A DNA stretch of 64,000 nt from an uncultured virus (IMG/VR IMGVR_UViG_3300026963_000002) (Duplodnaviria; Heunggongvirae; Uroviricota; Caudoviricetes; Thumleimavirales; Hafunaviridae): the IMG/VR virus record IMGVR_UViG_3300026963_000002; one strand, 5' to 3'. Shown here piece after piece: positions 1 to 64,000 of the stretch; the stretch's first letter is position 1; each line of letters opens with the position of its first letter. Made by a program: the position numbers and the translations under genes. A model generated the notes under the pieces. It worked only from the letters and a program-made list of their open reading frames with translations. It did not search any database and had not been told where the DNA came from.

Positions 1-51
1 GTAGTAAAATCGGATGCAGAAGACAGAGTGCGGGTCTGTGCACCCGTCGGT

Positions 52-123
52 GCCTGGGTAGCTTAGCGGTAAAGCGCGTCCTTGGTAAGGACGAGACCGC
101 GGGTTCAAATCCCGCCTCAGGCT
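52..123 (+). tRNA. tRNA-Thr(GGT); probable integration site (attL)
   Basis: Cloverleaf GCCTGGG/CTCAGGC acceptor, GCTT/AAGC D stem, CGTCC-TTGGTAA-GGACG anticodon arm, GCGGG-TTCAAAT-CCCGC T arm; immediately upstream of an integrase. Confidence 0.95.
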
Positions 124-306
124 TTCACGGGCTACACGGCCTGTATTCCCACTTTGCGTGCTTCTTGGGAGCGAATCAATGTACCCCAAGAAAGCACTCT
201 ACCCACAAACGGCCACCCCCGCGCCGTCTTGCGATTCCGAGAACTGTCAGGACACTATAAACTCAGAACCCCATCAGCGGTGTTCCTCGCGCGTGGTGAT
301 AGGCCG

Positions 307-1500
307 ATGAACCGCGACGACCCCCTCGAAGGGATGGAAATGAGCGCGGCATCCGAGGATATACCACCCGCGCCCGAACCCATCGAGTTCGGCTTCCCCC
401 TCGTGAGCAAACGCTCGCGCGAAGACCTCGCGGAGTTCGGACTCAACATGGTTCAGGACTACCACGACTTCAAGAAGGACGTGCTGACGTGGCTCGGCAA
501 CTACGGGAAAAACCCCGACAAGCACGAGGGGCTGGCCCCTACCACGCTTGAGAGTACCCACTACAAGCTCGAAACCGTCTTCCGCTGGCTATGGAAGTAC
601 GAGGGCCAATACACCACGACGTTCACGCCTGAACACGCGGACAAGTTCATCACCATCCTGAATCAGGCCGACTCGATGATTGACAGCACCGTACTCCACC
701 ACGCGAAGGACATCAAGCGGTACTTCCGCTTCTGCAACCACGCACGCGGGAAGGAGTACGAGTGGGAACTCGATCTCGAACTCTCCGCGAGCAACGGCGA
801 CGAACGAGAGTACCTACGTCGCGCCGCGTTCGAGCCGCTGTATCAGGCCGCGCTCCAACATTCGTCAGTCAAGAGCTACTACTCCTGCTCACCGGAGGAA
901 CGCAAGGAGCTGAAGTCCTACGTCTCTCAGCGGCTCCAAGTCCCGAAGTCGAAGGTCGGCCCGGACGAGTTCAAGGAGGCAAACTCGTGGAAGTACCCCT
1001 CGATGATAGCCACGACTCTCGATACCGGGCTTCGACCCATCGAGGTGGGACGCGCCAAGGTGTCTTGGGTGAACCTCGAAGACAACGAGCTGAACATCCC
1101 GAAGACAGAATCCACGAAGAACGAGGGCCATTGGAATTGCGCTATCCAGAACCGGACGGCGAAGGCGCTCGAACGCTGGATAGACGAGCGGAGTACGATG
1201 GAGAAGTACGACGGTCGGGACGAACTATGGCTCACGCAGAAGGCGAAGCCGTACAACTCCGACTCGTGTAACGGTCTACTTGATCGAATCATCGAGTCGG
1301 GGAACGTCCCGATTCCCGAACACCGCGAGGACGAAATCTCGTGGTACTCCATCCGTCACGGCGTAGCGACGTATTGGGCGAACCACGTCGGCCCGCACCA
1401 CGCGAAAGAACAGCTCCGACACAAGAGCGTCACGACGACGATGAAGTACCTTCACTCGGATTCTGATACCCGAGGGAGCGCCGTCGAACAAATCTGGTAG
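307..1500 (+). CDS. int: Tyrosine recombinase / integrase
   Basis: TGLRPIE, YSIRHG, QLRHKSVTTTMKY catalytic motifs; ORF-track start at 82 overlaps the tRNA, so ATG 307 preferred. Confidence 0.92.
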   Translation: MNRDDPLEGMEMSAASEDIPPAPEPIEFGFPLVSKRSREDLAEFGLNMVQDYHDFKKDVLTWLGNYGKNPDKHEGLAPTTLESTHYKLETVFRWLWKYEGQYTTTFTPEHADKFITILNQADSMIDSTVLHHAKDIKRYFRFCNHARGKEYEWELDLELSASNGDEREYLRRAAFEPLYQAALQHSSVKSYYSCSPEERKELKSYVSQRLQVPKSKVGPDEFKEANSWKYPSMIATTLDTGLRPIEVGRAKVSWVNLEDNELNIPKTESTKNEGHWNCAIQNRTAKALERWIDERSTMEKYDGRDELWLTQKAKPYNSDSCNGLLDRIIESGNVPIPEHREDEISWYSIRHGVATYWANHVGPHHAKEQLRHKSVTTTMKYLHSDSDTRGSAVEQIW

Positions 1501-1605
1501 ACCAAACACCATTTTTGAAGGATAGGCTGGACGGGGAGCTATGTACGGGTTCTGCGCCCGCATCTTGCGTACTGTTATGTGTATAGCACAAATTAAGTCG
1601 GTAAT

Positions 1606-3435
1606 ATGGAGCCGAAGACGATCTCGGATGTTATACCGGAACTAAACAGCACGTATCTGATTCCTGCTATCCAGCGAGAGTTCGTATGGGATACCGACCA
1701 GATTCTCGATCTATTCGACTCGATTCTCCGTGACTACCCCATCGGTTCTCTGCTACTATGGAAAGTCCGAGACGACCGGGCGCAGAGTGAAATCAAATAC
1801 AAGTTCGTCAGCGACTACATCGAGGAACCGAACTACCCCCGAGAGATTGACGATGTAAACCACCACAACCCGAAGTGGAGCGAAGACTTAGATGGGGCGC
1901 TCCCGCCAACGACGAATCTCGTTATCGACGGCCAGCAACGACTGACCGCGCTCAACATCGGACTCAAGGGGAGCTTCTGTGAGCGGAAATTCAATGCCCG
2001 CCGGGATGAGGTCAGTTCGTGGGTTCGCAAGAAACTCTATCTGAACCTTCTCTCGAATCCGAACCGAATCACCGAAGGAATCGGTCGCCGGTATCATCTC
2101 GAATTTAAGAAGCCTCACCCTGAGAACGACTCCGAACACTACTGGTATCCCGTAGGCGAGATACTCCAATACCGCGACGAGAACGACTTTAACAACTATC
2201 TGTTCGAGGTCGAGGACGAGATAGAACAGCACCTAATAGACGAAGACCCCGACCTCAGCGCCGAACGAGTCAGAGAATACAAAAAGTGGGCAAAGCAGAA
2301 TCTCAATAGTCTCTGGACGAACGTTCACGACCGCGATCATCTCAACTTCTTCACCGACGACACCGAAGATCACGACCGCATTTTGGACATATTCATCCGT
2401 ATCAATCAGGGCGGTACACAGCTTCAACACCACGAAATTCTACTATCCCTCGCAACGTCAGAGTGGCAACAGGATGAGCCTTTCATCGTCGCAAGAGAGG
2501 CCGTCCCTAAACTGCGAGATCGTCTGAACCGTGATGTTCCCGGTGGGAACGAACCGTTCACGACAAACTTCGTTCTCCGCGCCCTGCTGACCTGCTCTGG
2601 TATGGAGGTTCAGTATCGCCTCTCGAACTTCAGCGCCGAGAACCTTGAGCGGATGAAAGAGGTTTGGCTAACAGACCGATTCAGGAACAGTCTGGAGGAG
2701 TTCGTGAGTCTGATGCGCGGGTACGACATTACGATCTCGCACGTTCACAGTCCTCTACTCTCGGCCCCTGCCATCTACTTCCTCTACAAGCACGATAGTC
2801 CACCGTTGGGGTGGAATAGTGCCCAAGGTCACGATGCTCGACGGGACGTTCTCTACTGGTTGTGCGCGGCAAAGCTCAAACGACTGTCCCGGCTGTCGTC
2901 CGCCCAAATTGCCGAGGCGGTTCGAGATGAGATAGATAACACAGACGAGGTTCGATTCCCGATAGACCGCATCGACGACCGGCTAAGAACAAGCTACGGA
3001 GAATCCGTCTACCTCTCGAATGATGACATAGACAGCATCTTCGATGAAGCGACGTACAACACCCAACGGGGAGAGTTCCTTCTCCATCTGCTCCGCTTCC
3101 CCGAATCAGCCGACCCCGGCCACAGTTACGAAGCCGATCACATCTTCCCGCAAAGTCAGGTAGAAGACGAGTACCCGGACTTGATGCACCGCGTGGGCAA
3201 CCTCCAATTCCTTCGTGACGACGAGAACCTGTCCAAACACAGTAGCGACTTCGCTAATTGGCTTACTTCACAGACCGAGGAATACAAGGAGAGACACTAT
3301 ATACCGGAGTCGGAAGATGGGTCGCTATACGAATTGGGGAACTTCCCCGAGTTCGTGGAACAGCGCGAACAATTGATTCGTGAACATCTGCTTGAGGTCT
3401 GTGACGAACTACGCGAAGCACACGAAACGAATTAA
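1606..3435 (+). CDS. GmrSD-like (DUF262 + DUF1524 HNH) restriction/defence protein
   Basis: IPAIQREFVW, PIGSLLLW, IDGQQRLT, FIRINQGG; C-terminal EADHIFPQ...GNLQFL...N. Confidence 0.85.
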   Translation: MEPKTISDVIPELNSTYLIPAIQREFVWDTDQILDLFDSILRDYPIGSLLLWKVRDDRAQSEIKYKFVSDYIEEPNYPREIDDVNHHNPKWSEDLDGALPPTTNLVIDGQQRLTALNIGLKGSFCERKFNARRDEVSSWVRKKLYLNLLSNPNRITEGIGRRYHLEFKKPHPENDSEHYWYPVGEILQYRDENDFNNYLFEVEDEIEQHLIDEDPDLSAERVREYKKWAKQNLNSLWTNVHDRDHLNFFTDDTEDHDRILDIFIRINQGGTQLQHHEILLSLATSEWQQDEPFIVAREAVPKLRDRLNRDVPGGNEPFTTNFVLRALLTCSGMEVQYRLSNFSAENLERMKEVWLTDRFRNSLEEFVSLMRGYDITISHVHSPLLSAPAIYFLYKHDSPPLGWNSAQGHDARRDVLYWLCAAKLKRLSRLSSAQIAEAVRDEIDNTDEVRFPIDRIDDRLRTSYGESVYLSNDDIDSIFDEATYNTQRGEFLLHLLRFPESADPGHSYEADHIFPQSQVEDEYPDLMHRVGNLQFLRDDENLSKHSSDFANWLTSQTEEYKERHYIPESEDGSLYELGNFPEFVEQREQLIREHLLEVCDELREAHETN

Positions 3436-3468
3436 GGGATGTAAACGGCTTTTGAAAGGCTCTATTCC

Positions 3469-3951
3469 CTAATTCCCGACAAGGACTTCAACCGAGCGCA
3501 TCCCGAGATCGTTCAGACGGTAGTCTTTCTTCCGACCATCTCCCTCGTGGGGTCGTTTCTCCACAACGTCACGCTCCGATAATTCCCACAAGATTTGGCT
3601 CACGTCGTCCGGGTCAATTTCTGAATCCTCAGGGAGCTTTTCCCTGATCTCAGTCGTCGTATGCCATTTCTCGCCGTTATGTTCGTATAGAAATTCAGCG
3701 AGCTTTCGCGTCCGCGACCCCTCCTCGAAGTTGACGATCTCCGGGTCATCGTCCTCGGACTTCTTCGGTTCGATGGATTCGCCCGTAATGTATTCCGTCA
3801 GGTCAATCGGGGAGTCGGCTTCGACTCGAACGCTGATTGATTCGACCGAATCAGCGAATCCTGCCTCCTTGATGAACTGGTTGAAGGCGTGTAGACCCTG
3901 TTCGCCGGACAATTCCAGAGTCATAACACCCTCGGGTTGGTCAGACGACAT
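3469..3951 (-). CDS. Winged-helix (MarR-like) DNA-binding protein, possible repressor
   Basis: C-terminal TTTEIREKL...VSQILWELSERDVVEKR...DGRKKDYRL wHTH pattern. Confidence 0.7.
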   Translation of the reverse strand: MSSDQPEGVMTLELSGEQGLHAFNQFIKEAGFADSVESISVRVEADSPIDLTEYITGESIEPKKSEDDDPEIVNFEEGSRTRKLAEFLYEHNGEKWHTTTEIREKLPEDSEIDPDDVSQILWELSERDVVEKRPHEGDGRKKDYRLNDLGMRSVEVLVGN

Positions 3952-4205
3952 AAGCTGATGTTTGATGTGGGGTACTGAAAAACCACTTGCTGTTAAAAAT
4001 CCTCACAGGTTACTCACTACTCTGTGTTTAACTCTAAGTGTTCTACTACGGTACTGTCTTAGTTGAGTGAACAACCCTCGATGTGGTAAAACTCAACGTA
4101 GGTAACTACTTAGAGTATATATCTAAGATAGATATTTCGCCCGCGTTGTGCGCTCGCGCGAGCTAATTCGGATGTTTCGTCGTATAGTACCAGACGGTAC
4201 TATAT

Positions 4206-4216
4206 GACTTAAAGAT
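4206..4216 (-). promoter_or_regulatory. Repeated viral promoter core ATCTTTAAGTC (class A; also at 5712-5722, 20189-20199, 21054-21064 on - and 22236-22246 on +)
   Basis: Identical 11-mer with TTTAAG TATA-like box in five intergenic gaps; four copies are followed by a CTAWTAGASTGAGG-like element. Confidence 0.75.
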
Positions 4217-4236
4217 ACCTATTTGAGTCTTAGACT

Positions 4237-4785
4237 TCACCGGAAATCCTCGTGGAGTCGAGAGGGAGTCGGCCCGGTCTGGTCGTTGTATTTGTTCCCG
4301 TTCTCCTCGGAGTACGCCACGTCAGGCTTCGTCTTCATATCGTGAAGCGCGAGCTGGCAAATCCGCATCCCATCGCGGAGACGGATGGGGTACGGTGCGG
4401 CGTTGAACAGTTCGAGCGTGATCTGCCCCCGGAATCCGGGGTCGATGAAGCCCGCGTTGTGGATGAATAGGCCGAGCCGTCCGACCGACGAGCGACCGTG
4501 GAGGATACCCACCTTGTCGTCGGGTACGGTGATGCTCTCCTCGGTGTGAGCCAGCGCGAACTTCCCCGGAGAAAGCGAAAGCTCAGAGGTTCTTTCGTAG
4601 TAGTCGGGGTAGGAGTCGGCGTCGTCAACTTCAACAACGCCGGTCGCGGCAGGAATACGAAGCTCCGGCCCGAGGTGCAAATCCATCGAGGCGGGTTCGA
4701 CAGCGAGCGTCTTCCCGTTACCACGAACGGCTCCGAGATCGCCACGGCTAATTGCGTGCTGAATATCGTGCTGAGAGAGAATCAT
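4237..4785 (-). CDS. dcd: dCTP deaminase
   Basis: MILS, PASMDLHLG, GRSSVGRLGL, AGFIDPGFRGQITLE, RICQL; start overlaps thyX stop (ATGA). Confidence 0.92.
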   Translation of the reverse strand: MILSQHDIQHAISRGDLGAVRGNGKTLAVEPASMDLHLGPELRIPAATGVVEVDDADSYPDYYERTSELSLSPGKFALAHTEESITVPDDKVGILHGRSSVGRLGLFIHNAGFIDPGFRGQITLELFNAAPYPIRLRDGMRICQLALHDMKTKPDVAYSEENGNKYNDQTGPTPSRLHEDFR

Positions 4786-5486
4786 GGGGCGCGAATCGAG
4801 TTGTTGTTCAGGTGGGTTTCGTAGGCGGAGAAGACGAGCGGCGACCACTTCTTACACTCATCGAGAACCTGAGTAGCGAACTCGCGGGCCTCCCATTGGG
4901 CCTTCATGTTCTTCCGCAGATCGAAGAAGTGCATCAGGGTTCGAGCGTTCGCAGAGAACGTTAGGTCAACCTCGACGCCGATGGGGAGGATGAACCGGGC
5001 GTCCTCCTTCGCCATTCCTTGTTCGATGAGCCGTTCATACAGCTCGACTGAGTTGAGGAAGTGTCCCTCGAAAGCGTCCTTCCCGGTGAAGTCTTCGGCG
5101 GGGCCGTCGTACTGGCCGAGAACCACGCCGTCGGCTCCGGGGTTGTTCTTGTCGCCCGGCGGAACGACGATGTTCTTCTCGGAGAAGTCGCAGTAGCGTT
5201 GGCTCTGAACGTCGAAGCTCATGTGGCGGTGTCGCGTTACCTGAGCCATAGCCGACCGGCTGAGTCCTTCGACCGCGAAGAACGCTTGGATGTGTTCAAA
5301 CGGCCCGAAGTGGCCGCGTCGGAGTAGTTCACCGAGTAGTTCCTCGTGGGTCTTGTCCGTCCCTTCGAGGGCATCCTCAACGGTCTTACCGACGAGGGAT
5401 TCGCTCATGTAGTCTCCCCGAGCCGCAATCACGGGAACATCGTCGGCGTTCGGTGTGCTGTATTCGGTCTTTAGTTCGACTTTCAT
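4782..5486 (-). CDS. thyX: Flavin-dependent thymidylate synthase
   Basis: GHFGPFEH, RHRHMSFDVQSQRY, EDARFILP, NAR..F..LR, AQWE. Confidence 0.95.
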   Translation of the reverse strand: MKVELKTEYSTPNADDVPVIAARGDYMSESLVGKTVEDALEGTDKTHEELLGELLRRGHFGPFEHIQAFFAVEGLSRSAMAQVTRHRHMSFDVQSQRYCDFSEKNIVVPPGDKNNPGADGVVLGQYDGPAEDFTGKDAFEGHFLNSVELYERLIEQGMAKEDARFILPIGVEVDLTFSANARTLMHFFDLRKNMKAQWEAREFATQVLDECKKWSPLVFSAYETHLNNNSIRAP

Positions 5487-5650
5487 TCGTAGTAGTAGGT
5501 GAGATTGAGATTGATCTCAGTCAGTTCAGGATTGAAGTGATGGGTTTCCTGAATCCCCTCGATGCGGCAGTCCTCTCGAAGTACGTCGCTGAGAATATCA
5601 GCGAGAATTGATGCAAGTTCGTCCTGCGAAGTCGGTGTGATGTATCTCAT
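5483..5650 (-). CDS. Small hypothetical protein (55 aa, MRYITPTS...)
   Basis: Translated by hand; stop overlaps thyX start; downstream of class A promoter. Confidence 0.55.
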   Translation of the reverse strand: MRYITPTSQDELASILADILSDVLREDCRIEGIQETHHFNPELTEINLNLTYYYE

Positions 5651-5736
5651 AGATGTATCTGATTCAGATTCTCGTAGAAGCCGCTCCTCAGTCTAATAGA
5701 CGCGATATAATGACTTAAAGATAGCTATTCAACTCT

Positions 5737-6165
5737 TTACGCTACTGGTGTGAGCTGACCTGCTTCGTCGATTATTCGATCTTGATAGTGGACTCTCGCG
5801 TGTTCGTCGTGGCCGAGAACTTCGATGTTATCCAGACGATTATCGAGCTTCATCGAGTTGATGTGGTGAACGTCGTTCCCAACTACCGCGTCGTATCCGT
5901 ACTTCGCAACCGCGAGTAGTCGATGGTGGAGGACGGAAACCGACTTTCCTTCCACGTTCACGACGAACTGTTCGTACCCGTCCGATCTCTCGGAGAGAGC
6001 AACGCTCGATTGACGCCCGGTGCGCTCTATCCCGAATTTCACCATCCAGTTCCGTACCGTCTCCTTTCCACAGCCAAGTTCCTCAGCGACCTTTCGGATG
6101 GAATGGTGACGGGAGTAGGCTTCTTCCAGCGTCTCCTCATCTCTCCACGGTCTTTCGGAGGACAT
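5737..6165 (-). CDS. Free-standing HNH endonuclease with N-terminal HTH
   Basis: HHRLLA...VHHINSMKLDNRLDNIEVL...H. Confidence 0.85.
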   Translation of the reverse strand: MSSERPWRDEETLEEAYSRHHSIRKVAEELGCGKETVRNWMVKFGIERTGRQSSVALSERSDGYEQFVVNVEGKSVSVLHHRLLAVAKYGYDAVVGNDVHHINSMKLDNRLDNIEVLGHDEHARVHYQDRIIDEAGQLTPVA

Positions 6166-8729
6166 TAGCAGAACGCGGCGAGTCCGGTCTGACTCTGCCC
6201 CTCGATTGCGGCGTCCACGTCGATGCCCACGGCGTCGAGAATGTCCACCATCGGGTTCCGAACGAGAGTGTCCTGCATCCGCTTCACGTCCACGGTGAGC
6301 TGGTCACGGAGGTCGTCCAATTGCGCTCCCCGCTCGTATCCAATCACATCGAGCGTGTCTTCTCCGAGTGTCGTGTGCTTGAGGTACACCCGCTTGACCG
6401 TATTCCCCTTCCCGAAGTTGCAGTCCTTGATGAACTTGTTAGCGTAGAACGCCGCTCGTGGCGAAGCGCCCTTCGGTGTCCCGTCCGACCACGAGTAGTC
6501 GTCCAGTTCTTTTCCAAGGCCGCCGGGGATTCCGATGAGATCGAAATCGGGGTTAGAGGCGTCGATGCGTTCGGCTCCTTCCCGAATGATACGGCGAATG
6601 TCGTTCTCGTCGCCGCCACGGACGATGGTTTCGAGGACTTCCCGTTGAACCTCCTTGGTGAGCTGAGCCGTGTTGTTCTTCTTGCACGGGTAGCCGCTGA
6701 TGGACAACTTCCCCTTCCCGTCTTTCAGGGTGGCGTCGTAGTCCATCCCCTCGTCCCACATCTTCACGTAGGCGTAGAACTTCTTTTGCCCGGACATAAA
6801 GAACCGAGAGGCGTACATCTCGATCTCGATCTCGAACCGGCACGGGTCGGTCGGCATCCCGTACTCGGCGGCGAGGTCGACATAGACCTCGTTGTTGAGG
6901 GTGTCCGTGATTTCTTTCGCGGCTTCAAGACACTCCACTTGGCTCATCGAACTATCAAACGCTATATAATTTGAGTCGGTATCTCCATATGATACATTTG
7001 CGATACTTTTCTCGTTCACGTACTTCGCAGTACGTTTAATCACCGCCTGCCCCGTGAGGGTGACAGCGGCGGCAATATCGGCGTCGTAGAGGAAGAACCG
7101 AACCCACCCCAAAACGCCGTAGATCGAGTTAACTATCGTCTTCCTGACACTATACTCCTCTCCCCATTTCGCCTTCTCCTCGGGGCTGAGCGAGTCGTCC
7201 TTCTTCATCTCGCCAGCGTGTTCCTTCAGGCGGAGAGCTTCATCCACCAGTTCGCGGAACACGCCGTCATAGTCGAGACGGAAGTAAACGTCATTCGCGG
7301 CCTTCGCCACCGGCACGAGGTCGCCTCCTTCTTCGAGGACAGCGTAGAGGCCGTCGTCGTGTTCCTCTACGTGGATGGGGTCAACCTTCGTCTCCGGGCT
7401 GGCGTTCAGCATCCAGAGCGCGTTCGGATACAGCGAAGCAAGGTCAATTCCGACGATGTTCTCCTTGAGGCCGTTGAAGGCGTCGAACACGTAGGCTCCG
7501 TCGTAGCTCCCCGTGTCCTCCGGCTCCGTCGCGGTCGGCCCGGCGTAGCCCTCGTTGTAGAGCTTCCGGCGAATCATCATCTCGATGAACTCGTTGTTCG
7601 CCGTGGTCTGCTCGAAGTCCAGACCAATCGTATCACGGAGTGCCTTCTTGAACGCGAGAACGTTCGCGGCTTCGTTGACGCCGACCGTCAGGAAAACGTC
7701 CTTCGTGTTGTAGTTGAGGAACTTCTGCGTGTTCTCCGAGTATAGCTCGTAGAACCCCTTGTCCGTGTGTTCGATCTTCGCGTCGTCCAACTCCATCTCG
7801 GCGGCAGAATCGAGCGCCCCGCTGACCTTCGTGAACTTGGTGTCCTTCCAAGCGTCCATCAGGTCGTAGCAGGTACGCCCCTGAATCGTCGGGCCATTGT
7901 ACCCGGTGTAGGAGTTCCCGGTACGGGAGAGGCGGTCGGCGTTGACACCGCGCTCTTTCATCCGCTCGATGACGAACGGGGTGTCGAACCCATTGCTGTT
8001 CCACCCGCAGATGAGGTCGGCGTCCTTGTCCTGAACGTAGCGGGTGAACTCTGTGAGCATCTTCCGCTCGTTCGGCTCGAACTTGAGCTGACTCAGGTGT
8101 TCGAGGCCGAGGTCGCTTGGATGGCTCACCGCATCGAGGTCGGCGTCGGGGAAGCGTTCCCCAAGCCCGTGACCATCGAGGTCGATGAAGCCCACGTACT
8201 CGTCGGTGTAGTTGTCGTGAGCGACGATAGAGAGGATACGGGCCTTCCCGTAGTCGGGGAACCCTTCGCCCCGGTCGTCTGTCTCAATGTCGAACGTAAT
8301 CACGCGGGGCGGCGCGTCCATCTCCACCGGCTCGATCTCGTCGGGAGTCACCCGGTCGCCGGGGACTCGAACGCCGGTCTTGATGCCGAGGTCGATTCGG
8401 AGCCGGTCGGTGTAGTCCACGTCGGCTTCCCACGACTTCGAGAAGAACGACGAAACCTCTCCCATCTTCTTCGGGTTGTTGACGATAACCTTCGCCAGCT
8501 CGTCGCCGTCGACGAGGCCGGTAAAGTCGGTGTCTTCGTACCCCTCGATGTGGTCATTATCGAATGGGTCAACCTCCCCCTTCTCCGCCGCCGGGATGTA
8601 GAAGTAGGGGTCGAAATTCTCCACCGTCACCGAGTCCGGCTTCCCCGCTTCAGTTCGACCGAACAGTTTGATTTTCGGCGTGTAATCCTCGTAGACGAGT
8701 TCGGTGTTAGTAACGTAGATTTCCTTCAT
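6165..8729 (-). CDS. polB: Family B DNA polymerase (no intein)
   Basis: FDIET, GWNSNGFD, DLASLYP, KTIVNSIYG, YGDTDS, KKFY. Confidence 0.96.
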   Translation of the reverse strand: MKEIYVTNTELVYEDYTPKIKLFGRTEAGKPDSVTVENFDPYFYIPAAEKGEVDPFDNDHIEGYEDTDFTGLVDGDELAKVIVNNPKKMGEVSSFFSKSWEADVDYTDRLRIDLGIKTGVRVPGDRVTPDEIEPVEMDAPPRVITFDIETDDRGEGFPDYGKARILSIVAHDNYTDEYVGFIDLDGHGLGERFPDADLDAVSHPSDLGLEHLSQLKFEPNERKMLTEFTRYVQDKDADLICGWNSNGFDTPFVIERMKERGVNADRLSRTGNSYTGYNGPTIQGRTCYDLMDAWKDTKFTKVSGALDSAAEMELDDAKIEHTDKGFYELYSENTQKFLNYNTKDVFLTVGVNEAANVLAFKKALRDTIGLDFEQTTANNEFIEMMIRRKLYNEGYAGPTATEPEDTGSYDGAYVFDAFNGLKENIVGIDLASLYPNALWMLNASPETKVDPIHVEEHDDGLYAVLEEGGDLVPVAKAANDVYFRLDYDGVFRELVDEALRLKEHAGEMKKDDSLSPEEKAKWGEEYSVRKTIVNSIYGVLGWVRFFLYDADIAAAVTLTGQAVIKRTAKYVNEKSIANVSYGDTDSNYIAFDSSMSQVECLEAAKEITDTLNNEVYVDLAAEYGMPTDPCRFEIEIEMYASRFFMSGQKKFYAYVKMWDEGMDYDATLKDGKGKLSISGYPCKKNNTAQLTKEVQREVLETIVRGGDENDIRRIIREGAERIDASNPDFDLIGIPGGLGKELDDYSWSDGTPKGASPRAAFYANKFIKDCNFGKGNTVKRVYLKHTTLGEDTLDVIGYERGAQLDDLRDQLTVDVKRMQDTLVRNPMVDILDAVGIDVDAAIEGQSQTGLAAFC

Positions 8730-8730
8730 T

Positions 8731-8847
8731 TCAAATGAGGCAGGCACTCCACCCGCAGTTCAGGCACGTTTCGCAACCGCCCTGAGGGGCGATTCGCGGG
8801 CTATCACATCCGCACGGCGCGGCTTGCTGGTGACTCTGATTCTTCAT
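8731..8847 (-). CDS. 38-aa Zn-ribbon microprotein
   Basis: MKNQSHQQAAPCGCDSPRIAPQGGCETCLNCGWSACLI, fills the gap exactly between two genes. Confidence 0.6.
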   Translation of the reverse strand: MKNQSHQQAAPCGCDSPRIAPQGGCETCLNCGWSACLI

Positions 8848-9284
8848 AGATTGTGATCGCGGATGATGGTCGATTCAGCGGCAGTCCACTCGTGGAGGGC
8901 TTCATCGACGGGGACGAACCGCTGAGGGTCGTCGCCCATCTCATTCGAGAAATTGCCCTTCTCGTAGTCCACGAGGTTAAATTCCAGAAGACGGTCGTTG
9001 TCCGTCTCCTCGATCACGATTCGAGTAACATTCGCTCGCCGGAGCAGGCCAAGGGTAGACTCGCTGAACGAGTACCCACCGCCTTTCCGGTAGAAGTGCT
9101 GTTTCTGTTCGCCGTCCTCCCAGTAGGGATGTCGCTTCCGCTGACAGACGATACAGTTCGCGTCCCGGTTCGAGGGGCCGAGGAACCCGACGAACTTCTC
9201 GGGATTGTCGGGATACCGGAGCGGCTTGATCTCTCGAACGACGAGCGGTTCTACGTCGGTGAAGTCGTGTAGTGTGCTACTCAT
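8844..9284 (-). CDS. Hypothetical protein
   Basis: Acidic ORF tightly packed in operon. Confidence 0.7.
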   Translation of the reverse strand: MSSTLHDFTDVEPLVVREIKPLRYPDNPEKFVGFLGPSNRDANCIVCQRKRHPYWEDGEQKQHFYRKGGGYSFSESTLGLLRRANVTRIVIEETDNDRLLEFNLVDYEKGNFSNEMGDDPQRFVPVDEALHEWTAAESTIIRDHNL

Positions 9285-9396
9285 TATCTCGTTGTTTTTC
9301 CCTCATCGTCGCGTTCTTCGTCACCTCAAAACAGAGAGGACAGAGCGACTTGCCGGGAATAGGCTCTCGTTTGTCGCATTTTCGGCAGTTAGTCAT
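9277..9396 (-). CDS. CxxC..CxxC microprotein (39 aa)
   Basis: MTNCRKC...LCPLC; overlaps next start. Confidence 0.5.
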   Translation of the reverse strand: MTNCRKCDKREPIPGKSLCPLCFEVTKNATMREKQRDNE

Positions 9397-9461
9397 GTCT
9401 CTGGATTCCGTGCCGCGCCGCCAGCGGATGCTGACGGCATTTCGACCGAAAACAGAGAGAA

Positions 9462-10376
9462 TTAGAGCCAAGCCGGGGACTCGCCCCGGTATTCCTCCTT
9501 CCACTCGGGGTAGGAGAGCGTGTCGTCGCGGTAGAAGTACGCCCGACCGGGGAACGGGTGTTCCTCGTCCGAGCCGATACAGAGTTCGTCACGAGAGGGA
9601 GGTCGTGCCTTCCGCTCGTTTTCGAGAATCGCGGGTGTTTGTGGGTGTTCGACCTCCCGCCGTCGCCGGTTCAGGAACGCCGAGTCAACTCGGTCGCCCT
9701 TGTTCCACGAGAGCAGGACGTTCTCCATCGACCGCTCGATGCGATCATAGTAGTTGTAGCCGTCCTCTCCCCACTTATCGCCCTGCCACACACTCCCAAA
9801 TTGAGCCGCTTTCAGCGGAGAGGCGGTGTCAACAGAGTGAACGGGGACGTAGTGGGATAACTCGAATTGTCGGTGCGGGCTACCACCGAGGATGTGAACG
9901 CTTCGGCAGTTACGGTACTCCCATACAGGCCACGGTACACCACCAAAGCGGTCTTGAGCGGGGAGTCCGACACGGAACCGAGAGGGTACACGGTCGGGCT
10001 TGACGCCCTTTGGAACCACAATAACGATTTCTGCGTGGCGGCGAAGCCGGTCAGCCTTAGCAAGAGTAGAATTGAGGGAAGACTTGTCCTCAATATCAGG
10101 CGCAACAGCATATTTTGGCTTCTCGCGCTTCACCACATCGAGGTGGGATTCCCATTTCTGGTCGAACGATAGATCATCTTGGAGAAACGGCCAATCGACG
10201 AACTCCACCGGAATCTCCCCCGGTGGTCGGGCTTTCGTACTTTCCATCCCCACGAGCGAGCCACCACGGTAGGCCGCTCGGGGCATATCCTCGCCGCCGC
10301 AGGACGTGACTATAACATCGATCTTGTCGGGTGAGCTGGTGCTGTCGCTGGTTGTTGCGTATTCTGTGAGACTCAT
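9462..10376 (-). CDS. Possible TGT/DpdA-fold (DUF6610-like) protein
   Basis: VAPD, VHILGGSP, HSVDTAS resemble transglycosylase-like H.LG...S.D motifs; recognition tentative. Confidence 0.45.
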   Translation of the reverse strand: MSLTEYATTSDSTSSPDKIDVIVTSCGGEDMPRAAYRGGSLVGMESTKARPPGEIPVEFVDWPFLQDDLSFDQKWESHLDVVKREKPKYAVAPDIEDKSSLNSTLAKADRLRRHAEIVIVVPKGVKPDRVPSRFRVGLPAQDRFGGVPWPVWEYRNCRSVHILGGSPHRQFELSHYVPVHSVDTASPLKAAQFGSVWQGDKWGEDGYNYYDRIERSMENVLLSWNKGDRVDSAFLNRRRREVEHPQTPAILENERKARPPSRDELCIGSDEEHPFPGRAYFYRDDTLSYPEWKEEYRGESPAWL

Positions 10377-10389
10377 TAGGAGTGTTCAG

Positions 10390-10563
10390 CTACGAGAGGG
10401 AGTGAGCGTGCTGTGCGTACAGGGTGTTGCGGATGGTTTCCGCTTGCTCCGCTTCCTCGTGCTGTCTCACAACACGCTTCATCTGAGCGTACTCCGTGAG
10501 CATCGAGGCGAGGTCATCGAACGATTCGTTGTGCAGGACGAAACTGAGGTTGCCTTCGGTCAT
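10390..10563 (-). CDS. Hypothetical protein (57 aa)
   Basis: Hand translation MTEGNLSF...; packed in operon. Confidence 0.55.
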   Translation of the reverse strand: MTEGNLSFVLHNESFDDLASMLTEYAQMKRVVRQHEEAEQAETIRNTLYAQHAHSLS

Positions 10564-10679
10564 TGTCGGTTATTGTATTCGTGTCGCAGGTAGTCGTAGA
10601 TCGTTCCAAGTCCGTAGCTCAGCACGAGAACACCGAGAGGAATCAGACAGAGCCGGAGGAATACGTCCCAGTCACTCAT
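10560..10679 (-). CDS. Small single-pass membrane protein (39 aa)
   Basis: MSDWDVFLRLCLIPLGVLVLSYGLGTIY...; overlaps both neighbouring genes. Confidence 0.5.
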   Translation of the reverse strand: MSDWDVFLRLCLIPLGVLVLSYGLGTIYDYLRHEYNNRQ

Positions 10680-10872
10680 TCATCCCGAGCTGACCGGGAA
10701 TCTTCGTGTTCCCGAACGGGGCGCAGTTCTCACAGTAGACGACTGAATTGAGAGAACCGCGATACCGGGCGCTCCGTCTCTGAACCACGTAGTAGTCGTC
10801 GTTACACTCCGGGTTCAGGTAGTTGAACGTCATTCCGCACTTCGTACAGTCGTGAGGGAGATTGAAGTCCAT
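10672..10872 (-). CDS. CxxC Zn-finger protein
   Basis: CTKC...CENC. Confidence 0.6.
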   Translation of the reverse strand: MDFNLPHDCTKCGMTFNYLNPECNDDYYVVQRRSARYRGSLNSVVYCENCAPFGNTKIPGQLGMNE

Positions 10873-11888
10873 CAGTAGGGATACCAATTCTTCTCTCGCT
10901 TGTGTTCGATAATCTCGTCTTTCGGCTTCGTAGAGCCATCAGGCTCCGCGAATCCGTGGTAGCCTTCTCCGCCCTTCTTCCCCCACGTCGACGGGCATTG
11001 GTCGTAGAAGAAGCACTTGCCGTGACCGTAGTGACAGAGGGGGCCGCTTTCGAGATCGTAGTTCCCGATCTCGGGCTTCATCTGCATCCCGAGGACTGAC
11101 TTGCGGATGATGTGTCGCCGGTCTTCGTCCGGGTACGGGCTGACGACCAGCTCATCCTCCTGTGGATAGTACCCGGCGACCCCGGCGATTTCGTAGTCCA
11201 GTTCGTTCTCGAACAGCCACCCGTAGAACTCTCCTTCGAGGTAGATTCCCTTGTGGCGATACTGCTCGTCCTGAACTTTCCCGGTCTTGTAGTCTACAAT
11301 CACCACGCCTTCCTCCGCCTCGACGCCGGGAACCGTTGCGGCGTGAAGCAGGGCGTCGGCGTACCCCATCCACGGGAGATTCCCGATAGGAACGTCGTCG
11401 CCTTCGAGTCGGCCTTCGACTTCAACCCCGAGGGGGAGCCACGCTTCGAGGGCGTACTCCATCACGGTCTTCCCGTCGCGGGGGTCGTCCAGAGCGCGGA
11501 ACTTCGCGGCGGCGTAGTCGCACGCCAGCTCCCATCGCTCGTCCTCGAACTGCCAAAAGTTGCGGATGTGGGGTTCGAGCCATTGTGCCCAATCCTCCCA
11601 CGGCCCCATCAACTCGGCATACGTCTCGGGGCGCTTCCCGTGTTCTTCGACGTACTCGATCAGGTTCAGGTGGAACGTCTCGTAGGCCCGGTGAATCTGA
11701 CTCCCCTTCTCGGTGTGGTAAGAGCCGGGCGTCCGGTTCCCACACCAGTAGGAGTAGAAGAACTTGCGCGGGCATTGGAGATACGTCTTGATTCGGGACT
11801 TCGAGATGTGTTCGAGTCCGTTCTCAAAATGCTCCTCTGGAACCGTGAGATCGATTTCGTTTCCGTCGTCTGTGAGTGCTTTACTCAT
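10872..11888 (-). CDS. Cas4/RecB-like PD-(D/E)XK exonuclease
   Basis: S.S....Y.QCPRK, GYAD, IVDYKTG, three C-terminal Cys (Fe-S staple). Confidence 0.85.
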   Translation of the reverse strand: MSKALTDDGNEIDLTVPEEHFENGLEHISKSRIKTYLQCPRKFFYSYWCGNRTPGSYHTEKGSQIHRAYETFHLNLIEYVEEHGKRPETYAELMGPWEDWAQWLEPHIRNFWQFEDERWELACDYAAAKFRALDDPRDGKTVMEYALEAWLPLGVEVEGRLEGDDVPIGNLPWMGYADALLHAATVPGVEAEEGVVIVDYKTGKVQDEQYRHKGIYLEGEFYGWLFENELDYEIAGVAGYYPQEDELVVSPYPDEDRRHIIRKSVLGMQMKPEIGNYDLESGPLCHYGHGKCFFYDQCPSTWGKKGGEGYHGFAEPDGSTKPKDEIIEHKREKNWYPY

Positions 11889-12807
11889 TGATTTCTACTT
11901 TTTCGAGAATCACGTCGTACCACCCACTCCCCGGTTCTTCGACGGCGGCGTACACCGAGCCGTCACCGAACACCGGGTAAGAGAGCATATACCACGTCCC
12001 GTCTCGGTCGTCTTGGGGAATCTGCGTGAGAAGTTCCTGCTGACCGTTCCGTACTTGACCGGCGAGGATTTCCACCGTCGCTACCGCATCGAGGTGGTCG
12101 GGCGCTCCGAGCGTTTTGTCGTTGATGTGGAGCGTGAGCCGGTCGTGTAGGTTGACGCTCTTGAGCGGCTGGCACTCGGACTGAGAGACGACGATGGAGT
12201 TGTCCTCCTCGGGTTCTTCCACGTCGTCGGCCCATTCCATCAAACGGACTTGCTGGCCGTCGTCCCCCTCCTCGATGTGGTAGACCGCTCCCCGGTGGTG
12301 GAGAACGTCCATCACGTCGTCGGGAACTTCCCCGTAGGCGAAAATCGCGCTCGGGAAGGGAGCCGACCCGTCCGTATGCTCGAACTTGAGGCGGCCCTCG
12401 ATAACGCAGAACACCTCGGCCTCGACCGCGTACTTGTGGAACCATTGCGTACTCGTTCGGTTCGGAACCAAACAGAGAACGTAGTCCACGTCGTCGCGCT
12501 GAGCCTCGGTGCTGGCCTTCTTCATCCAGTCCTCAATATCGGAGTACGGTGGGTTCATCCAGACCGAGCCGAACCACCGCTGAGCGAGGCCGTCGTCGTC
12601 TATCGTGAATCGCTCCCGTCCGATGGGTTCGGGTTCACATCCAGAACAGGGGTCGAGGTCGAATTGTCCGCCGTTCGCCCGCTTCAGTTGGCGAGCGAGT
12701 TCAACAGGAGTGCCGCGTTCGTCGTTACCGGATTCGTAGTGCGCCTTGTTTTGAAAATCCCTACCTCCTTCAGTCGGTTTGTCCTTGGTCTTGCTGTTCG
12801 TACTCAT
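11881..12807 (-). CDS. Phage-type DNA N6-adenine methyltransferase
   Basis: TP, FDLDPC, WMNPPYS, LVPNRTST.WF, GRLKF. Confidence 0.88.
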   Translation of the reverse strand: MSTNSKTKDKPTEGGRDFQNKAHYESGNDERGTPVELARQLKRANGGQFDLDPCSGCEPEPIGRERFTIDDDGLAQRWFGSVWMNPPYSDIEDWMKKASTEAQRDDVDYVLCLVPNRTSTQWFHKYAVEAEVFCVIEGRLKFEHTDGSAPFPSAIFAYGEVPDDVMDVLHHRGAVYHIEEGDDGQQVRLMEWADDVEEPEEDNSIVVSQSECQPLKSVNLHDRLTLHINDKTLGAPDHLDAVATVEILAGQVRNGQQELLTQIPQDDRDGTWYMLSYPVFGDGSVYAAVEEPGSGWYDVILEKVEINE

Positions 12808-12958
12808 CTTCGAGGACGGCGACGTGTTCCGTTATGTCCATCGCGTGAAGCTCACCGTCGCGCTTCTTGAACTCAATTACCGCTCTCTCCTGCGAAGCCG
12901 CTCGACGAAGAATATCCATCAGAATATCCTTCGTTTCCGAAGGGAGTCCGACGCTCAC
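12770..12958 (-). CDS. Hypothetical protein
   Basis: Packed small ORF. Confidence 0.5.
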   Translation of the reverse strand: MSVGLPSETKDILMDILRRAASQERAVIEFKKRDGELHAMDITEHVAVLEDEYEQQDQGQTD

Positions 12959-13119
12959 GAGAACAGGGCCTCCGCTTGGGTTTTCATCTCGCGGGGTTCG
13001 GGGTCAAATACGCCTTTCCACTTCTTGTTTCGCGCTTTTGCCAACCGTAGCGACCGCTCGATTTCGAGTGCGAGCGCGTCGATCTCATCATGTAGGTCTT
13101 GGTCTTCTTCCTTTGTCAT
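12955..13119 (-). CDS. Hypothetical protein (54 aa)
   Basis: Hand translation MTKEEDQDL...; overlaps neighbours. Confidence 0.5.
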   Translation of the reverse strand: MTKEEDQDLHDEIDALALEIERSLRLAKARNKKWKGVFDPEPREMKTQAEALFS

Positions 13120-13400
13120 CGACGTAGGTTGCTGGCGAGGTTGACGTAGCCGAGGCGGTCACGGTAATCATCCTCGTGGTAATCCCCACCCTGCGCTCGT
13201 GCGAGCTTGAACAGCGCCATCAAATCCGCCACGTCGGACGGGGTGATGTTCGGGTCGGGGATTCCGGTGTTGATGAAGTATGCGTTCCAGTAGTGAGCGA
13301 TTCGTTGAAAGGAGTCTTCGGGAGCGCCGTGTGTTTCTGAACGCCCCTCGATGATTTCAGCCGCTTCTTCGAGCAGTCTCCCGTTATTCACTTCGTCCAT
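13116..13400 (-). CDS. DUF6378-like helical phage protein
   Basis: EEAAEII.GR..HG.PEDSF.RIA.YW.AY...M..K.AR...D..GY. Confidence 0.7.
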   Translation of the reverse strand: MDEVNNGRLLEEAAEIIEGRSETHGAPEDSFQRIAHYWNAYFINTGIPDPNITPSDVADLMALFKLARAQGGDYHEDDYRDRLGYVNLASNLRR

Positions 13401-13770
13401 TTCGTACCCGGTCGTATTTGATCTCGTTCACGTCCATTCGAGCGTGGGTGGTCGGTTCTTCGCAGACCGGACACACCATCTCGGTCTGTTCACCCCTGTC
13501 TCGCTGGCTGATTACGTCCGTCTCGAAGTCACCGCACTCCGAACAACGATAGCGAAAAGCATCCTTGATACCGCGAACTTGCGACCGGACGATTCGACCG
13601 CCCTGAATCTGCTTGAGTCCGTTCTCGTAGTAGAACTTCACCGTCCCGTCAGGGAGGTTCATTACATCGACTACGTTCTCGTACTCTCGGAAGTTCGTGA
13701 GGTTGCCGTCGTCGTCAACCTGAGCGAGATGGATGTTGTGACTAATGCCGTCTGTTCCAAAGCTCATCAT
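13384..13770 (-). CDS. Protein with C-terminal Zn ribbon
   Basis: YRCSECG...CPVC. Confidence 0.65.
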   Translation of the reverse strand: MMSFGTDGISHNIHLAQVDDDGNLTNFREYENVVDVMNLPDGTVKFYYENGLKQIQGGRIVRSQVRGIKDAFRYRCSECGDFETDVISQRDRGEQTEMVCPVCEEPTTHARMDVNEIKYDRVRNGRSE

Positions 13771-13787
13771 TTGAAGTAGGGCCGTGG

Positions 13788-14141
13788 TTACTCGCCGTCC
13801 GGTGCAAAGTACCCGGAGTGCTTACCGTCGCGCTCTCCGAGCAGTTCGAGGTCGCCGCGCTGAAGTCTGAGGTAAACGCCGAAAGCAGACTCCTTCATCC
13901 CTTCCAGAATCTCTACGAGCTGTTCGTCGTCTTCGCCCTTCGCCATGAGAATCCGCTCATCGAGGGCGTTACTCAGCTTGAGTGCCCCCGACTTGTAGGC
14001 GTCAAGCTCCTGATGAGCCGTCTTAATGTCGCCCACGAGGTCAGAGAGGCGTTCGTCCTCGCCTCCGATCTCCACGGTTGTTTCGTTCATCAGGCGTTTC
14101 AACTCGGCAGTCGTGTCGGTGATAGATTCAGTCGCTTCCAT
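13788..14141 (-). CDS. Hypothetical coiled-coil protein
   Basis: Acidic helical ORF; start uncertain (14141 or 14162). Confidence 0.65.
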   Translation of the reverse strand: MEATESITDTTAELKRLMNETTVEIGGEDERLSDLVGDIKTAHQELDAYKSGALKLSNALDERILMAKGEDDEQLVEILEGMKESAFGVYLRLQRGDLELLGERDGKHSGYFAPDGE

Positions 14142-14562
14142 AGTAACCAGATTGGGTGTCAACTCGCCCCGCCGCCTTCGGGTCGCTGACGATCTCGTAG
14201 GTGGGTCGCCCGTCGTCGCAGATAAGACCGCACTCGGGACAAACCGGCTCGCCCGTGTCTATCTTCTTCGCGGCTTCCTCACAGTCCGGGCAGTAGAGGG
14301 TTTCCTCCGTGATTTTCTTCTTCAGCACACGGCCTCTCGGAGAGTCGTGAGCGATAGGAATGAACTCGTCATAGTATCCCTCCATCAGCTCGCCGTCAAT
14401 CATCCGTCCGGGGTGGTAACAGCGGAGGTGGGTGGGCATCCAGTCGTACTCGGTTTCGAGTGCGAACTTGTGGAGCGCCCAGTAGTCGTGGATTCCGGGG
14501 CCGCTCTCCATTTTAACCGTGTCAGCTCTTGGCTTGCCGAAGAACTCGTCTTTAGTATCCAT
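14128..14562 (-). CDS. Protein with TFIIB-type Zn ribbon
   Basis: CPDC...TGEPVCPECGLI. Confidence 0.65.
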   Translation of the reverse strand: MDTKDEFFGKPRADTVKMESGPGIHDYWALHKFALETEYDWMPTHLRCYHPGRMIDGELMEGYYDEFIPIAHDSPRGRVLKKKITEETLYCPDCEEAAKKIDTGEPVCPECGLICDDGRPTYEIVSDPKAAGRVDTQSGYYGSD

Positions 14563-14647
14563 TTAGTGTCCTGCTTTTGCGTACTGCTAAGAATCAGAGA
14601 ACGTTGCTTAAGTCTTCCGTAAGACTCACCGTTAAGTCTCCAAGTCT

Positions 14648-15829
14648 TTACGGCTGATACTGAACGTCGTAGAGCCACGTCAGCGGGAGGCTGTCCGAGA
14701 CTCCGTGAATCGTCGCACCGGGCATCGACCACTCGGAGATAGACTCCTCGAAGTCACCCGGCGGCTTGATGGAACCCGAGCGAATGACTGGAACGTTCAT
14801 CACGCGGTCAACGCCCTGCGTGTGGTAGTGCCCGGCGTAGGCGATCTCGAAGTCATGCTGAAGCATCCAGCCTCTCCAATCCCGCTTCGAGGCCGCCGTC
14901 CCGATGTGTTCTGCCGCGTTCTGCCCGTGCCGGAGGTGGGCCTTGTGACCCCGCATCTCGAAGTTCGTGAACCCCGTCCGGTCGTTCCGAATGAAGGTGA
15001 TGTTCTCGTAATCCGACGCCCGGACAATCGCATCGAGCATCCGGTACACGATGTCGTCCCCGTTCGCCTGCTGACTCGAACCGCTAATGCGAATCTCGCC
15101 GTGGTTCCCGGTCTGACACACGACCTGAACAGCCTCGAAGTGTTCCGCGAGAATACGAATCTGCTCGAAGTGAGCCTGAGTCGCAATGTCGATCTGCTCG
15201 TTCAGGTTCTTCTCCATCTCCCACGCTTGGCCGAGGTAGATACCGGAGCCGGTGATAATGTCACCGCCCATCAGGTAGTGAACCGTGTGGAACTCCCACC
15301 CGGCCTTCCGCTGTCGTTCGACCAGCTCAAGCGTCTTCTTCGTCCGGTAGCGAATCCGCTCAAGAGCGATTTCGGTGTTGAACACTTCGTTCCCAAACTC
15401 GTCTTCGAGAACGTCGCCAATGTGGTCGTCCGTGACGTGAATCACCACGTCCTCCTCCCCGCCTTCGGAGAGGGGAACTTCGCTGATAGCGGGTTCCGTC
15501 GCGTTCAGCACCTTATCGAGTCGTCGGGAGAGTGACCCGGCGGCATTGTTCAGCCGCTTCGTCTTCGTCGCCTTCGTGGTGGAACCGTACTCAGTCGTCC
15601 GGTTCTGGTTCGTGGGATGTTCCTTCTCCACGTTCCGCATATACGCTTCGACCTTCCCGCCCTCGATGCGTCTTTTCGCAAGCGGCGCTCCCTTGCGCTC
15701 GATACTGCTGATGTGATCGCGGGCCGTTGACTCGGAGAACCCAAACTCCTCGGAGAGAGCAGAGTAGGTCGCAGGCAGATAGTCGATGATTTCCAGTTCG
15801 GTCGGTGTGAGGTTCTGTTCGTAGTTCAT
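14648..15829 (-). CDS. HTH + calcineurin-like metallophosphoesterase
   Basis: DDHIG, GDII, GNHG, HG, GHYH; N-terminal HTH. Confidence 0.85.
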   Translation of the reverse strand: MNYEQNLTPTELEIIDYLPATYSALSEEFGFSESTARDHISSIERKGAPLAKRRIEGGKVEAYMRNVEKEHPTNQNRTTEYGSTTKATKTKRLNNAAGSLSRRLDKVLNATEPAISEVPLSEGGEEDVVIHVTDDHIGDVLEDEFGNEVFNTEIALERIRYRTKKTLELVERQRKAGWEFHTVHYLMGGDIITGSGIYLGQAWEMEKNLNEQIDIATQAHFEQIRILAEHFEAVQVVCQTGNHGEIRISGSSQQANGDDIVYRMLDAIVRASDYENITFIRNDRTGFTNFEMRGHKAHLRHGQNAAEHIGTAASKRDWRGWMLQHDFEIAYAGHYHTQGVDRVMNVPVIRSGSIKPPGDFEESISEWSMPGATIHGVSDSLPLTWLYDVQYQP

Positions 15830-17064
15830 GTAGGTACGTATTCTTCGTCGTAGATTCGACAGGATTCGTCCGAGAGGTCGTTCATTCCAACGCAGAACTC
15901 GCCGCCCGCATCCCAAACGTTCTTGCAGACAAACGGCCCTTCGTATCGGGTGATTAGGTCTTCAACAAGCGAGCGCGTCGTGGACTCGTTGAACCCCTCG
16001 ATGGGGCGAAAGAAGTTCACGATCACGTCGATGGGGACTTTCTTCTGAATCAGCTCCTTCATCACGTTAATTTCCATCACGCGACTCTCGGAGCCGTAAC
16101 CGTAGGAGTCGTCGCGCTTGACGAACTCCATAATACAGGGCTTGTTCGCAACGAGAAGCGGAATATCGCTGACCTTGATTCGGTCGTTCGCTTCCTCCGT
16201 GTAGCGTTTCACCGCCTTCGGGTCTTTCACCGACCGGCGGCGCTCGCTGTACGTGTTGTCGCCACCGCTGGCGTTCCGTACTTCGAGGGCGACCTCCCGG
16301 CGTCCGTCCTTCGAGGGGGTTCGCTCCTTGTAGGGCACGGGCCGGGGGCCGCTGGTAAGTTTCAGGTATTCCTCGGGAGTGAGGTCTACCAGTTCTTCGA
16401 TGCTCACCGGAACACACCAACTCGTTTCATCTCGATGCTCCGCACCGGGATGAGGCGTGTTCGGATGCCGGACGAGACGAGCAAGGTCGCTTGAGTCAAC
16501 GTCAACCCACGGGTCGATGTTGATTCCGCCCGCGATTTCGTCCAGTTGTTCTATCATCTGGTCGCCGTACCGCTCAAGACCACGCTTGAACTGCGTGTAG
16601 GAGCCGTTCGATACGTCCACTTCCTCGAAGTCGAAGAACAGGTGGATTCCCTTGTGGCCGGACAGGGACGCTCGCCAATGGTCTTGTTTCCCTCCCTCGA
16701 TGATCGCCTCAGCGACGAGCTGAACGCGAATCAGAAGGTCACTCATCGAGCGTTTCCACGCATCGAGGGTTCGGTTCCGTTCGCGGTATTCCGAGTCTTT
16801 CGGAATATCGAAGTCAATGAAGATTGTGTCAATCTTTGGGATGTTGTCACCGTCGTCGGTGTGACCCCGAGGGAAGGAGTAAACAGACACGTAGCCTGCC
16901 TTTCCAGCACGACCAGCTTCCAGAAGGTTGCTTACCAGTTCTACTCGATTATTCGCCGGTTCCTGAATCTTGAACCGGGTACTCGCCTGACGGGGAGCGT
17001 TCGGCCCCACGTCGGGACACCATACTTTCGATGCTTCCCATAGAAGCTTCTCGTGATTTCCCAT
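15826..17064 (-). CDS. Archaeo-eukaryotic primase (with PriL-like Cys C-terminus)
   Basis: FIDFD, SGHKGIH, RLVRHPNT; C-terminal PC...C..C..C. Confidence 0.8.
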   Translation of the reverse strand: MGNHEKLLWEASKVWCPDVGPNAPRQASTRFKIQEPANNRVELVSNLLEAGRAGKAGYVSVYSFPRGHTDDGDNIPKIDTIFIDFDIPKDSEYRERNRTLDAWKRSMSDLLIRVQLVAEAIIEGGKQDHWRASLSGHKGIHLFFDFEEVDVSNGSYTQFKRGLERYGDQMIEQLDEIAGGINIDPWVDVDSSDLARLVRHPNTPHPGAEHRDETSWCVPVSIEELVDLTPEEYLKLTSGPRPVPYKERTPSKDGRREVALEVRNASGGDNTYSERRRSVKDPKAVKRYTEEANDRIKVSDIPLLVANKPCIMEFVKRDDSYGYGSESRVMEINVMKELIQKKVPIDVIVNFFRPIEGFNESTTRSLVEDLITRYEGPFVCKNVWDAGGEFCVGMNDLSDESCRIYDEEYVPT

Positions 17065-17076
17065 GTGTGAGTGTGG

Positions 17077-17193
17077 TCATTCGGTACACCTCGTGGCGAA
17101 GCTGGTACAACCCGCGCTCTGACAGTCGGGGCAGTATTCGGAGAGGCCGCCCATACTGGTTTCACAGCACCGGCACGTCCAACGCCCGTTCAT
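17077..17193 (-). CDS. Cys-rich microprotein
   Basis: MNGRWTCRCC...CPDC. Confidence 0.45.
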   Translation of the reverse strand: MNGRWTCRCCETSMGGLSEYCPDCQSAGCTSFATRCTE

Positions 17194-18656
17194 CCGAGAG
17201 TCCCGCCAGCGAAGGCTTCCTCGGCGTCGGCGTCGGCATCGACTTCGGCCTCGGAGTCGTCGGAGTTGTCGCCGCCGTAGAGCGACTGACCGAAGACGTC
17301 TTCCTCGGCGCTCTCGGCCTCCTCTACTTTGTCTTCGAGGATGTTCTGCTTCGTGATGTTCAGCTTCTCCCCGGTGAATGGATGGGTCACGAACAGGCCG
17401 TCGCCTTCGCAGTACCGCTCGATGTATTCCTCCGCAATATCGTCGGGGAGGGCCTGCCGAGCGGTTTCCTTCGTGTCCTCGATCATCTCCTCCCAGTTGA
17501 GGGTCACGTCCCGGCGGGCTTGAGCCGCGAACTCGGACGCCTTCCACATCACGGGGTTCTCACTCTGGTCTTTCCGCACGTAGCCCTTCGTGAGCATATT
17601 GTTCAGCGCGGAGTGAACGTCGCGGTTCGTGATGTTGAAGCCACGGTCGCGCATCTCCATCTGAATCTCTGCCTTCGAGTACCCGTCGTTCGTGTCCCGA
17701 AGCATCGACAGCATCTCGAAGTCGATCTCCCGCAGGTTGAGCGCGGAGAGAATCATCTGCTCACCGAAAATCCGCATAGCGTACCACACGTCGGCGGGCG
17801 TGATTAGGAGAGTCGCCGTCTCCTTCCGGTCGGGGAGCGCGGGCGTCATCCGGTCTTTGTAGTGGAACAAAGCCACCGACCGGCAGAAGTCCAGCAGGCG
17901 CGGGAAGTCCTGTCGGGCCTCGGTGAAATGCTGAGGGAGCGGGTTCTGGTTGTTCAGAGCCACCGACACCGGGTTCAGCGTCCCACCGTTCGGGCCTTCG
18001 TCGGAAGCGAACATCTTGACCGGGATGCCGGAGACGTAACTCCGAATCTCCTCTCGCTCATCCTCGGTGAAGTTATACTCGACGAGGCCAGCTTCCTGCC
18101 GGGCCTGTCGCCGGTTCACCTTCTTGGTCAGCTCCTCGGAAGCGTCAATCGAGACGACCAACGCCCGGTTTCGTAGTTCGGGGTAGTCGTTGAGATCGAC
18201 CTGCTCGTTGTCCGAAGCGACGAACAGAACGAAAGCGTCCGGGGGCTTCAGCTCGAACGACTCTGTTTGGCCGCTCGTGCCGAGAGCGCGAGAGTGAGTA
18301 GCCGACTTACCCTCCCCGTGGCGCTTCATAATCTCCTCCAAGTGCTGTTTGTCTTGAAGGGTCGCAATGTCCGGGTAACGGTGGACACGGGCCGAGTTCA
18401 TCTGGTCTTCCTTCATGTAGAGGTCAGTCTTCGAGGTGGAGTCGGGAACCTTGAACACGAAGTCGCCCTTCGTGCAATAGTCCGCCGCGTCCACCACCAT
18501 GTCCTTACCTCCCCGAGAGAGGCCGGTCATAGCGACGAACCCCCCGTTGAACCACGAGAGGAATACGGTCTGAAGGGTGTCTTCTTCCCCCATCAGGCCG
18601 AAGTCCTCTTTCATCAGGGTGAGATCGTACAGGTTCGGAATGTAGGTGTCTTCCAT
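17190..18656 (-). CDS. P-loop NTPase, putative replicative helicase with C-terminal wHTH
   Basis: GLSRGGKD Walker A-like, next to primase. Confidence 0.6.
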   Translation of the reverse strand: MEDTYIPNLYDLTLMKEDFGLMGEEDTLQTVFLSWFNGGFVAMTGLSRGGKDMVVDAADYCTKGDFVFKVPDSTSKTDLYMKEDQMNSARVHRYPDIATLQDKQHLEEIMKRHGEGKSATHSRALGTSGQTESFELKPPDAFVLFVASDNEQVDLNDYPELRNRALVVSIDASEELTKKVNRRQARQEAGLVEYNFTEDEREEIRSYVSGIPVKMFASDEGPNGGTLNPVSVALNNQNPLPQHFTEARQDFPRLLDFCRSVALFHYKDRMTPALPDRKETATLLITPADVWYAMRIFGEQMILSALNLREIDFEMLSMLRDTNDGYSKAEIQMEMRDRGFNITNRDVHSALNNMLTKGYVRKDQSENPVMWKASEFAAQARRDVTLNWEEMIEDTKETARQALPDDIAEEYIERYCEGDGLFVTHPFTGEKLNITKQNILEDKVEEAESAEEDVFGQSLYGGDNSDDSEAEVDADADAEEAFAGGTLG

Positions 18657-18757
18657 TAATTGAGGAATCGAGGTCGTCTCACGGACTGCGTTGCATACGC
18701 CTATTTCATGTCCTGAGTCCGGTTGCTATACTACTTCATCGAGCGGGAGAACAGAGC

Positions 18758-18988
18758 CTACTCGTCCTTTCGGACGTGCTTCTCCCACCGCTCCATGATG
18801 CTCCTCTCGGTGGATTCCCACGCGAGGTCTTCCAGCGCCTCGATTACCTCGTCCACGTCTTCGTCGGCGGGAACCTCGGCGGTGAGGAACGTGTGGGCAG
18901 TCGCCGGTTCGTACTGACCCAACTGTTTCTTCTTGTCTGCTCCGACCTGTACCTCCGTCACGTACTGCTTGGCTTCATCCTTGTCCAT
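18758..18988 (-). CDS. Hypothetical protein
   Basis: Acidic small ORF. Confidence 0.6.
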   Translation of the reverse strand: MDKDEAKQYVTEVQVGADKKKQLGQYEPATAHTFLTAEVPADEDVDEVIEALEDLAWESTERSIMERWEKHVRKDE

Positions 18989-19034
18989 TTGTATGAGTTA
19001 ACGTTGGCCGTTCGAGTCTTTACGCCAAGAGTGT

Positions 19035-19982
19035 CTACATCCGGCGCTCGATCTCGCCAATCACCGCATCGAGGTCGTACTCGGCGTCACCAACCTCACC
19101 GTCGACGAGCTGTTCGACGTTCTCCGGCGTCGTCTCACCCGTGTTTGCCATGAAGTCGATGATCTGGTCAGCGGCCTGCGGGACACCCTCGGGAAGCTCC
19201 TCGTCGGTGGCGTCACCGCCGCCGAGTGAACCACCCGAGGACTCCTCGGCGTCGTCGTCCGACGAGCCACCGCCGTTGTTGGCGATAGTGATACCGGCGA
19301 ACGTCTCGGCGTCGAGAACCTTCGCGTCCGTGTATTCCACGTAGTCGTCCTCGCTCTCCGCGTCGTCGGGGAGGAAGCCGTCCTTGTAGTAGGAGAGGAT
19401 GATGCGCCGCCCTTCGAGGTCGTCGCGCAGTTCGATGGCGTCCTCGTTCAGCCAGTTGTAGTTGTCGTCCTTGTCGTCAACCACGTCGTGACCAGCGGGC
19501 GTGATGACCTTGGCGAAGGTGCGGTTCTTCGTCCCGTTCGAGAGCCACAGCGTGCAGTTGCCGAGGCTCACCGGGTCGTCGCCCTCACGCACAGCCTCCT
19601 GAAGCTTGTACGTGAAGTTGTTGCTACCGAACTGCTCGTTGTGTCGGGAGGGAACTTCGTCAGCGCCCACATCCTCGGTGGGAGCGCCGTTGTCGTCGGT
19701 GGCGAACCACGTATCCCACCCGAACACTTTGAGGGTGTCGTCGGAATCGTCGCCCGGCGACCGCTCCATCACGATGCCGTCGATCACCTTCACGTCGTCG
19801 GCGTCCACGATGAGGGACTGACCGTAAGACGACCCGGTGTATTCACCGAGCCGCGAGATCGAGAACTCGATGAAGGCGTAGTTGTTCATCTTCAGGGAGA
19901 TACGCTCCTCGAAGTCGCCGTCCGCGCCGCTCTGGTTGTTGGTGTTGCCGCCGCTGTTGTAGTCGGTGGAGAACAGGCTCAT
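19035..19982 (-). CDS. Highly acidic protein, possible ssDNA-binding protein
   Basis: Strong C/G-ending codon use; position before helicase/primase; function inferred only. Confidence 0.6.
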   Translation of the reverse strand: MSLFSTDYNSGGNTNNQSGADGDFEERISLKMNNYAFIEFSISRLGEYTGSSYGQSLIVDADDVKVIDGIVMERSPGDDSDDTLKVFGWDTWFATDDNGAPTEDVGADEVPSRHNEQFGSNNFTYKLQEAVREGDDPVSLGNCTLWLSNGTKNRTFAKVITPAGHDVVDDKDDNYNWLNEDAIELRDDLEGRRIILSYYKDGFLPDDAESEDDYVEYTDAKVLDAETFAGITIANNGGGSSDDDAEESSGGSLGGGDATDEELPEGVPQAADQIIDFMANTGETTPENVEQLVDGEVGDAEYDLDAVIGEIERRM

Positions 19983-20062
19983 TATTGCTGTATAGGTTTC
20001 TCTGGTTTGCTCGTCAGTCGGTTCAGCTCAGGCTACGACATTGTGTTTGCGTCGTAGCGAAA

Positions 20063-20135
20063 CGCCGAAGGCAGGACTCGAACCTGCAACCTACGGAGTA
20101 ACAATCCGTCGCACTACCAGTTGTGCTACCTCGGC
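20063..20135 (-). tRNA. tRNA-Asn(GTT), virus-encoded
   Basis: GCCGAGG/CTTCGGC acceptor, GCAC/GTGC D stem, ACGGA-TTGTTAC-TCCGT, GCAGG-TTCGAGT-CCTGC. Confidence 0.93.
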
Positions 20136-20283
20136 AAGAGAAAATGAGGGGCGGGTGCTTGTCCTCACTCTATTAGAGGTGGGACTAAGACTTAAAGATG
20201 CCTATATGATTCTTGGAAGTCGTCGGGAGGGATACCCCACTCGATGAGATTAATAGCAAGTAGAGAACTCGAAGGGTCGTCGA

Positions 20284-20706
20284 TCACTCCGCCGCCTCCG
20301 AGAGTGCGTCGAAGTTCGGAACGACCGTACCATTCACGCGCTCGCCGGGAACGCTCTGCCCGGACAGCTCGAACACGTCGGCCACCTTCTCGATGCCGAA
20401 CGCATCCAGCAGGTCGAAGAACTCAGCCGCCGCGTCCTCGATGCCATCGGGGAGATCGAACTCCAAGTTAGCCGGGTCGGGGCCGTTCGCCGTGTACGTG
20501 GGAATCACCACGTAGAGGTCTTCGGTCAGCTCGCCCCGGTCGATGAGTCTCGGCTCACCAAACTCGATCTGTACCTCGAAGCCGGAGTCCGTTCGCTCAG
20601 CGATTGCGTTGAAGACCGCATCAGCGCCACCGAGGTCGAGGTAGTCGAGGGGGTCGTCGTCGTCGTTACTTCGTCGGAACAGTAGGTTTCGGATGAATCC
20701 AAACAT
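20284..20706 (-). CDS. Hypothetical protein
   Basis: Acidic ORF, good codon use. Confidence 0.7.
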   Translation of the reverse strand: MFGFIRNLLFRRSNDDDDPLDYLDLGGADAVFNAIAERTDSGFEVQIEFGEPRLIDRGELTEDLYVVIPTYTANGPDPANLEFDLPDGIEDAAAEFFDLLDAFGIEKVADVFELSGQSVPGERVNGTVVPNFDALSEAAE

Positions 20707-20788
20707 AGCGTCTCTCTGGTTCCAGCAGTTAGCCGCCGCTGGCGCGTCTCAAGGTAGCGATACAGAATCCCCTATGACCAAAGGGGAA

Positions 20789-20868
20789 GCGACCGGCGGG
20801 AATTGAACCACACCTTGACCCCGCCCACGCCCGTCGAGGGGCATGGTCACGGGGCCACCATTGGTCGC
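20789..20868 (-). ncRNA. tRNA-like element with long internal arm
   Basis: GCGACC/GGTCGC stem stacked on GGTG[T]GG-TTCAATT-CCCGCC T arm. Confidence 0.6.
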
Positions 20869-20889
20869 AAGATCAGCGATACACCGCAT

Positions 20890-20936
20890 CGAGTTGGGAG
20901 GAATCGAACCATCCCTCTATGCGTACCAGCAACTCG
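20890..20936 (-). ncRNA. Mini-tRNA element
   Basis: CGAGTTG/CAACTCG stem plus GGA[T]GG-TTCGATT-CCTCC T arm, linker with TGGTA. Confidence 0.6.
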
Positions 20937-21134
20937 GAAAAGCCACCGTAGCGGTGGCTGGATACCAACGAGTCAAACCATTACAGGATTCAGCCAAGCA
21001 AAGCAGTCGAGGGGGCCGCCGCGACCTCCTCACTCTATTAGACGCGGTTCTATGACTTAAAGATTCCTCTTTGAGTCTTATCCCCTCGCGCGGGCATAGC
21101 AAAGACTTAATAGACAGACTTCTTCTTTGGAGGT

Positions 21135-21686
21135 ATGGCTAAGACGAAACACAAGAACGAAGAAAAAGTCGTCAAGTGTCCCGTGGAGGGGTGCGACCAC
21201 GAGGGCCTGTCCCGAGGTATGCACCTTCACGTTCGTCAATCGAGCGGCAACGGACACGGCCCTAACGGGGATGTTCCCGACGGCTTAGATTTTAGTAATC
21301 TGGAAGTTGTGGGTACAAAGGAAGTTGAAATGGATTACCCGTCTGAACGTAAAGGAGAAGACGTAGCCCGTCTGTGTCCTTTCTGTCGTCGCCCGTTCAA
21401 CGGGTATCAAGGGGTAATGATTCACCTTGGGCAGATTCAGGGCAAGGAGAATCACCCCGAAGACGCGGCTGATATGGTCGATAAGGAAGATTGCCCGGTT
21501 GCTCACGTCGATGAGAACCGGAACGTCATCGAGGTCGTGGAGCAGGGCGACCCCGACCTGATGCCGTCCACGGAAGAACGGCGGGACGGCTCCGTGCCGA
21601 GAGCTGACGTGATTGCCTACATCGAGTGGGCTGAATCCAACGATCAGCTCACGGCGGCGAACAAGGCACGAGAGATGCTACTCTAA
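21135..21686 (+). CDS. Double Zn-finger protein
   Basis: CPVEGC...H...H and CPFC...H...H; AAAGACTTAA promoter at 21101 and GGAGGT SD. Confidence 0.75.
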   Translation: MAKTKHKNEEKVVKCPVEGCDHEGLSRGMHLHVRQSSGNGHGPNGDVPDGLDFSNLEVVGTKEVEMDYPSERKGEDVARLCPFCRRPFNGYQGVMIHLGQIQGKENHPEDAADMVDKEDCPVAHVDENRNVIEVVEQGDPDLMPSTEERRDGSVPRADVIAYIEWAESNDQLTAANKAREMLL

Positions 21687-22168
21687 GTCTCGATTTCGTC
21701 ACGCCACTTATTCGAGAAGAACGACGTTTCGTACTTCCACCGATTGATGGATGGGTCGTTGCGGTACATCTCGTTCATCGACTTCACGATCTCGTAGAAG
21801 CCCTGCTTCGAGTGGTGCTTTCCTTCGGCTACCGGCATGACTATCTCACCCATGAAGATGCCCAATAGCTCGTTCTTCTGGATGATGTAGGGAGCCAGCG
21901 GGCTGAAGAACTTATCGAGGTCTTCAGCGCCCGACACCACGAACGACATCGTAGATTGCAGGTCTTTGATTTCCCACCCGACGCTCTGCTCCGAGCAGTA
22001 TTCCTCAAGCATCCCGAACACGACCGTCTCCGGGTCGCTCCGGTTCATCTTGAACACCGGCTTCATCGTGTAGCCGGTCTTGTATTCGTCGTCTTCCTCT
22101 ATCTCAACCCGGAAGCGGCCAATCGAATCGACCACTCCCGAGAGATACGCTACGTCGTCCTCTTTCAT
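21683..22168 (-). CDS. Free-standing LAGLIDADG-type endonuclease
   Basis: AYLSGVVDSIGRF; PYIIQK-type C-terminal motif. Confidence 0.75.
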   Translation of the reverse strand: MKEDDVAYLSGVVDSIGRFRVEIEEDDEYKTGYTMKPVFKMNRSDPETVVFGMLEEYCSEQSVGWEIKDLQSTMSFVVSGAEDLDKFFSPLAPYIIQKNELLGIFMGEIVMPVAEGKHHSKQGFYEIVKSMNEMYRNDPSINRWKYETSFFSNKWRDEIET

Positions 22169-22441
22169 ACCACCCAGTTTCGGGGTGGCGTGTTAAGTTA
22201 TTCATTGTTCATCAATCTAAAGACTTAGAAACGGTATCTTTAAGTCCTTAGTTCCCGTCTATTAGAGTGAGGAGTTCTTCCGAACGGTTCTACTACACAG
22301 TATAGTACCTACTCTATTCTAACTACTCTGATAACACTCTGTTAGATAAAGAGACTCGATGTAGTGAACTACTCTTAGTAATACACTTAGTTATACTGTT
22401 AGGTCAGCTACGGGGGAGAACTCTACCTAAGATGATATTCT

Positions 22442-22921
22442 ATGGAATCTCCCAAAGAGAAGCACCCACCTGAAACAATCACTCCCGACACAGAGAACGC
22501 AACGTACTTCGACCCGAACGAACGGAACAGCAATCCGAGCAAATTCCGGCGGCTAATGCTCTACAACCGTGGAACGTGGAAAGACCGCCGAGAAGAAAAC
22601 AAGAAGGTCACTCATCGACAGGACAACCTCGCAATTCTGGACTCTCTTGCTGGTCAGCTCGATCTCACTCGCTTCCAGAAGGAGAAGGCTCGTCGAGTCT
22701 TCGATGATCTGGAATTGGGTAAACTCGGCAAGTCAGTATCGCTCGTCGCTTTCGGCGTTTGTACGCTGGTTGCCAACGACGACGTTCCCAACGGAACCCG
22801 CTACTGGCCCACATCCAACGACACCTGCTCGTTGTTCGAGTCGATTGCTGACGACCTCGGTTTCACCGAGAACCAGCAACTCAGCATCATTCTCACCATC
22901 GACCACCGGAGGGTCGAATGA
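22442..22921 (+). CDS. Possible TFB/cyclin-fold transcription factor
   Basis: LDSLAGQLDL...KEKARRVF...GKSVSLVAFGVC resembles a TFB cyclin repeat. Confidence 0.5.
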   Translation: MESPKEKHPPETITPDTENATYFDPNERNSNPSKFRRLMLYNRGTWKDRREENKKVTHRQDNLAILDSLAGQLDLTRFQKEKARRVFDDLELGKLGKSVSLVAFGVCTLVANDDVPNGTRYWPTSNDTCSLFESIADDLGFTENQQLSIILTIDHRRVE

Positions 22922-23382
22922 GCGAGTTCACCATCCTCCGAGATACCCGAGAACACGAAGGCCACGGGTATTGGTTCGAGAATTATCCCGTTAGGGTGAA
23001 GGAGAAGAAGCTCCGCACCGGAGACTACGCCGTAGAGGAACCGGGTTACTACGGCAAGCACGGAACCTACGTCCCGCCGTTCGCAGTTGAACGGAAGGCG
23101 AAGGGAGACTTCCTTAACTCCATCACCCACGAACGAGATCGCTTCGAGCGAGAACTACAACGAGCGGATGAATGGGACGCACCGATGCCGGTCGTTGTTG
23201 AAGCCCCGTGGCTCGATTTCACGCAGGGCAACTACTGGCGGAACATCAATCCCAACTCGATCATTGGGACAGTCGAAAAGTGGCCGGGCTACTACAATGT
23301 TGACTTCTTCTTCAAGCCAACAGAATCTGACGCAGAGAAGTTCACCTACGATTTCCTCAAGTGGTGGAACAACCGTGAGTAA
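22918..23382 (+). CDS. ERCC4 (XPF/Mus81) nuclease
   Basis: DTRE, GDY, VERK. Confidence 0.85.
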   Translation: MSEFTILRDTREHEGHGYWFENYPVRVKEKKLRTGDYAVEEPGYYGKHGTYVPPFAVERKAKGDFLNSITHERDRFERELQRADEWDAPMPVVVEAPWLDFTQGNYWRNINPNSIIGTVEKWPGYYNVDFFFKPTESDAEKFTYDFLKWWNNRE

Positions 23383-23633
23383 ACAGGCTCGATTCTACCA
23401 ACGAGCTTCCGCCTAATCGTTATGCAGTCACCGATCTCGGTTCGTGCCTCCTGCTCTATACAATCATTGTGAACGCTGTTGCTATCATGTAACATTCGTG
23501 TATGAGAGAGCGACTCTTTTTCGTGCGTCAACACCGCACGGTCAGTCGAACTCAACTTTTCGCAGAGAATTAGAAACGTAGCCGTAACCGCTCTCAGGTC
23601 ATTTTCGTGGATACAACGAGGCCCTGAGCCAGC

Positions 23634-23966
23634 TCATTCATAGTTTTCGTCCAACCACGTAATCGCCGTAGCGAGAGCGCACATCATCTCCATAAACCAC
23701 GGCCCCGATTGGGCGGAATAGATGGGATAGCCGTCTTCGATATACTCGTCGGACGTTCCCTCGTTGACGATCTCGAAGTCTCGAACGACTATGTTGTAAC
23801 CCTCCTCGGGGTCGTCGTTCTCAGGATACACCTCCACCTCTACGCACTTCTCGTAGTTGATGAGGCGGAAGTCGTAGCCGTTCCCTCCGATGGGGCAGTA
23901 TTCCCAATCGTACTTCGTGAGGTCGGGGCTGACGTGGTTGCCGGTCGTATCCGTTGCGACCGCCAT
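23634..23966 (-). CDS. Early hypothetical protein
   Basis: Acidic ORF at end of leftward operon. Confidence 0.6.
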   Translation of the reverse strand: MAVATDTTGNHVSPDLTKYDWEYCPIGGNGYDFRLINYEKCVEVEVYPENDDPEEGYNIVVRDFEIVNEGTSDEYIEDGYPIYSAQSGPWFMEMMCALATAITWLDENYE

Positions 23967-24262
23967 TACAACCACCCGAGGTCTTCTGCGATTTCCTCCC
24001 CAATCCTCGCCTTTCGGTCTGCCATATACTCATCCTCCTCGATGCTTTCGACCGCCGCGAGCCATGCTTGCCGGGCTTCCTTCTCCGTGATGATGGAGTC
24101 GGCGTTGCTCAGGTCGAGTTCCCGAACGTAGTAGTCGTAAGTCTCTGCGATTTCGGTGGATTCGTCACCCGTGTCCGGGGCGTAACCTGCCGCGACAGCG
24201 GGGCAACAGCATCCACCAATCGTGTCCTTTCCGTAAGCGAAGTTTCGGTTTTGCGTACTCAT
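23966..24262 (-). CDS. Early hypothetical protein
   Basis: MSTQNRNF...; overlapping start/stop. Confidence 0.6.
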   Translation of the reverse strand: MSTQNRNFAYGKDTIGGCCCPAVAAGYAPDTGDESTEIAETYDYYVRELDLSNADSIITEKEARQAWLAAVESIEEDEYMADRKARIGEEIAEDLGWL

Positions 24263-24711
24263 TGTTCGTAGATTACCTCGTACTTGTCTCCGACTCGAAC
24301 CCGAACGTAGCCGTCTCCGTACTCGTTCGGCGGGTCGCAGTCCACCATCTCGATCTCCTCGAAGTCGGTGATCTCGACAGCCACCAGAGCGTCCTCGTAC
24401 AGCCGCTCGATGAACCGCCACTCGTTGTGGTAGTCTTCTTCCGACGCGAGGTAGGCTATGTCCGGCTCGTCGTCTCGGAGAACCACAACGCGCTCCACCT
24501 CACACCGGAACGTCCGGGTTTCCTCACACGACCATCCTTCTCCCCATCGACCCTCCGCGTAGTGGCAACGCTCGTGGAAGATTGCCGCACCATCTTCCAG
24601 AATCGGGTTGTCCACGTCCCCCGGATACCACTCGTGATCGTGGGAATGATCGGGAGCGTTCCACGGCGCTCGTGGGTCGCCAGCCGACGTTCCCGGCGGG
24701 TAATTACTCAC
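24259..24711 (-). CDS. Early hypothetical protein
   Basis: MSNYPPG...APWN; acidic. Confidence 0.7.
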   Translation of the reverse strand: MSNYPPGTSAGDPRAPWNAPDHSHDHEWYPGDVDNPILEDGAAIFHERCHYAEGRWGEGWSCEETRTFRCEVERVVVLRDDEPDIAYLASEEDYHNEWRFIERLYEDALVAVEITDFEEIEMVDCDPPNEYGDGYVRVRVGDKYEVIYEQ

Positions 24712-25141
24712 CGTACACCACCGGGGCGATTGCGAGGTACTTCTCCGAGTCCTCGGGGTGAATTACCGCGATAAAGTTCCACTCGGGGTGGACGTAGATC
24801 GCGTCCTTGTTCTCCCGAAGGTCGATGTCGAAGAACTCCTCTGCCTTCTCGAAGTAGTCCTTCTGAATCCGGGTCTTCACCGTGGCGTCCTCGGCCTCCT
24901 CCGGCCACAGATCAACTACCTCAGTCTCCCCGGCGATAATGTCCTGAATGACCTCAGGGTGTTCCGACGCGAGAGTGTAGTCCCACGTTATCCGCTTGTT
25001 CTTCTCCCTCAGGTCTTCGCCGTAGGTTCCGAGGCAGACCGTGTTCTCGTCGTTCTCTATCGCTCCTTCGAGCGTTTCGGTATTCGCGCTTCCGAACAGT
25101 TCCTCGAACTTCTCCTCATCAGTTTGGATTGTAACACTCAT
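24704..25141 (-). CDS. Early hypothetical protein
   Basis: Acidic packed ORF. Confidence 0.7.
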   Translation of the reverse strand: MSVTIQTDEEKFEELFGSANTETLEGAIENDENTVCLGTYGEDLREKNKRITWDYTLASEHPEVIQDIIAGETEVVDLWPEEAEDATVKTRIQKDYFEKAEEFFDIDLRENKDAIYVHPEWNFIAVIHPEDSEKYLAIAPVVYGE

Positions 25142-25143
25142 TA

Positions 25144-25566
25144 TTAGTTCTCTGAGTCTTTGCCGCGAAGTTCGTACAGAGCCTTCACGAACTCCGTCAT
25201 ATCGTCGAAGCTACTCCGCTCGACCGTCTCGCCGTCGTAGTACGACGATTGGTTGTCTCGAACCATATCGAGGCAGTCGTCGCACAGACCGTTTCGAGGG
25301 CCGGGCGTCTCGTTGCCACAGACCTCGAAGTATTCACACTCCCAATCCTCAGGTCGGGGTTCCGACTGAGTGTTGTGAGAGGTGTGGGTCGTATCGACAC
25401 CGAGCTTGTTCATCCAATAGGAGATCGTCCCGGCGGAACAGCCGAGTTCGTCTCCCATCTCGGACTGGTCAAGCCCCTTGTCGTGATACAGTTCGTGGAG
25501 CGTTTCTGCGTCCTTCCACGGTTCTTCTTCGGGGGTTTCTGCCCCGAAGTCTGCGAGCGTACTCAT
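25144..25566 (-). CDS. HTH + Zn-finger protein
   Basis: PWKDAETLHELY...ELGCS..TI..WM.K.G, the same HTH type as in the HNH gene at 5737; C..C...CDDC. Confidence 0.7.
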   Translation of the reverse strand: MSTLADFGAETPEEEPWKDAETLHELYHDKGLDQSEMGDELGCSAGTISYWMNKLGVDTTHTSHNTQSEPRPEDWECEYFEVCGNETPGPRNGLCDDCLDMVRDNQSSYYDGETVERSSFDDMTEFVKALYELRGKDSEN

Positions 25567-25712
25567 TCTATGACGCCGTTTCCATCGGGTTCATCATCTC
25601 GCTCTCCTCCATCCAGTAGGTCGGGAAGGGGTGAGTCGGGAGTAACAATTCGGGCGGACATACCGATACTAACCGCACGAGGTTGACACCCGGTTCTTTC
25701 AGAGCGCGACAC

Positions 25713-25979
25713 CTACCACCACCCCTCGAATCCCATCACTTGACGGGCGAGCTGGTCGATGGAATCCCGACCGTTCAGGAACAGGACGTTCGACACCATC
25801 TGCTTGATCGCATCGAGTCGGGGGAACGTCGCATCCCGAACGTCCATCCACTCTTTCACCACTCCCCGGAGAGAGCGGGACTTGTCGTAGAACGCCACCA
25901 TCAGTTCAGCCGAGAACTGCCGGGCGAGGTTCCACGCTTCGAGCTGTTCGAGGTATCGTCCACGTAGTCCGTTGTTCAT
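25713..25979 (-). CDS. Hypothetical protein
   Basis: Packed ORF. Confidence 0.55.
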   Translation of the reverse strand: MNNGLRGRYLEQLEAWNLARQFSAELMVAFYDKSRSLRGVVKEWMDVRDATFPRLDAIKQMVSNVLFLNGRDSIDQLARQVMGFEGWW

Positions 25980-25980
25980 T

Positions 25981-26391
25981 TTACGCAGTCACCTTCGGGG
26001 CGTGTTCTGGTCGGGTCGCGTTGATTCGGTAGAGGCCGAAGACCTCCCGCATAATCGCCTGATTGTTGTAGTCAGCTCGGGCGTAGGCTCGGTAGAGGTC
26101 GCCCTCCCAAAGCGCCGTGAAGAAGTGGCCGCCGTAGGGTGTGAAGTCCTCAGCCTTCTCCTCGGTCAACTGTGGGGGAATGTGGTCGGTTCCCCGGACG
26201 TACTTCTTCACTTCTACCAGCACGGAATTGCGGTAGACCGCCTTCCCGTCGTCTCGATCTCGTTCCATCGAGGAAATGTCGAACTCGCACACCTCGATGA
26301 GTCGTTCGTCAGCTCCGGCCCATCGGAGTAGGCGTCGTTCGTGGTCGGTCAGGTCGGGCGTCGGGTCGTTGAAGTCGGTAAGTTCGTTCAT
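25981..26391 (-). CDS. Hypothetical protein
   Basis: Preceded by AAAGACTTATA promoter and AGGAG. Confidence 0.7.
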   Translation of the reverse strand: MNELTDFNDPTPDLTDHERRLLRWAGADERLIEVCEFDISSMERDRDDGKAVYRNSVLVEVKKYVRGTDHIPPQLTEEKAEDFTPYGGHFFTALWEGDLYRAYARADYNNQAIMREVFGLYRINATRPEHAPKVTA

Positions 26392-26423
26392 TTTTGTATT
26401 CTCCTAAGACTCAGAGTATAGTC

Positions 26424-26434
26424 TATAAGTCTTT
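26424..26434 (-). promoter_or_regulatory. Repeated promoter core AAAGACTTAW (class B; also 28269-28279, 34599-34608 on -, 21101-21110 and 46485-46494 on +)
   Basis: Recurrent AT-rich motif in intergenic gaps, oriented toward downstream genes. Confidence 0.65.
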
Positions 26435-26439
26435 GCCGG

Positions 26440-28236
26440 TTATCGCCACGGCGCGGCGTCTTCGTTCTCCCAATGCTCCGGCGGTTCATCTCGAATCGCC
26501 TCGGTGAACCACTCCGGCGGCTTCGTCCGGTTCATCAGCTTGTTGAACGCACCGTCGATGACGTAGTACGACGCGGCTTCACTCTCCTCCGGGCCACGGA
26601 CGGCTCGCCCCACGGACTGCTGAACGTCCAGCGAAGCCGACTCCATGTACCAGTCCCAGTCGTTCCGCTCATCGAGCAGGTAGGACACCCTGCTGTCACC
26701 GAGGTACGGGTAGGGAACCTTCAGGAGAACCTGCCAGCGGCAACGGTCGCCGTAGAGGTCAACACCCTCCATCATCGACGGGGAGATGAGAATGTCCTTG
26801 TCGGACTGAACCCACTCCTCGATCACCAAGTCCTTCTCCTTCTCTTGGTCTTGGACGATAACGTTCTCCCGACCGAGGGAGTCAGCGAGCTTTTCGGCCC
26901 GCTTGTAGGAGTTGGTGTGAATCAGGCCGTTCTCCCCTTCGTGATGGCTGTGAATCTCTCGAATCGTCCGAATCACCTGATTCCAGTTGCGATCTTCGCC
27001 GTCGCCGCTCATCGAGCCGACGATGGTGTTCGTGTGAATCAGTCGGTGTTCCTCGGGGAACGGCATCGGACGGCCAATCAGCTTCGTGGAACCTTCGAGG
27101 CCGAGGCGGTCGGCCCAATCAGCGATTTTCTCTCGGTACGGAATCGTCGCGGAGGAAATCACTCGCTTCTTCCCCCGGCTCCAGATGAACCGTTCGAGGA
27201 ACTTGTCCACGTCCACCGGGCTAATGACCATCTTCTTCTGGTCGGACTTCCCGAACTCGCTCACCGTCACCGTCCACGGGCGTCCCTCCTTCACTTCCCG
27301 GTGGCAGTATTCGGCCTTCTTGATGAAGTCCTTACATTGGTCAACCTCAGCCTGCTTGTTCGGGTCTTCATCGTGGCGGTCTACGTAGTTTGTCGCCCGG
27401 TCGTAGAGGCTGTTGAGGATGTGGGTAACGTCCTCGAAGCGTTCGTAGTCCCACCGAATCCGGTCGCCCGTGTTCCGGTAGACCTCGTTCGGGAGAACCC
27501 ACGGGGAGATAGTGAACCCGGCGAACAGGGACGCCACTTGGCTTTCGAGGCCGTGGCCTTCGTCAACGATAACGAGATCGCGGTCGTCGAAGGAAATCTG
27601 CTCGTCCTCGAACCCGTCCGTCATTAGGTAGGTCGGGATGTAGTTGTCAACCACCAGCATAGCGAACGTGAGAGCCGCTATGTCGGCGTCCATCGCTCGG
27701 GCCTTTGCTCGCCAGTAGGTACACCCGGCGATTGTCCGGCAGGACGCATCCTCTGTCTCGTTCGGGACGTTACAATCCTTACAGTTCATGTCGCTGGCCC
27801 CGCAGATGTAGTCCTGCCGGGACTTCAGCATCGTCACGTACTCCTGAAGGTCAACGTCCTCCGCGAGCTGATTACGGAGTTGCTTCTGAGGGGTGGTGTA
27901 GAAGGACTTGCCCGACTCGATGCCGTGAAGCTTGTAGTTGAAATGGTCTTCGAGCCGCGACTTGTTCTTGGCGAGGTGCTTGAACACCCGACCGAGAGTG
28001 ACGTTCACCGGAGACTTCCCAATCCCCGTGGGGCCGTCGATCACGACGTTCGTGTGCCCCTCGATGAACAGGGCTTCGAGCGTCCCGTGGAGGATTTCGT
28101 CTTGGTAGTCCCGGTAGCCGGGGAACGGGAATAGATCGTCCGAGAGGTTGAACAGGTACTCCCGAAGCCCATCTCTGTTCCTCGAATAGTTCGCTAACGG
28201 TTCGACTCGTTGACTCTGGATTGTTTTGGTTGACAT
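26440..28236 (-). CDS. DinG/XPD-family SF2 helicase
   Basis: GPTGIGKS, Cys cluster, VDEGH, SAT, EGVD, QQSVGRAVR. Confidence 0.9.
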   Translation of the reverse strand: MSTKTIQSQRVEPLANYSRNRDGLREYLFNLSDDLFPFPGYRDYQDEILHGTLEALFIEGHTNVVIDGPTGIGKSPVNVTLGRVFKHLAKNKSRLEDHFNYKLHGIESGKSFYTTPQKQLRNQLAEDVDLQEYVTMLKSRQDYICGASDMNCKDCNVPNETEDASCRTIAGCTYWRAKARAMDADIAALTFAMLVVDNYIPTYLMTDGFEDEQISFDDRDLVIVDEGHGLESQVASLFAGFTISPWVLPNEVYRNTGDRIRWDYERFEDVTHILNSLYDRATNYVDRHDEDPNKQAEVDQCKDFIKKAEYCHREVKEGRPWTVTVSEFGKSDQKKMVISPVDVDKFLERFIWSRGKKRVISSATIPYREKIADWADRLGLEGSTKLIGRPMPFPEEHRLIHTNTIVGSMSGDGEDRNWNQVIRTIREIHSHHEGENGLIHTNSYKRAEKLADSLGRENVIVQDQEKEKDLVIEEWVQSDKDILISPSMMEGVDLYGDRCRWQVLLKVPYPYLGDSRVSYLLDERNDWDWYMESASLDVQQSVGRAVRGPEESEAASYYVIDGAFNKLMNRTKPPEWFTEAIRDEPPEHWENEDAAPWR

Positions 28237-28539
28237 TCTTGCTTGAGTCTAAGACTCAGAGAAGTATCTATAAGTCTTTATCGCTATTGGTCAGCTCGTC
28301 ATAGCCGGGACGACCACCTCCCGACGACGCCCCACCGTAGGGCGTTTCGCCATTACTCTTGCCAGTACCGCCGCTCGATGTTGATTACCTCCGATACATC
28401 ACGGCGGGGCTTCGTCTTTCCACGTCGACGCCAACACGCCTTCCTCCGAAGGGAGTAGAAGTAATCGTAGTCGGCTTGCTCGATCTTCTCAATATCTTCT
28501 TCCATACTACCGGGGTGACACCGCAGGATGTTCGTCGGC

Positions 28540-28872
28540 CTATTCGTCGTCGTACTCGAACCAGAACTTCACGCCGACTCCCTTCCCGGTGAGAGTAGCG
28601 AAGGAGAACGAGAAGCCGTGTTCCTCCATCGTTTTCCGCTCGCTGTTCATCAGGATGTGTGAAGCCGGGTCGCCGTCGCTGTCTCGCCACGTATGGAACG
28701 GAATTAGGAGCATCTGAACGTCCCCCATCTTCCCTTCTCGGATGTGGCTCAGCTCACGGAACCGCTCGGGAAGCTCGTCGAGGATTCGTTCTTCGAGAAC
28801 ATCGTAGTCCACTTCATCGACGGTCGATTCATCGTTGCTGTCGCTACCTGCCGGGAGTGCTTTGGTACTCAT
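28540..28872 (-). CDS. Early hypothetical protein
   Basis: Acidic ORF. Confidence 0.65.
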   Translation of the reverse strand: MSTKALPAGSDSNDESTVDEVDYDVLEERILDELPERFRELSHIREGKMGDVQMLLIPFHTWRDSDGDPASHILMNSERKTMEEHGFSFSFATLTGKGVGVKFWFEYDDE

Positions 28873-28878
28873 TAGGGG

Positions 28879-29160
28879 TTACTCGCTGAGAATTTCGTCC
28901 GCTCGATCTCCATAGACCGCTTCCAAGTGTTGCCAGTTCGGAGGGTCGGGATTCTCTCGGAGAAAGATATTCACATCTTCTACGAACCTCTCGGAGACGT
29001 CTTCGAGATCATCGTCCTCCATATCCAACTCCCGTGCTACGAAGTCGATACCACAGAAGTCCCGTCCGTCGCTGGTCAGCTCCCATAGAACGTGTGCCCG
29101 GTCGCCATGCCGGGCTATTGCGTCCAGCTTCTCCTCCTCGGTCGCGTCAGAGAACTTCAT
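28879..29160 (-). CDS. Early hypothetical protein
   Basis: Acidic ORF. Confidence 0.65.
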   Translation of the reverse strand: MKFSDATEEEKLDAIARHGDRAHVLWELTSDGRDFCGIDFVARELDMEDDDLEDVSERFVEDVNIFLRENPDPPNWQHLEAVYGDRADEILSE

Positions 29161-29813
29161 TCGTCCTCCTTCTCTCGCTCCCGTTCCCGGCGAGCGCAGA
29201 TGTTATCGAGGAACAGCTTGAGGGAATATTCGGGAATCTCTCGGTCGGCGTTCTTCACGGCGACTCGTGGGCTGATTACCTCGAATGGCTCGTCGTCCGG
29301 GTCATACATCCGCCACTCTCCCTGTCCGAGAGCTTCGAGGGTGTACGTCACCGGCTCCTTCGAGGACAGATTGATGTGGTAGTCGTACTCGTACTGGACA
29401 CCCCGAGAGTGGAGAGGCCCTTCGAGCAGGTTTATCGCCTCACCCAATCCATCTCGGATTTCCTCGATGAAGCGGAGCTTCGTGATGATGTCGTTGTAGA
29501 ACCCGGCGAGAGCCAACTGGTGAACGGACTCCTGTTGGTCTTCCGGGTCGTTGTAGTACCGTTCCCCTCCCTCGTTGTAGAACCCTTCTTCGGCGTGGTA
29601 GATCACGCATCGCTGGTAATACTGAATCAGGTCGTGGTTCTCCACAGCGGCCTCAGCGATAGCCCACAGGGGAACGTCCTCGGGAATCTCGTCGGGGTTA
29701 TACGCCGAGGTTCGTATCTCGTCGCCTCCCTCTCGGGAGTAGTCGTAGTATCGCTTTGCGGTAGCCTGTACCTCTCGGATGTATGCCTCGAAGGAATCGT
29801 ACTTGTTGCTCAT
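29157..29813 (-). CDS. Early hypothetical protein
   Basis: MSNKYDSF... acidic. Confidence 0.65.
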   Translation of the reverse strand: MSNKYDSFEAYIREVQATAKRYYDYSREGGDEIRTSAYNPDEIPEDVPLWAIAEAAVENHDLIQYYQRCVIYHAEEGFYNEGGERYYNDPEDQQESVHQLALAGFYNDIITKLRFIEEIRDGLGEAINLLEGPLHSRGVQYEYDYHINLSSKEPVTYTLEALGQGEWRMYDPDDEPFEVISPRVAVKNADREIPEYSLKLFLDNICARREREREKEDE

Positions 29814-29880
29814 TATCACACCAGAATTACTGCTCCACCGCTCCCTCCTCGCCGCTTGAAGAAGTCTCGCAGAATCGCCC

Positions 29881-30735
29881 TCAGTTCCACACTTCAACCC
29901 CCGGAGTGTCCACGTAGAGCGGCCCGATCAGCTCGGCCACTTCGCTGAAATTCTCCGGCTTCACGATGAAGCCCCGCCAAGCGAGACTGAACTTCCCGAG
30001 GTCTTGCTCCTGAAGGGCGTCGTCCACGACTCGGCAGACGTGTTCGTTCCAGAGCCGGGGAATCACGAAGAACCCCTGAGGGAACTGTTCTATCTGGAAG
30101 GTCGTCGGCGTCTCTTTCGTGAGGGAACCCCATAGGTGGGTCTTCTCCGGGTCGCCGCCGTGGTGGGACACCCACATCTTGTTCAAGAGGCTCCGACGCT
30201 TCTCGTGGAGGTGGAGGACTTCGCGGTTCTCCGGTTCCATCAACGCATCGAGGCTGTCGATCTCGTTGAGGTGGGCCTCCAAGTCACCGACCGTGAGAAT
30301 CTTCGCCACGTTCTCGTTCAGCTCTGCCATCACTCCGTAGGGAGTGTCCGACTTCCACCCGTCCTCGATTGTTTGCTTGATGGTCGCCGGGTTCAGGACG
30401 AACCGCCGGTAGTAGGCATCGACCTTGTTGAACGAGGTAGTGTAGAACTGCTCGATGCGTCCGAACTCTGTCTCGTACACCGTAGGGTCGTCTTCGTTGC
30501 TGAACTCGGCGTCGGGCTTCTCCCGGTAGAGAGTCTTACTCTTACCGTTGAACCACTCCCGAATCCAGAACTCGTCATAGAGCGGAAGGGGGTCGTCGGC
30601 GTCGGTGAGCTTCCGGGCCTTCCACACCGGGTCAACTGGGTCGTTCGGTTCAAGCCGGGGCGGGCTGATGCTGTTCGCTTCGAGAGTGTTTACCAGCGAC
30701 TCTCCGGCCTTCGTCTCTATTGTAGTAGGAAGCAT
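29881..30735 (-). CDS. Early hypothetical protein
   Basis: MLPTTIET...; typical codon use. Confidence 0.7.
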   Translation of the reverse strand: MLPTTIETKAGESLVNTLEANSISPPRLEPNDPVDPVWKARKLTDADDPLPLYDEFWIREWFNGKSKTLYREKPDAEFSNEDDPTVYETEFGRIEQFYTTSFNKVDAYYRRFVLNPATIKQTIEDGWKSDTPYGVMAELNENVAKILTVGDLEAHLNEIDSLDALMEPENREVLHLHEKRRSLLNKMWVSHHGGDPEKTHLWGSLTKETPTTFQIEQFPQGFFVIPRLWNEHVCRVVDDALQEQDLGKFSLAWRGFIVKPENFSEVAELIGPLYVDTPGVEVWN

Positions 30736-30737
30736 CG

Positions 30738-31102
30738 TTATCGGGTCATTCGCCGCGCCGCCATTCCACCGACGAGCCGCTGGTGGTGCTGTCCACAGAG
30801 GATGAATCGCCCGGTGTCGTCCTCCGCGATCTTGCTCCCTTCGTAGGGGCAGGGGTCGTCGTCGGTCGCAACTGTTCGTCCGTGGTGACACATCTCGCCG
30901 CCGTGGTAGTGTTCAAAGTCAACCATTAGTGAGTCTCCGCGTAGTGCTGTTCGTGAGTCTTTGCGCTGAACATCGGGAGCTTGTCCTGCCACCACCGCTT
31001 CCAGAGACACCGGAAGTTCGAGCAACGAACTCCGTAGGAGCGTTCCTCAACATCCGAGTCACACGCAGGACAGTTCTCGGGGTAGTCGTCGTGTGGTTCC
31101 AT
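30738..31102 (-). CDS. Two Cys-rich microproteins (30738-30926; 30926-31102)
   Basis: MVDFEHYHGGEMCHH...; MEPHDDYPENCPAC... Confidence 0.5.
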
Positions 31103-31383
31103 TACTGAGTGACCTTCTTCGCACAGCTCCGGCAGTAGTACCGCTTGTCGCTGTCACTCGGGAAGGCGATTCGCCAACCGCCATTCTGCTTATCCCGAGT
31201 AACCGGCGTTCCGTTCAACCGAGGGCCGCCACATCTCTCACACTCTAAGGCCACGTTCCACCTCGGAACTCGATGAACCGGCCTTCGTCGTGATCGTAGC
31301 CGCCCCGAACCCTCTCGCCGCAGTCCTTACACCGCCAATTCGCCTGATAACCCCGACTGGAGAGCCACGTTCGGTTCTCGTGG

Positions 31384-31653
31384 TCACACATCCAGAGTCA
31401 ACTCCTGTATCTCGCTCGTTCGGAACGGCTTGCTCCGATCTTGTCCCTGAACCGTGGACTCGATAACGACCTCCGCGACCTTCTCGTGAGGATAGTCCTT
31501 AGCGAACACTCCGGCTTCTTCGAGCCTCGATGCGACTTCCCGCCGCGTTTCGAGAGGGAGCTTGTTCGGCTTGAGGTGGAACATATGTCCACCACGGGAG
31601 TCGTTCTTCGGTCGGGCTATCACGTCGTGGGTCTTGGTGTGAGTGACACTCAT
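31384..31653 (-). CDS. Early hypothetical protein
   Basis: MSVTHTKT...; overlap with upstream stop. Confidence 0.55.
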   Translation of the reverse strand: MSVTHTKTHDVIARPKNDSRGGHMFHLKPNKLPLETRREVASRLEEAGVFAKDYPHEKVAEVVIESTVQGQDRSKPFRTSEIQELTLDV

Positions 31654-32018
31654 CGGTTCTTTGGGTGGAAGATGTGGTTCTCGGGGTACTCTCGCTGAGC
31701 CGACCAGCCGAAGGACTTGAGCCACACCGAGAGACAGCCTTCGCAGAGGAAGACCGTCATATAGCCGCCGTTGATACCTCCGGTGTAGTCGCTCAGCACG
31801 CCCTTCTCCCGGCCTTCCCGACCACACTCCGGGCAGTAGTCGTCGTGGTGGTATCCCTCGAAGTGAATCCCCGAAGGCATCGACCGGAAGGGGTTGTCGT
31901 CGGAAGCGTGGGGTGGCTCGAACACCTCGGTATCCACTCCCCACGTTTCCACGAGGGCTTCCCGTCGTTCGATTCCGATTAACTCCTCTCCGTTGTTGTC
32001 GGTGGGTCTAACACTCAT
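31650..32018 (-). CDS. CxxC protein
   Basis: CPECG...CEGC. Confidence 0.65.
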   Translation of the reverse strand: MSVRPTDNNGEELIGIERREALVETWGVDTEVFEPPHASDDNPFRSMPSGIHFEGYHHDDYCPECGREGREKGVLSDYTGGINGGYMTVFLCEGCLSVWLKSFGWSAQREYPENHIFHPKNR

Positions 32019-32036
32019 TATTATGTCTCTGAGTCT

Positions 32037-32705
32037 TTATACCGAACCAACCAGAGTCAGCTCGTCGCTCAGGTAATCCTCTTGGAAGTCCATCTCGTCC
32101 TCCCAATCCTTCTGACAGTCCTCGCAGTAAGCGAACGGGTGGCTCCGACCTTTGACCTTCACTACGTGGTCGTGGTCACAAACCTCGTTCTGGTAGTGCC
32201 ATTCCTCCTCGCGGAGTTCGTCGATACGCTCGTCGATGGCCCAACGAATCCCATTTCGGATGGAAGTCTCGATCTCGGCCTCGTTGACGCCGTTCTCGTA
32301 AGCGTCCTTAATCTCTCCCGGCGTTGCCTCGACGGTGAACTCGACAGTAACCGTTCCCCACGTATCTCCGGTGTATTCCTCACATCGGAGCTTCGAGCCA
32401 CCACGGGAGCCGTGCTTCATCTCCCACTTCCCTCGGGAGTAGGGAACGACCTGCCAATCAGGGGAGCAGGAATACGTCGCCATCCCCTCGATGTGGCCCT
32501 TATGATCGTAGGTCTTCAGGGTGACGTGGGGCAACTTCACCCGAAGGTGCTTCATATCCCTCGGGTACAGCTCGAACCAGCGCCCCATCCAGCGGGCCTT
32601 CCGAAGTTTCCGCCACGCTTCTTCGTCGTTGGCGTGGAATCGGTAGTGGTAGTCCCGACCGTCCGGGTTCCCCATCCAGTCCTCGGGGTAATCGTCCCAC
32701 GTCAT
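32037..32705 (-). CDS. Early hypothetical protein
   Basis: C-terminal CDH...CEDC. Confidence 0.7.
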   Translation of the reverse strand: MTWDDYPEDWMGNPDGRDYHYRFHANDEEAWRKLRKARWMGRWFELYPRDMKHLRVKLPHVTLKTYDHKGHIEGMATYSCSPDWQVVPYSRGKWEMKHGSRGGSKLRCEEYTGDTWGTVTVEFTVEATPGEIKDAYENGVNEAEIETSIRNGIRWAIDERIDELREEEWHYQNEVCDHDHVVKVKGRSHPFAYCEDCQKDWEDEMDFQEDYLSDELTLVGSV

Positions 32706-32953
32706 TATGCTTCGACCTCCTCGATGGGGAGAACCAGCGGTTCTTCGTCGGTGTCTATCGGGTCTTCCGACCAGAAGAACACACCAAACGTCTCGGAGTC
32801 GTATTGGTGAACGTCGTAGGCTTCGGTGTAGTTCTCGTCGTCGTCAAACGCCTCGTTGAACGCTACGACAGCATCCACGTCCGACTCGGCGGTGACTATG
32901 ATCTCGTAGCGATTCTCTCTCGTCGGGTGGTCGGTGAATCCAATAACTGACAT
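32705..32953 (-). CDS. Early hypothetical protein
   Basis: MSVIGFTDH... acidic. Confidence 0.6.
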   Translation of the reverse strand: MSVIGFTDHPTRENRYEIIVTAESDVDAVVAFNEAFDDDENYTEAYDVHQYDSETFGVFFWSEDPIDTDEEPLVLPIEEVEA

Positions 32954-33062
32954 TCTCACTCCACGATGTAGTGGCCGTTCGGCGTCTCGTAGACAGTGCC
33001 GGGCTTCACGTAGTCGTCGTCCTCTGCCATCACTTCTTGAACCGCGATTTCCAGAATATCCA

Positions 33063-33338
33063 TTATGCGTATCCTGCTTGGTAGACCGCTTCCGCTTGCT
33101 CGAACTCCGATTCCTTCGCGTCGGTGAATACCTCGATCTCCACCACAGCACGGGGATAACCCTCGGTGTCAGCGGTGAAGTTCTCGTAGATAATCCAGCG
33201 ACCATCGAGGTCTTCTTCGAGAAGGTCTGTCGCCGCGAAAATCGCATCGAGGTCGTCGTCTTCATCCACCGCATACTCAGCGGCGAATACGTCCAAGTCC
33301 TCCTTCAGCCGGTCTATGAGGTGCTTTTCGAGACTCAT
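33063..33338 (-). CDS. Early hypothetical protein
   Basis: Acidic ORF. Confidence 0.65.
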   Translation of the reverse strand: MSLEKHLIDRLKEDLDVFAAEYAVDEDDDLDAIFAATDLLEEDLDGRWIIYENFTADTEGYPRAVVEIEVFTDAKESEFEQAEAVYQAGYA

Positions 33339-34033
33339 CCCTTGATGATTTGGAGTCCGTGGTTTGCTTCGAGGACGTGTTCCGCCGCTTCCTTCGTGGG
33401 GAAGGACTCGATAATATCGAACTGAACGCCGGTTTTTCCAACATCGAAGTACGGTTCTGTCGGGTCGATTAGGTGGTACTCGTTCATATTGTCACAATCT
33501 CAGGCTTCGCTTCGTGGTTCGGTTCCGCCGTAGGAGCCAAGCTCAGCTTGGGGCCGGTCGGTTTCCTCGAAACCATCACGGCTCCCGCCGCTGGTGGTTC
33601 GTCGTCGTCGCTCCCGCCGTCCCTCGGGTCGATCTTCAGGAGAGGGTTCGCGTTGCTCTCGTCGTCGCTTCCACTCTCGGTATCGCTCTCGGCGGATTCG
33701 TTGGGCAAGAATATCACCGCTCATAGTCTGGTTCGTAATCGAGGGCCGAGTATGCCTCATCAAGAGCTTCAGCAAGCTGGTAGCCAGCCGCCGTCTCTCG
33801 ATAATCCCGACCACAGTTCTTCAGCGCCTCACTCACTTCATCGGCAAGAGTCGCTAACGCCAGCCGGTCGATTTCTACGGCGTTGCTCATAGGTGAGCCA
33901 CCTTCTCCATCGGGTTGTTGAAGCCGTCCAGCTCGTCCATATCGAAGCCGGGTTCGTCGCGGTCGTCGTAACTTGCGTCGTCGTTCATCTCCGGGTCGTG
34001 GAAGTCGGGGTAGTAGTTGTCGTACATCGTTCT

Positions 34034-34327
34034 CTAAAGGTCACTCAGGGCCTTTTCCAGCGCCGAGTCGAACAGCGCCACAAGTTGCTCGATAGCCTGT
34101 TCCTCTCGGGGAATCGGCTCTCGCCACTCCCCGTCGATGCCGAGAATCAGGTATTCTTCCTCACTCGGGATTACGTCAATCCCTCCCCACGATTGGGGTT
34201 CCTCGTAGTACCTCGCCACCGAAGCCTTGCGGAGTCGGTAAGCGTAGTCTCCGATCTTCTTTTCGAGGTCTTCTTCGCTTAGGTCGATGCGTCGATCTGT
34301 CGTTGGTGTCTTTTCTGCTACTGCCAT
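34034..34327 (-). CDS. Early hypothetical protein
   Basis: MAVAEKTP...; preceded by GGTGACACC. Confidence 0.65.
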   Translation of the reverse strand: MAVAEKTPTTDRRIDLSEEDLEKKIGDYAYRLRKASVARYYEEPQSWGGIDVIPSEEEYLILGIDGEWREPIPREEQAIEQLVALFDSALEKALSDL

Positions 34328-34358
34328 CGGTGTCACCCGGTAGTTTTCACTACCAGAG

Positions 34359-34400
34359 GCTCCGCTACGGGGTCGAACCGTAGTTTTCGCCACTCGGAGC
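34359..34400 (-). ncRNA. Mini-tRNA element
   Basis: GCTCCG-AGTGGCGAAAA-CTACGG-TTCGACC-CCGTAG-CGGAGC. Confidence 0.7.
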
Positions 34401-34613
34401 AAAGGGTTAGAGTTGCTTACTTGAGTCTTTAGAGCCGATTGTAACCTCGTCGATGATCGGCTCGCTTGGCTCGTTCTAAGTCACAGTACCAGCAGTTACA
34501 GTCCGGTTTCAGGGAATGTGGTCGTTTCATTTGGGGTTACTCGCATCGAGTCGCTGTCCCCCGAAAAGTTCCTCACTCTAAGAGACAACGTTGCGGTATT
34601 AAGTCTTTGCTGT

Positions 34614-34964
34614 TTACATCCAAGCGCCGGTATATGCCGCTCCCCGGCCCTCTCGAATCTTCTCCTGTCGTTCTTTGCGTCGTTGCTCCTGCTTCTGAAG
34701 GCTCTTGAGTTTCTTCCCCGTCCCTCGGTAGGTCGTGATGATCGACTCATCCCTCGGGTCGATGACTACCGTGATGAGCTGGCCGCTCCATCGAGTCTCT
34801 AAGAGAACCCGTCCTTTGCGACCGAGGTGTGCCTCACCATTCTCAATCGCTTGGTCAATCGCACTCATCGGAATCCGTCGCTCCCGCCGCCGGTTCCCTC
34901 CGTGAGAAAGAGGGTCGTATTCGTAGTTCTTTGCGTCTCGGCTGAAAGTCGGTGTCTCGTTCAT
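34614..34964 (-). CDS. DUF4258-like protein
   Basis: SHG..RRRER.I....I.QAIENG...VVID....IITTY. Confidence 0.6.
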   Translation of the reverse strand: MNETPTFSRDAKNYEYDPLSHGGNRRRERRIPMSAIDQAIENGEAHLGRKGRVLLETRWSGQLITVVIDPRDESIITTYRGTGKKLKSLQKQEQRRKERQEKIREGRGAAYTGAWM

Positions 34965-34969
34965 AGTTG

Positions 34970-35299
34970 TCACTCGCTGTCGTGGTATTCGGAGTAGCGC
35001 CGCCGGTACTTCTCGGCCTTCTTCTTCGCCTCGATCTCGTCGTCGGTCAGGCCGGAGCCTTCGTATTCCTCAGGCTCCGACGTTTTCTCGTGGTGGGGAT
35101 GAATCTCACTCGGGTCGGGAGTCCATCCCATAAACTCAGCAAGTTCCTCTCCTTCGAGCAGTTCTCCCTCGCGTCGTTCCTCAACTACCGCTCCGAAGGC
35201 TCGATGCCTCTGGTCGATCTTGAGGTCAGCGCGGTGGCTCCATTGGTTTTCTTCCTCCCGTTGGGAGGTTCGTACCGTTCCGAGCCTCGGGGCGAACAT
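34970..35299 (-). CDS. Early hypothetical protein
   Basis: Packed ORF. Confidence 0.6.
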   Translation of the reverse strand: MFAPRLGTVRTSQREEENQWSHRADLKIDQRHRAFGAVVEERREGELLEGEELAEFMGWTPDPSEIHPHHEKTSEPEEYEGSGLTDDEIEAKKKAEKYRRRYSEYHDSE

Positions 35300-35468
35300 T
35301 ACTCGCTCTCCTCACTATCCGCCGCGTTGAGCGCCGCTAACTTGTCCATCTCACGTCGATAATCCTCGTCGCTAAGGGGGTTCGTGAGACTGCCAGCGCC
35401 GCCGCTACGTCGTGGGTATCGCTCTCGTCGTTCCATAGGTGTCACTCGTGGTAGCCGTTGCTACCGAG

Positions 35469-35509
35469 GCCCTTCCGGGGAGTCGAACCCCGGTGTCGCC
35501 ACTAAGGGT
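35469..35509 (-). ncRNA. Mini-tRNA element
   Basis: ACCCTT-AGTGGCGACA-CCGGGG-TTCGACT-CCCCGG-AAGGGC. Confidence 0.65.
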
Positions 35510-35537
35510 TATTGAAGCGTCTTTGAGTCTTTGCGCC

Positions 35538-36431
35538 TTACTCGGAGTTTTCGAGCAACTGCTGAAGAAGGGCGTCCTTCTCGCGCTGGCTCATCTCACT
35601 CACGTCGGGAACCTCCGGCTCGGGAAGTTCGACGTGTTCCTCGTAGTCTTCCCAGTTGAGACTGATCTGATTCTCTACGATGTGAACCAGCAGAGCCTCG
35701 CCGTACTTGTTCCCGATACCCTTCACTTCCGTAGGGTCGAATAGTTCCTCGGGAAGATCGAGGCCGGTGTCACTCTCGCCGTCGCCGCCGCTGTTGCTCT
35801 TATCGTTCGATTCCGCCGTTTCATCGACTTCGACTTCTCCGAAGTAGTCACTTAGAAGGGTCTTGAGGCGTTCCTCGGCTTCCTCGTAAGTCGGGACACT
35901 CCCGACCTCGAAGCCTTCCGCCGCCTCTTGACGACCTTCACTTGCCACTACCGGGACAATCGGCTCCCCGTCGCTGTTGATGGGAACCATCACGGTGTCA
36001 CTTGCCTCGATGATTTCCTCCGAGAGCAGTAGCTCACGCTGGAACTCATCCGCTTCGGCAAGTGGCTTCACACCGAACCCGCCGTTTTCCTCCTTTAAGG
36101 AGTCGTACTTGCCACTAAAGGCGTTGTAGTCGTTGGCGGTGTAGTCGGTGGAAAGGTAGAACGCTCTCCCGAGAGAGCCGTCGCTATCGTTAGCCTCGCA
36201 CGGCTCGATCAGGTTCACATTCCGGGGCGCTTCACACCACTTAGCGATTTCACTCTCGCCGCCCTTCTTCACAGAATCCTCTCCGAACGCTTTGCGAACC
36301 TCGTGAGCGAGGCTCACCACGGAGTAGTCGTCCTTCTGGAGAAGGTCGTAGAGGTCACTAACAGGGTTAGCGCCGATCTTGCTCACCGTATTCTCAACGA
36401 AGTCGCCGTCGCTGTTGACTTTCACAGACAT
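35538..36431 (-). CDS. First early protein, acidic, unknown function
   Basis: MSVKVNSDG...; possible HhH (GIGNK) near C-terminus. Confidence 0.75.
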   Translation of the reverse strand: MSVKVNSDGDFVENTVSKIGANPVSDLYDLLQKDDYSVVSLAHEVRKAFGEDSVKKGGESEIAKWCEAPRNVNLIEPCEANDSDGSLGRAFYLSTDYTANDYNAFSGKYDSLKEENGGFGVKPLAEADEFQRELLLSEEIIEASDTVMVPINSDGEPIVPVVASEGRQEAAEGFEVGSVPTYEEAEERLKTLLSDYFGEVEVDETAESNDKSNSGGDGESDTGLDLPEELFDPTEVKGIGNKYGEALLVHIVENQISLNWEDYEEHVELPEPEVPDVSEMSQREKDALLQQLLENSE

Positions 36432-36489
36432 AGTTCGTTGGGTGTCACTTAGTGCTACTTTCCGAAGGGGAAGCACCAAACCCCCCATT

Positions 36490-37833
36490 CCGACTCAAGG
36501 AGAGAGATGACTCTCACTCACTCAAGTCGTGGTTGCTTAGCACGGGGCTTAGCCCCGTAAAGCCTCAATCCCCCGTCAATTCGGGGTTGGCTGTCGCTGG
36601 AACCTTTACGTCTATCCTTCCCCGTCCCTTACGGGACGGGCCGAACATACGAACGAGCGAATTAAGTGTGACACTTACCCCTCAAAGCCGATTGCTATAC
36701 GCTACGCTGTGCGATCTGCTCGCTATGCGGAGTTTCAAATCTCAAAGAGTCTTTCGCGTTAATCGCTATGAGCATTCGCTCTTGACTACTACGTACTTCT
36801 CCCTACGAACCTGTTTATGGCATAGACTTTCGTTCCATAGGCTAAGCGCCTATTGTTTTAACCGTAACCGCATCCGAAAGTGGGTGGGATTCACGTTTCC
36901 ATAGATGTATCTAATACATCTGGTTCGACAGTTTCGAGACGTTAATCGCTCGATGTGTCTATTTTCGTCACTCTTTGCCCTAAGGGACGCTCTTTGTCCG
37001 GGCCATACTCCCCCTATCACCTGAAAATACTCCCCGGAAAGCCGCTTTCCGGTTTCGGGCCTACATACCGGGACGGGGCCGCTTTCGCGGGCCGTCCCGT
37101 TCGGGCCGTACTTCAAACGTAACACCGGGAAAGGCGTTCGGGGCCGAACTATGCTACCTTTGAGGTTATCTCCGGGCGCATTCGGGGCCTTTCCTTTGTC
37201 GTATCAGGGGCCGGGCCGGATTTCTCGATCACATATCGTTTCGTCCGACCGGCCCCCTCTTTCCCGCCCCGGCCCCGTAGGGCCGGTAAATCTCCCCCGT
37301 ACTAAGACGGGCCTATGTGGTTTCGGGCCGTTTCGGGCCGTTTCCCGGTTATCTCCCCGTCTCTCGGGGAATTGTCGGTTAATCCGACGTTTCCGTACTA
37401 ACGACCTTACTAAGAATCCCGGCCCCGGCTTCCACGCCGGGGTTTCCGGCCCCTAAGGGCCGTTTCACCGTGAAAGACGGGCCGTTTCCGGCCCCGTCTC
37501 CTACATTTCGTAAGGGTCAATTCGGCCCGTAGTTCCGTCTCTCCGGTCGGCCCGAAACAGGGGCCGAAACGGGGAGATTCTACCTACTGGCCTACTTACC
37601 CGCCCCCGACCGTTCGAGGGGAGATTAGCGGTAATTCCGTTTGAAGGTGGCAACGTGCTAACGAAAACCTCCAACGGGGGGCGCATATGGCAACGCCCCC
37701 GATACCGGGACTTAAGCCGGTTTTCCGGGGTTTCCGGGCCTTTAACGCCGGGGAGTATATCCCCCGGCCCATTTCAGGGGGCCGACCGCCCCGGATAACA
37801 TCAATCCGGGGCGGGCCGCTTTCACCGAGCGAC
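36490..37833 (-). ncRNA. Candidate large structured non-coding RNA / leader
   Basis: No halophile-like ORF; many hairpins with GAAA, GTAA and TACG loops on - strand; TTATATATA box at 37857-37865. Confidence 0.6.
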
Positions 37834-38120
37834 ATATATACCAAGCATCCGGGGGGTATATATAAGTGACGGGTGTAGAACCATTATATACTATTAATCC
37901 GGTAGAGACGGGCGGTAGACGGGCCAACTGACGAATGTAGTTTCAACGACATAGTAGAAATAACCGGCAAGTATTGTAAACTGACAGGGTTTAGTAGTAG
38001 TTATACATATAAAGGTAAAAGTGTGAGAGTGTCGAACGCGGGGAATACAAGCCTCGATGCGGTAATATAGTGGGTAAAAATACCGGCAAAGAGATTTAAT
38101 AAGTAAGACGGTGAAAGTGC

Positions 38121-38610
38121 CGAAACACCGACGGACGGACGGGAGACGGCCCACAACGTACAAACAGGGGAAACGCGGGCCGGAACGCGAGAGACGGAAC
38201 GCGCGGGACGGGACGGGAGACGGACGGACATAGGAGAGACGGACGGGACGGCCCCCGTACTTGCCGAACGCGGCGTTTTCAGGGGCGGGGAGATACCGGA
38301 TAACGGCCCGTATGGACGGCCCGAGAGGGGGAGAGACGGCCCGCGCGGGGCGTGAGACGGCCCCAGTAGGCCCGAGAGACGGGACGGGACGGACGGGACG
38401 GGGCGGGCCGTGAGTGAGATCGAGAGGGACGGGCCGACCGGGACGGACGGGACGGGCCGACCGGCCCCAGTAGGGACGGGGCGGGACGGGGCGGGGGCCG
38501 ACCGGAGCCACTAACGAACAGGCAGGCACGCCGCCCGCGCGTAGGGTGGCCAACAACGCACATATCAGCAGGTACAAGCCCCAACGACCGGGCCGAGGGA
38601 CGAACAGGGA
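38121..38610 (+). repeat. Purine-skewed GGGAC/GGAC low-complexity tract
   Basis: Many GGGACG/GGACG units, very few T, direct repeat CGGCCCCAGTAGG at 38358 and 38462. Confidence 0.8.
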
Positions 38611-38794
38611 GTTAGAACATTAAGGCACATTCCGCACACGAGCTTTAGTAAGTAGCTCTCAGAATTTTCACCTCTGAGGTCAGAAAAATCGGTTTTTCTT
38701 CTTGGGTCGGGTGGCGGGGACGAGCTGGTGTGGACGGCCACTACGTGTTTCTTGGAGAGGAGTTCTCCTTTCTCGTGGGAGAACACGACTGAGA

Positions 38795-39241
38795 TTAGTC
38801 GGCGGGTGGTGAGCCTCTGGTGGACGGCCTCTCGTGTCGGATATGATCGGGGATTTCTACTTCGGTTCTCTCTGGTGTGATGTTACTCATCGAGTGGGGA
38901 GTCACCATCTCGCCTTTCTCGTGCATTTCGAGGTCGCCATACACGGCGATCTTGCCGCAGGAACAGCAGAACACCTTGTAGTCTCCGTAGTGGAAGGCGA
39001 CTCCGGTGTTATTGCATCCGTGGACGGTATCTCGGTTGGGGAGCTGGTCGAGCCAATCCGCGTCAATGCAGTCTTCCAGATAAATTGGCTCTTTCGTAGG
39101 GTCAACGCCGAGTAGGTCTGAGAGTTCGTTGATTACTGACACGGTGAGAGAACCCGGCCCTCTCGTGTCGTGCGCTCCCCGGCTAAGCAGATCATGTTCC
39201 TCATCAACCGCAACATGGTGGCTGTGTACCGGGTCAGGCAT
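38795..39241 (-). CDS. HalOD1 output-domain protein
   Basis: SV...LS...GVDP...L.D.ID.D.LD.L...VAF.Y..Y.V....G.I.V. Confidence 0.75.
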   Translation of the reverse strand: MPDPVHSHHVAVDEEHDLLSRGAHDTRGPGSLTVSVINELSDLLGVDPTKEPIYLEDCIDADWLDQLPNRDTVHGCNNTGVAFHYGDYKVFCCSCGKIAVYGDLEMHEKGEMVTPHSMSNITPERTEVEIPDHIRHERPSTRGSPPAD

Positions 39242-39387
39242 ACCTGTTTAGGAGAGAGTCGCGGTATTAAGACTTATCGCTCAAACTTCTTCTTAGTGTG
39301 CGATTCAGACGCATAGAATATCTGTGGAGAAAAAGCCTGATTATCTCCCTTTCTCGCTGACAAGTAGTATTTGAACACCCCCCTTCC

Positions 39388-39412
39388 TATATAAACCCTT
39401 TACCATTAATAG
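39388..39412 (+). promoter_or_regulatory. Putative late promoter, 25-bp exact repeat (copy at 59144-59168)
   Basis: TATATAAACCCTTTACCATTAATAG in both gaps. Confidence 0.75.
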
Positions 39413-39621
39413 GAGTGTAGGAGTGAAGCGACGACGAAGACCTCCTACCGATGGCTTTCTTCTCTGGATTCTGAGCTGGTGACTCAGATTCTTCTCTCTG
39501 GTTCTGTTTTACGTCGGTTTTGACTCAGGTACTTTCCTTTTCTCTACCTGAGTTTCTACTCTTTCTAACCCAAGTTAGAGGAAAACGACTCGATGCGGTG
39601 AATCACTTTACGTACAACACA

Positions 39622-40401
39622 ATGGCTCAGGCAGAAGTAACCGGCTACACGGTGCAGGAACTCGCGGAGTTACGCCACGAGTATCTTCAGACACCGAAGG
39701 CCGAGAAGGGGATTCCCTTCGATACTGCTTACTGCCTCACACGAATCGGGAAACAGCCCGAGGACTACGACGGGCCAACACGATATTGCAGTAACCGAGT
39801 AGCCCGCCTCGATGAGGGTGGGCACGCTCACTCGTGCCGATTTCACGGCGCGAATCAGAACGCCAACGGCAACAACGACAATCTCGAACTTCTCGCGGCA
39901 CTCAAACACGGAATGTACGCTACTGACGAACACTTAGAGGAGGTTTTCACCGAGGACGACCAGCGGCTCTACGACTTCGTAATGTCGTGGGCGGACGCTT
40001 ATGGCTGGCCGTCCAAGGAGGAAGACCCCGCTCGCCACGATCTGCTTGAGCAGGCGGCGATTGCTCGTGTTCGAGTAGCCCGGTCGTCCGAATACATCCT
40101 CGACGAGGGTGAGATGGACAGGCAGGAAGTGTACGATGAGAACGGGAACCTTCGCGTTATCACAGACGCGCACGGCCTCTCCGAAGACCTCCGCCTCAAG
40201 CAGAAGCTCATTCTGGACATTATGAAGGAACTTGGGCTGACGCCGAAAGAGGCGGCGAAGATGGACACGGACGAGAAGGCCGCCAGCGCAACGGAACAGC
40301 TCGCCGCTGTCGCGGCGGAGGCTGTTCTCGGCGGGGACAACTCTGACCGGGAGTTCGACCCCGACGACGACATATTCGAGGACGAAGATGGCGGAACTTG
40401 A
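39622..40401 (+). CDS. Putative terminase small subunit
   Basis: CRFHGA...GN...KHGMYA, upstream of TerL. Confidence 0.6.
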   Translation: MAQAEVTGYTVQELAELRHEYLQTPKAEKGIPFDTAYCLTRIGKQPEDYDGPTRYCSNRVARLDEGGHAHSCRFHGANQNANGNNDNLELLAALKHGMYATDEHLEEVFTEDDQRLYDFVMSWADAYGWPSKEEDPARHDLLEQAAIARVRVARSSEYILDEGEMDRQEVYDENGNLRVITDAHGLSEDLRLKQKLILDIMKELGLTPKEAAKMDTDEKAASATEQLAAVAAEAVLGGDNSDREFDPDDDIFEDEDGGT

Positions 40402-41309
40402 ACCATTCTCCGCTGGCTACGCGCTTGTTCGGGACGCGACCGTTCAGACGTGGAGCGAGCAGGAGGCTCACATGGACGTTGATCTGTACGACGATCTCGC
40501 CTTCTACCTTGGCGAGCCGGTAATCGGCATGGTCGGCGGGCTTCACTACAATTTCAGGCCCTCCGAGCAGGTTCTCAGCGATCAATGTGCGATTCCCCGG
40601 CATAACCGGGGGCGAAGGGTGGGCGGTTCTACCCTGCTGGTGCGACGGTGAATCAACTATGAATTGCTATAACTGCGGTTATCACGCCCCCAAAGGCGGG
40701 AATTGCTCCACCTGTGGCGTTCTTCTTGGGGATTTCCGCATCGAGGGGGCGACTCAAATCAATGGAAACGTCTGAAAACTCTAAGTTTAGTGTCTCTGAG
40801 GACGGCAAGCTCGTCCGAGAGGAGACTGAAGAAGCGAATTTCGAGGAAAACCTCACCTTCGAGGACTGAATCGTGACTGAGCCTTGCGAAAACTGCGACT
40901 GCGGCCTTTCTGAGCCGGATTTCGAGTACGATACGGTCGAATTTGGACTTTCACTCCCCCTCGCGTCGGTTCTGGACGGTCATATCCGTGGTTCTACGGA
41001 TGTTGACCCCGCTGACGTGGAGAAAATCGAAATCTGCGGCGATTCGATCACGATCACGGTTCAGTAGCGTTCTCCCCGACTCGATGCGGCGAATCTCTCT
41101 TTATGAACCCCTATGAGCCGGTGAAGGTGTCTAAATCGGAAGCATACCCCCGAACTAATACTCCGTTGGACGGCGAAGCCGTCGGATTGGAGTTTGGTGA
41201 CTCCGGCGCGGAGCCGCCTCGGTATCTCGTCGAGGATTCCCGCAACTGGTATGCGTGGATTGAGGCGCTGGACGGCGATTCTTACGTCAATTTAGACAAC
41301 ATTCGGTAG
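40388..41309 (+). CDS. Cluster of small hypothetical genes (40388-40651, 40659-40775 CxxC, 40873-41067, 41103-41309)
   Basis: Packed small ORFs between TerS and TerL. Confidence 0.5.
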
Positions 41310-41315
41310 TTTTTC

Positions 41316-43007
41316 ATGCAGGAAATAGCTGAGGAGTTCGCCTCCGAGAGCGATGCTGACGTTGACGCATTGCTTGAGAGGTGGGATGGACGGCCCGATC
41401 TTCTCGCAGAGGACATTCTCCGGGCGAAGAATCTGGAAACGGACGAAATTGAGCCGCTAACGCTCTTTCGACCGTACCAGCCCCGGATTATGCACGCCTA
41501 CTTCTACGGCGGCTCGAAGATTCTGAACATCTACAAGGGCCGTCGTATCGGCGTTTCCTACGTAATTGGGATTTGTATTCTACTTGAGGCGCTTCTCAAG
41601 CCGGATACGTTCTATCCGATTCTCTCGAAGACGAAGGGGCAGTCGAACTCGCGGATTAGCGACATTAAGACGCTAATCAAGAACGCGAAGATCGATATTG
41701 AGCTGGAGAAGGACAATCAGGACGAGATTGTTCTCTCGAACGGGTCGCGTATCAAGGCGTACACGGGCGACCCGGACTCCGCTCGTGGTGAAGACCCGCC
41801 GAAGACGGTCTTTATTGACGAGATGGCATTCCTCGAAGACCAGAGCGCCACCCTCGATGCGTACCTACCCACCATCAGTCTCGGTTCGAGTCAGATGGTT
41901 CAGGTGTCCACTCCGAAGGCGTCGAACGACGAGTTCATGCAGGCGAACGAGCGGGGGACACCGGACGGTCGCAACGACTTCGGGATTCTCGCGCTGAAAC
42001 AGCCGACGTTCAAGAACGCGGACGAGATCGAGACGGACGTTTCCCTGTTCGAGCAGGACGTGGAACCCGTCCGGGGCGACTTTGACTTGATGGCGGCGGA
42101 GACTCAGCGAGCCAGCGACCCCAACGGCTTCGCACAAGAGTATCTGTGCCGCCCTGTGAGCGACGAGTACCGCTTCTTCTCGATGCCCACCATAGAGGTC
42201 GCAATGGGGCGGGGGGCCGCTGAGGATTACTCCTACGGCCTCAGGCGGTACGAGACGACGAACACGCTGGTCATGGGAGTGGACATTGGGTTCAACTCCG
42301 ACGACACGGCGCTGGCTGTCTTCGAGCATGAAGGCCCGCGTCGGTACTGCCGGTACAAGGAGATCGTGAACGACCGCGTGCTTTCGCAGGCGGGAATCAC
42401 TCCATCGAGTCGGCAGAACCCGGCGGCGGTGGCCGAACGTATCTCTCAGGTCTATCACGCGATGGGCGTTTCCAACGTCGTGATGGACATGACGGGCGTG
42501 GGACAGGGGTTCCACGACGAGGTTCGGCGTCGTATCGGGCGGGCCTACACGGGCTTCAATTTCTCCGCGAAGGACAAGGTGGAGAAGATGATGGGCAACA
42601 TGAATTATGCCCTTCACAACGATCTCGTGTGGCTTCCCGAGGACGAACCCCTCCGTGAACAGCTCGGCGCGATTGTCAAACAGCAGAAAGAGGATTGGCA
42701 GAAGCCGAAGTTCACCGGGAAGGAACACGCCCCGGAGGGGAAGGACGACCTCGCTATGGCGACGGTTCTTGCGGCGTTCCCTCCGAACTTCAAGGCCGAC
42801 AAGTCACGAAATCTCCAACAGCGGGAGGAAGTAACCCCTCCGGTTCAGGTGGAAGAACCACAGGAACGCGACGGATGGGCGGGGTTGAAGATCAGCGGGC
42901 AGTCCTCGGGCGGTCGCGGGTATTCTCTCTCACACGGGCGCAAGGAACGCGGTTACAGCTCACGACACAAACGCCGTGCAACTGGAAGGCGGCGACGGAA
43001 GTTCTAA
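41316..43007 (+). CDS. terL: Terminase large subunit
   Basis: YQ, KGRRIGVS, ARG, FIDEMAF, STP, GVDIG, DMTGVG, DDLAMA. Confidence 0.93.
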   Translation: MQEIAEEFASESDADVDALLERWDGRPDLLAEDILRAKNLETDEIEPLTLFRPYQPRIMHAYFYGGSKILNIYKGRRIGVSYVIGICILLEALLKPDTFYPILSKTKGQSNSRISDIKTLIKNAKIDIELEKDNQDEIVLSNGSRIKAYTGDPDSARGEDPPKTVFIDEMAFLEDQSATLDAYLPTISLGSSQMVQVSTPKASNDEFMQANERGTPDGRNDFGILALKQPTFKNADEIETDVSLFEQDVEPVRGDFDLMAAETQRASDPNGFAQEYLCRPVSDEYRFFSMPTIEVAMGRGAAEDYSYGLRRYETTNTLVMGVDIGFNSDDTALAVFEHEGPRRYCRYKEIVNDRVLSQAGITPSSRQNPAAVAERISQVYHAMGVSNVVMDMTGVGQGFHDEVRRRIGRAYTGFNFSAKDKVEKMMGNMNYALHNDLVWLPEDEPLREQLGAIVKQQKEDWQKPKFTGKEHAPEGKDDLAMATVLAAFPPNFKADKSRNLQQREEVTPPVQVEEPQERDGWAGLKISGQSSGGRGYSLSHGRKERGYSSRHKRRATGRRRRKF

Positions 43008-43021
43008 TCTACTCTCTTTAA

Positions 43022-44461
43022 ATGACTACTGGAAATTTTGTTGACCCTCCCGAGGAGGGCGAGCGGATGGACTTCGCCGCCGACTCCCCGAAGGGGGCCA
43101 TTAAGGAAAGCGGACAAGGCGGTGGGAGTCGATTCACCGGCCCTCGATCATCTGAGGCTCCCAAGTCGGAGATTCAGAAGAATCGGGATATTGTTCGTAC
43201 CGACCCTCACGTTCACGAGGGTCTTTACACGCTCATTGACTGGCTCTGCGGTGACGGCTTCAACATCTCACCTCGGAACGTCCCCGGAACGGGGATGGAG
43301 CAGACCGAGGAGGATATTGCGCCCATCGCGCTTCTTCTACACAACTCGGAGTTTTGGCGCGTGTTCAACCAATGGGTTGAGTACGCGGCTCAGGACGGTC
43401 ACTCGTTCATGGAGCTGGTCGTGGAAGACGAGCGGTTCCGACCGCGCGTTCTCCCGACCGAGCGGATGCACAAGAAGACGGACGAGTACGGGTTCGTTAC
43501 GAAGTACGCTCTGGAACCGCCGGGTGGCGGTGGGCCGGACGATGATGATGCGACGGTCTACGACCCGCACGAGGTCGCTGAGCTTTGGTTCACGAAAGAC
43601 CCCGCCGAGGACTTCGGGCGGTCGTTCGTCGAGCCGATTCAGGAGCAGGCGGATATGCTCCGCGACATGGAGTTCGACTACGCCCGGTTCGTAGCGACGA
43701 AGGCGTACCCGCCCGTGCTGTGGAAGCTCGGGACAGAGGAGGAGCAATGGTCGGAAGACCAAATCTCCGGGTGGTTGGACACCGTGGAGCAGATCGAGCC
43801 GGATTCGATGCTCGCGGCTCCCCACGATGTTGAGTCCGAGATCGTCGGCGTGACCTCTACTTCATCGACGGCGGGGGCTATGAAGCTCGAAGGGACGTTC
43901 GAGCATCTTCAGAACCGCATTATCACGGGCCTCGGGATTCCGGCGCTCCTGATGAATATGGGCGGTTCGACGGGCGAAGCGACCGCCTCGATGCCTGCCT
44001 TCAAGCGGCGTATCAAGCGGCTTCAGAACATCATTAAGTCGGCTGTTGAGAACCAGATTCTCAAGTCGCTGATGGTGGAGTCGTCTCTTGATGAGTTCGA
44101 CGGCGTAGTTCCCGAATTTGAGTTCGGTGAACACTCGTCGGCTGAGAAGCGGCTTGAGATTGATAAGCTCATCAAGCTCTATCAGTCCGGGTTCCTCACT
44201 CGTGAGGCGTTCGCTGAGCGGGCTGGCATCGACCCCGAGGTTGAACTGCCGTCCCCCGACCAGCTCACGGGCGAGATTATTCCGCTTATCACGGAACTCG
44301 CCGGGCGTGGCGACAGGGTTCAGAACCCTGATGGTGGGCGTCCGACTGACACCGGGACTGGTGTGGAGTCGGCGGGTGGGGAGGTCAAGTCCCGAGAGTC
44401 GGGACGAGACAGCTCGAATGAGCGTAATCGGCAGTCCATCACGGAGGATGAAAACGCCTAA
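43022..44461 (+). CDS. Portal protein
   Basis: Follows TerL; size; FGRS, LGIP, EKR...G.LT.E.. portal-like pattern. Confidence 0.85.
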   Translation: MTTGNFVDPPEEGERMDFAADSPKGAIKESGQGGGSRFTGPRSSEAPKSEIQKNRDIVRTDPHVHEGLYTLIDWLCGDGFNISPRNVPGTGMEQTEEDIAPIALLLHNSEFWRVFNQWVEYAAQDGHSFMELVVEDERFRPRVLPTERMHKKTDEYGFVTKYALEPPGGGGPDDDDATVYDPHEVAELWFTKDPAEDFGRSFVEPIQEQADMLRDMEFDYARFVATKAYPPVLWKLGTEEEQWSEDQISGWLDTVEQIEPDSMLAAPHDVESEIVGVTSTSSTAGAMKLEGTFEHLQNRIITGLGIPALLMNMGGSTGEATASMPAFKRRIKRLQNIIKSAVENQILKSLMVESSLDEFDGVVPEFEFGEHSSAEKRLEIDKLIKLYQSGFLTREAFAERAGIDPEVELPSPDQLTGEIIPLITELAGRGDRVQNPDGGRPTDTGTGVESAGGEVKSRESGRDSSNERNRQSITEDENA

Positions 44462-44745
44462 TGCCCGCTGACCCCCCGGATGGAGACTCCGAGGTGAAAC
44501 TCCTCAAGAGTATTCTGAGTGAGATTCAAGACCTAAACTCACAGCTTGCTCGTACAGACGAGCGTTCTCGAAATAACCGCGAACAAGTGGAGAATCTGCG
44601 CGACAATCGGATTGTCCCGATGGAAGCGGCTGTTGAGAAGAACGATAACCGTAGTCGGCGCAACTCCCTGATTATCGGGGCGTTCGTGACGGCGCTTACT
44701 CTCGGTTTTGGGGCGGCTGTGACGTATCTCTTTACTCTACTATGA
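44461..44745 (+). CDS. Coiled-coil protein with C-terminal transmembrane helix
   Basis: LIIGAFVTALTLGFGAAVTYLFTLL. Confidence 0.7.
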   Translation: MPADPPDGDSEVKLLKSILSEIQDLNSQLARTDERSRNNREQVENLRDNRIVPMEAAVEKNDNRSRRNSLIIGAFVTALTLGFGAAVTYLFTLL

Positions 44746-45503
44746 GTCTCGATCTACACGAAATCGAATTTTCTACCAGTACCGATTCCCCGCCCGACGA
44801 TAAGCCGACGCCGGTTGATTCCAACGCTCAGCTTGAGTTTACTGCCGGGCGGCACTTCCCCGAGTCCGTTGACCTCGATGGGTTCAACGAGTACGGGGTG
44901 CGTGAGAACCGCGACGACGAGGGCGATCTCCTGTCGGTTGACGTTGTGTACGAAGCAATGGAACCCGGCCCGCCCGAAGCCCGGAACGGCGTTCGTATCA
45001 CGGACACGTTTCTGCGGAAGGTCGCGGAGAAGAACTACTCGGGACAGGAGCCGTATATGCTCGGCCACTCCGACCGCCCGCTGGACGAGATTGGTAAAGT
45101 CCAGAAGGTGTGGTTCGAGGAGTCGGTCAGCAAGCTGATGCTGATGAATCGGGTGTTCAACACGGGCGCTCCGACCCACGACGAAGTGGTGAAGCGCCTG
45201 ACGTACACCCCGCCGACGATGACCGATGGCTCGGTCGGGTTCGGTAATCAGTATGAAGCTGTGGTGAACGACGACGGAGAGCCTGAACTCATCGACGGGC
45301 AGATTCGAGAGTTCAGTACCGTCCCGTTCCCCGGAGGCTACGATGAAGGTGGGCTTGGACTTCCGAGCGCCGCCTTCGCAGAACACATCATGGAGCAGAT
45401 GAACGCCGCTGTCGATGATGAGGACGAAGCCAACCCCCTCGATGTGGGGGAGTCCTCGGAGAACTCGGCCTTCTCTGTCCGCACGGAGACTATCTCCTTC
45501 TAA
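44742..45503 (+). CDS. Prohead protease
   Basis: MLGH...IG, SVGF, EFSTVPFPG. Confidence 0.8.
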   Translation: MSLDLHEIEFSTSTDSPPDDKPTPVDSNAQLEFTAGRHFPESVDLDGFNEYGVRENRDDEGDLLSVDVVYEAMEPGPPEARNGVRITDTFLRKVAEKNYSGQEPYMLGHSDRPLDEIGKVQKVWFEESVSKLMLMNRVFNTGAPTHDEVVKRLTYTPPTMTDGSVGFGNQYEAVVNDDGEPELIDGQIREFSTVPFPGGYDEGGLGLPSAAFAEHIMEQMNAAVDDEDEANPLDVGESSENSAFSVRTETISF

Positions 45504-45509
45504 CTAACT

Positions 45510-45935
45510 ATGGATTTCCAGAAGGTTACTTTCGACACCGACCTCGATGAGATGGAGGCTGACGAGCTTGCTTCGCTCGTTCGTCAGTTCTCTGAGGCAC
45601 AGGAACAGAATATTGCGGAGTTCGAGCAGGCCAGCGAGACTATCGAAGGTCTTGAGGGTCGCGTCTCGGAGGTTCAGGAGTTCGACGCTGAACTGACGGA
45701 CGAGCTTGCCGAAGCCTCGCCTCTTGGTGAGGATGAGCTGGCGGCGTTCTCGATCTCGCGGAAGCGCGAGCTTCTTGCTGAGTTCGCTGAGGCGGACGAG
45801 GATGAGGAGGAGGACGACGAGGACGAGGAGGCCGAGTTCTCTGACATGGGCCAGCGCGGTGAGACGCACGACGAAGACGCGAAGGCAGACTTCGCAAAGG
45901 AGTACCTCGGAGATATTCCGGGGCTTGGCTTCTAA
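45510..45935 (+). CDS. Scaffold-like protein
   Basis: Acidic coiled coil after protease. Confidence 0.65.
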   Translation: MDFQKVTFDTDLDEMEADELASLVRQFSEAQEQNIAEFEQASETIEGLEGRVSEVQEFDAELTDELAEASPLGEDELAAFSISRKRELLAEFAEADEDEEEDDEDEEAEFSDMGQRGETHDEDAKADFAKEYLGDIPGLGF

Positions 45936-45957
45936 ACAAAGGAATTTCTGATATATA

Positions 45958-46473
45958 ATGGCTAACTTCAAGTTCGCTAAGTTCAAGGACACGCCGCTGA
46001 ACCGCGACGGTGAAACTCTCGACCCCGAAGCCGCTCTCCCTCTGCTTGAGGGCGACGTTGTGGGTCTGGACGCGGACGTTGATGGGAACACCATCGTCGT
46101 CCCCGCCGACGCTGACGCTGGCGTTGCACAGCCCGCTATTGGTGTGCTGATGGAGGACGTGCGCGACCGTTCGTACTGGTCGGCCACGCTCCACGACAAC
46201 GGCACGATGGGTCGCCGCCTCGACGACGCCTACGACAAGGAGCGCACGCAGGCTGGCGACGAAGTGACGTACTTCACCCACGGCATCTACCTCGAAGACG
46301 AGGACGCTACGGTGGACTTCACCCCGAACGAGCCGGTCTATCTCGGCGTCGGCGGCGGCGTCACTCAGACCGCTCCGAGCGCATCGGGCGAACTGGTGCA
46401 GTACCTCGGGGTTGCCGTCAACGCGACCACGTTCCTTCTGGACGTGAACCACGAGTACGAGACGCTGGCATAG
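45958..46473 (+). CDS. Capsid decoration/cement protein
   Basis: GDVV...PADAD..PAIGV...VYL..GG.T.TAP; before MCP. Confidence 0.7.
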   Translation: MANFKFAKFKDTPLNRDGETLDPEAALPLLEGDVVGLDADVDGNTIVVPADADAGVAQPAIGVLMEDVRDRSYWSATLHDNGTMGRRLDDAYDKERTQAGDEVTYFTHGIYLEDEDATVDFTPNEPVYLGVGGGVTQTAPSASGELVQYLGVAVNATTFLLDVNHEYETLA

Positions 46474-46514
46474 AGTACCAGCCTAAAGACTTAATCTCTA
46501 TCTTCTAACTCTTT

Positions 46515-47468
46515 ATGGTTAACCGCGAAATCTTCACTAAGGACGACGTTCCGCTTGTCGAGATTGCTGAGCAGACTCAGAATCTCGTTGACTACTTTAA
46601 CGAGGCTGACCGCCCGTTCCGCGACCTGTTCGTTGAGCAGGTCGATCAGCAGACCTTCCTTCAGGAAATCGAGGCTGAGCCGGGCGAGTGGGAAAAGCTG
46701 AGTGAGGGCGAGTTCCCCGGCACGACTCGCGCCGACGACGACGACTACCTCCAGATGACCATTCGCACGAGCGAATACGGGAAGTCGCTCGGGTTCACTC
46801 AGCGGTTCCTCGAAAAGTCCACCAGCGAACACATTATGAAGCAGGTTCGTAATGTGCTGGCTGAGGGCAAGGAAACGGAAGACCGCATCATCCACGATGT
46901 GATCTTCAACGGCATCGCTGACGGTAGCGAGCCGGTCTGGTTCGACGTTCCCGACCACGGCGAGTACGGCTTCGACCGCACGCACTCCCACGTCTTCTCG
47001 GGCACGGACGACCTGCTCGGAGAGACTTCGGCCCGTGCGAGCGAACACATCGAGTATGCGGCTGACGAGCTTCGCCACCACGGGTGGAACGGGCAGAAGG
47101 TCGCGCTCATGTCCATCGACCTGAAGCGAAAGCTTCGCAACGAGCTGTCGTGGGACATGGACTACCACATCCCGATGGCGACCGGGATGCGGAGTCAGGA
47201 CGTGCGTGAGCAGACGTTCAGCATCGACGGTGTTGAGCTGATGACTACGCCGTACCTCCGTGGCGACGAGTTCTACGTTATCGGCGTCGGTGAGAACCCG
47301 GTCAAGGAATACATCGACCGCCCGATGCAGGTCACGCGCCCCACGGGTGGCCCTGCGACCGAGCCGGGTGAGATCATCAACGCCAGCGGCACGATGTCGT
47401 TCGGTGTCAGCATGACGAACCCGCTCGGCGCTGTCCACTTCACGGGCGAGAGCGCGAACTTCTCGTAG
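46515..47468 (+). CDS. Major capsid protein (HK97 fold)
   Basis: Position, size, LSEGE...YGK...T pattern. Confidence 0.85.
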   Translation: MVNREIFTKDDVPLVEIAEQTQNLVDYFNEADRPFRDLFVEQVDQQTFLQEIEAEPGEWEKLSEGEFPGTTRADDDDYLQMTIRTSEYGKSLGFTQRFLEKSTSEHIMKQVRNVLAEGKETEDRIIHDVIFNGIADGSEPVWFDVPDHGEYGFDRTHSHVFSGTDDLLGETSARASEHIEYAADELRHHGWNGQKVALMSIDLKRKLRNELSWDMDYHIPMATGMRSQDVREQTFSIDGVELMTTPYLRGDEFYVIGVGENPVKEYIDRPMQVTRPTGGPATEPGEIINASGTMSFGVSMTNPLGAVHFTGESANFS

Positions 47469-47512
47469 ACGGGCGAGCAGTTCGAGTTCGACTTTTCTTT
47501 TTCGTACTTTCA

Positions 47513-47953
47513 ATGGCAACTGACGATACTACACTCAAATCTGAAGTCCGGGCGTTCACCGGCATCGAGGAGTCTCGAATCTCCGATGGGGAGATGGATG
47601 CTGTCGTTTCGGACGCTAAGCGGCATATCAAGCTCCGAACCTCACTCCACGAGTCCGAGATCAACTGGTATGGCGACCCGGCTCAGGAAGAAGCCCTCAA
47701 TTGGGCTACCAAGCTTTTCCTCAAGGTTGCCGCAGGCGAACTCGATGCTCAGACCGTTCAGGTAGGCGCGATTGACAACAAGGCACTTCTCGCCAAGCGG
47801 AACAACGAGACGACCGTTTGGTATCGGAATATGGAGAGCGCCATTCGCCGGATTACCAAGCCCGGCGCGGCGTTCGGTCTTTCCTCTGTCTCTCGGACTG
47901 ACCGGGAGTACGGTACTGACGAGGAGGACGACTCTGGTAGCGTCTCTCTCTGA
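47513..47953 (+). CDS. Head-tail adaptor
   Basis: Synteny, helical. Confidence 0.65.
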   Translation: MATDDTTLKSEVRAFTGIEESRISDGEMDAVVSDAKRHIKLRTSLHESEINWYGDPAQEEALNWATKLFLKVAAGELDAQTVQVGAIDNKALLAKRNNETTVWYRNMESAIRRITKPGAAFGLSSVSRTDREYGTDEEDDSGSVSL

Positions 47954-47955
47954 TT

Positions 47956-48291
47956 ATGCGACGGCAAGCTCACGCGGCGATTGACCGTCTTGGGAAAGAC
48001 GTCGACGTTCTCATCGAGGGGAAGGCCGGGGTTGACGAGTTTAACAATCCCGAGTATGACTGGATACTCTCTCACACCACTCGATGCGTTAGAACATATC
48101 CGAATCGGAACACGGAGTTGAACAATCGGGGCGGCCCCCGGAAGCGCGATCACCCGGTGTTCCTTTTCGCACGCGACGACGCCCCCGGTGGCAACGACCG
48201 GATTCGGTACGACGGGGTTCTCTACGAACTTGAGTCCCCGACCGTGTACGACACTCACGTTGCGATTTTCGGCAAGAAGGTTTCTGAATAG
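47956..48291 (+). CDS. Head-closure protein
   Basis: DEFNNP...DRI.YDG..YE. Confidence 0.65.
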   Translation: MRRQAHAAIDRLGKDVDVLIEGKAGVDEFNNPEYDWILSHTTRCVRTYPNRNTELNNRGGPRKRDHPVFLFARDDAPGGNDRIRYDGVLYELESPTVYDTHVAIFGKKVSE

Positions 48292-48293
48292 CG

Positions 48294-50738
48294 ATGGGCA
48301 AGATCAAGGTTCGAGTCAAGGGCGAGGAACGCACCATCCGCAACATCAAGCGCGACTTGAAGCGCGGGATGGACAAGTCCACCGAGCAGATCGCGGAGTC
48401 TGGTCGGGACAAAGCCCTCGAAATCATCAATCGGAATCAGGCGTACTTCAACTACGAGGTCGCCAAGGGGTTCCGAATCGTCGACGGTCGGGATACCGCG
48501 ACTCGTTCCAGTATCAAGCTCATCAACGAAGCCCCTCACGCGGGGGCGCTCGACGCTGGTGTACCGGCGTCCGAGTACGCTGACGGCGGCCCTCCGGTTC
48601 AAGCCCTACTCCCGTGGGTCGCCCGGAAGATGCAGGGCTTCTCCCTCGGGGGAGACGACGACGGCGGTGGCGGCGACGGCGGCTCCGTGTTCGACGTAGG
48701 CCCCGACGTTCCCCGGTCGCTCACCGGACGCTACGACGCCGACGACGTGGAAGAAGGCGACCGAGTGTTCATCAAGTACGACGAAGACATTGACTACCTC
48801 GTTGACGTTGTAGAGAAGAACGACGACTCGTTCGTTGCGCTTCAGGGGGACGGCTCCCGCTACGAAGTGGACTATTCGGACATTATCTCCCCGCTCGGGG
48901 AACACCCGTCGCTGGATAGTGACGGACGGGCCGACGTGGGAGATCGCGTCTACTGGTACGACGAAGACGGGAATCTCCTGTACGGCTACGTCACGGGTGA
49001 CGCCCACTACATTGGGTACAATCGACGGTACGTGGTCGAAGAAGTGGACTCCGACGAGAGCCACATGGTTCCGGTTACTCGGGTTCTTCAGGTCGAAGAC
49101 AGGCCGGAGTACGACGAATCGTTTGCTACCGACTCGATGAAGCGAGTCTTCATCCGCGACACAGCGGGTGGGAAGGCTCAGATGGCCTACTACAAGGCCG
49201 AGGTCGTCGCGTACAACGAACACTCCGGGGAAACCGCTCGTGGCGTCGTCTCAAGTCCGCCGATCAACAAGAACGACGGCTTCAAAGTGGAGCTGGACAA
49301 CGGCGAGGAGTTCGACGTTGACGACGACCTGAACGGATGGGTGATTCGTGACCTCGAAGACTTCACGCAGGTTTCGGAGTCCCGGCAGGACGAGCTGATG
49401 CTCGGCCACTTCGATGATGTGGTAGCGAAGACCGATGGGGACGGCGGCGTTCCCTCCCCGGCTGACGTTCAAAATCTCCGCGACGGCGTGGAGGATTTCA
49501 TCTTCCCGTCCTTCGAGGACAGGGAACACCTCGGTCGGGTTATCTTCGAGTGGGAGAACGCTCGGATTCGGCAAGACCGCGATCACGTCGGGTCAGACCC
49601 GGACGGGTGGCGGCTTCAGCACTCTCCCGGCTCGGGGAATAGATGGGAAACGACCCTTGGGCACGAGTTTGGTCACGCATACAGCCAGCCAACGGATGTG
49701 AGATACACGTTCTACGGGAACGACCCCGACGAGTACCACTTCGCAGGCCCGTGGTCGAAGCGTAACGACCCGTCGCACTCCCATATGTACGACTCCGGGC
49801 TTCCCGACTGGAATCCCTACGATGAGGAAAACGCAGTTCACGGCTACATCGAGTCGTACATGGCTATTGACGACTCGGCCCCGAGGCGGGTTCGGTACTC
49901 GAACGGGAAGCTCGTCGACGATAACCGCGACCAGCTTGACCCCTATGGTTTCCACGATTGGGAAGACGAGGTGGAAGAAATCGCCCGGCTCGATGCTCAG
50001 GGGAAGTCTCCGGCGACAGAGGCCCTGAAAGACCACATTCGGGAAGTGACCGCGAAGCAGGTTCTCAAGCCCGACGACATGAAGCTCGAACAGGGCGACT
50101 TCGTTGCGGTTCGCCGTGATGGAGAGCTGGAAGTTCTCGAATTTACGGGGTTGGATGGGACACCATCGACGTTCAGCGCGAGCGACGAGGAGGGCGTCCC
50201 GAACAGCGCAATCGCTTACGGATTCAAGAAACCGCACGAGGACTACGGCGACGAGGGGTTCTACGTTGATGAAGACGGCATGATTTACGCGACCTCTACG
50301 AATGATTGGGGTGAAGTGACGCTCTCGAAAGAGGACGCTCCTGAGTTCGTCGGGACGATTGAACGGAAGTTCTACGACGAGTCTCTGGACGAGTTCCCCG
50401 AGCTGACCACTCCCGAGTCAGAGCCGAAGAAGCGGCTTCAGGAGGCGGCGAATATGGCGTTCTGGTATCAGGTCGTCCATATCGCTAACGACCAATCTCC
50501 GAACAAGGCCGACTCGAAGGAGATCGTGTTCCGGGGCGGCTATTCGTCTACCTACTTCGAGGAGGTCATGTCCACGTTCAGCGAGGCCATGACTGTCCCG
50601 AATCCGAGTCGGAAGCAGTTGAAGAAACTCCGGGTGTTGGTGGACACGTACCCATACTTCGTGCGGGCATACCTGCTAACACGGAAACCCGTAAGTAGCG
50701 AGGCTGAGAAGATACTGAAAGACGAGGGATTCCTATGA
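48294..50738 (+). CDS. HK97-gp10-like neck N-domain fused to large cargo region with HEXXH motif
   Basis: N-term APHA..LDAG...PP...L.PW..RK; Gly/Asp linker; GHEFGH. Confidence 0.65.
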   Translation: MGKIKVRVKGEERTIRNIKRDLKRGMDKSTEQIAESGRDKALEIINRNQAYFNYEVAKGFRIVDGRDTATRSSIKLINEAPHAGALDAGVPASEYADGGPPVQALLPWVARKMQGFSLGGDDDGGGGDGGSVFDVGPDVPRSLTGRYDADDVEEGDRVFIKYDEDIDYLVDVVEKNDDSFVALQGDGSRYEVDYSDIISPLGEHPSLDSDGRADVGDRVYWYDEDGNLLYGYVTGDAHYIGYNRRYVVEEVDSDESHMVPVTRVLQVEDRPEYDESFATDSMKRVFIRDTAGGKAQMAYYKAEVVAYNEHSGETARGVVSSPPINKNDGFKVELDNGEEFDVDDDLNGWVIRDLEDFTQVSESRQDELMLGHFDDVVAKTDGDGGVPSPADVQNLRDGVEDFIFPSFEDREHLGRVIFEWENARIRQDRDHVGSDPDGWRLQHSPGSGNRWETTLGHEFGHAYSQPTDVRYTFYGNDPDEYHFAGPWSKRNDPSHSHMYDSGLPDWNPYDEENAVHGYIESYMAIDDSAPRRVRYSNGKLVDDNRDQLDPYGFHDWEDEVEEIARLDAQGKSPATEALKDHIREVTAKQVLKPDDMKLEQGDFVAVRRDGELEVLEFTGLDGTPSTFSASDEEGVPNSAIAYGFKKPHEDYGDEGFYVDEDGMIYATSTNDWGEVTLSKEDAPEFVGTIERKFYDESLDEFPELTTPESEPKKRLQEAANMAFWYQVVHIANDQSPNKADSKEIVFRGGYSSTYFEEVMSTFSEAMTVPNPSRKQLKKLRVLVDTYPYFVRAYLLTRKPVSSEAEKILKDEGFL

Positions 50739-51034
50739 AGTTCGTATTCATCGAGCGGGGGAACCAAGGATGGGCTGAATATGATGAGTCCACCGAGACG
50801 TTCTCGTGGGAGTACGAGGGGAGCCACGAGGAAATCCTCGGCTTGCTCCAAGACCTCGATGATGGCCTACTCTACGATGAAATGGACACGGGTGAACCAG
50901 TTGTAGAGACGAGCCGGAGTGGTGCGGTTGCGCCGAGCGAACAGCTCGTGCCGTTGCCGTGGGACAAACAGCTTGAACATCTTGCTCGTGATCTCCGGTT
51001 CTACGGAGCGCAGGTTCATTGGGTAGACGAATAA
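50735..51034 (+). CDS. Small acidic protein, possible immunity partner
   Basis: Start overlaps the stop of the 814-aa gene. Confidence 0.6.
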   Translation: MKFVFIERGNQGWAEYDESTETFSWEYEGSHEEILGLLQDLDDGLLYDEMDTGEPVVETSRSGAVAPSEQLVPLPWDKQLEHLARDLRFYGAQVHWVDE

Positions 51035-51039
51035 TCTGA

Positions 51040-51261
51040 ATGGCTAACGACGAAATAGACGCGCTGATGGAGAAATGGGGCGAGGATACCGTCCGTAAGG
51101 CGTTTTGGCTCCAGAATCACATCAAGCACCACGGCGTGAAGGGGATTCACTTCATGCATCCCGGCCCGGACGGGGGCGAAAACGCAGAATCCCATATGCG
51201 GCAAGTCGGGCCGATGATGGCGAAACGAATCATCGAGGGTGAGATGGACGACGTTTACTAA
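51040..51261 (+). CDS. Probable detached C-terminal half of gp10-like neck protein
   Basis: AFWLQNHIKHHGVKGIHFM. Confidence 0.5.
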   Translation: MANDEIDALMEKWGEDTVRKAFWLQNHIKHHGVKGIHFMHPGPDGGENAESHMRQVGPMMAKRIIEGEMDDVY

Positions 51262-51297
51262 CGCGACGTAGCGGCTCTCTCCTTCCTCTTTTTTCCT

Positions 51298-51807
51298 ATG
51301 TTTCCTAAAGAAGCAGTCTCAACTCTAATCTCAGAGCTGAACAGTCGGATTCCTCCCCCTGTCCATACGGCGGGCATCGAGGAGGAGCGACCGATTCCAG
51401 CGGTTCTGATTGACGGTGTTGACCTGCGAAATATCAACGCGCACAACTCGAACTACGCTGGTTCTAAGTTTGATTCAACGACGGGTCACGAAGTTGCGGA
51501 AATCAACCGCTTCTACTACACGCTTCGCTTCGATCTCGTCGTTCGAGACGACTCCGAGACGGGAGCCTACGACATTCTTACTCATCTCCAAGCGGCGCTG
51601 GCTACGCTGAGTGAGAGGCCGTGGGAATCGTTCCACCCGGATGTGAACGAAATCCGGCTTCTCAGTTCGGGTTCGGTGAGCTACACGTTCAACGAGCCTG
51701 CTGAGACTGAAATCCACCAAGCCTTCGAGCTTGTATCGTTCTTCGAGACGACTGATTCTACCGACGATGTGATTCAGTCTATCTCCAAACACTTCGACAT
51801 TTCCTAA
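51298..51807 (+). CDS. Tail terminator/completion protein
   Basis: Synteny before sheath; IPAV.I motif. Confidence 0.65.
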   Translation: MFPKEAVSTLISELNSRIPPPVHTAGIEEERPIPAVLIDGVDLRNINAHNSNYAGSKFDSTTGHEVAEINRFYYTLRFDLVVRDDSETGAYDILTHLQAALATLSERPWESFHPDVNEIRLLSSGSVSYTFNEPAETEIHQAFELVSFFETTDSTDDVIQSISKHFDIS

Positions 51808-51816
51808 TTCTAACAC

Positions 51817-53109
51817 ATGGCTGACTACGGCAACACTATCGAACCCGGTATTGTCACGAATGTCAACTCGGCGCTTGCTGTCACTTCGAGTGGGGGCGCT
51901 CCTGCTGACGTTGGTATCGTGGGACAGGCTGATCTTGAGAACGGCTCGGCTGAGACGAACGCTGTCTATCAGGTCACTCGCGCGACGATTGCCCGCGAAT
52001 GGTTTGGTGAGGACAGCCCCCTTACCCGCAACGTTCTCGATGCTCTCTCCGAGGGAGCGTACCCGGTCTACGCGGTCGCGGTCGACCTCGTGGATGTTTC
52101 GGGCGAAGACCTCTCTGGTCTTGCCTCTAACACGGGCACGCTCGCGGAAGGCCCCGTGAGCGAGGACGCGACCGACACGGTGTTCACCGTGAACGGCGCG
52201 GAACTGGACACGGTTCTGGTCTACGAAGACCTGACTGACCTCTCTCCGGGCGCTGACGAGGTTTACGTGAACCCGTCGTCCCGAGAGTTCAAGATCGACG
52301 CCGAGCTGACGGTCGGGAACACGGGCGACTCTGTGGACTACACGACCGCCGACTACGAGGCGGGCCACGCGGCTCTCGCTGACGGCGCTGGCGGCGCTGT
52401 TGACTTCTTCACGACGCTGAGTGAGGATTCGGCTGTTACGGCTGACGCTCAGCAGGTTGTGAACGCGCTGGCGACTGAATACAATCTCGCGGTCGCAATC
52501 GTCGGTGCTGGCGTGGGCATCGACCCGGACTCCTACGACAACCAGTTCGACGATTCCCGCGTGCAGGTTCTCTACCCCGCTCGGGACTCGGAGGGCTACT
52601 CCACGCTCGGGGCCTACGCTGGCCTTCGTGCGAAACTCGGTATCACGACCACGCCGATCAACAAGCGCCTCTCGTCCGTCAAGTCGCTCGCTGTCAGTCT
52701 GAACAAGGCTGAGCGCGGTGCGCTGATTGACGAGCGCGTTGTTCCGCTGGCCGACGAGAATGAGGGCGCTCGGATTGCTGACGACGTGAACTCGGTGAGC
52801 GACACGAACACCGAGGAGGCGGGCATCCGCTTCGGCTTCACGCGGCTCGTGATGGACTACGTTATCACGACCGTTCGTGTGAACGAACAGCCTTTCATCG
52901 GTCGTCTGAACAGCCGTGCTGTCCGTGCGTCCCTTGAGGGTCTGCTGAGTAATCAGCTCAGTTCCCTGAAGCGGTCGAACGCTATCGTGGACTACCGCGT
53001 TACGGTGTCCCGAGTCGATGCGACGACCTCGGCTGTTGAGATTCAGGTGAAGACGGCGAAGCCCCTCCGGTTCATCGAGAACACGATCACGATTGGGACT
53101 TCGGCGTAA
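51817..53109 (+). CDS. Tail sheath protein
   Basis: PG.V, GIVG, FG..S.L, F.G..N, P..FIE..IT. Confidence 0.88.
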   Translation: MADYGNTIEPGIVTNVNSALAVTSSGGAPADVGIVGQADLENGSAETNAVYQVTRATIAREWFGEDSPLTRNVLDALSEGAYPVYAVAVDLVDVSGEDLSGLASNTGTLAEGPVSEDATDTVFTVNGAELDTVLVYEDLTDLSPGADEVYVNPSSREFKIDAELTVGNTGDSVDYTTADYEAGHAALADGAGGAVDFFTTLSEDSAVTADAQQVVNALATEYNLAVAIVGAGVGIDPDSYDNQFDDSRVQVLYPARDSEGYSTLGAYAGLRAKLGITTTPINKRLSSVKSLAVSLNKAERGALIDERVVPLADENEGARIADDVNSVSDTNTEEAGIRFGFTRLVMDYVITTVRVNEQPFIGRLNSRAVRASLEGLLSNQLSSLKRSNAIVDYRVTVSRVDATTSAVEIQVKTAKPLRFIENTITIGTSA

Positions 53110-53137
53110 AGACTCAAAACACTCTTTCTAATTCATT

Positions 53138-53677
53138 ATGTCTGCTTCTAACGTTGACCGGATTGAGAGCGCGGCGAACATCACTCTGAACATCTCGAAG
53201 GGTGGCGAACAGGTAACTGAAGGCGACTTCGAGGACACCAACTTCGGTAATTCCGACTTCGATGACGCTGGTGGCGCGGTTAACGCGGGTACTCTCCGCG
53301 TTCCGATCTCGCGGCTGGACACGACTAAGGACATTGAGATTTCCGAGATTCGGGAGTCTTCGCTGAAGGCGAGCGGTTACTCGGTCACTTCCATCAGCTA
53401 TTCCGGCTCGATGATGTTCAAGGGCGAGCGCGTCCACGGCCCCGACAACGAGCCTGTCAGCATCGAGTCGCTGATCTACGATGCTGAGGGCGTCCCAGTT
53501 CCCTGCTCTATCACCATCACCCACGAACTCTCCGGCAAGTCGGAGACGTTCGAGGACGTTCTCGTGACCTCCGACGCCTACGAGGTTCAGTCTGAGTCTG
53601 AGACAGAGACGAGCTTCGACTGGATTGCGATGGACAAGGTGATGAAAGACCCCGAAACGGACTCCGAGAGTTCGTAA
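53138..53677 (+). CDS. Tail tube protein
   Basis: Follows sheath; beta-rich. Confidence 0.8.
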   Translation: MSASNVDRIESAANITLNISKGGEQVTEGDFEDTNFGNSDFDDAGGAVNAGTLRVPISRLDTTKDIEISEIRESSLKASGYSVTSISYSGSMMFKGERVHGPDNEPVSIESLIYDAEGVPVPCSITITHELSGKSETFEDVLVTSDAYEVQSESETETSFDWIAMDKVMKDPETDSESS

Positions 53678-53734
53678 ACGGGCCGTTCTCTACTGAATCG
53701 ACCTACGACTAACTTTCTTTACACTTAATCTATC

Positions 53735-54205
53735 ATGGCTGACGAAACCGACAACGACAGTAACGACGTTAACATCTCGAAGCTCCGCGAGCTTGCTCTC
53801 CGGGGGAAGAACTATCGCGAGGAATTTGACACCGACTACCTCGGTGAAGCTCTGACTCTCTACCTCAAGCCGCTCACCGATCTTGAGTTCCTGCCGATTG
53901 CGGCGTTCCTCGAAGACAAGCTCGACATGGACGCCGAGGAAGCGAAGGAACGCATCGAGGAGGAGCGAGAGTCCGGCGAAGACAACGAAATTGACGCCTC
54001 GAACTTCGACCGGGAGTTCGTCGGCATCATGCAGGAGGCCGCCGCGAAGGGCGTAGACACCGAGCAGGGTGACGCCGAGGGTATGACCGAGGAGGAAGTC
54101 CTCGATACGATTCGGATGCTTCTCGGTGGGAAGTCCATCGAGATCGCGGAGCGTGTGTTGGACATTTCCAGCAACGCAGAGGACGCCAAAAAGTTTCGCA
54201 GATAG
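53735..54205 (+). CDS. Tail assembly chaperone
   Basis: Between tube and tape measure. Confidence 0.8.
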   Translation: MADETDNDSNDVNISKLRELALRGKNYREEFDTDYLGEALTLYLKPLTDLEFLPIAAFLEDKLDMDAEEAKERIEEERESGEDNEIDASNFDREFVGIMQEAAAKGVDTEQGDAEGMTEEEVLDTIRMLLGGKSIEIAERVLDISSNAEDAKKFRR

Positions 54206-54527
54206 CGGGGCCGCAGGCGTAGTTCTTGGCCTCAAGACCGAACTCGGCGCTGGCTTCGTCGGATGTGAAAGTCAACTCGAAATGACGCCGTTCCAGCGGC
54301 AGATTTTCGAGGCCGAGAAAGTGCGGGAACACGAGGCGGAACAAGAGCGGATGCAGGCCGCCCAAAATGGAAAGATGGGCGGTGGGGGTCGCACTCCGAA
54401 CCCCGCACATCCGAAGGTTCCCTCGGGCGGCAGTCCGGGTTCCCGGCACTCGCAGTCTGAGACGGTACGGTATGTGAACGACAACCCCGACGAGAATCCA
54501 GAGGCGAACGTCACGTTCGTTGACTAA
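54195..54527 (+). CDS. Frameshift extension of tail chaperone (+1 frame)
   Basis: Open +1 frame from TTT-CGC (54194-54199) up to the tape measure start. Confidence 0.65.
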   Translation, partial: FADSGAAGVVLGLKTELGAGFVGCESQLEMTPFQRQIFEAEKVREHEAEQERMQAAQNGKMGGGGRTPNPAHPKVPSGGSPGSRHSQSETVRYVNDNPDENPEANVTFVD

Positions 54528-54529
54528 TT

Positions 54530-56350
54530 ATGTCTGTTACAATCGACCTCGACATTCGAGCCGAGGACGTGGTTGCTACTCTCGAAGGAGTCGAAAAACA
54601 GCTCGAACGGCTGGAAAACGACTTCGACTTTTCCTTTGATGGGGACTTCAAGGCTCAGCTTGACGATATTGCCAAGACCCTCGATGGGTTGGGCGACTCG
54701 TTGGTTGACGACCTCGATGAAGTAGCCAACCGGCTCGAAGACCTCGATATTGACGTAGGCGCTCCCGCCGGAGGGGGCGACTCTGGTGGAGATACTGGAA
54801 GTGATAGCGGAGATCGCTACTTTGCGGACAACCCCGGCGCGACAATGGGGATGCGGGAAATCATGCGCCGTGTCCGTGGTGGAGACTTCGGCCCGACCGC
54901 CGATTCTGTCGCTGAGGCCGACCTCGACTTTGAAGTTGAACGGCGGGAACGCATCGAGGGGCTGAAAGAGGCCCTGACCGATTCAGTTGGTGACGGTTTC
55001 CTCTCTGGATTCCTTACGAACCGGGCGAATTGGGGCGGCTACACGTCCGACCGGAGCATGGGTATTCCGTCGATGCTCGAAGGGAAGGGCGTCTCCCCCG
55101 AGCGGCTTCGGTTCGGTAAGCTTGGAAAGGCCACCAAGCGCCTGAGCGGGAAGGTTACGAACCTCCGTGGAGTCATTCGTAGTGCGATTCCCTCGATGGC
55201 GAAGTGGTGGCAACTGATTGCGCTGGCACTCCCGGCCCTGATTACGTTCGGTATTCAGGCGGCGGGTGTCGGTGCGGCGATGCTCTCGATGGCCGCCGCT
55301 GGTGCGGCGTTCATCGGACTCGGTTTGATCGGCCACGGTGACGACATGGCTGAATCGTGGCGGAACGCTCAGCAACAGCTCTCCGACCTCAAGGAAGACC
55401 TGTTCGAGACGTTCCAGCCCTCGATGCAGACCTTCGCTCCGATTCAGGACGCTTGGTTTGATATTCTCCCGCAGAAGCTCTCGCTCGTCAACGATGAGCT
55501 GAAACAGCTTCAGGGAACCAGCTTCCAGTACGCGCTATTCGACGCTACTGGTGGGACGATTGAGTTCATCGCGGAGTTCATCAGCCGGATGCGCGAGATG
55601 GACGGAATGATTGCTCAGCTCGCCATGCGGTTTGGGGATATTATCGGTACGAACATCCTCAACTTCTTCTCGTGGCTTGTCCAAGAAGCCTATCTGAATC
55701 AGGAGACGCTGATTCGGCTCGGACAGGTTATCGCTGACGTTGTGGAGATCATCTACAATCTCTCCAAGGTCTTCTCTCAGCTCATCATCGTCTTTAGTCC
55801 GCTCATCGGCTTCGTGCTGTGGCTGACTCGAACATTCGAGAGTCGCCTTGCGCGGGCGATTATCTCTGTGCTGGTGGTCGTCGGCGTGTTCGTCGGCCTG
55901 CTGGTGAAGACTATCGCTGTGATGGCGAAGCTCCGTATCGCTCTGCTGATTATGAGCATCACGGGGTCGGGCGCTATGGCTTCCTTCGCGGGGTCGGCGC
56001 TCACCGCGCTGAGTGCTGTTCAAGCGAAGGTGTGGGCCACTATCATGTCCCTCACCGCGCTTCAGGCGGCTCTGGTTGCGACGGGGATTGGCGCTCTGCT
56101 GGTCGGCGGTGGCCTGCTTGCGTACAAGGCCCTGAAGCCGAAAGGCCCGCCGTCCGGTGGTAGCGGTTACTCCGGGTACACGGACAGCGGTTACGGGAAT
56201 ACGGTCATCAACGAGGGTGACACCTACAACTTCAACGTTGACGGTTCGATTGACGGGCCGACTGAGGAGAAGATGTGGGATATTGCTTCGCTGAACAACC
56301 AGACCGACTCCACGCGGTCGCTGAATCTCAACGATGGAGAAGGAACCTAA
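54530..56350 (+). CDS. Tape measure protein
   Basis: Helical, hydrophobic Ala/Gly-rich segments; synteny. Confidence 0.85.
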   Translation: MSVTIDLDIRAEDVVATLEGVEKQLERLENDFDFSFDGDFKAQLDDIAKTLDGLGDSLVDDLDEVANRLEDLDIDVGAPAGGGDSGGDTGSDSGDRYFADNPGATMGMREIMRRVRGGDFGPTADSVAEADLDFEVERRERIEGLKEALTDSVGDGFLSGFLTNRANWGGYTSDRSMGIPSMLEGKGVSPERLRFGKLGKATKRLSGKVTNLRGVIRSAIPSMAKWWQLIALALPALITFGIQAAGVGAAMLSMAAAGAAFIGLGLIGHGDDMAESWRNAQQQLSDLKEDLFETFQPSMQTFAPIQDAWFDILPQKLSLVNDELKQLQGTSFQYALFDATGGTIEFIAEFISRMREMDGMIAQLAMRFGDIIGTNILNFFSWLVQEAYLNQETLIRLGQVIADVVEIIYNLSKVFSQLIIVFSPLIGFVLWLTRTFESRLARAIISVLVVVGVFVGLLVKTIAVMAKLRIALLIMSITGSGAMASFAGSALTALSAVQAKVWATIMSLTALQAALVATGIGALLVGGGLLAYKALKPKGPPSGGSGYSGYTDSGYGNTVINEGDTYNFNVDGSIDGPTEEKMWDIASLNNQTDSTRSLNLNDGEGT

Positions 56351-56884
56351 ATGAGTAGTTCTGAATATAATTTCGATGAAGACCCTATCTCTGAGGGGCC
56401 GAACGACACGATCACGTTCCGCGTGGTCGCGTTGGGTGAACCTGCAATAGAAGACGAGGCGGCTGATGAGGTATCTCGTCCGGCTCTATTCGAGTTCGCT
56501 CCGATGTTCTACCCGGATAGGTTCAACCAGAAGTTCGACAAGGAGCTACGCCGCGAGGGTCAGCAATGCCGTGGTGAGGACGTTTCTCTAAAGAATCAGA
56601 AGAACTCCGAGTTCCACGCGACCGGGGTTATTCTTGAGGAAAACCTCCGCGTTGTTCAGGCGCTTGCGGAACACGAGGGCGTCGTGGATATGTTCACTCC
56701 TGTTTCCCCGAACGGGGGGATGGAGTGCTACATCAAGGGCGGCGACGTTGGCGAGATCGAGGGCTGGAATCCAGTTGCGAAGCAATGGATGTTCAAATAC
56801 ACTCTTGATTTCGTCTCTACTGGTCTCGACGAGTTTGGCAACGACACCGAGAACGACGTGGTGAGCAGTATTCTCGATCAATGA
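56351..56884 (+). CDS. Tail tube initiator / baseplate protein
   Basis: Synteny. Confidence 0.55.
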   Translation: MSSSEYNFDEDPISEGPNDTITFRVVALGEPAIEDEAADEVSRPALFEFAPMFYPDRFNQKFDKELRREGQQCRGEDVSLKNQKNSEFHATGVILEENLRVVQALAEHEGVVDMFTPVSPNGGMECYIKGGDVGEIEGWNPVAKQWMFKYTLDFVSTGLDEFGNDTENDVVSSILDQ

Positions 56885-58317
56885 ATTGCGAAGACGCAGA
56901 TATTACGTTCGCGTTTATCGGGACGGACAACGATCTCGATAATCCGATTGTGGAAATTCGCCCGCTCACGATGGATTTCCAGCGGAATCGCAATAAGTTC
57001 GATTTTGCTCGCGCCAAGTTCTCGAAAGGTGTGGCTGAACACGTCGAGTCGGCTGTCCACGATGAGGATGGCGCACTTCACCGCCCCCGCCCGGTTGTTA
57101 TCAAACTCGGCGGGATTCCGGTTCACCGGATGCTCTACCTTCCCGACGCGATTCACTTCGGGAGCAACAACGTCCACATCGAGCTACACGACTGTCAGAA
57201 GTACCTCGACCGGGGCGTTGTAGACTACCAGCGGCAGAACGTCCGCCTCGAAGACGCTTATCGCTACGTGTTCGGCCAGCGGGACACCTCGGACGGCGAG
57301 ATGTTCTCTGGTATCGACTTCTCAGTTCCCGATTCCGCGTTCGAGCAACTGAACAGTCGGATGAAGCCCGGAATGGGGCCTATCGACTTGAAAAACCGCA
57401 AGACGTGGCGGCTGATTGAGGAACAGGAGCGTACTGACGAACACACGGTTCGCCACCAAGAAGACGTAATCCGCGATCTCGAAGCCGAGAACGTTCACAA
57501 CATCATCGACGGGCACTACGCGCTCGATTTTGAGCAGATTTCCCCGTGGGAAGCTATCCTCGAAATGAACGAGAAGTTCGGCGTCACGACGTGGGTGGCC
57601 CCGGACGGGAAGTTTTGGGTCGGCAGTCGGGACGCTACCGGCATCGATCACATCGCGGCTCCTGATGACCCCCGAGTGTGGCGGCTTGTTGACTACAACA
57701 TCACGCCGCCCCGCGACCCGATTATGAAGGTCGTCGTTCGGGGGAAGCAGGTTCACGACCCGAACGACAGTCTCGTTAACAACATCGGGGAGTTCGTCAA
57801 CCAAGACCGGAACATCTTGGACTTCCGTATGGAGGGAGTCGCTGAACGTCCCGATATAGACTTCGGGCGTATCATCGAACCTGAAGACCTCGAAGCGGCG
57901 GCTGACGGACTGAAGGAAGTGGCCGACCGGAAGTTGAGGAACGAGCAGAAGAAGCAATGGAGCGGGAATCTTGAGCTTCTTCCATCTCACTCCGGTAGCG
58001 TCTGGACGGACATTCGGGACGTGCAGATCGGTGACTCGATTGTTACTGTCCCGCCTGAGAACAACAGCGGGGAGTGCAAGTCGGGCGTCCGGTTAGAGCG
58101 GTTCTGGATTACTGGCGTTCAGCACAAACTCGGGGAGGACGGCGAGTGGAGTCTCCGTCTGAACGTGGTTCCTGTGGAGGACGGACACCTCCACCCGGAC
58201 AACATCAAAGTCTACAATCGCTACTTCGACCCGACGAGTGGCGATTACGTCGACGAGGAAACCTACGAGGCCCGCAAGAAGGAGAACAAGGGCTTCCAGC
58301 TTAACGACATCATCTGA
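56881..58317 (+). CDS. Baseplate hub protein
   Basis: Synteny; IGD.I, F.ITGVQH...W.L.L. Confidence 0.7.
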   Translation: MNCEDADITFAFIGTDNDLDNPIVEIRPLTMDFQRNRNKFDFARAKFSKGVAEHVESAVHDEDGALHRPRPVVIKLGGIPVHRMLYLPDAIHFGSNNVHIELHDCQKYLDRGVVDYQRQNVRLEDAYRYVFGQRDTSDGEMFSGIDFSVPDSAFEQLNSRMKPGMGPIDLKNRKTWRLIEEQERTDEHTVRHQEDVIRDLEAENVHNIIDGHYALDFEQISPWEAILEMNEKFGVTTWVAPDGKFWVGSRDATGIDHIAAPDDPRVWRLVDYNITPPRDPIMKVVVRGKQVHDPNDSLVNNIGEFVNQDRNILDFRMEGVAERPDIDFGRIIEPEDLEAAADGLKEVADRKLRNEQKKQWSGNLELLPSHSGSVWTDIRDVQIGDSIVTVPPENNSGECKSGVRLERFWITGVQHKLGEDGEWSLRLNVVPVEDGHLHPDNIKVYNRYFDPTSGDYVDEETYEARKKENKGFQLNDII

Positions 58318-58319
58318 TT

Positions 58320-58754
58320 ATGATTCACGGTATAGTTACATCTACGACGGTCAGCTCCGGTATTATTCTCGCTGACGTTCAGGTGGCACGAGCGGGGGTA
58401 ACTTACAAAGAAGTGCCCATGATGCACCAATTCCCCGGACACATCCAGTCTATCACGGAGGGTTCTCGCGTCCTCCTTGACCGGACGGCGGATAATCTGT
58501 GGGTGATTCTTGGTGTTCTCGAAACGAACGAGGATATTCTACCGGACGATGTGACCGAGAATGAGCAGGTGATGGCGTTCGATGATGGGACTGAGATCAG
58601 CGTCAAGCAGTCCGACACGGACGGCTACGACGTGAATATCAACGCATCGAGTGAGTTGAACATCAAAGCATCCGGGGACGTGACGATTGAGACGGGGGGA
58701 CACCTTCAGTTCAAGTCGTCTTCGGTTGACTTCGACACCTCTGGTGGAGAATGA
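58320..58754 (+). CDS. Baseplate spike (gpV-like)
   Basis: OB-like N-terminus (G.RV...VILG) plus beta-helix repeats. Confidence 0.75.
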   Translation: MIHGIVTSTTVSSGIILADVQVARAGVTYKEVPMMHQFPGHIQSITEGSRVLLDRTADNLWVILGVLETNEDILPDDVTENEQVMAFDDGTEISVKQSDTDGYDVNINASSELNIKASGDVTIETGGHLQFKSSSVDFDTSGGE

Positions 58755-59122
58755 GCAAGAAGTGGGTAGTCCACGGCGCGAGCTGTGAGGCGGACGGCCA
58801 CCCCGGAGAGTGCCAAGCGACTGTCTCCGGTTCGACGCAGGACAACGACGGCGATACGTCCGTGACTATCAACGGAGTTCCTGTCACCGACCACGGCGAC
58901 TCGATGCGGTTCGACTCTCACGCTCACAACTACGTGGAAACAGACGACGGTGGCTACTGCGACGACTACTACGGCCACGATCTCGTTCCCGACCAGAACC
59001 CCGATGTAACGATTAACGGACGCCCGATTGTACGAGTCGGGGATAGTACGAGCGACCCCGGAGCGGGTACTGCCGTAGTGCTGGATAGTGGCGGCAACGG
59101 GACGGTCACGCACACGGAATAA
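58751..59122 (+). CDS. PAAR-like spike tip
   Basis: VTINGVPV..HGD, H.H, VTINGRPIVRVGD. Confidence 0.8.
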   Translation: MSKKWVVHGASCEADGHPGECQATVSGSTQDNDGDTSVTINGVPVTDHGDSMRFDSHAHNYVETDDGGYCDDYYGHDLVPDQNPDVTINGRPIVRVGDSTSDPGAGTAVVLDSGGNGTVTHTE

Positions 59123-59188
59123 GCCGCTCAGCCGCTCACATCGTATATAAACCCTTTACCATTAATAGTATTAGAGGACTCCCTTCGT

Positions 59189-59515
59189 ATGCTTGATTTA
59201 GCCCTTGATAGTGACTTCTCCGTTTTTCTTGACGGAAGTAACGACCTTGCGACGGTGAGCGGGAGGGAACAGTTCGAGCAGTCGGTCGTGATTATGCTCA
59301 CCGAGCTGATGCGGGACTCCGCTATCGGGGAGTTCGACCAAGCGACCATCGAGCAGAAGCTCAAGCTCGAAGCATCGAGGGTAGCACGCAAGCACGACCG
59401 AATCTCCGAGATTTCAGGAATCAGCGTGGCCCCGCACAAGGACAATCCGCACGCCTACGTTATCGGTATCGACTACAAATCGGACGAATTTTTCGAGGAA
59501 ACAATTATTGAATGA
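59189..59515 (+). CDS. Baseplate wedge (gp25/Mu gp46-like)
   Basis: DLATVSG.E...Q; before baseplate J. Confidence 0.7.
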   Translation: MLDLALDSDFSVFLDGSNDLATVSGREQFEQSVVIMLTELMRDSAIGEFDQATIEQKLKLEASRVARKHDRISEISGISVAPHKDNPHAYVIGIDYKSDEFFEETIIE

Positions 59516-60747
59516 CGATTAACGAAGACGGCTCGTTTGGCGGCGATACTGAGGTGGAAATACTCGATGCGATGGTTGCCGACGCGAAGCAGTATTGGTC
59601 AGAGGACATTAAGGAGTCTGACCTTGCTGTAATTCGCAATTTCTACCGGCCTATCGCTCGGCGTCTCGCTCAAGCTCAGGACGATATTGGACTCGTTCTT
59701 GAATCAACGCAGATAGACAACGCGGATGGCGCGGCTCTCGATCTTCTCACGGCGCTCATCGGCGTCACCCGAGAACCCGCAGTTCGCGCTGAGGGTTATG
59801 TGACGTTCTCTCGCGGCGACACCGCCGAGATGGACTACAACATCCCTGCGGGGACGGAGGTTCAAACACGAACCGAACCCCCAATCGAGTTTGTGACGAC
59901 CGAGGGCGCGGTTATCGCGGAGGGTGAACTTTCTACCACCGCTCCGGTGATTGCGGTGGAACCCGGCGCTCAGAGTAACTTGGGGTCGAATACGATTACG
60001 GCCCTGCCTGTTCCTCTCTCCGGCGTCGAGCAGGTTACGAACGAGGAGAGTACGGCTGGCGGTGAGAACCGCGAGACTGACGAACTTCTCCGCGACCGAG
60101 CGAAAGGAGAGCTGGCTGAGGGTTCGAGCGCGACTGGCCCGGCGCTGGTGACTGCTGTTCAGCAGGTCGAAGGCGTGACCTCGGTGAGCATCCTCATCAA
60201 CGACACCCCGGACGAGAATGGTCGCGGCTACAACCTCCCAGCCAACTCCGGTGAGCTGGTCGTGACCGGCGGCGACGACTCCGCGATTGCTCAGGCGATT
60301 TTGGACACGAAGGGGATGGATTCGACCCTGATTGCGGGGGTGAACGGAGTCGGTGTTCCGGGCGTGGAGGCTGAACTTCCGAACGGTCAGACGCACCCGG
60401 TTGACTTCTCGCGGGCGAACCCTGTGACCATCTACATCGAGGCAGATGTAGCGGTCAATTCGACTTACGAGAGCGACGAGGACGTTCTTGACAGCATCGT
60501 GAAGTACGTCGGTGGACAGACCACGGACGGCTTCGAGCGCGACGGCGAGCTTGGTGTGACCGACGACGTTCTCTACGGCGAGATCGAGTACCGGATTCGG
60601 GATATTCCCGGCGTGTACGACGTGACGAGGCTCAAGATTGGTCGCACAGACCCCCCGGAGTCCACGGACAACATCTCTATCGGGAACATGGAGGAGGCGA
60701 ACACGGACGCTCGCACGGACATTACGCTCACGACGACCGAGGTGTAG
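59512..60747 (+). CDS. Baseplate J protein
   Basis: A.G..LD...G..R.PA..A.G.VTF, IPAGT, GG.N.ETD..LR.R. Confidence 0.9.
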   Translation: MTINEDGSFGGDTEVEILDAMVADAKQYWSEDIKESDLAVIRNFYRPIARRLAQAQDDIGLVLESTQIDNADGAALDLLTALIGVTREPAVRAEGYVTFSRGDTAEMDYNIPAGTEVQTRTEPPIEFVTTEGAVIAEGELSTTAPVIAVEPGAQSNLGSNTITALPVPLSGVEQVTNEESTAGGENRETDELLRDRAKGELAEGSSATGPALVTAVQQVEGVTSVSILINDTPDENGRGYNLPANSGELVVTGGDDSAIAQAILDTKGMDSTLIAGVNGVGVPGVEAELPNGQTHPVDFSRANPVTIYIEADVAVNSTYESDEDVLDSIVKYVGGQTTDGFERDGELGVTDDVLYGEIEYRIRDIPGVYDVTRLKIGRTDPPESTDNISIGNMEEANTDARTDITLTTTEV

Positions 60748-60751
60748 TTGA

Positions 60752-61405
60752 ATGGCGACGATTCACGATGAGGTTGAGCAACTGGTTAACTCGCTTCCGT
60801 CGTACTACGCTGACGACGACGAGAGCGGAAATTGGAAACTGCTCGATGCGGTTGGCCGCCAAGTAGTTGACCTCGACGGCGACATTCAGACGCTCGATGA
60901 TGAGACGACCGTTCAGGAAGCGATGGACGTGGACTCCCTCGAAGAACTCGCAGGGATGGTTCAAGTCCAGCGGTACTCCGGTGAGAGCCGCGATCACTAC
61001 CGAGCGCGGATTCTTGCTGAGTATCAGCTCAACACGAGCGAGGGTACTATCGAGGACGCTTTCGGCTCGATAGCCACTATTCTTGGGTGCGAGATCGAGG
61101 ACTTGTGGTTTCAGGACTGGCGGTTCCTCTTTGGAGAGGTTCACAACCGCACGGTCTGTTTCCTTCTTCCCTACGACGACGTTCAGAACATCAACCTCTC
61201 GGGGCCGGAAATTTCGGAGGTCGTTCAGAAGCTCGCTCCGGTCGGGACTACGGTAAAGTCGCAGTATAACGGCTCGCTCCTCTACAAGACGAAGGACGAG
61301 TACGAAAGGACGAACTGGAGCGGTTACAGCGGCGGCTACGACGCTCTTGACTCCGAGGGCGACCCGACCGGAGAGGGCGGGACAAAAGGAGGACTGATTC
61401 GATAA
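60752..61405 (+). CDS. Baseplate wedge (gpI-like)
   Basis: LP.YY, R..GES.D.YRARI, GT. Confidence 0.75.
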   Translation: MATIHDEVEQLVNSLPSYYADDDESGNWKLLDAVGRQVVDLDGDIQTLDDETTVQEAMDVDSLEELAGMVQVQRYSGESRDHYRARILAEYQLNTSEGTIEDAFGSIATILGCEIEDLWFQDWRFLFGEVHNRTVCFLLPYDDVQNINLSGPEISEVVQKLAPVGTTVKSQYNGSLLYKTKDEYERTNWSGYSGGYDALDSEGDPTGEGGTKGGLIR

Positions 61406-63103
61406 ATGGCATACACTTCTAAACTCAAGGAATGGGGAGCCGTCGCTGAGGAGCGGGCCGAGTTCCCTGATGGGTACAGGTACACGAAGGACAACCCGCC
61501 CGTCACTCACTACGACAACTTCCTCGTTCACAATCTCATCGAGGACGTTCAGCATCTTGTTGACCTCACGAACGAGATCGACCCGGACAACGACGGGCAG
61601 GTGGCTGACGCTGAGACGCTTCAGGGGAAGTCTCCCTCTCAGCTTGGTGGCTTCAAGTTCATTCAGTCGGACAATCCCGACGAGCTGACGCAGGGGACGA
61701 CGTGGTTCAAGGATTCAGCTCACCTTCTGTTCGTCTCTGATGGCGAGCAGTACGATGTGTTCCCCGAGATGGGGTACGATGAGACTCCCGACTTCAGCGG
61801 TTCCGAAGGGTTCTCGCTGACGCACGAAACCCCGGCACGAACTCGACTCGATGCGGGGAGCCTCAAACTCATCAACGAGCAGGTCGTCGCTGACTTCGAG
61901 AACGGTATCTCCCCCGACCATCACGCTTGGTGGTGGAGCGACACCTCCGGTATTTCTCACACCGGGAGTCGCGCCGAGATCACGTCGGTCGGGGAAGCCT
62001 ACACGCCTCAGCTTCAGCGGGACGTTCCCGTGGCTCAGGATATTGAGTTCTCCTTCGAGGTGGGTGAGGACACGGCGAACATAAACGACGAGTCGATCAT
62101 CCGACTGGACGACGAGAACGGGAACCGTGAGTTGGAGATTCAGTTCAACGACGGCGCGGGGAACGTCTCTCTGAGTGACGGCACGGAACTGCTCCCCGAG
62201 TGGACTGCCGGGCAGACCTACGTGTTCGAGGTAGACCCGGACTTCAACGCCGGGACGGTCGATGTGACAATCGACGGCTCGACGATCATCAGCGGTCGCA
62301 CTATGGGTGCCACCGCTATCTCGAACATCTGGTTCGGCTCGAAGACGACGGACTCCGGGGCTACTCGGAGCGTGTACGTAGACGATGTTCACACCGGAGC
62401 GCGGGAGTACGGTGAAGTCGTCGTGTCTTGCCCCGAACCGGATTCACGCATCGAGGGGTGGGACTTGCTCCGGTTCGACCGGACGGTGGCCGGAGAGAGC
62501 GTTGTAGTTGATGTGGAGGACGAGAACGGAAACACGCTCGTTGCTGACATTGATTCCAACGAAGACCTCTCGGCGGCTGTTGACGCGGCGACGAACCCGC
62601 AGATTCGGGTGAAGTTCACGCGAGCGAATACGGCGAACAATCCGTCGTTTGATTCGCTGTACCGACGGTGGGTTCTCCGCCCCGGTGACAACGGCGTGAA
62701 CATCCGAGCCTTCGGCTCTGACGGCGCTGACAACGTTCACGAAATCAACTTCACGGCCCCGGTCACGAGGGACGAGGATGGCCGCGTAACGGTTGACCTC
62801 GACCCGAGGTACGTGAACGTTACCGGCGACTCGATGAGCGGCGACCTCGACGTGAACGCTCGCGTTGAGGTTGGTGACGATCTCGTTCTTGACGACGATG
62901 ATGGACAGCAGTATATCGTCGTTGGGAAGGATTCAGACACCCTCACGATTGCCGAGCAGGGCGGTTCTGCGTTCGAGCAGATGGATGTGAACGCCCGGTC
63001 GTTCACGAAACAAGGCCACGAAGTGTGGCACGACGGGAATCGAGACGGACGGCAGAATCAGCGGATGCATATGCACACTCGGCTCGCTCGTCGGGTAAAC
63101 TAA
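61406..63103 (+). CDS. Tail fibre protein
   Basis: DAETLQGK, YVNVTGD.MSGDL, VWH.GN fibre motifs. Confidence 0.8.
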   Translation: MAYTSKLKEWGAVAEERAEFPDGYRYTKDNPPVTHYDNFLVHNLIEDVQHLVDLTNEIDPDNDGQVADAETLQGKSPSQLGGFKFIQSDNPDELTQGTTWFKDSAHLLFVSDGEQYDVFPEMGYDETPDFSGSEGFSLTHETPARTRLDAGSLKLINEQVVADFENGISPDHHAWWWSDTSGISHTGSRAEITSVGEAYTPQLQRDVPVAQDIEFSFEVGEDTANINDESIIRLDDENGNRELEIQFNDGAGNVSLSDGTELLPEWTAGQTYVFEVDPDFNAGTVDVTIDGSTIISGRTMGATAISNIWFGSKTTDSGATRSVYVDDVHTGAREYGEVVVSCPEPDSRIEGWDLLRFDRTVAGESVVVDVEDENGNTLVADIDSNEDLSAAVDAATNPQIRVKFTRANTANNPSFDSLYRRWVLRPGDNGVNIRAFGSDGADNVHEINFTAPVTRDEDGRVTVDLDPRYVNVTGDSMSGDLDVNARVEVGDDLVLDDDDGQQYIVVGKDSDTLTIAEQGGSAFEQMDVNARSFTKQGHEVWHDGNRDGRQNQRMHMHTRLARRVN

Positions 63104-63122
63104 CTCTTAGAAGCTACTATAT

Positions 63123-64000
63123 ATGGTCAATTACGGAGCAGGACTCTCTGGTAACAAGACAGTCTCAAGTAATGAAACGGCGAATACCGTTATTCTTCAG
63201 TACGAAAATCTAACCATCGAGTCGGGGGTGACGTTTACTGTTCCCTCGCCCGCATCTATTCTGGTTCAGGATACTCTGCGGGTTGATGGAACCCTCCGCG
63301 TAGATTATAGCGCGGCGGGTGGTTCTGGTGGTGGAAATATGGGGCCTCCCGGCGGTGACGCTGGCGGTTCTCTTTCAATCGCCGCTAAAACTGTTGATGG
63401 TACTGGTACTATCTCAGCAGTCGGTAAGAGTGGGGGAACGAATAACAACAATAACAGCTACGACAATTCCAACTCAAATTCAAATTCGGGTAGCGGCTAT
63501 GCTATTCCGTATGCTGGAATTAGTGGCTCTGATGCATCGGGTGGCCCCTCTGGTCGCAGACCGAATAACACCAACTCCAATGTCATGTCCAACTCGGTTT
63601 CCGGCCCGAACGGAATCCAAGAGGACATTCGACTCAAGGAGTTCGTTGAAGACTACCTGATCTCCGGCTCCTACATCACCGAGTCCGTTCTGGACATTAT
63701 CCTGAGCGGTAGTGGTGGTGGAGGCGGTCGTGGCGAATACGACAACTCATCCGGTGAATATGCCTCCGGTGGCGGTGGCGGTGCTGGCGGTAGTCTGATT
63801 ACGTCCGGCGGAAACGGCGGTCGCGGTGGCGCACAGGACGGTGGTATGTGTGGAGCTGGCGGTGGTGGCGGTGGAGCTGGTGGCTTCGTCGCCCTCATCA
63901 CCGAGAACTACGTCGGAGATATTACTGTCAAAGCAGACGGCGGAGATGGCGGCGATGGTGGCGACGGAATGAGCTACTTCAACGGGAACGACAACTCCAA
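63123..64000 (+). CDS. Glycine-rich tail adhesin (truncated by window end)
   Basis: Hand translation MVNYGAGLSG...YENLTIESGVT...; multiple GGGG runs; open to end of window. Confidence 0.75.
   Translation, partial: MVNYGAGLSGNKTVSSNETANTVILQYENLTIESGVTFTVPSPASILVQDTLRVDGTLRVDYSAAGGSGGGNMGPPGGDAGGSLSIAAKTVDGTGTISAVGKSGGTNNNNNSYDNSNSNSNSGSGYAIPYAGISGSDASGGPSGRRPNNTNSNVMSNSVSGPNGIQEDIRLKEFVEDYLISGSYITESVLDIILSGSGGGGGRGEYDNSSGEYASGGGGGAGGSLITSGGNGGRGGAQDGGMCGAGGGGGGAGGFVALITENYVGDITVKADGGDGGDGGDGMSYFNGNDNS

Follow-up and report, generated by a model that had tools for sequence, protein, structure and literature searches.

Setting of the gene-free region

The HF1/HF2-type haloviruses carry an unannotated, gene-free region of 1.3-1.4 kb that separates the direct terminal repeat from the first early gene, and the question is what this region encodes. 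The window, by which we mean the whole stretch of 64,000 nucleotides analysed, is a circularly joined HF1/HF2-like halovirus genome of the genus Haloferacalesvirus. Its terminal region was placed from the ends of the genomes of linear relatives. The features of the locus are as follows.

35538-36431, minus strand: first early gene (297 aa, function not assigned; homologue of HF2 HrrHF2_005)
36432-36529, minus strand: predicted leader tail to the start codon, with another two hairpins and a 27-nt invariant block that spans the AUG
36530-37833, minus strand: candidate structured RNA body, about 1.3 kb (covariation, fold z-score, RNA-library contig)
37833-37835, minus strand: predicted transcription start, where interviral sequence conservation begins
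37857-37865, minus strand: promoter TATA box, TTATATATA (TTTATAT in most relatives; aligned in 14 viruses)
37836-38110, no strand assigned: poorly conserved AT-rich spacer (GC 41.5%), upstream of the promoter
38111-38649, plus strand: terminal repeat region (genome ends joined at about 38649/38650)

Present annotation leaves the left 2 kb of HF1 and HF2 blank, and several records carry hypothetical-protein calls inside the region. The first early gene and the neighbouring proteins gave no Pfam family and no functional clue, PHROG 19037 being of unknown function. Comparative sequence analysis indicated that the region very probably specifies a conserved, non-coding, multi-domain structured RNA of haloferacalesviruses, about 1.3-1.4 kb in length.

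Conservation and lack of coding capacity

Homologous sequence was found in 41 of 41 phage records having the neighbouring first early gene, which itself was found in these same 41 records. Twenty-seven of the 41 matches covered at least 80% of the query, with identities of 60-90%. Segment identities of the element (73-94%) were comparable to those of the first early gene (81-92%). Similarity ended at the predicted start, with 31 of the 41 matches stopping at query positions 1405-1407, which correspond to 37835-37837 of the window. The first-pass annotation had reported no acidic, halophile-like ORF between 36431 and 38795, and comparison with 16 other viruses agreed: fifteen stop-free stretches of at least 50 codons were present, each of them open in the same frame in at most 3 of the 16, so there is no conserved reading frame.

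A 21-nt invariant word of the element was detected in IMG/VR in seven known isolates only and in four metagenome loci, of which L027 is new and the other three match the window at 99.7-100% identity. This word and a second invariant word had no match in 185,579 species genomes. In other genera of the Hafunaviridae, an nhmmer profile of the element gave a best E of 1.8 against four 4-kb end loci (L028-L031), and a covariance model (R1) built from the inner 143 nt of the 3' domain gave no match at E up to 10 against six such loci (L028-L033). Four copies from Mincapvirus, the sister genus of the genus of the HF1/HF2-type viruses, were 93-99% identical and were too alike for covariation analysis. 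The gap of Mincapvirus, a genus that includes HRTV-7 and HSTV-2, measures 1.5 kb and is unrelated.

Promoter and predicted 5' end

The first-pass annotation had named a TTATATATA box at 37857-37865 and placed a transcription start near 37833. The box is present, and the G of a conserved (A)TGTCGC motif lies exactly at 37833. In HRTV-24 the same box precedes ATGTCGC by about 30 nt, and a covarying hairpin begins at the conserved GTCGC, about 30 nt downstream of the box. Of 21 sequences, 20 have the start motif ATGTCG(C/T), and in these the predicted start lies 1360-1500 nt ahead of the ATG.

The spacing is the same as in the mapped HF2 promoters, in which an AT box begins near -26 to -30 according to the available part of PMC8707807 (Russ, Pfeiffer and Dyall-Smith 2021). 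The same part of that study maps no start site or transcript to HF2 nt 307-1854, and the left-end transcripts of HF2 are not accounted for there by the intergenic-repeat promoters. Those repeats are described in it as DNA promoter modules of 29-58 bp, whereas the present element is a 1.3 kb structured sequence that is transcribed.

Covariation and folding energy

The consensus fold was computed with RNAalifold (alignment of 1638 columns). Among 17 viruses, 131 of 457 pairs changed on both sides, compared with 58.3 ± 4.1 in 500 shuffles, none of which reached 131. Slid partners gave 29-48 compensatory pairs in this alignment, and 93.6% of cells were paired. With 18 viruses, 134 of 438 predicted pairs were compensatory against 63.3 ± 4.8 (maximum 80) in 200 shuffles, but these shuffle controls overstate significance because the 18 sequences are related and mosaic. 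The homologues also covary in the long-range helices, where 98.5% of 67 pairs were formed and 32 were compensatory, compared with 16.1 ± 2.1 after shuffling and 2-10 after sliding. The minimum-energy long-range model differs in places between the two alignments.

Folding energy of the whole element was beyond that of dinucleotide shuffles on both strands (z of -7.6 on the minus strand and -9.5 on the plus strand, 10 shuffles each), and four gene controls of equal length had z values from -0.07 to -2.0. Windows of 200 nt gave weaker values (-1.4 to -3.7), similar to those of some coding windows.

Hairpins and domains

Six hairpins listed in the first-pass annotation were all found in the sequence, folded as described and had their pairing kept in relatives. 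Four of them have minus-strand loops of GUAA (36621-36640), GAAA (37069-37099), UACG (37271-37284) and GAAA (37480-37493); the others are an 11-bp stem at 37786-37814 and a further stem at 37747-37768. Two long-range pairings proposed in the same annotation did not hold up. The complementary words exist, but TTTCGGGCCG with 37548-37557 was only 74-75% paired in relatives and ATCTCCCC with 37571-37578 only 53-58%. Positions 37290-37295 instead have 37620-37625 as their conserved partner, with 98% paired and five of six pairs compensatory. The predicted parts of the RNA, all on the minus strand, are listed from 5' to 3'.

37662-37833, minus strand: 5' hairpin cluster, with a terminal hairpin, stems 37814-37786 and 37768-37747, and a branched stem 37736-37662
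37111-37646, minus strand: central domain, closed by a 9-bp long-range helix (37646-37638 with 37119-37111)
37058-37107, minus strand: variable GAAA-capped hairpin, 9 of 10 pairs compensatory (includes the GAAA hairpin 37069-37099)
36641-37001, minus strand: 3' domain of highest sequence conservation, with a composite 23-bp long-range helix (37001-36977 with 36688-36641)
36621-36640, minus strand: GUAA-capped hairpin, 5 of 7 pairs compensatory
36542-36558, minus strand: hairpin at the 3' limit reached by the RNA-library contig, 7 pairs, 4 compensatory, 100% paired, alike in five viruses

Stems of the 5' cluster have 11, 12, 7 and 9 pairs, of which 3, 6, 3 and 4, respectively, are compensatory, and mgL027 and VOLN27B have compensatory variants in this cluster. 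The closing helix of the central domain (helix 2) was 100% paired with 4 of 9 pairs compensatory. The domain includes the helix 37625-37620 with 37295-37290 and a sub-domain at 37194-37128, and its helices 5 and 6, both 100% paired, have compensatory changes at 5 of 8 pairs and at all 4 pairs, respectively. The hairpin at 37058-37107 has at least four different stem sequences, all of which form hairpins with GAAA or GNRA-like loops. The 3' domain contains invariant blocks of 21-25 nt, and its helices 7-9 were 100% paired with four compensatory pairs and invariant G·U pairs. The stem of the GUAA-capped hairpin occurs as CCCGTCCC/GGGACGGG, as CCCACGGC/GCCGTGGG and as CCCCGG/CCGGGG. In the tail, the same three-hairpin fold occurs in two sequence variants (GGUGCU/AGCACU vs. 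GCGGCU/AGCCGU), and hairpins with compensatory variants reach to about 12 nt before the AUG.

Strand of the RNA

Loops and base composition point to the minus strand. The tetraloop cells were GNRA or UNCG in 47 of 118 cases if the RNA is minus-sense and in none if it is plus-sense, GAAA occurs 26 times on the minus strand vs. 8 times on the plus strand, and 41% of unpaired bases are A in the minus-sense reading. Enclosed G·U cells (83) outnumbered A·C cells (35), but the two were nearly balanced (89 vs. 70) among pairs predicted on both strands. The fold energy of the alignment was -876.6 for the minus strand and -828.9 for the plus strand. With G·U and A·C near balance and the lower z on the plus strand, the strand call rests mainly on loops, composition and promoter. 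From these sequence features, the RNA is likely a minus-strand transcript from the conserved TATA promoter.

RNA libraries and link to the first early gene

Contigs from three public RNA-Seq libraries were mapped to a 9-kb stretch, and all six that mapped fell on the element (three of three libraries); such contigs show no strand, ends or level, and the three libraries may be one campaign. One contig of 1292 nt (depth 19) spans 36530-37821, with ends that are a weak hint at most. The flanking early genes, spacer, terminal repeat and late-side genes had no contig in the three libraries, although uncovered parts prove nothing and so speak neither for a discrete RNA nor against DNA contamination. 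Run X18, whose status as RNA is a guess, gave only scattered, low-depth pieces of a relative.

The available part of PMC8707807 (Table S4) describes an HF2 transcript, F1, whose amplification used a 5' primer at nt 1855-1868; the ATG of the first gene lies 115 nt further downstream. The primer site falls inside the 3' end of the element. On the HF2 genome the predicted RNA body would run in the forward direction from about nt 545 to about nt 1850. This RT-PCR link to the first gene fits a purely cis-acting leader equally well.

Known RNA classes

An Rfam check gave no family matching the element. The Rfam 15 scan of 35000-40000 at E up to 1 gave two chance-level matches, both outside the element, and the scan of the whole window at gathering score gave only two tRNAs and a type II hammerhead, all elsewhere. 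No covariance-model match to the large ornate RNAs in Rfam (GOLLD, ROOL, OLE, HEARO, raiA) and no catalytic-core match to self-cleaving ribozymes or to group I and II introns was detected in the element, and CCUAAG of the classic 11-nt tetraloop receptor occurs zero times in it. No description of this RNA was found in the literature searched. The earlier proposal of a large ornate RNA or giant leader of no described family gained support from conservation, covariation, the promoter, the RNA contigs and the lack of an Rfam match. The element is longer than 500 nt, has multiple junctions with covariation and is non-coding, as large ornate RNAs are by definition.

Like GOLLD and ROOL, the element is virus-encoded and non-coding, has a length of hundreds of nucleotides and many covariation-backed junctions, and has no assigned function. 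ROOL can be highly abundant, as the available part of its description states. GOLLD and ROOL form protein-free homo-oligomeric nanocages. The element, at about 1300-1400 nt, exceeds both GOLLD (over 800 nt) and ROOL (about 580-660 nt) in length. Its virus is archaeal, whereas GOLLD and ROOL occur in bacteriophages and prophages, and it heads the early operon beside the terminal repeat, whereas GOLLD and ROOL are often near tRNA islands. The only tRNAs of the window are at 52-123 and 20062-20136, more than 16 kb from the element. The HHphage hammerhead ribozyme of HF1 and HF2 is a structured RNA in an early polycistronic leader of the same viruses and shows that their early transcripts are processed via RNA structure (Perreault et al., 2011, PMC3088659). 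Unlike the present element, it is about 67 nt long and belongs to a known ribozyme class; it lies at 28286-28352 of the window.

Proposed function and alternative explanations

In the explanation that we somewhat favor as a whole, the element is a structured minus-strand RNA at the head of the early transcript that is released, stable and trans-acting. The host RNA polymerase would read the minus strand from the TATA promoter beside the terminal repeat, and with a start at about 37833-37835 the element would therefore be the first sequence of the early transcription unit. The RNA would fold into the 5' hairpin cluster, the central domain (37646-37111) and the highly conserved 3' domain (37001-36641), the latter two each closed by long-range helices. 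Transcription could continue through about 100 nt more of hairpins into the first early gene, and the RNA would therefore formally be a giant leader. The body of about 1.3 kb (about 37833-36530) would be released or terminated after the hairpin at 36558-36542, and no U-tract terminator was found at this proposed 3' end. The RNA probably accumulates as a stable species, and it may act in trans, providing a scaffold or decoy for some partner from the host or the virus, a type of role that is likewise suspected for GOLLD and ROOL. The analysis brought no partner, catalytic motif or tertiary motif to light.

Even odds is our estimate for a stable trans-acting product over a leader that acts purely in cis. 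In such a giant 5' leader the structure would serve only to control the first early genes through stability, translation or read-through, responding to salt or temperature, for instance, and the 1.3 kb species would be just a nuclease-resistant remnant. The constant position of the element beside the first early gene (41 of 41 records) speaks for it, as do the covarying hairpins and the 27-nt invariant block that extend to the start codon. No AT-rich TATA-like box was noticed between the RNA and the gene, and the available part of PMC8707807 connects HF2 nt 1855 to the gene by RT-PCR. Against this stands the size of 1.3 kb with nested long-range domains, which far exceeds the needs of known cis-regulators, and the near-invariant 3' domain sits 200-570 nt from the start codon. 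The RNA-library contig stops before the gene, a weak hint only. Haloarchaeal mRNAs are mostly leaderless or short-leadered, with which a giant leader conflicts. We regard a purely cis-acting leader as a doubtful but serious competitor.

The other alternatives are far less probable. A replication origin, packaging signal or set of single-stranded DNA hairpins by the terminal repeat, with no RNA function, would suit a location that adjoins the terminal repeat, the nick site annotated in HF2 and the AT-rich spacer, and folding is as good on the plus strand as on the minus strand. Hairpin covariation alone cannot separate RNA from single-stranded DNA; however, helices 350-600 nt apart covary, for which duplex DNA has no use, and only one strand offers GNRA loops and A-rich unpaired bases. 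The onset of conservation coincides exactly with a promoter-spaced point, and contigs of three RNA libraries fall on the element. The stems vary in sequence with pairing kept, so no fixed protein-binding word is retained. The terminal motif GACGG, which occurs 26 times on the plus strand and zero times on the minus strand of the repeat arrays (one side, one strand only), occurs four and six times on the two strands of the element and is not enriched there. Archaeal replication origins have an AT-rich unwinding element with inverted origin-recognition repeats on its flanks; here an AT-rich spacer is present, with GACGG arrays on one side and one strand only. A DNA-level element is very improbable. 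We give slightly less credence still to the idea that the element belongs to a known class of large RNA, for example group II introns, GOLLD, ROOL or packaging RNAs of the phi29 pRNA type, and has diverged from it strongly. Size, multi-domain fold and viral origin would fit, and phi29 likewise encodes its pRNA at a genome end. GOLLD, too, has a conserved 3' and a variable 5' part, according to the available part of its description (10.1101/2024.12.08.627333). However, Rfam 15 has nothing over the element at E up to 1, the gathering-score matches of the window lie elsewhere, the element interrupts no gene and no tRNA is nearby.

Implications

Few products of microbial genomes are as poorly understood as the giant ornate RNAs (GOLLD, ROOL and OLE), which, to our knowledge, are so far known only from bacteria and their phages. 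The structured RNA described here is possibly the counterpart in archaeal viruses of the giant ornate RNAs of bacteriophages. It exceeds GOLLD, ROOL and OLE in size, a clear promoter precedes it, and its place at the very beginning of the infection programme is fixed. A bolder proposal, which we offer tentatively and hold to be rather less probable than its negation, is that the archaeal virosphere has here its first class of giant ornate RNA, and that no larger virus-encoded structured non-coding RNA is known from prokaryotes. The RNA would then be an abundant self-organising machine (for assembly, as a decoy or as a catalyst) in the first minutes of infection, with an unrelated Mincapvirus counterpart at the same genome end.

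The finding corrects the annotation of HF1/HF2-type genomes. Viruses kept in laboratory culture for decades have the element, namely HF1, HF2 and the HRTV and HCTV isolates, and their hosts include genetically tractable haloarchaea; the purpose of a giant RNA is therefore directly testable.

Genome setting of the element

The 41 phage records matched by a 2.4-kb query around the element all belong to the genus Haloferacalesvirus (HF1/HF2-like haloarchaeal myoviruses). The match reaches the extreme end of the linear genomes (nt 1-2001 of HF2, reverse strand), and window sequence to the right of about 38650 corresponds to their opposite end, beginning at about position 38. The HF2 record places a repeat at nt 1-306, a putative nick site at 305-310 and its first annotated gene, HrrHF2_005, from 1970, with no annotation between the repeat/nick site and that gene. 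The element (36490-37833) is the window counterpart of this unannotated stretch. A scan of the whole window with Rfam 15 at gathering scores returned two tRNAs and the type II hammerhead already known from HF1/HF2.

Features of the window outside the element
52-123, plus strand: tRNA-Thr(GGU) gene
20062-20136, minus strand: tRNA-Asn(GUU) gene
28286-28352, minus strand: the known HHphage of HF1/HF2, a type II hammerhead ribozyme (RF02276, 49.4 bits) located upstream of the early helicase gene/operon
37836-38110: AT-rich spacer separating the RNA promoter from the repeat arrays; GC 41.5%, almost unalignable across viruses
38111-38650: tandem GACGG-type arrays, 26 units on the plus strand and 0 on the minus strand

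A partial tRNA-Thr is described as the attP of this virus group in one comparative study (PMC7230728). The spacer carries TATA-like boxes on both strands and could be the site of a divergent promoter or an unwinding element.

Conservation and non-coding nature

With 36431-37900 as the query, 41 of 50,697 phage records matched at 60-90% identity, 27 of them over at least 80% of the query. The match ended at window position 37835-37837 in 31 of the 41; among the remaining records, the VOLN27B match extends further, Hardygib1 is a partial genome, and BLAST lost the diverged 5' part of the element in the eight records of the HRTV-24 clade. The first early protein was present in exactly the same 41 records and in no others. 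Compared by segment, nucleotide identity to the window was 73-94% for the RNA and 81-92% for the first early gene, and only about 33 nt of the upstream spacer, corresponding to the promoter, could be aligned.

Further copies were sought with a 21-nt invariant word of the element. It occurred at seven IMG/VR loci, all known isolates, and at four metagenome loci: three share 99.7-100% identity with the window, and the fourth, L027, represents a new variant. This word and a second invariant word were absent from 185,579 prokaryotic species, represented by one genome each, and by these searches the element looks virus-specific. Two metagenome records carrying this virus (L024 and L026; element identity 100% and 99.8%) measure 193 kb and 161 kb, each more than double a genome of 76 kb; such lengths suggest that the assembly is concatemeric or repeated.

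The first-pass annotation saw no acidic, halophile-like ORF here. Of the 15 stop-free runs of 50 codons or more in the window sequence, each is open in frame in at most 3 of the 16 other viruses; the element is non-coding. Hypothetical proteins have been called inside the RNA gene or the spacer/repeat region, four in HRTV-24 (L015 1259-2864) and one in HRTV-5 (L007 2494-2829); their frames are not conserved and they are probably false gene calls.

Folding, covariation and long-range architecture

All six hairpins listed in the first-pass annotation are present and fold as described, with minus-strand loops GUAA, GAAA, UACG and GAAA where loops had been named, and all six retain pairing despite sequence change across relatives. 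For example, CCCGTCCC-GTAA-GGGACGGG reads CCCACGGC-GTAA-GCCGTGGG in HCTV-7, and the hairpin at 37069-37099 has at least four different stem sequences among viruses, every one capped by a GAAA-type loop. The whole element (36530-37835) also folded far better than its dinucleotide shuffles, 10 per strand: z was -7.6 on the minus strand and -9.5 on the plus strand. Equally long segments from four genes gave -0.07 to -2.0. Windows of 200 nt within the element gave z of only -1.4 to -3.7, values equalled by some coding windows.

Consensus structures were computed with RNAalifold on two alignments, A1 with 17 viruses and A2 with 18, the latter spanning predicted start to ATG. The A1 consensus has 457 pairs in 77 helices, with 93.6% of cells paired. 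Covariation, proposed as a check on the fold, was pronounced: two-sided changes occurred in 131 pairs compared with 58.3 ± 4.1 in shuffles, a value reached in 0 of 500, and sliding the partners by 1-3 columns left 29-48 such pairs. In A2, 134 of 438 pairs were compensatory vs. 63.3 ± 4.8 in 200 shuffles (maximum 80).

Sixty-seven pairs were long-range, with partners at least 60 columns apart in the alignment. They were 98.5% paired, and 32 were compensatory vs. 16.1 ± 2.1 in shuffled and 2-10 in slid controls.

Long-range elements of the consensus
37646-37638 with 37119-37111: closing helix of the central domain; 100% paired, 4 of 9 pairs compensatory
37625-37620 with 37295-37290: helix nested in the central domain; 98% paired, 5 of 6 compensatory
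37194-37128: sub-domain defined by long-range pairs
37001-36977 with 36688-36641: closing helix of the 3' domain; 23 pairs, 100% paired

The two long-range pairings proposed earlier from the sequence are not kept in relatives, at 53-75% paired. Long-range parts of the minimum-energy model that do not covary differ between A1 and A2 and should not be trusted.

Strand, promoter and predicted 5' end

Consensus tetraloop cells were GNRA or UNCG in 47 of 118 cases when read in the minus sense and in none when read in the plus sense. The minus strand has 26 copies of GAAA and the plus strand 8, and 41% of unpaired positions are A. At positions lying inside pairs that were predicted on both strands, 83 cells are G·U vs. 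35 A·C; in the plain set of pairs common to both strands the difference was small (89 vs. 70). Invariant G·U pairs are present in one helix that is 100% paired.

The TATA-like box reported at 37857-37865 was found there. In every clade, HRTV-24 included, a conserved (A)TGTCGC motif has a TTTATAT box about 30 nt upstream of it. The G of this motif is window position 37833, in agreement with the start predicted near that position. The motif lies 1360-1500 nt from the ATG in 20 of 21 sequences, the exception being the partial Hardygib1, which lacks the 5' part. A hairpin with a compensatory variant opens at the motif G (GUCGC...GCGGC vs. GUCGU...ACGGC in VOLN27B).

Representation in RNA libraries

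The element is represented in RNA libraries. Three of the public runs containing the stretch, RNA-Seq metatranscriptomes from three studies and possibly one campaign, were mapped on window positions 33000-42000, and all six mapping contigs fell within the element; one of them (1292 nt, depth 19) covers 36530-37821 end to end. Library contigs reveal neither strand nor true ends, and uncovered parts prove nothing; the contig ends are therefore only a weak hint that 37821 and 36530 lie near real RNA ends. Position 37821 is 12 nt inside the predicted start and 36530 is 12 nt past a covarying hairpin.

Relation to the first early gene

The simplest reading is a single transcription unit comprising promoter, 1.3-kb structured body, 100-nt structured tail and early genes. 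Russ et al. (PMC8707807) detected HF2 transcript F1 by RT-PCR; their 5' primer, nt 1855-1868, sits 115 nt upstream of the ATG and within the 3' end of the element. In the accessible part of that paper, no listed primer maps before 1712 and the left end has no reported start site. No AT-rich TATA-like box was seen between the RNA and the first early gene. Records give this gene two starts (36431 vs. 36488): the product has 297-302 aa in the HF2 and Serpecor1 entries, which are curated, and 318 aa in others. VOLN27B and the HRTV-24 clade have the upstream ATG replaced and out of frame, a pattern that favors 36431.

The RNA might work in cis only, which we consider rather unlikely. Over the final 130 nt before the AUG, two sequence variants share one fold of three hairpins, with compensatory changes that include GGUGCU/AGCACU vs. 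GCGGCU/AGCCGU, and a 27-nt block spanning the AUG is invariant. Our preferred reading, to which we give roughly an even chance, is that the body would be released as a stable RNA.

Breadth in the family and comparison with known RNAs

A search with the large terminase recovered 12 further records from the other three genera of the Hafunaviridae. An nhmmer profile of the RNA against four of the six end loci of other genera gave a best E of 1.8, and a covariance model of the 143-nt core did not match any of the six at E up to 10. In the Mincapviruses HRTV-7, HSTV-2, HRTV-11 and HCTV-6, the same genome end carries an unrelated gene-poor stretch about 1.5 kb long (1170-2667 of L028, the HRTV-7 locus; likewise in L029, L032 and L033). 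It folds with z = -5.7 (10 shuffles) and may encode a structured RNA analogous to the present one; at 93-99% identity, the four copies are too similar for covariation analysis.

Rfam 15 gave no match over the element, with E values of up to 1 allowed. No papers pairing Haloferacalesvirus with non-coding RNA were found, and term searches of the accessible text of comparative-genomics studies on the group (PMC7230728, PMC8651126, PMC8727067) found no mention of the element. No description of the RNA was found in the searchable literature, although an older HF2 Northern blot may hold a band over the region. The suggestion that it belongs to no described family agrees with both Rfam 15 and the searchable literature. 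Nearest in kind are GOLLD and ROOL, which are phage-borne, ornate and without an assigned function, with reported sizes of over 800 nt and about 580-660 nt, respectively; GOLLD likewise is conserved in its 3' part and variable in its 5' part (10.1101/2024.12.08.627333 and PMC5737381). Unlike them, the RNA of the element is longer, archaeal-viral, located away from tRNAs and at the head of an early operon.

Conservation, covariation, the promoter and 5' end, and the RNA-library contigs support the original proposal of a large ornate RNA or giant leader of an archaeal virus. We are highly confident that the element encodes a genuine giant structured RNA, conserved and supported by covariation. 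Its class is absent from Rfam and the searchable literature, its way of working is inferred, and it is very probably transcribed as the opening part of the haloferacalesvirus early unit.
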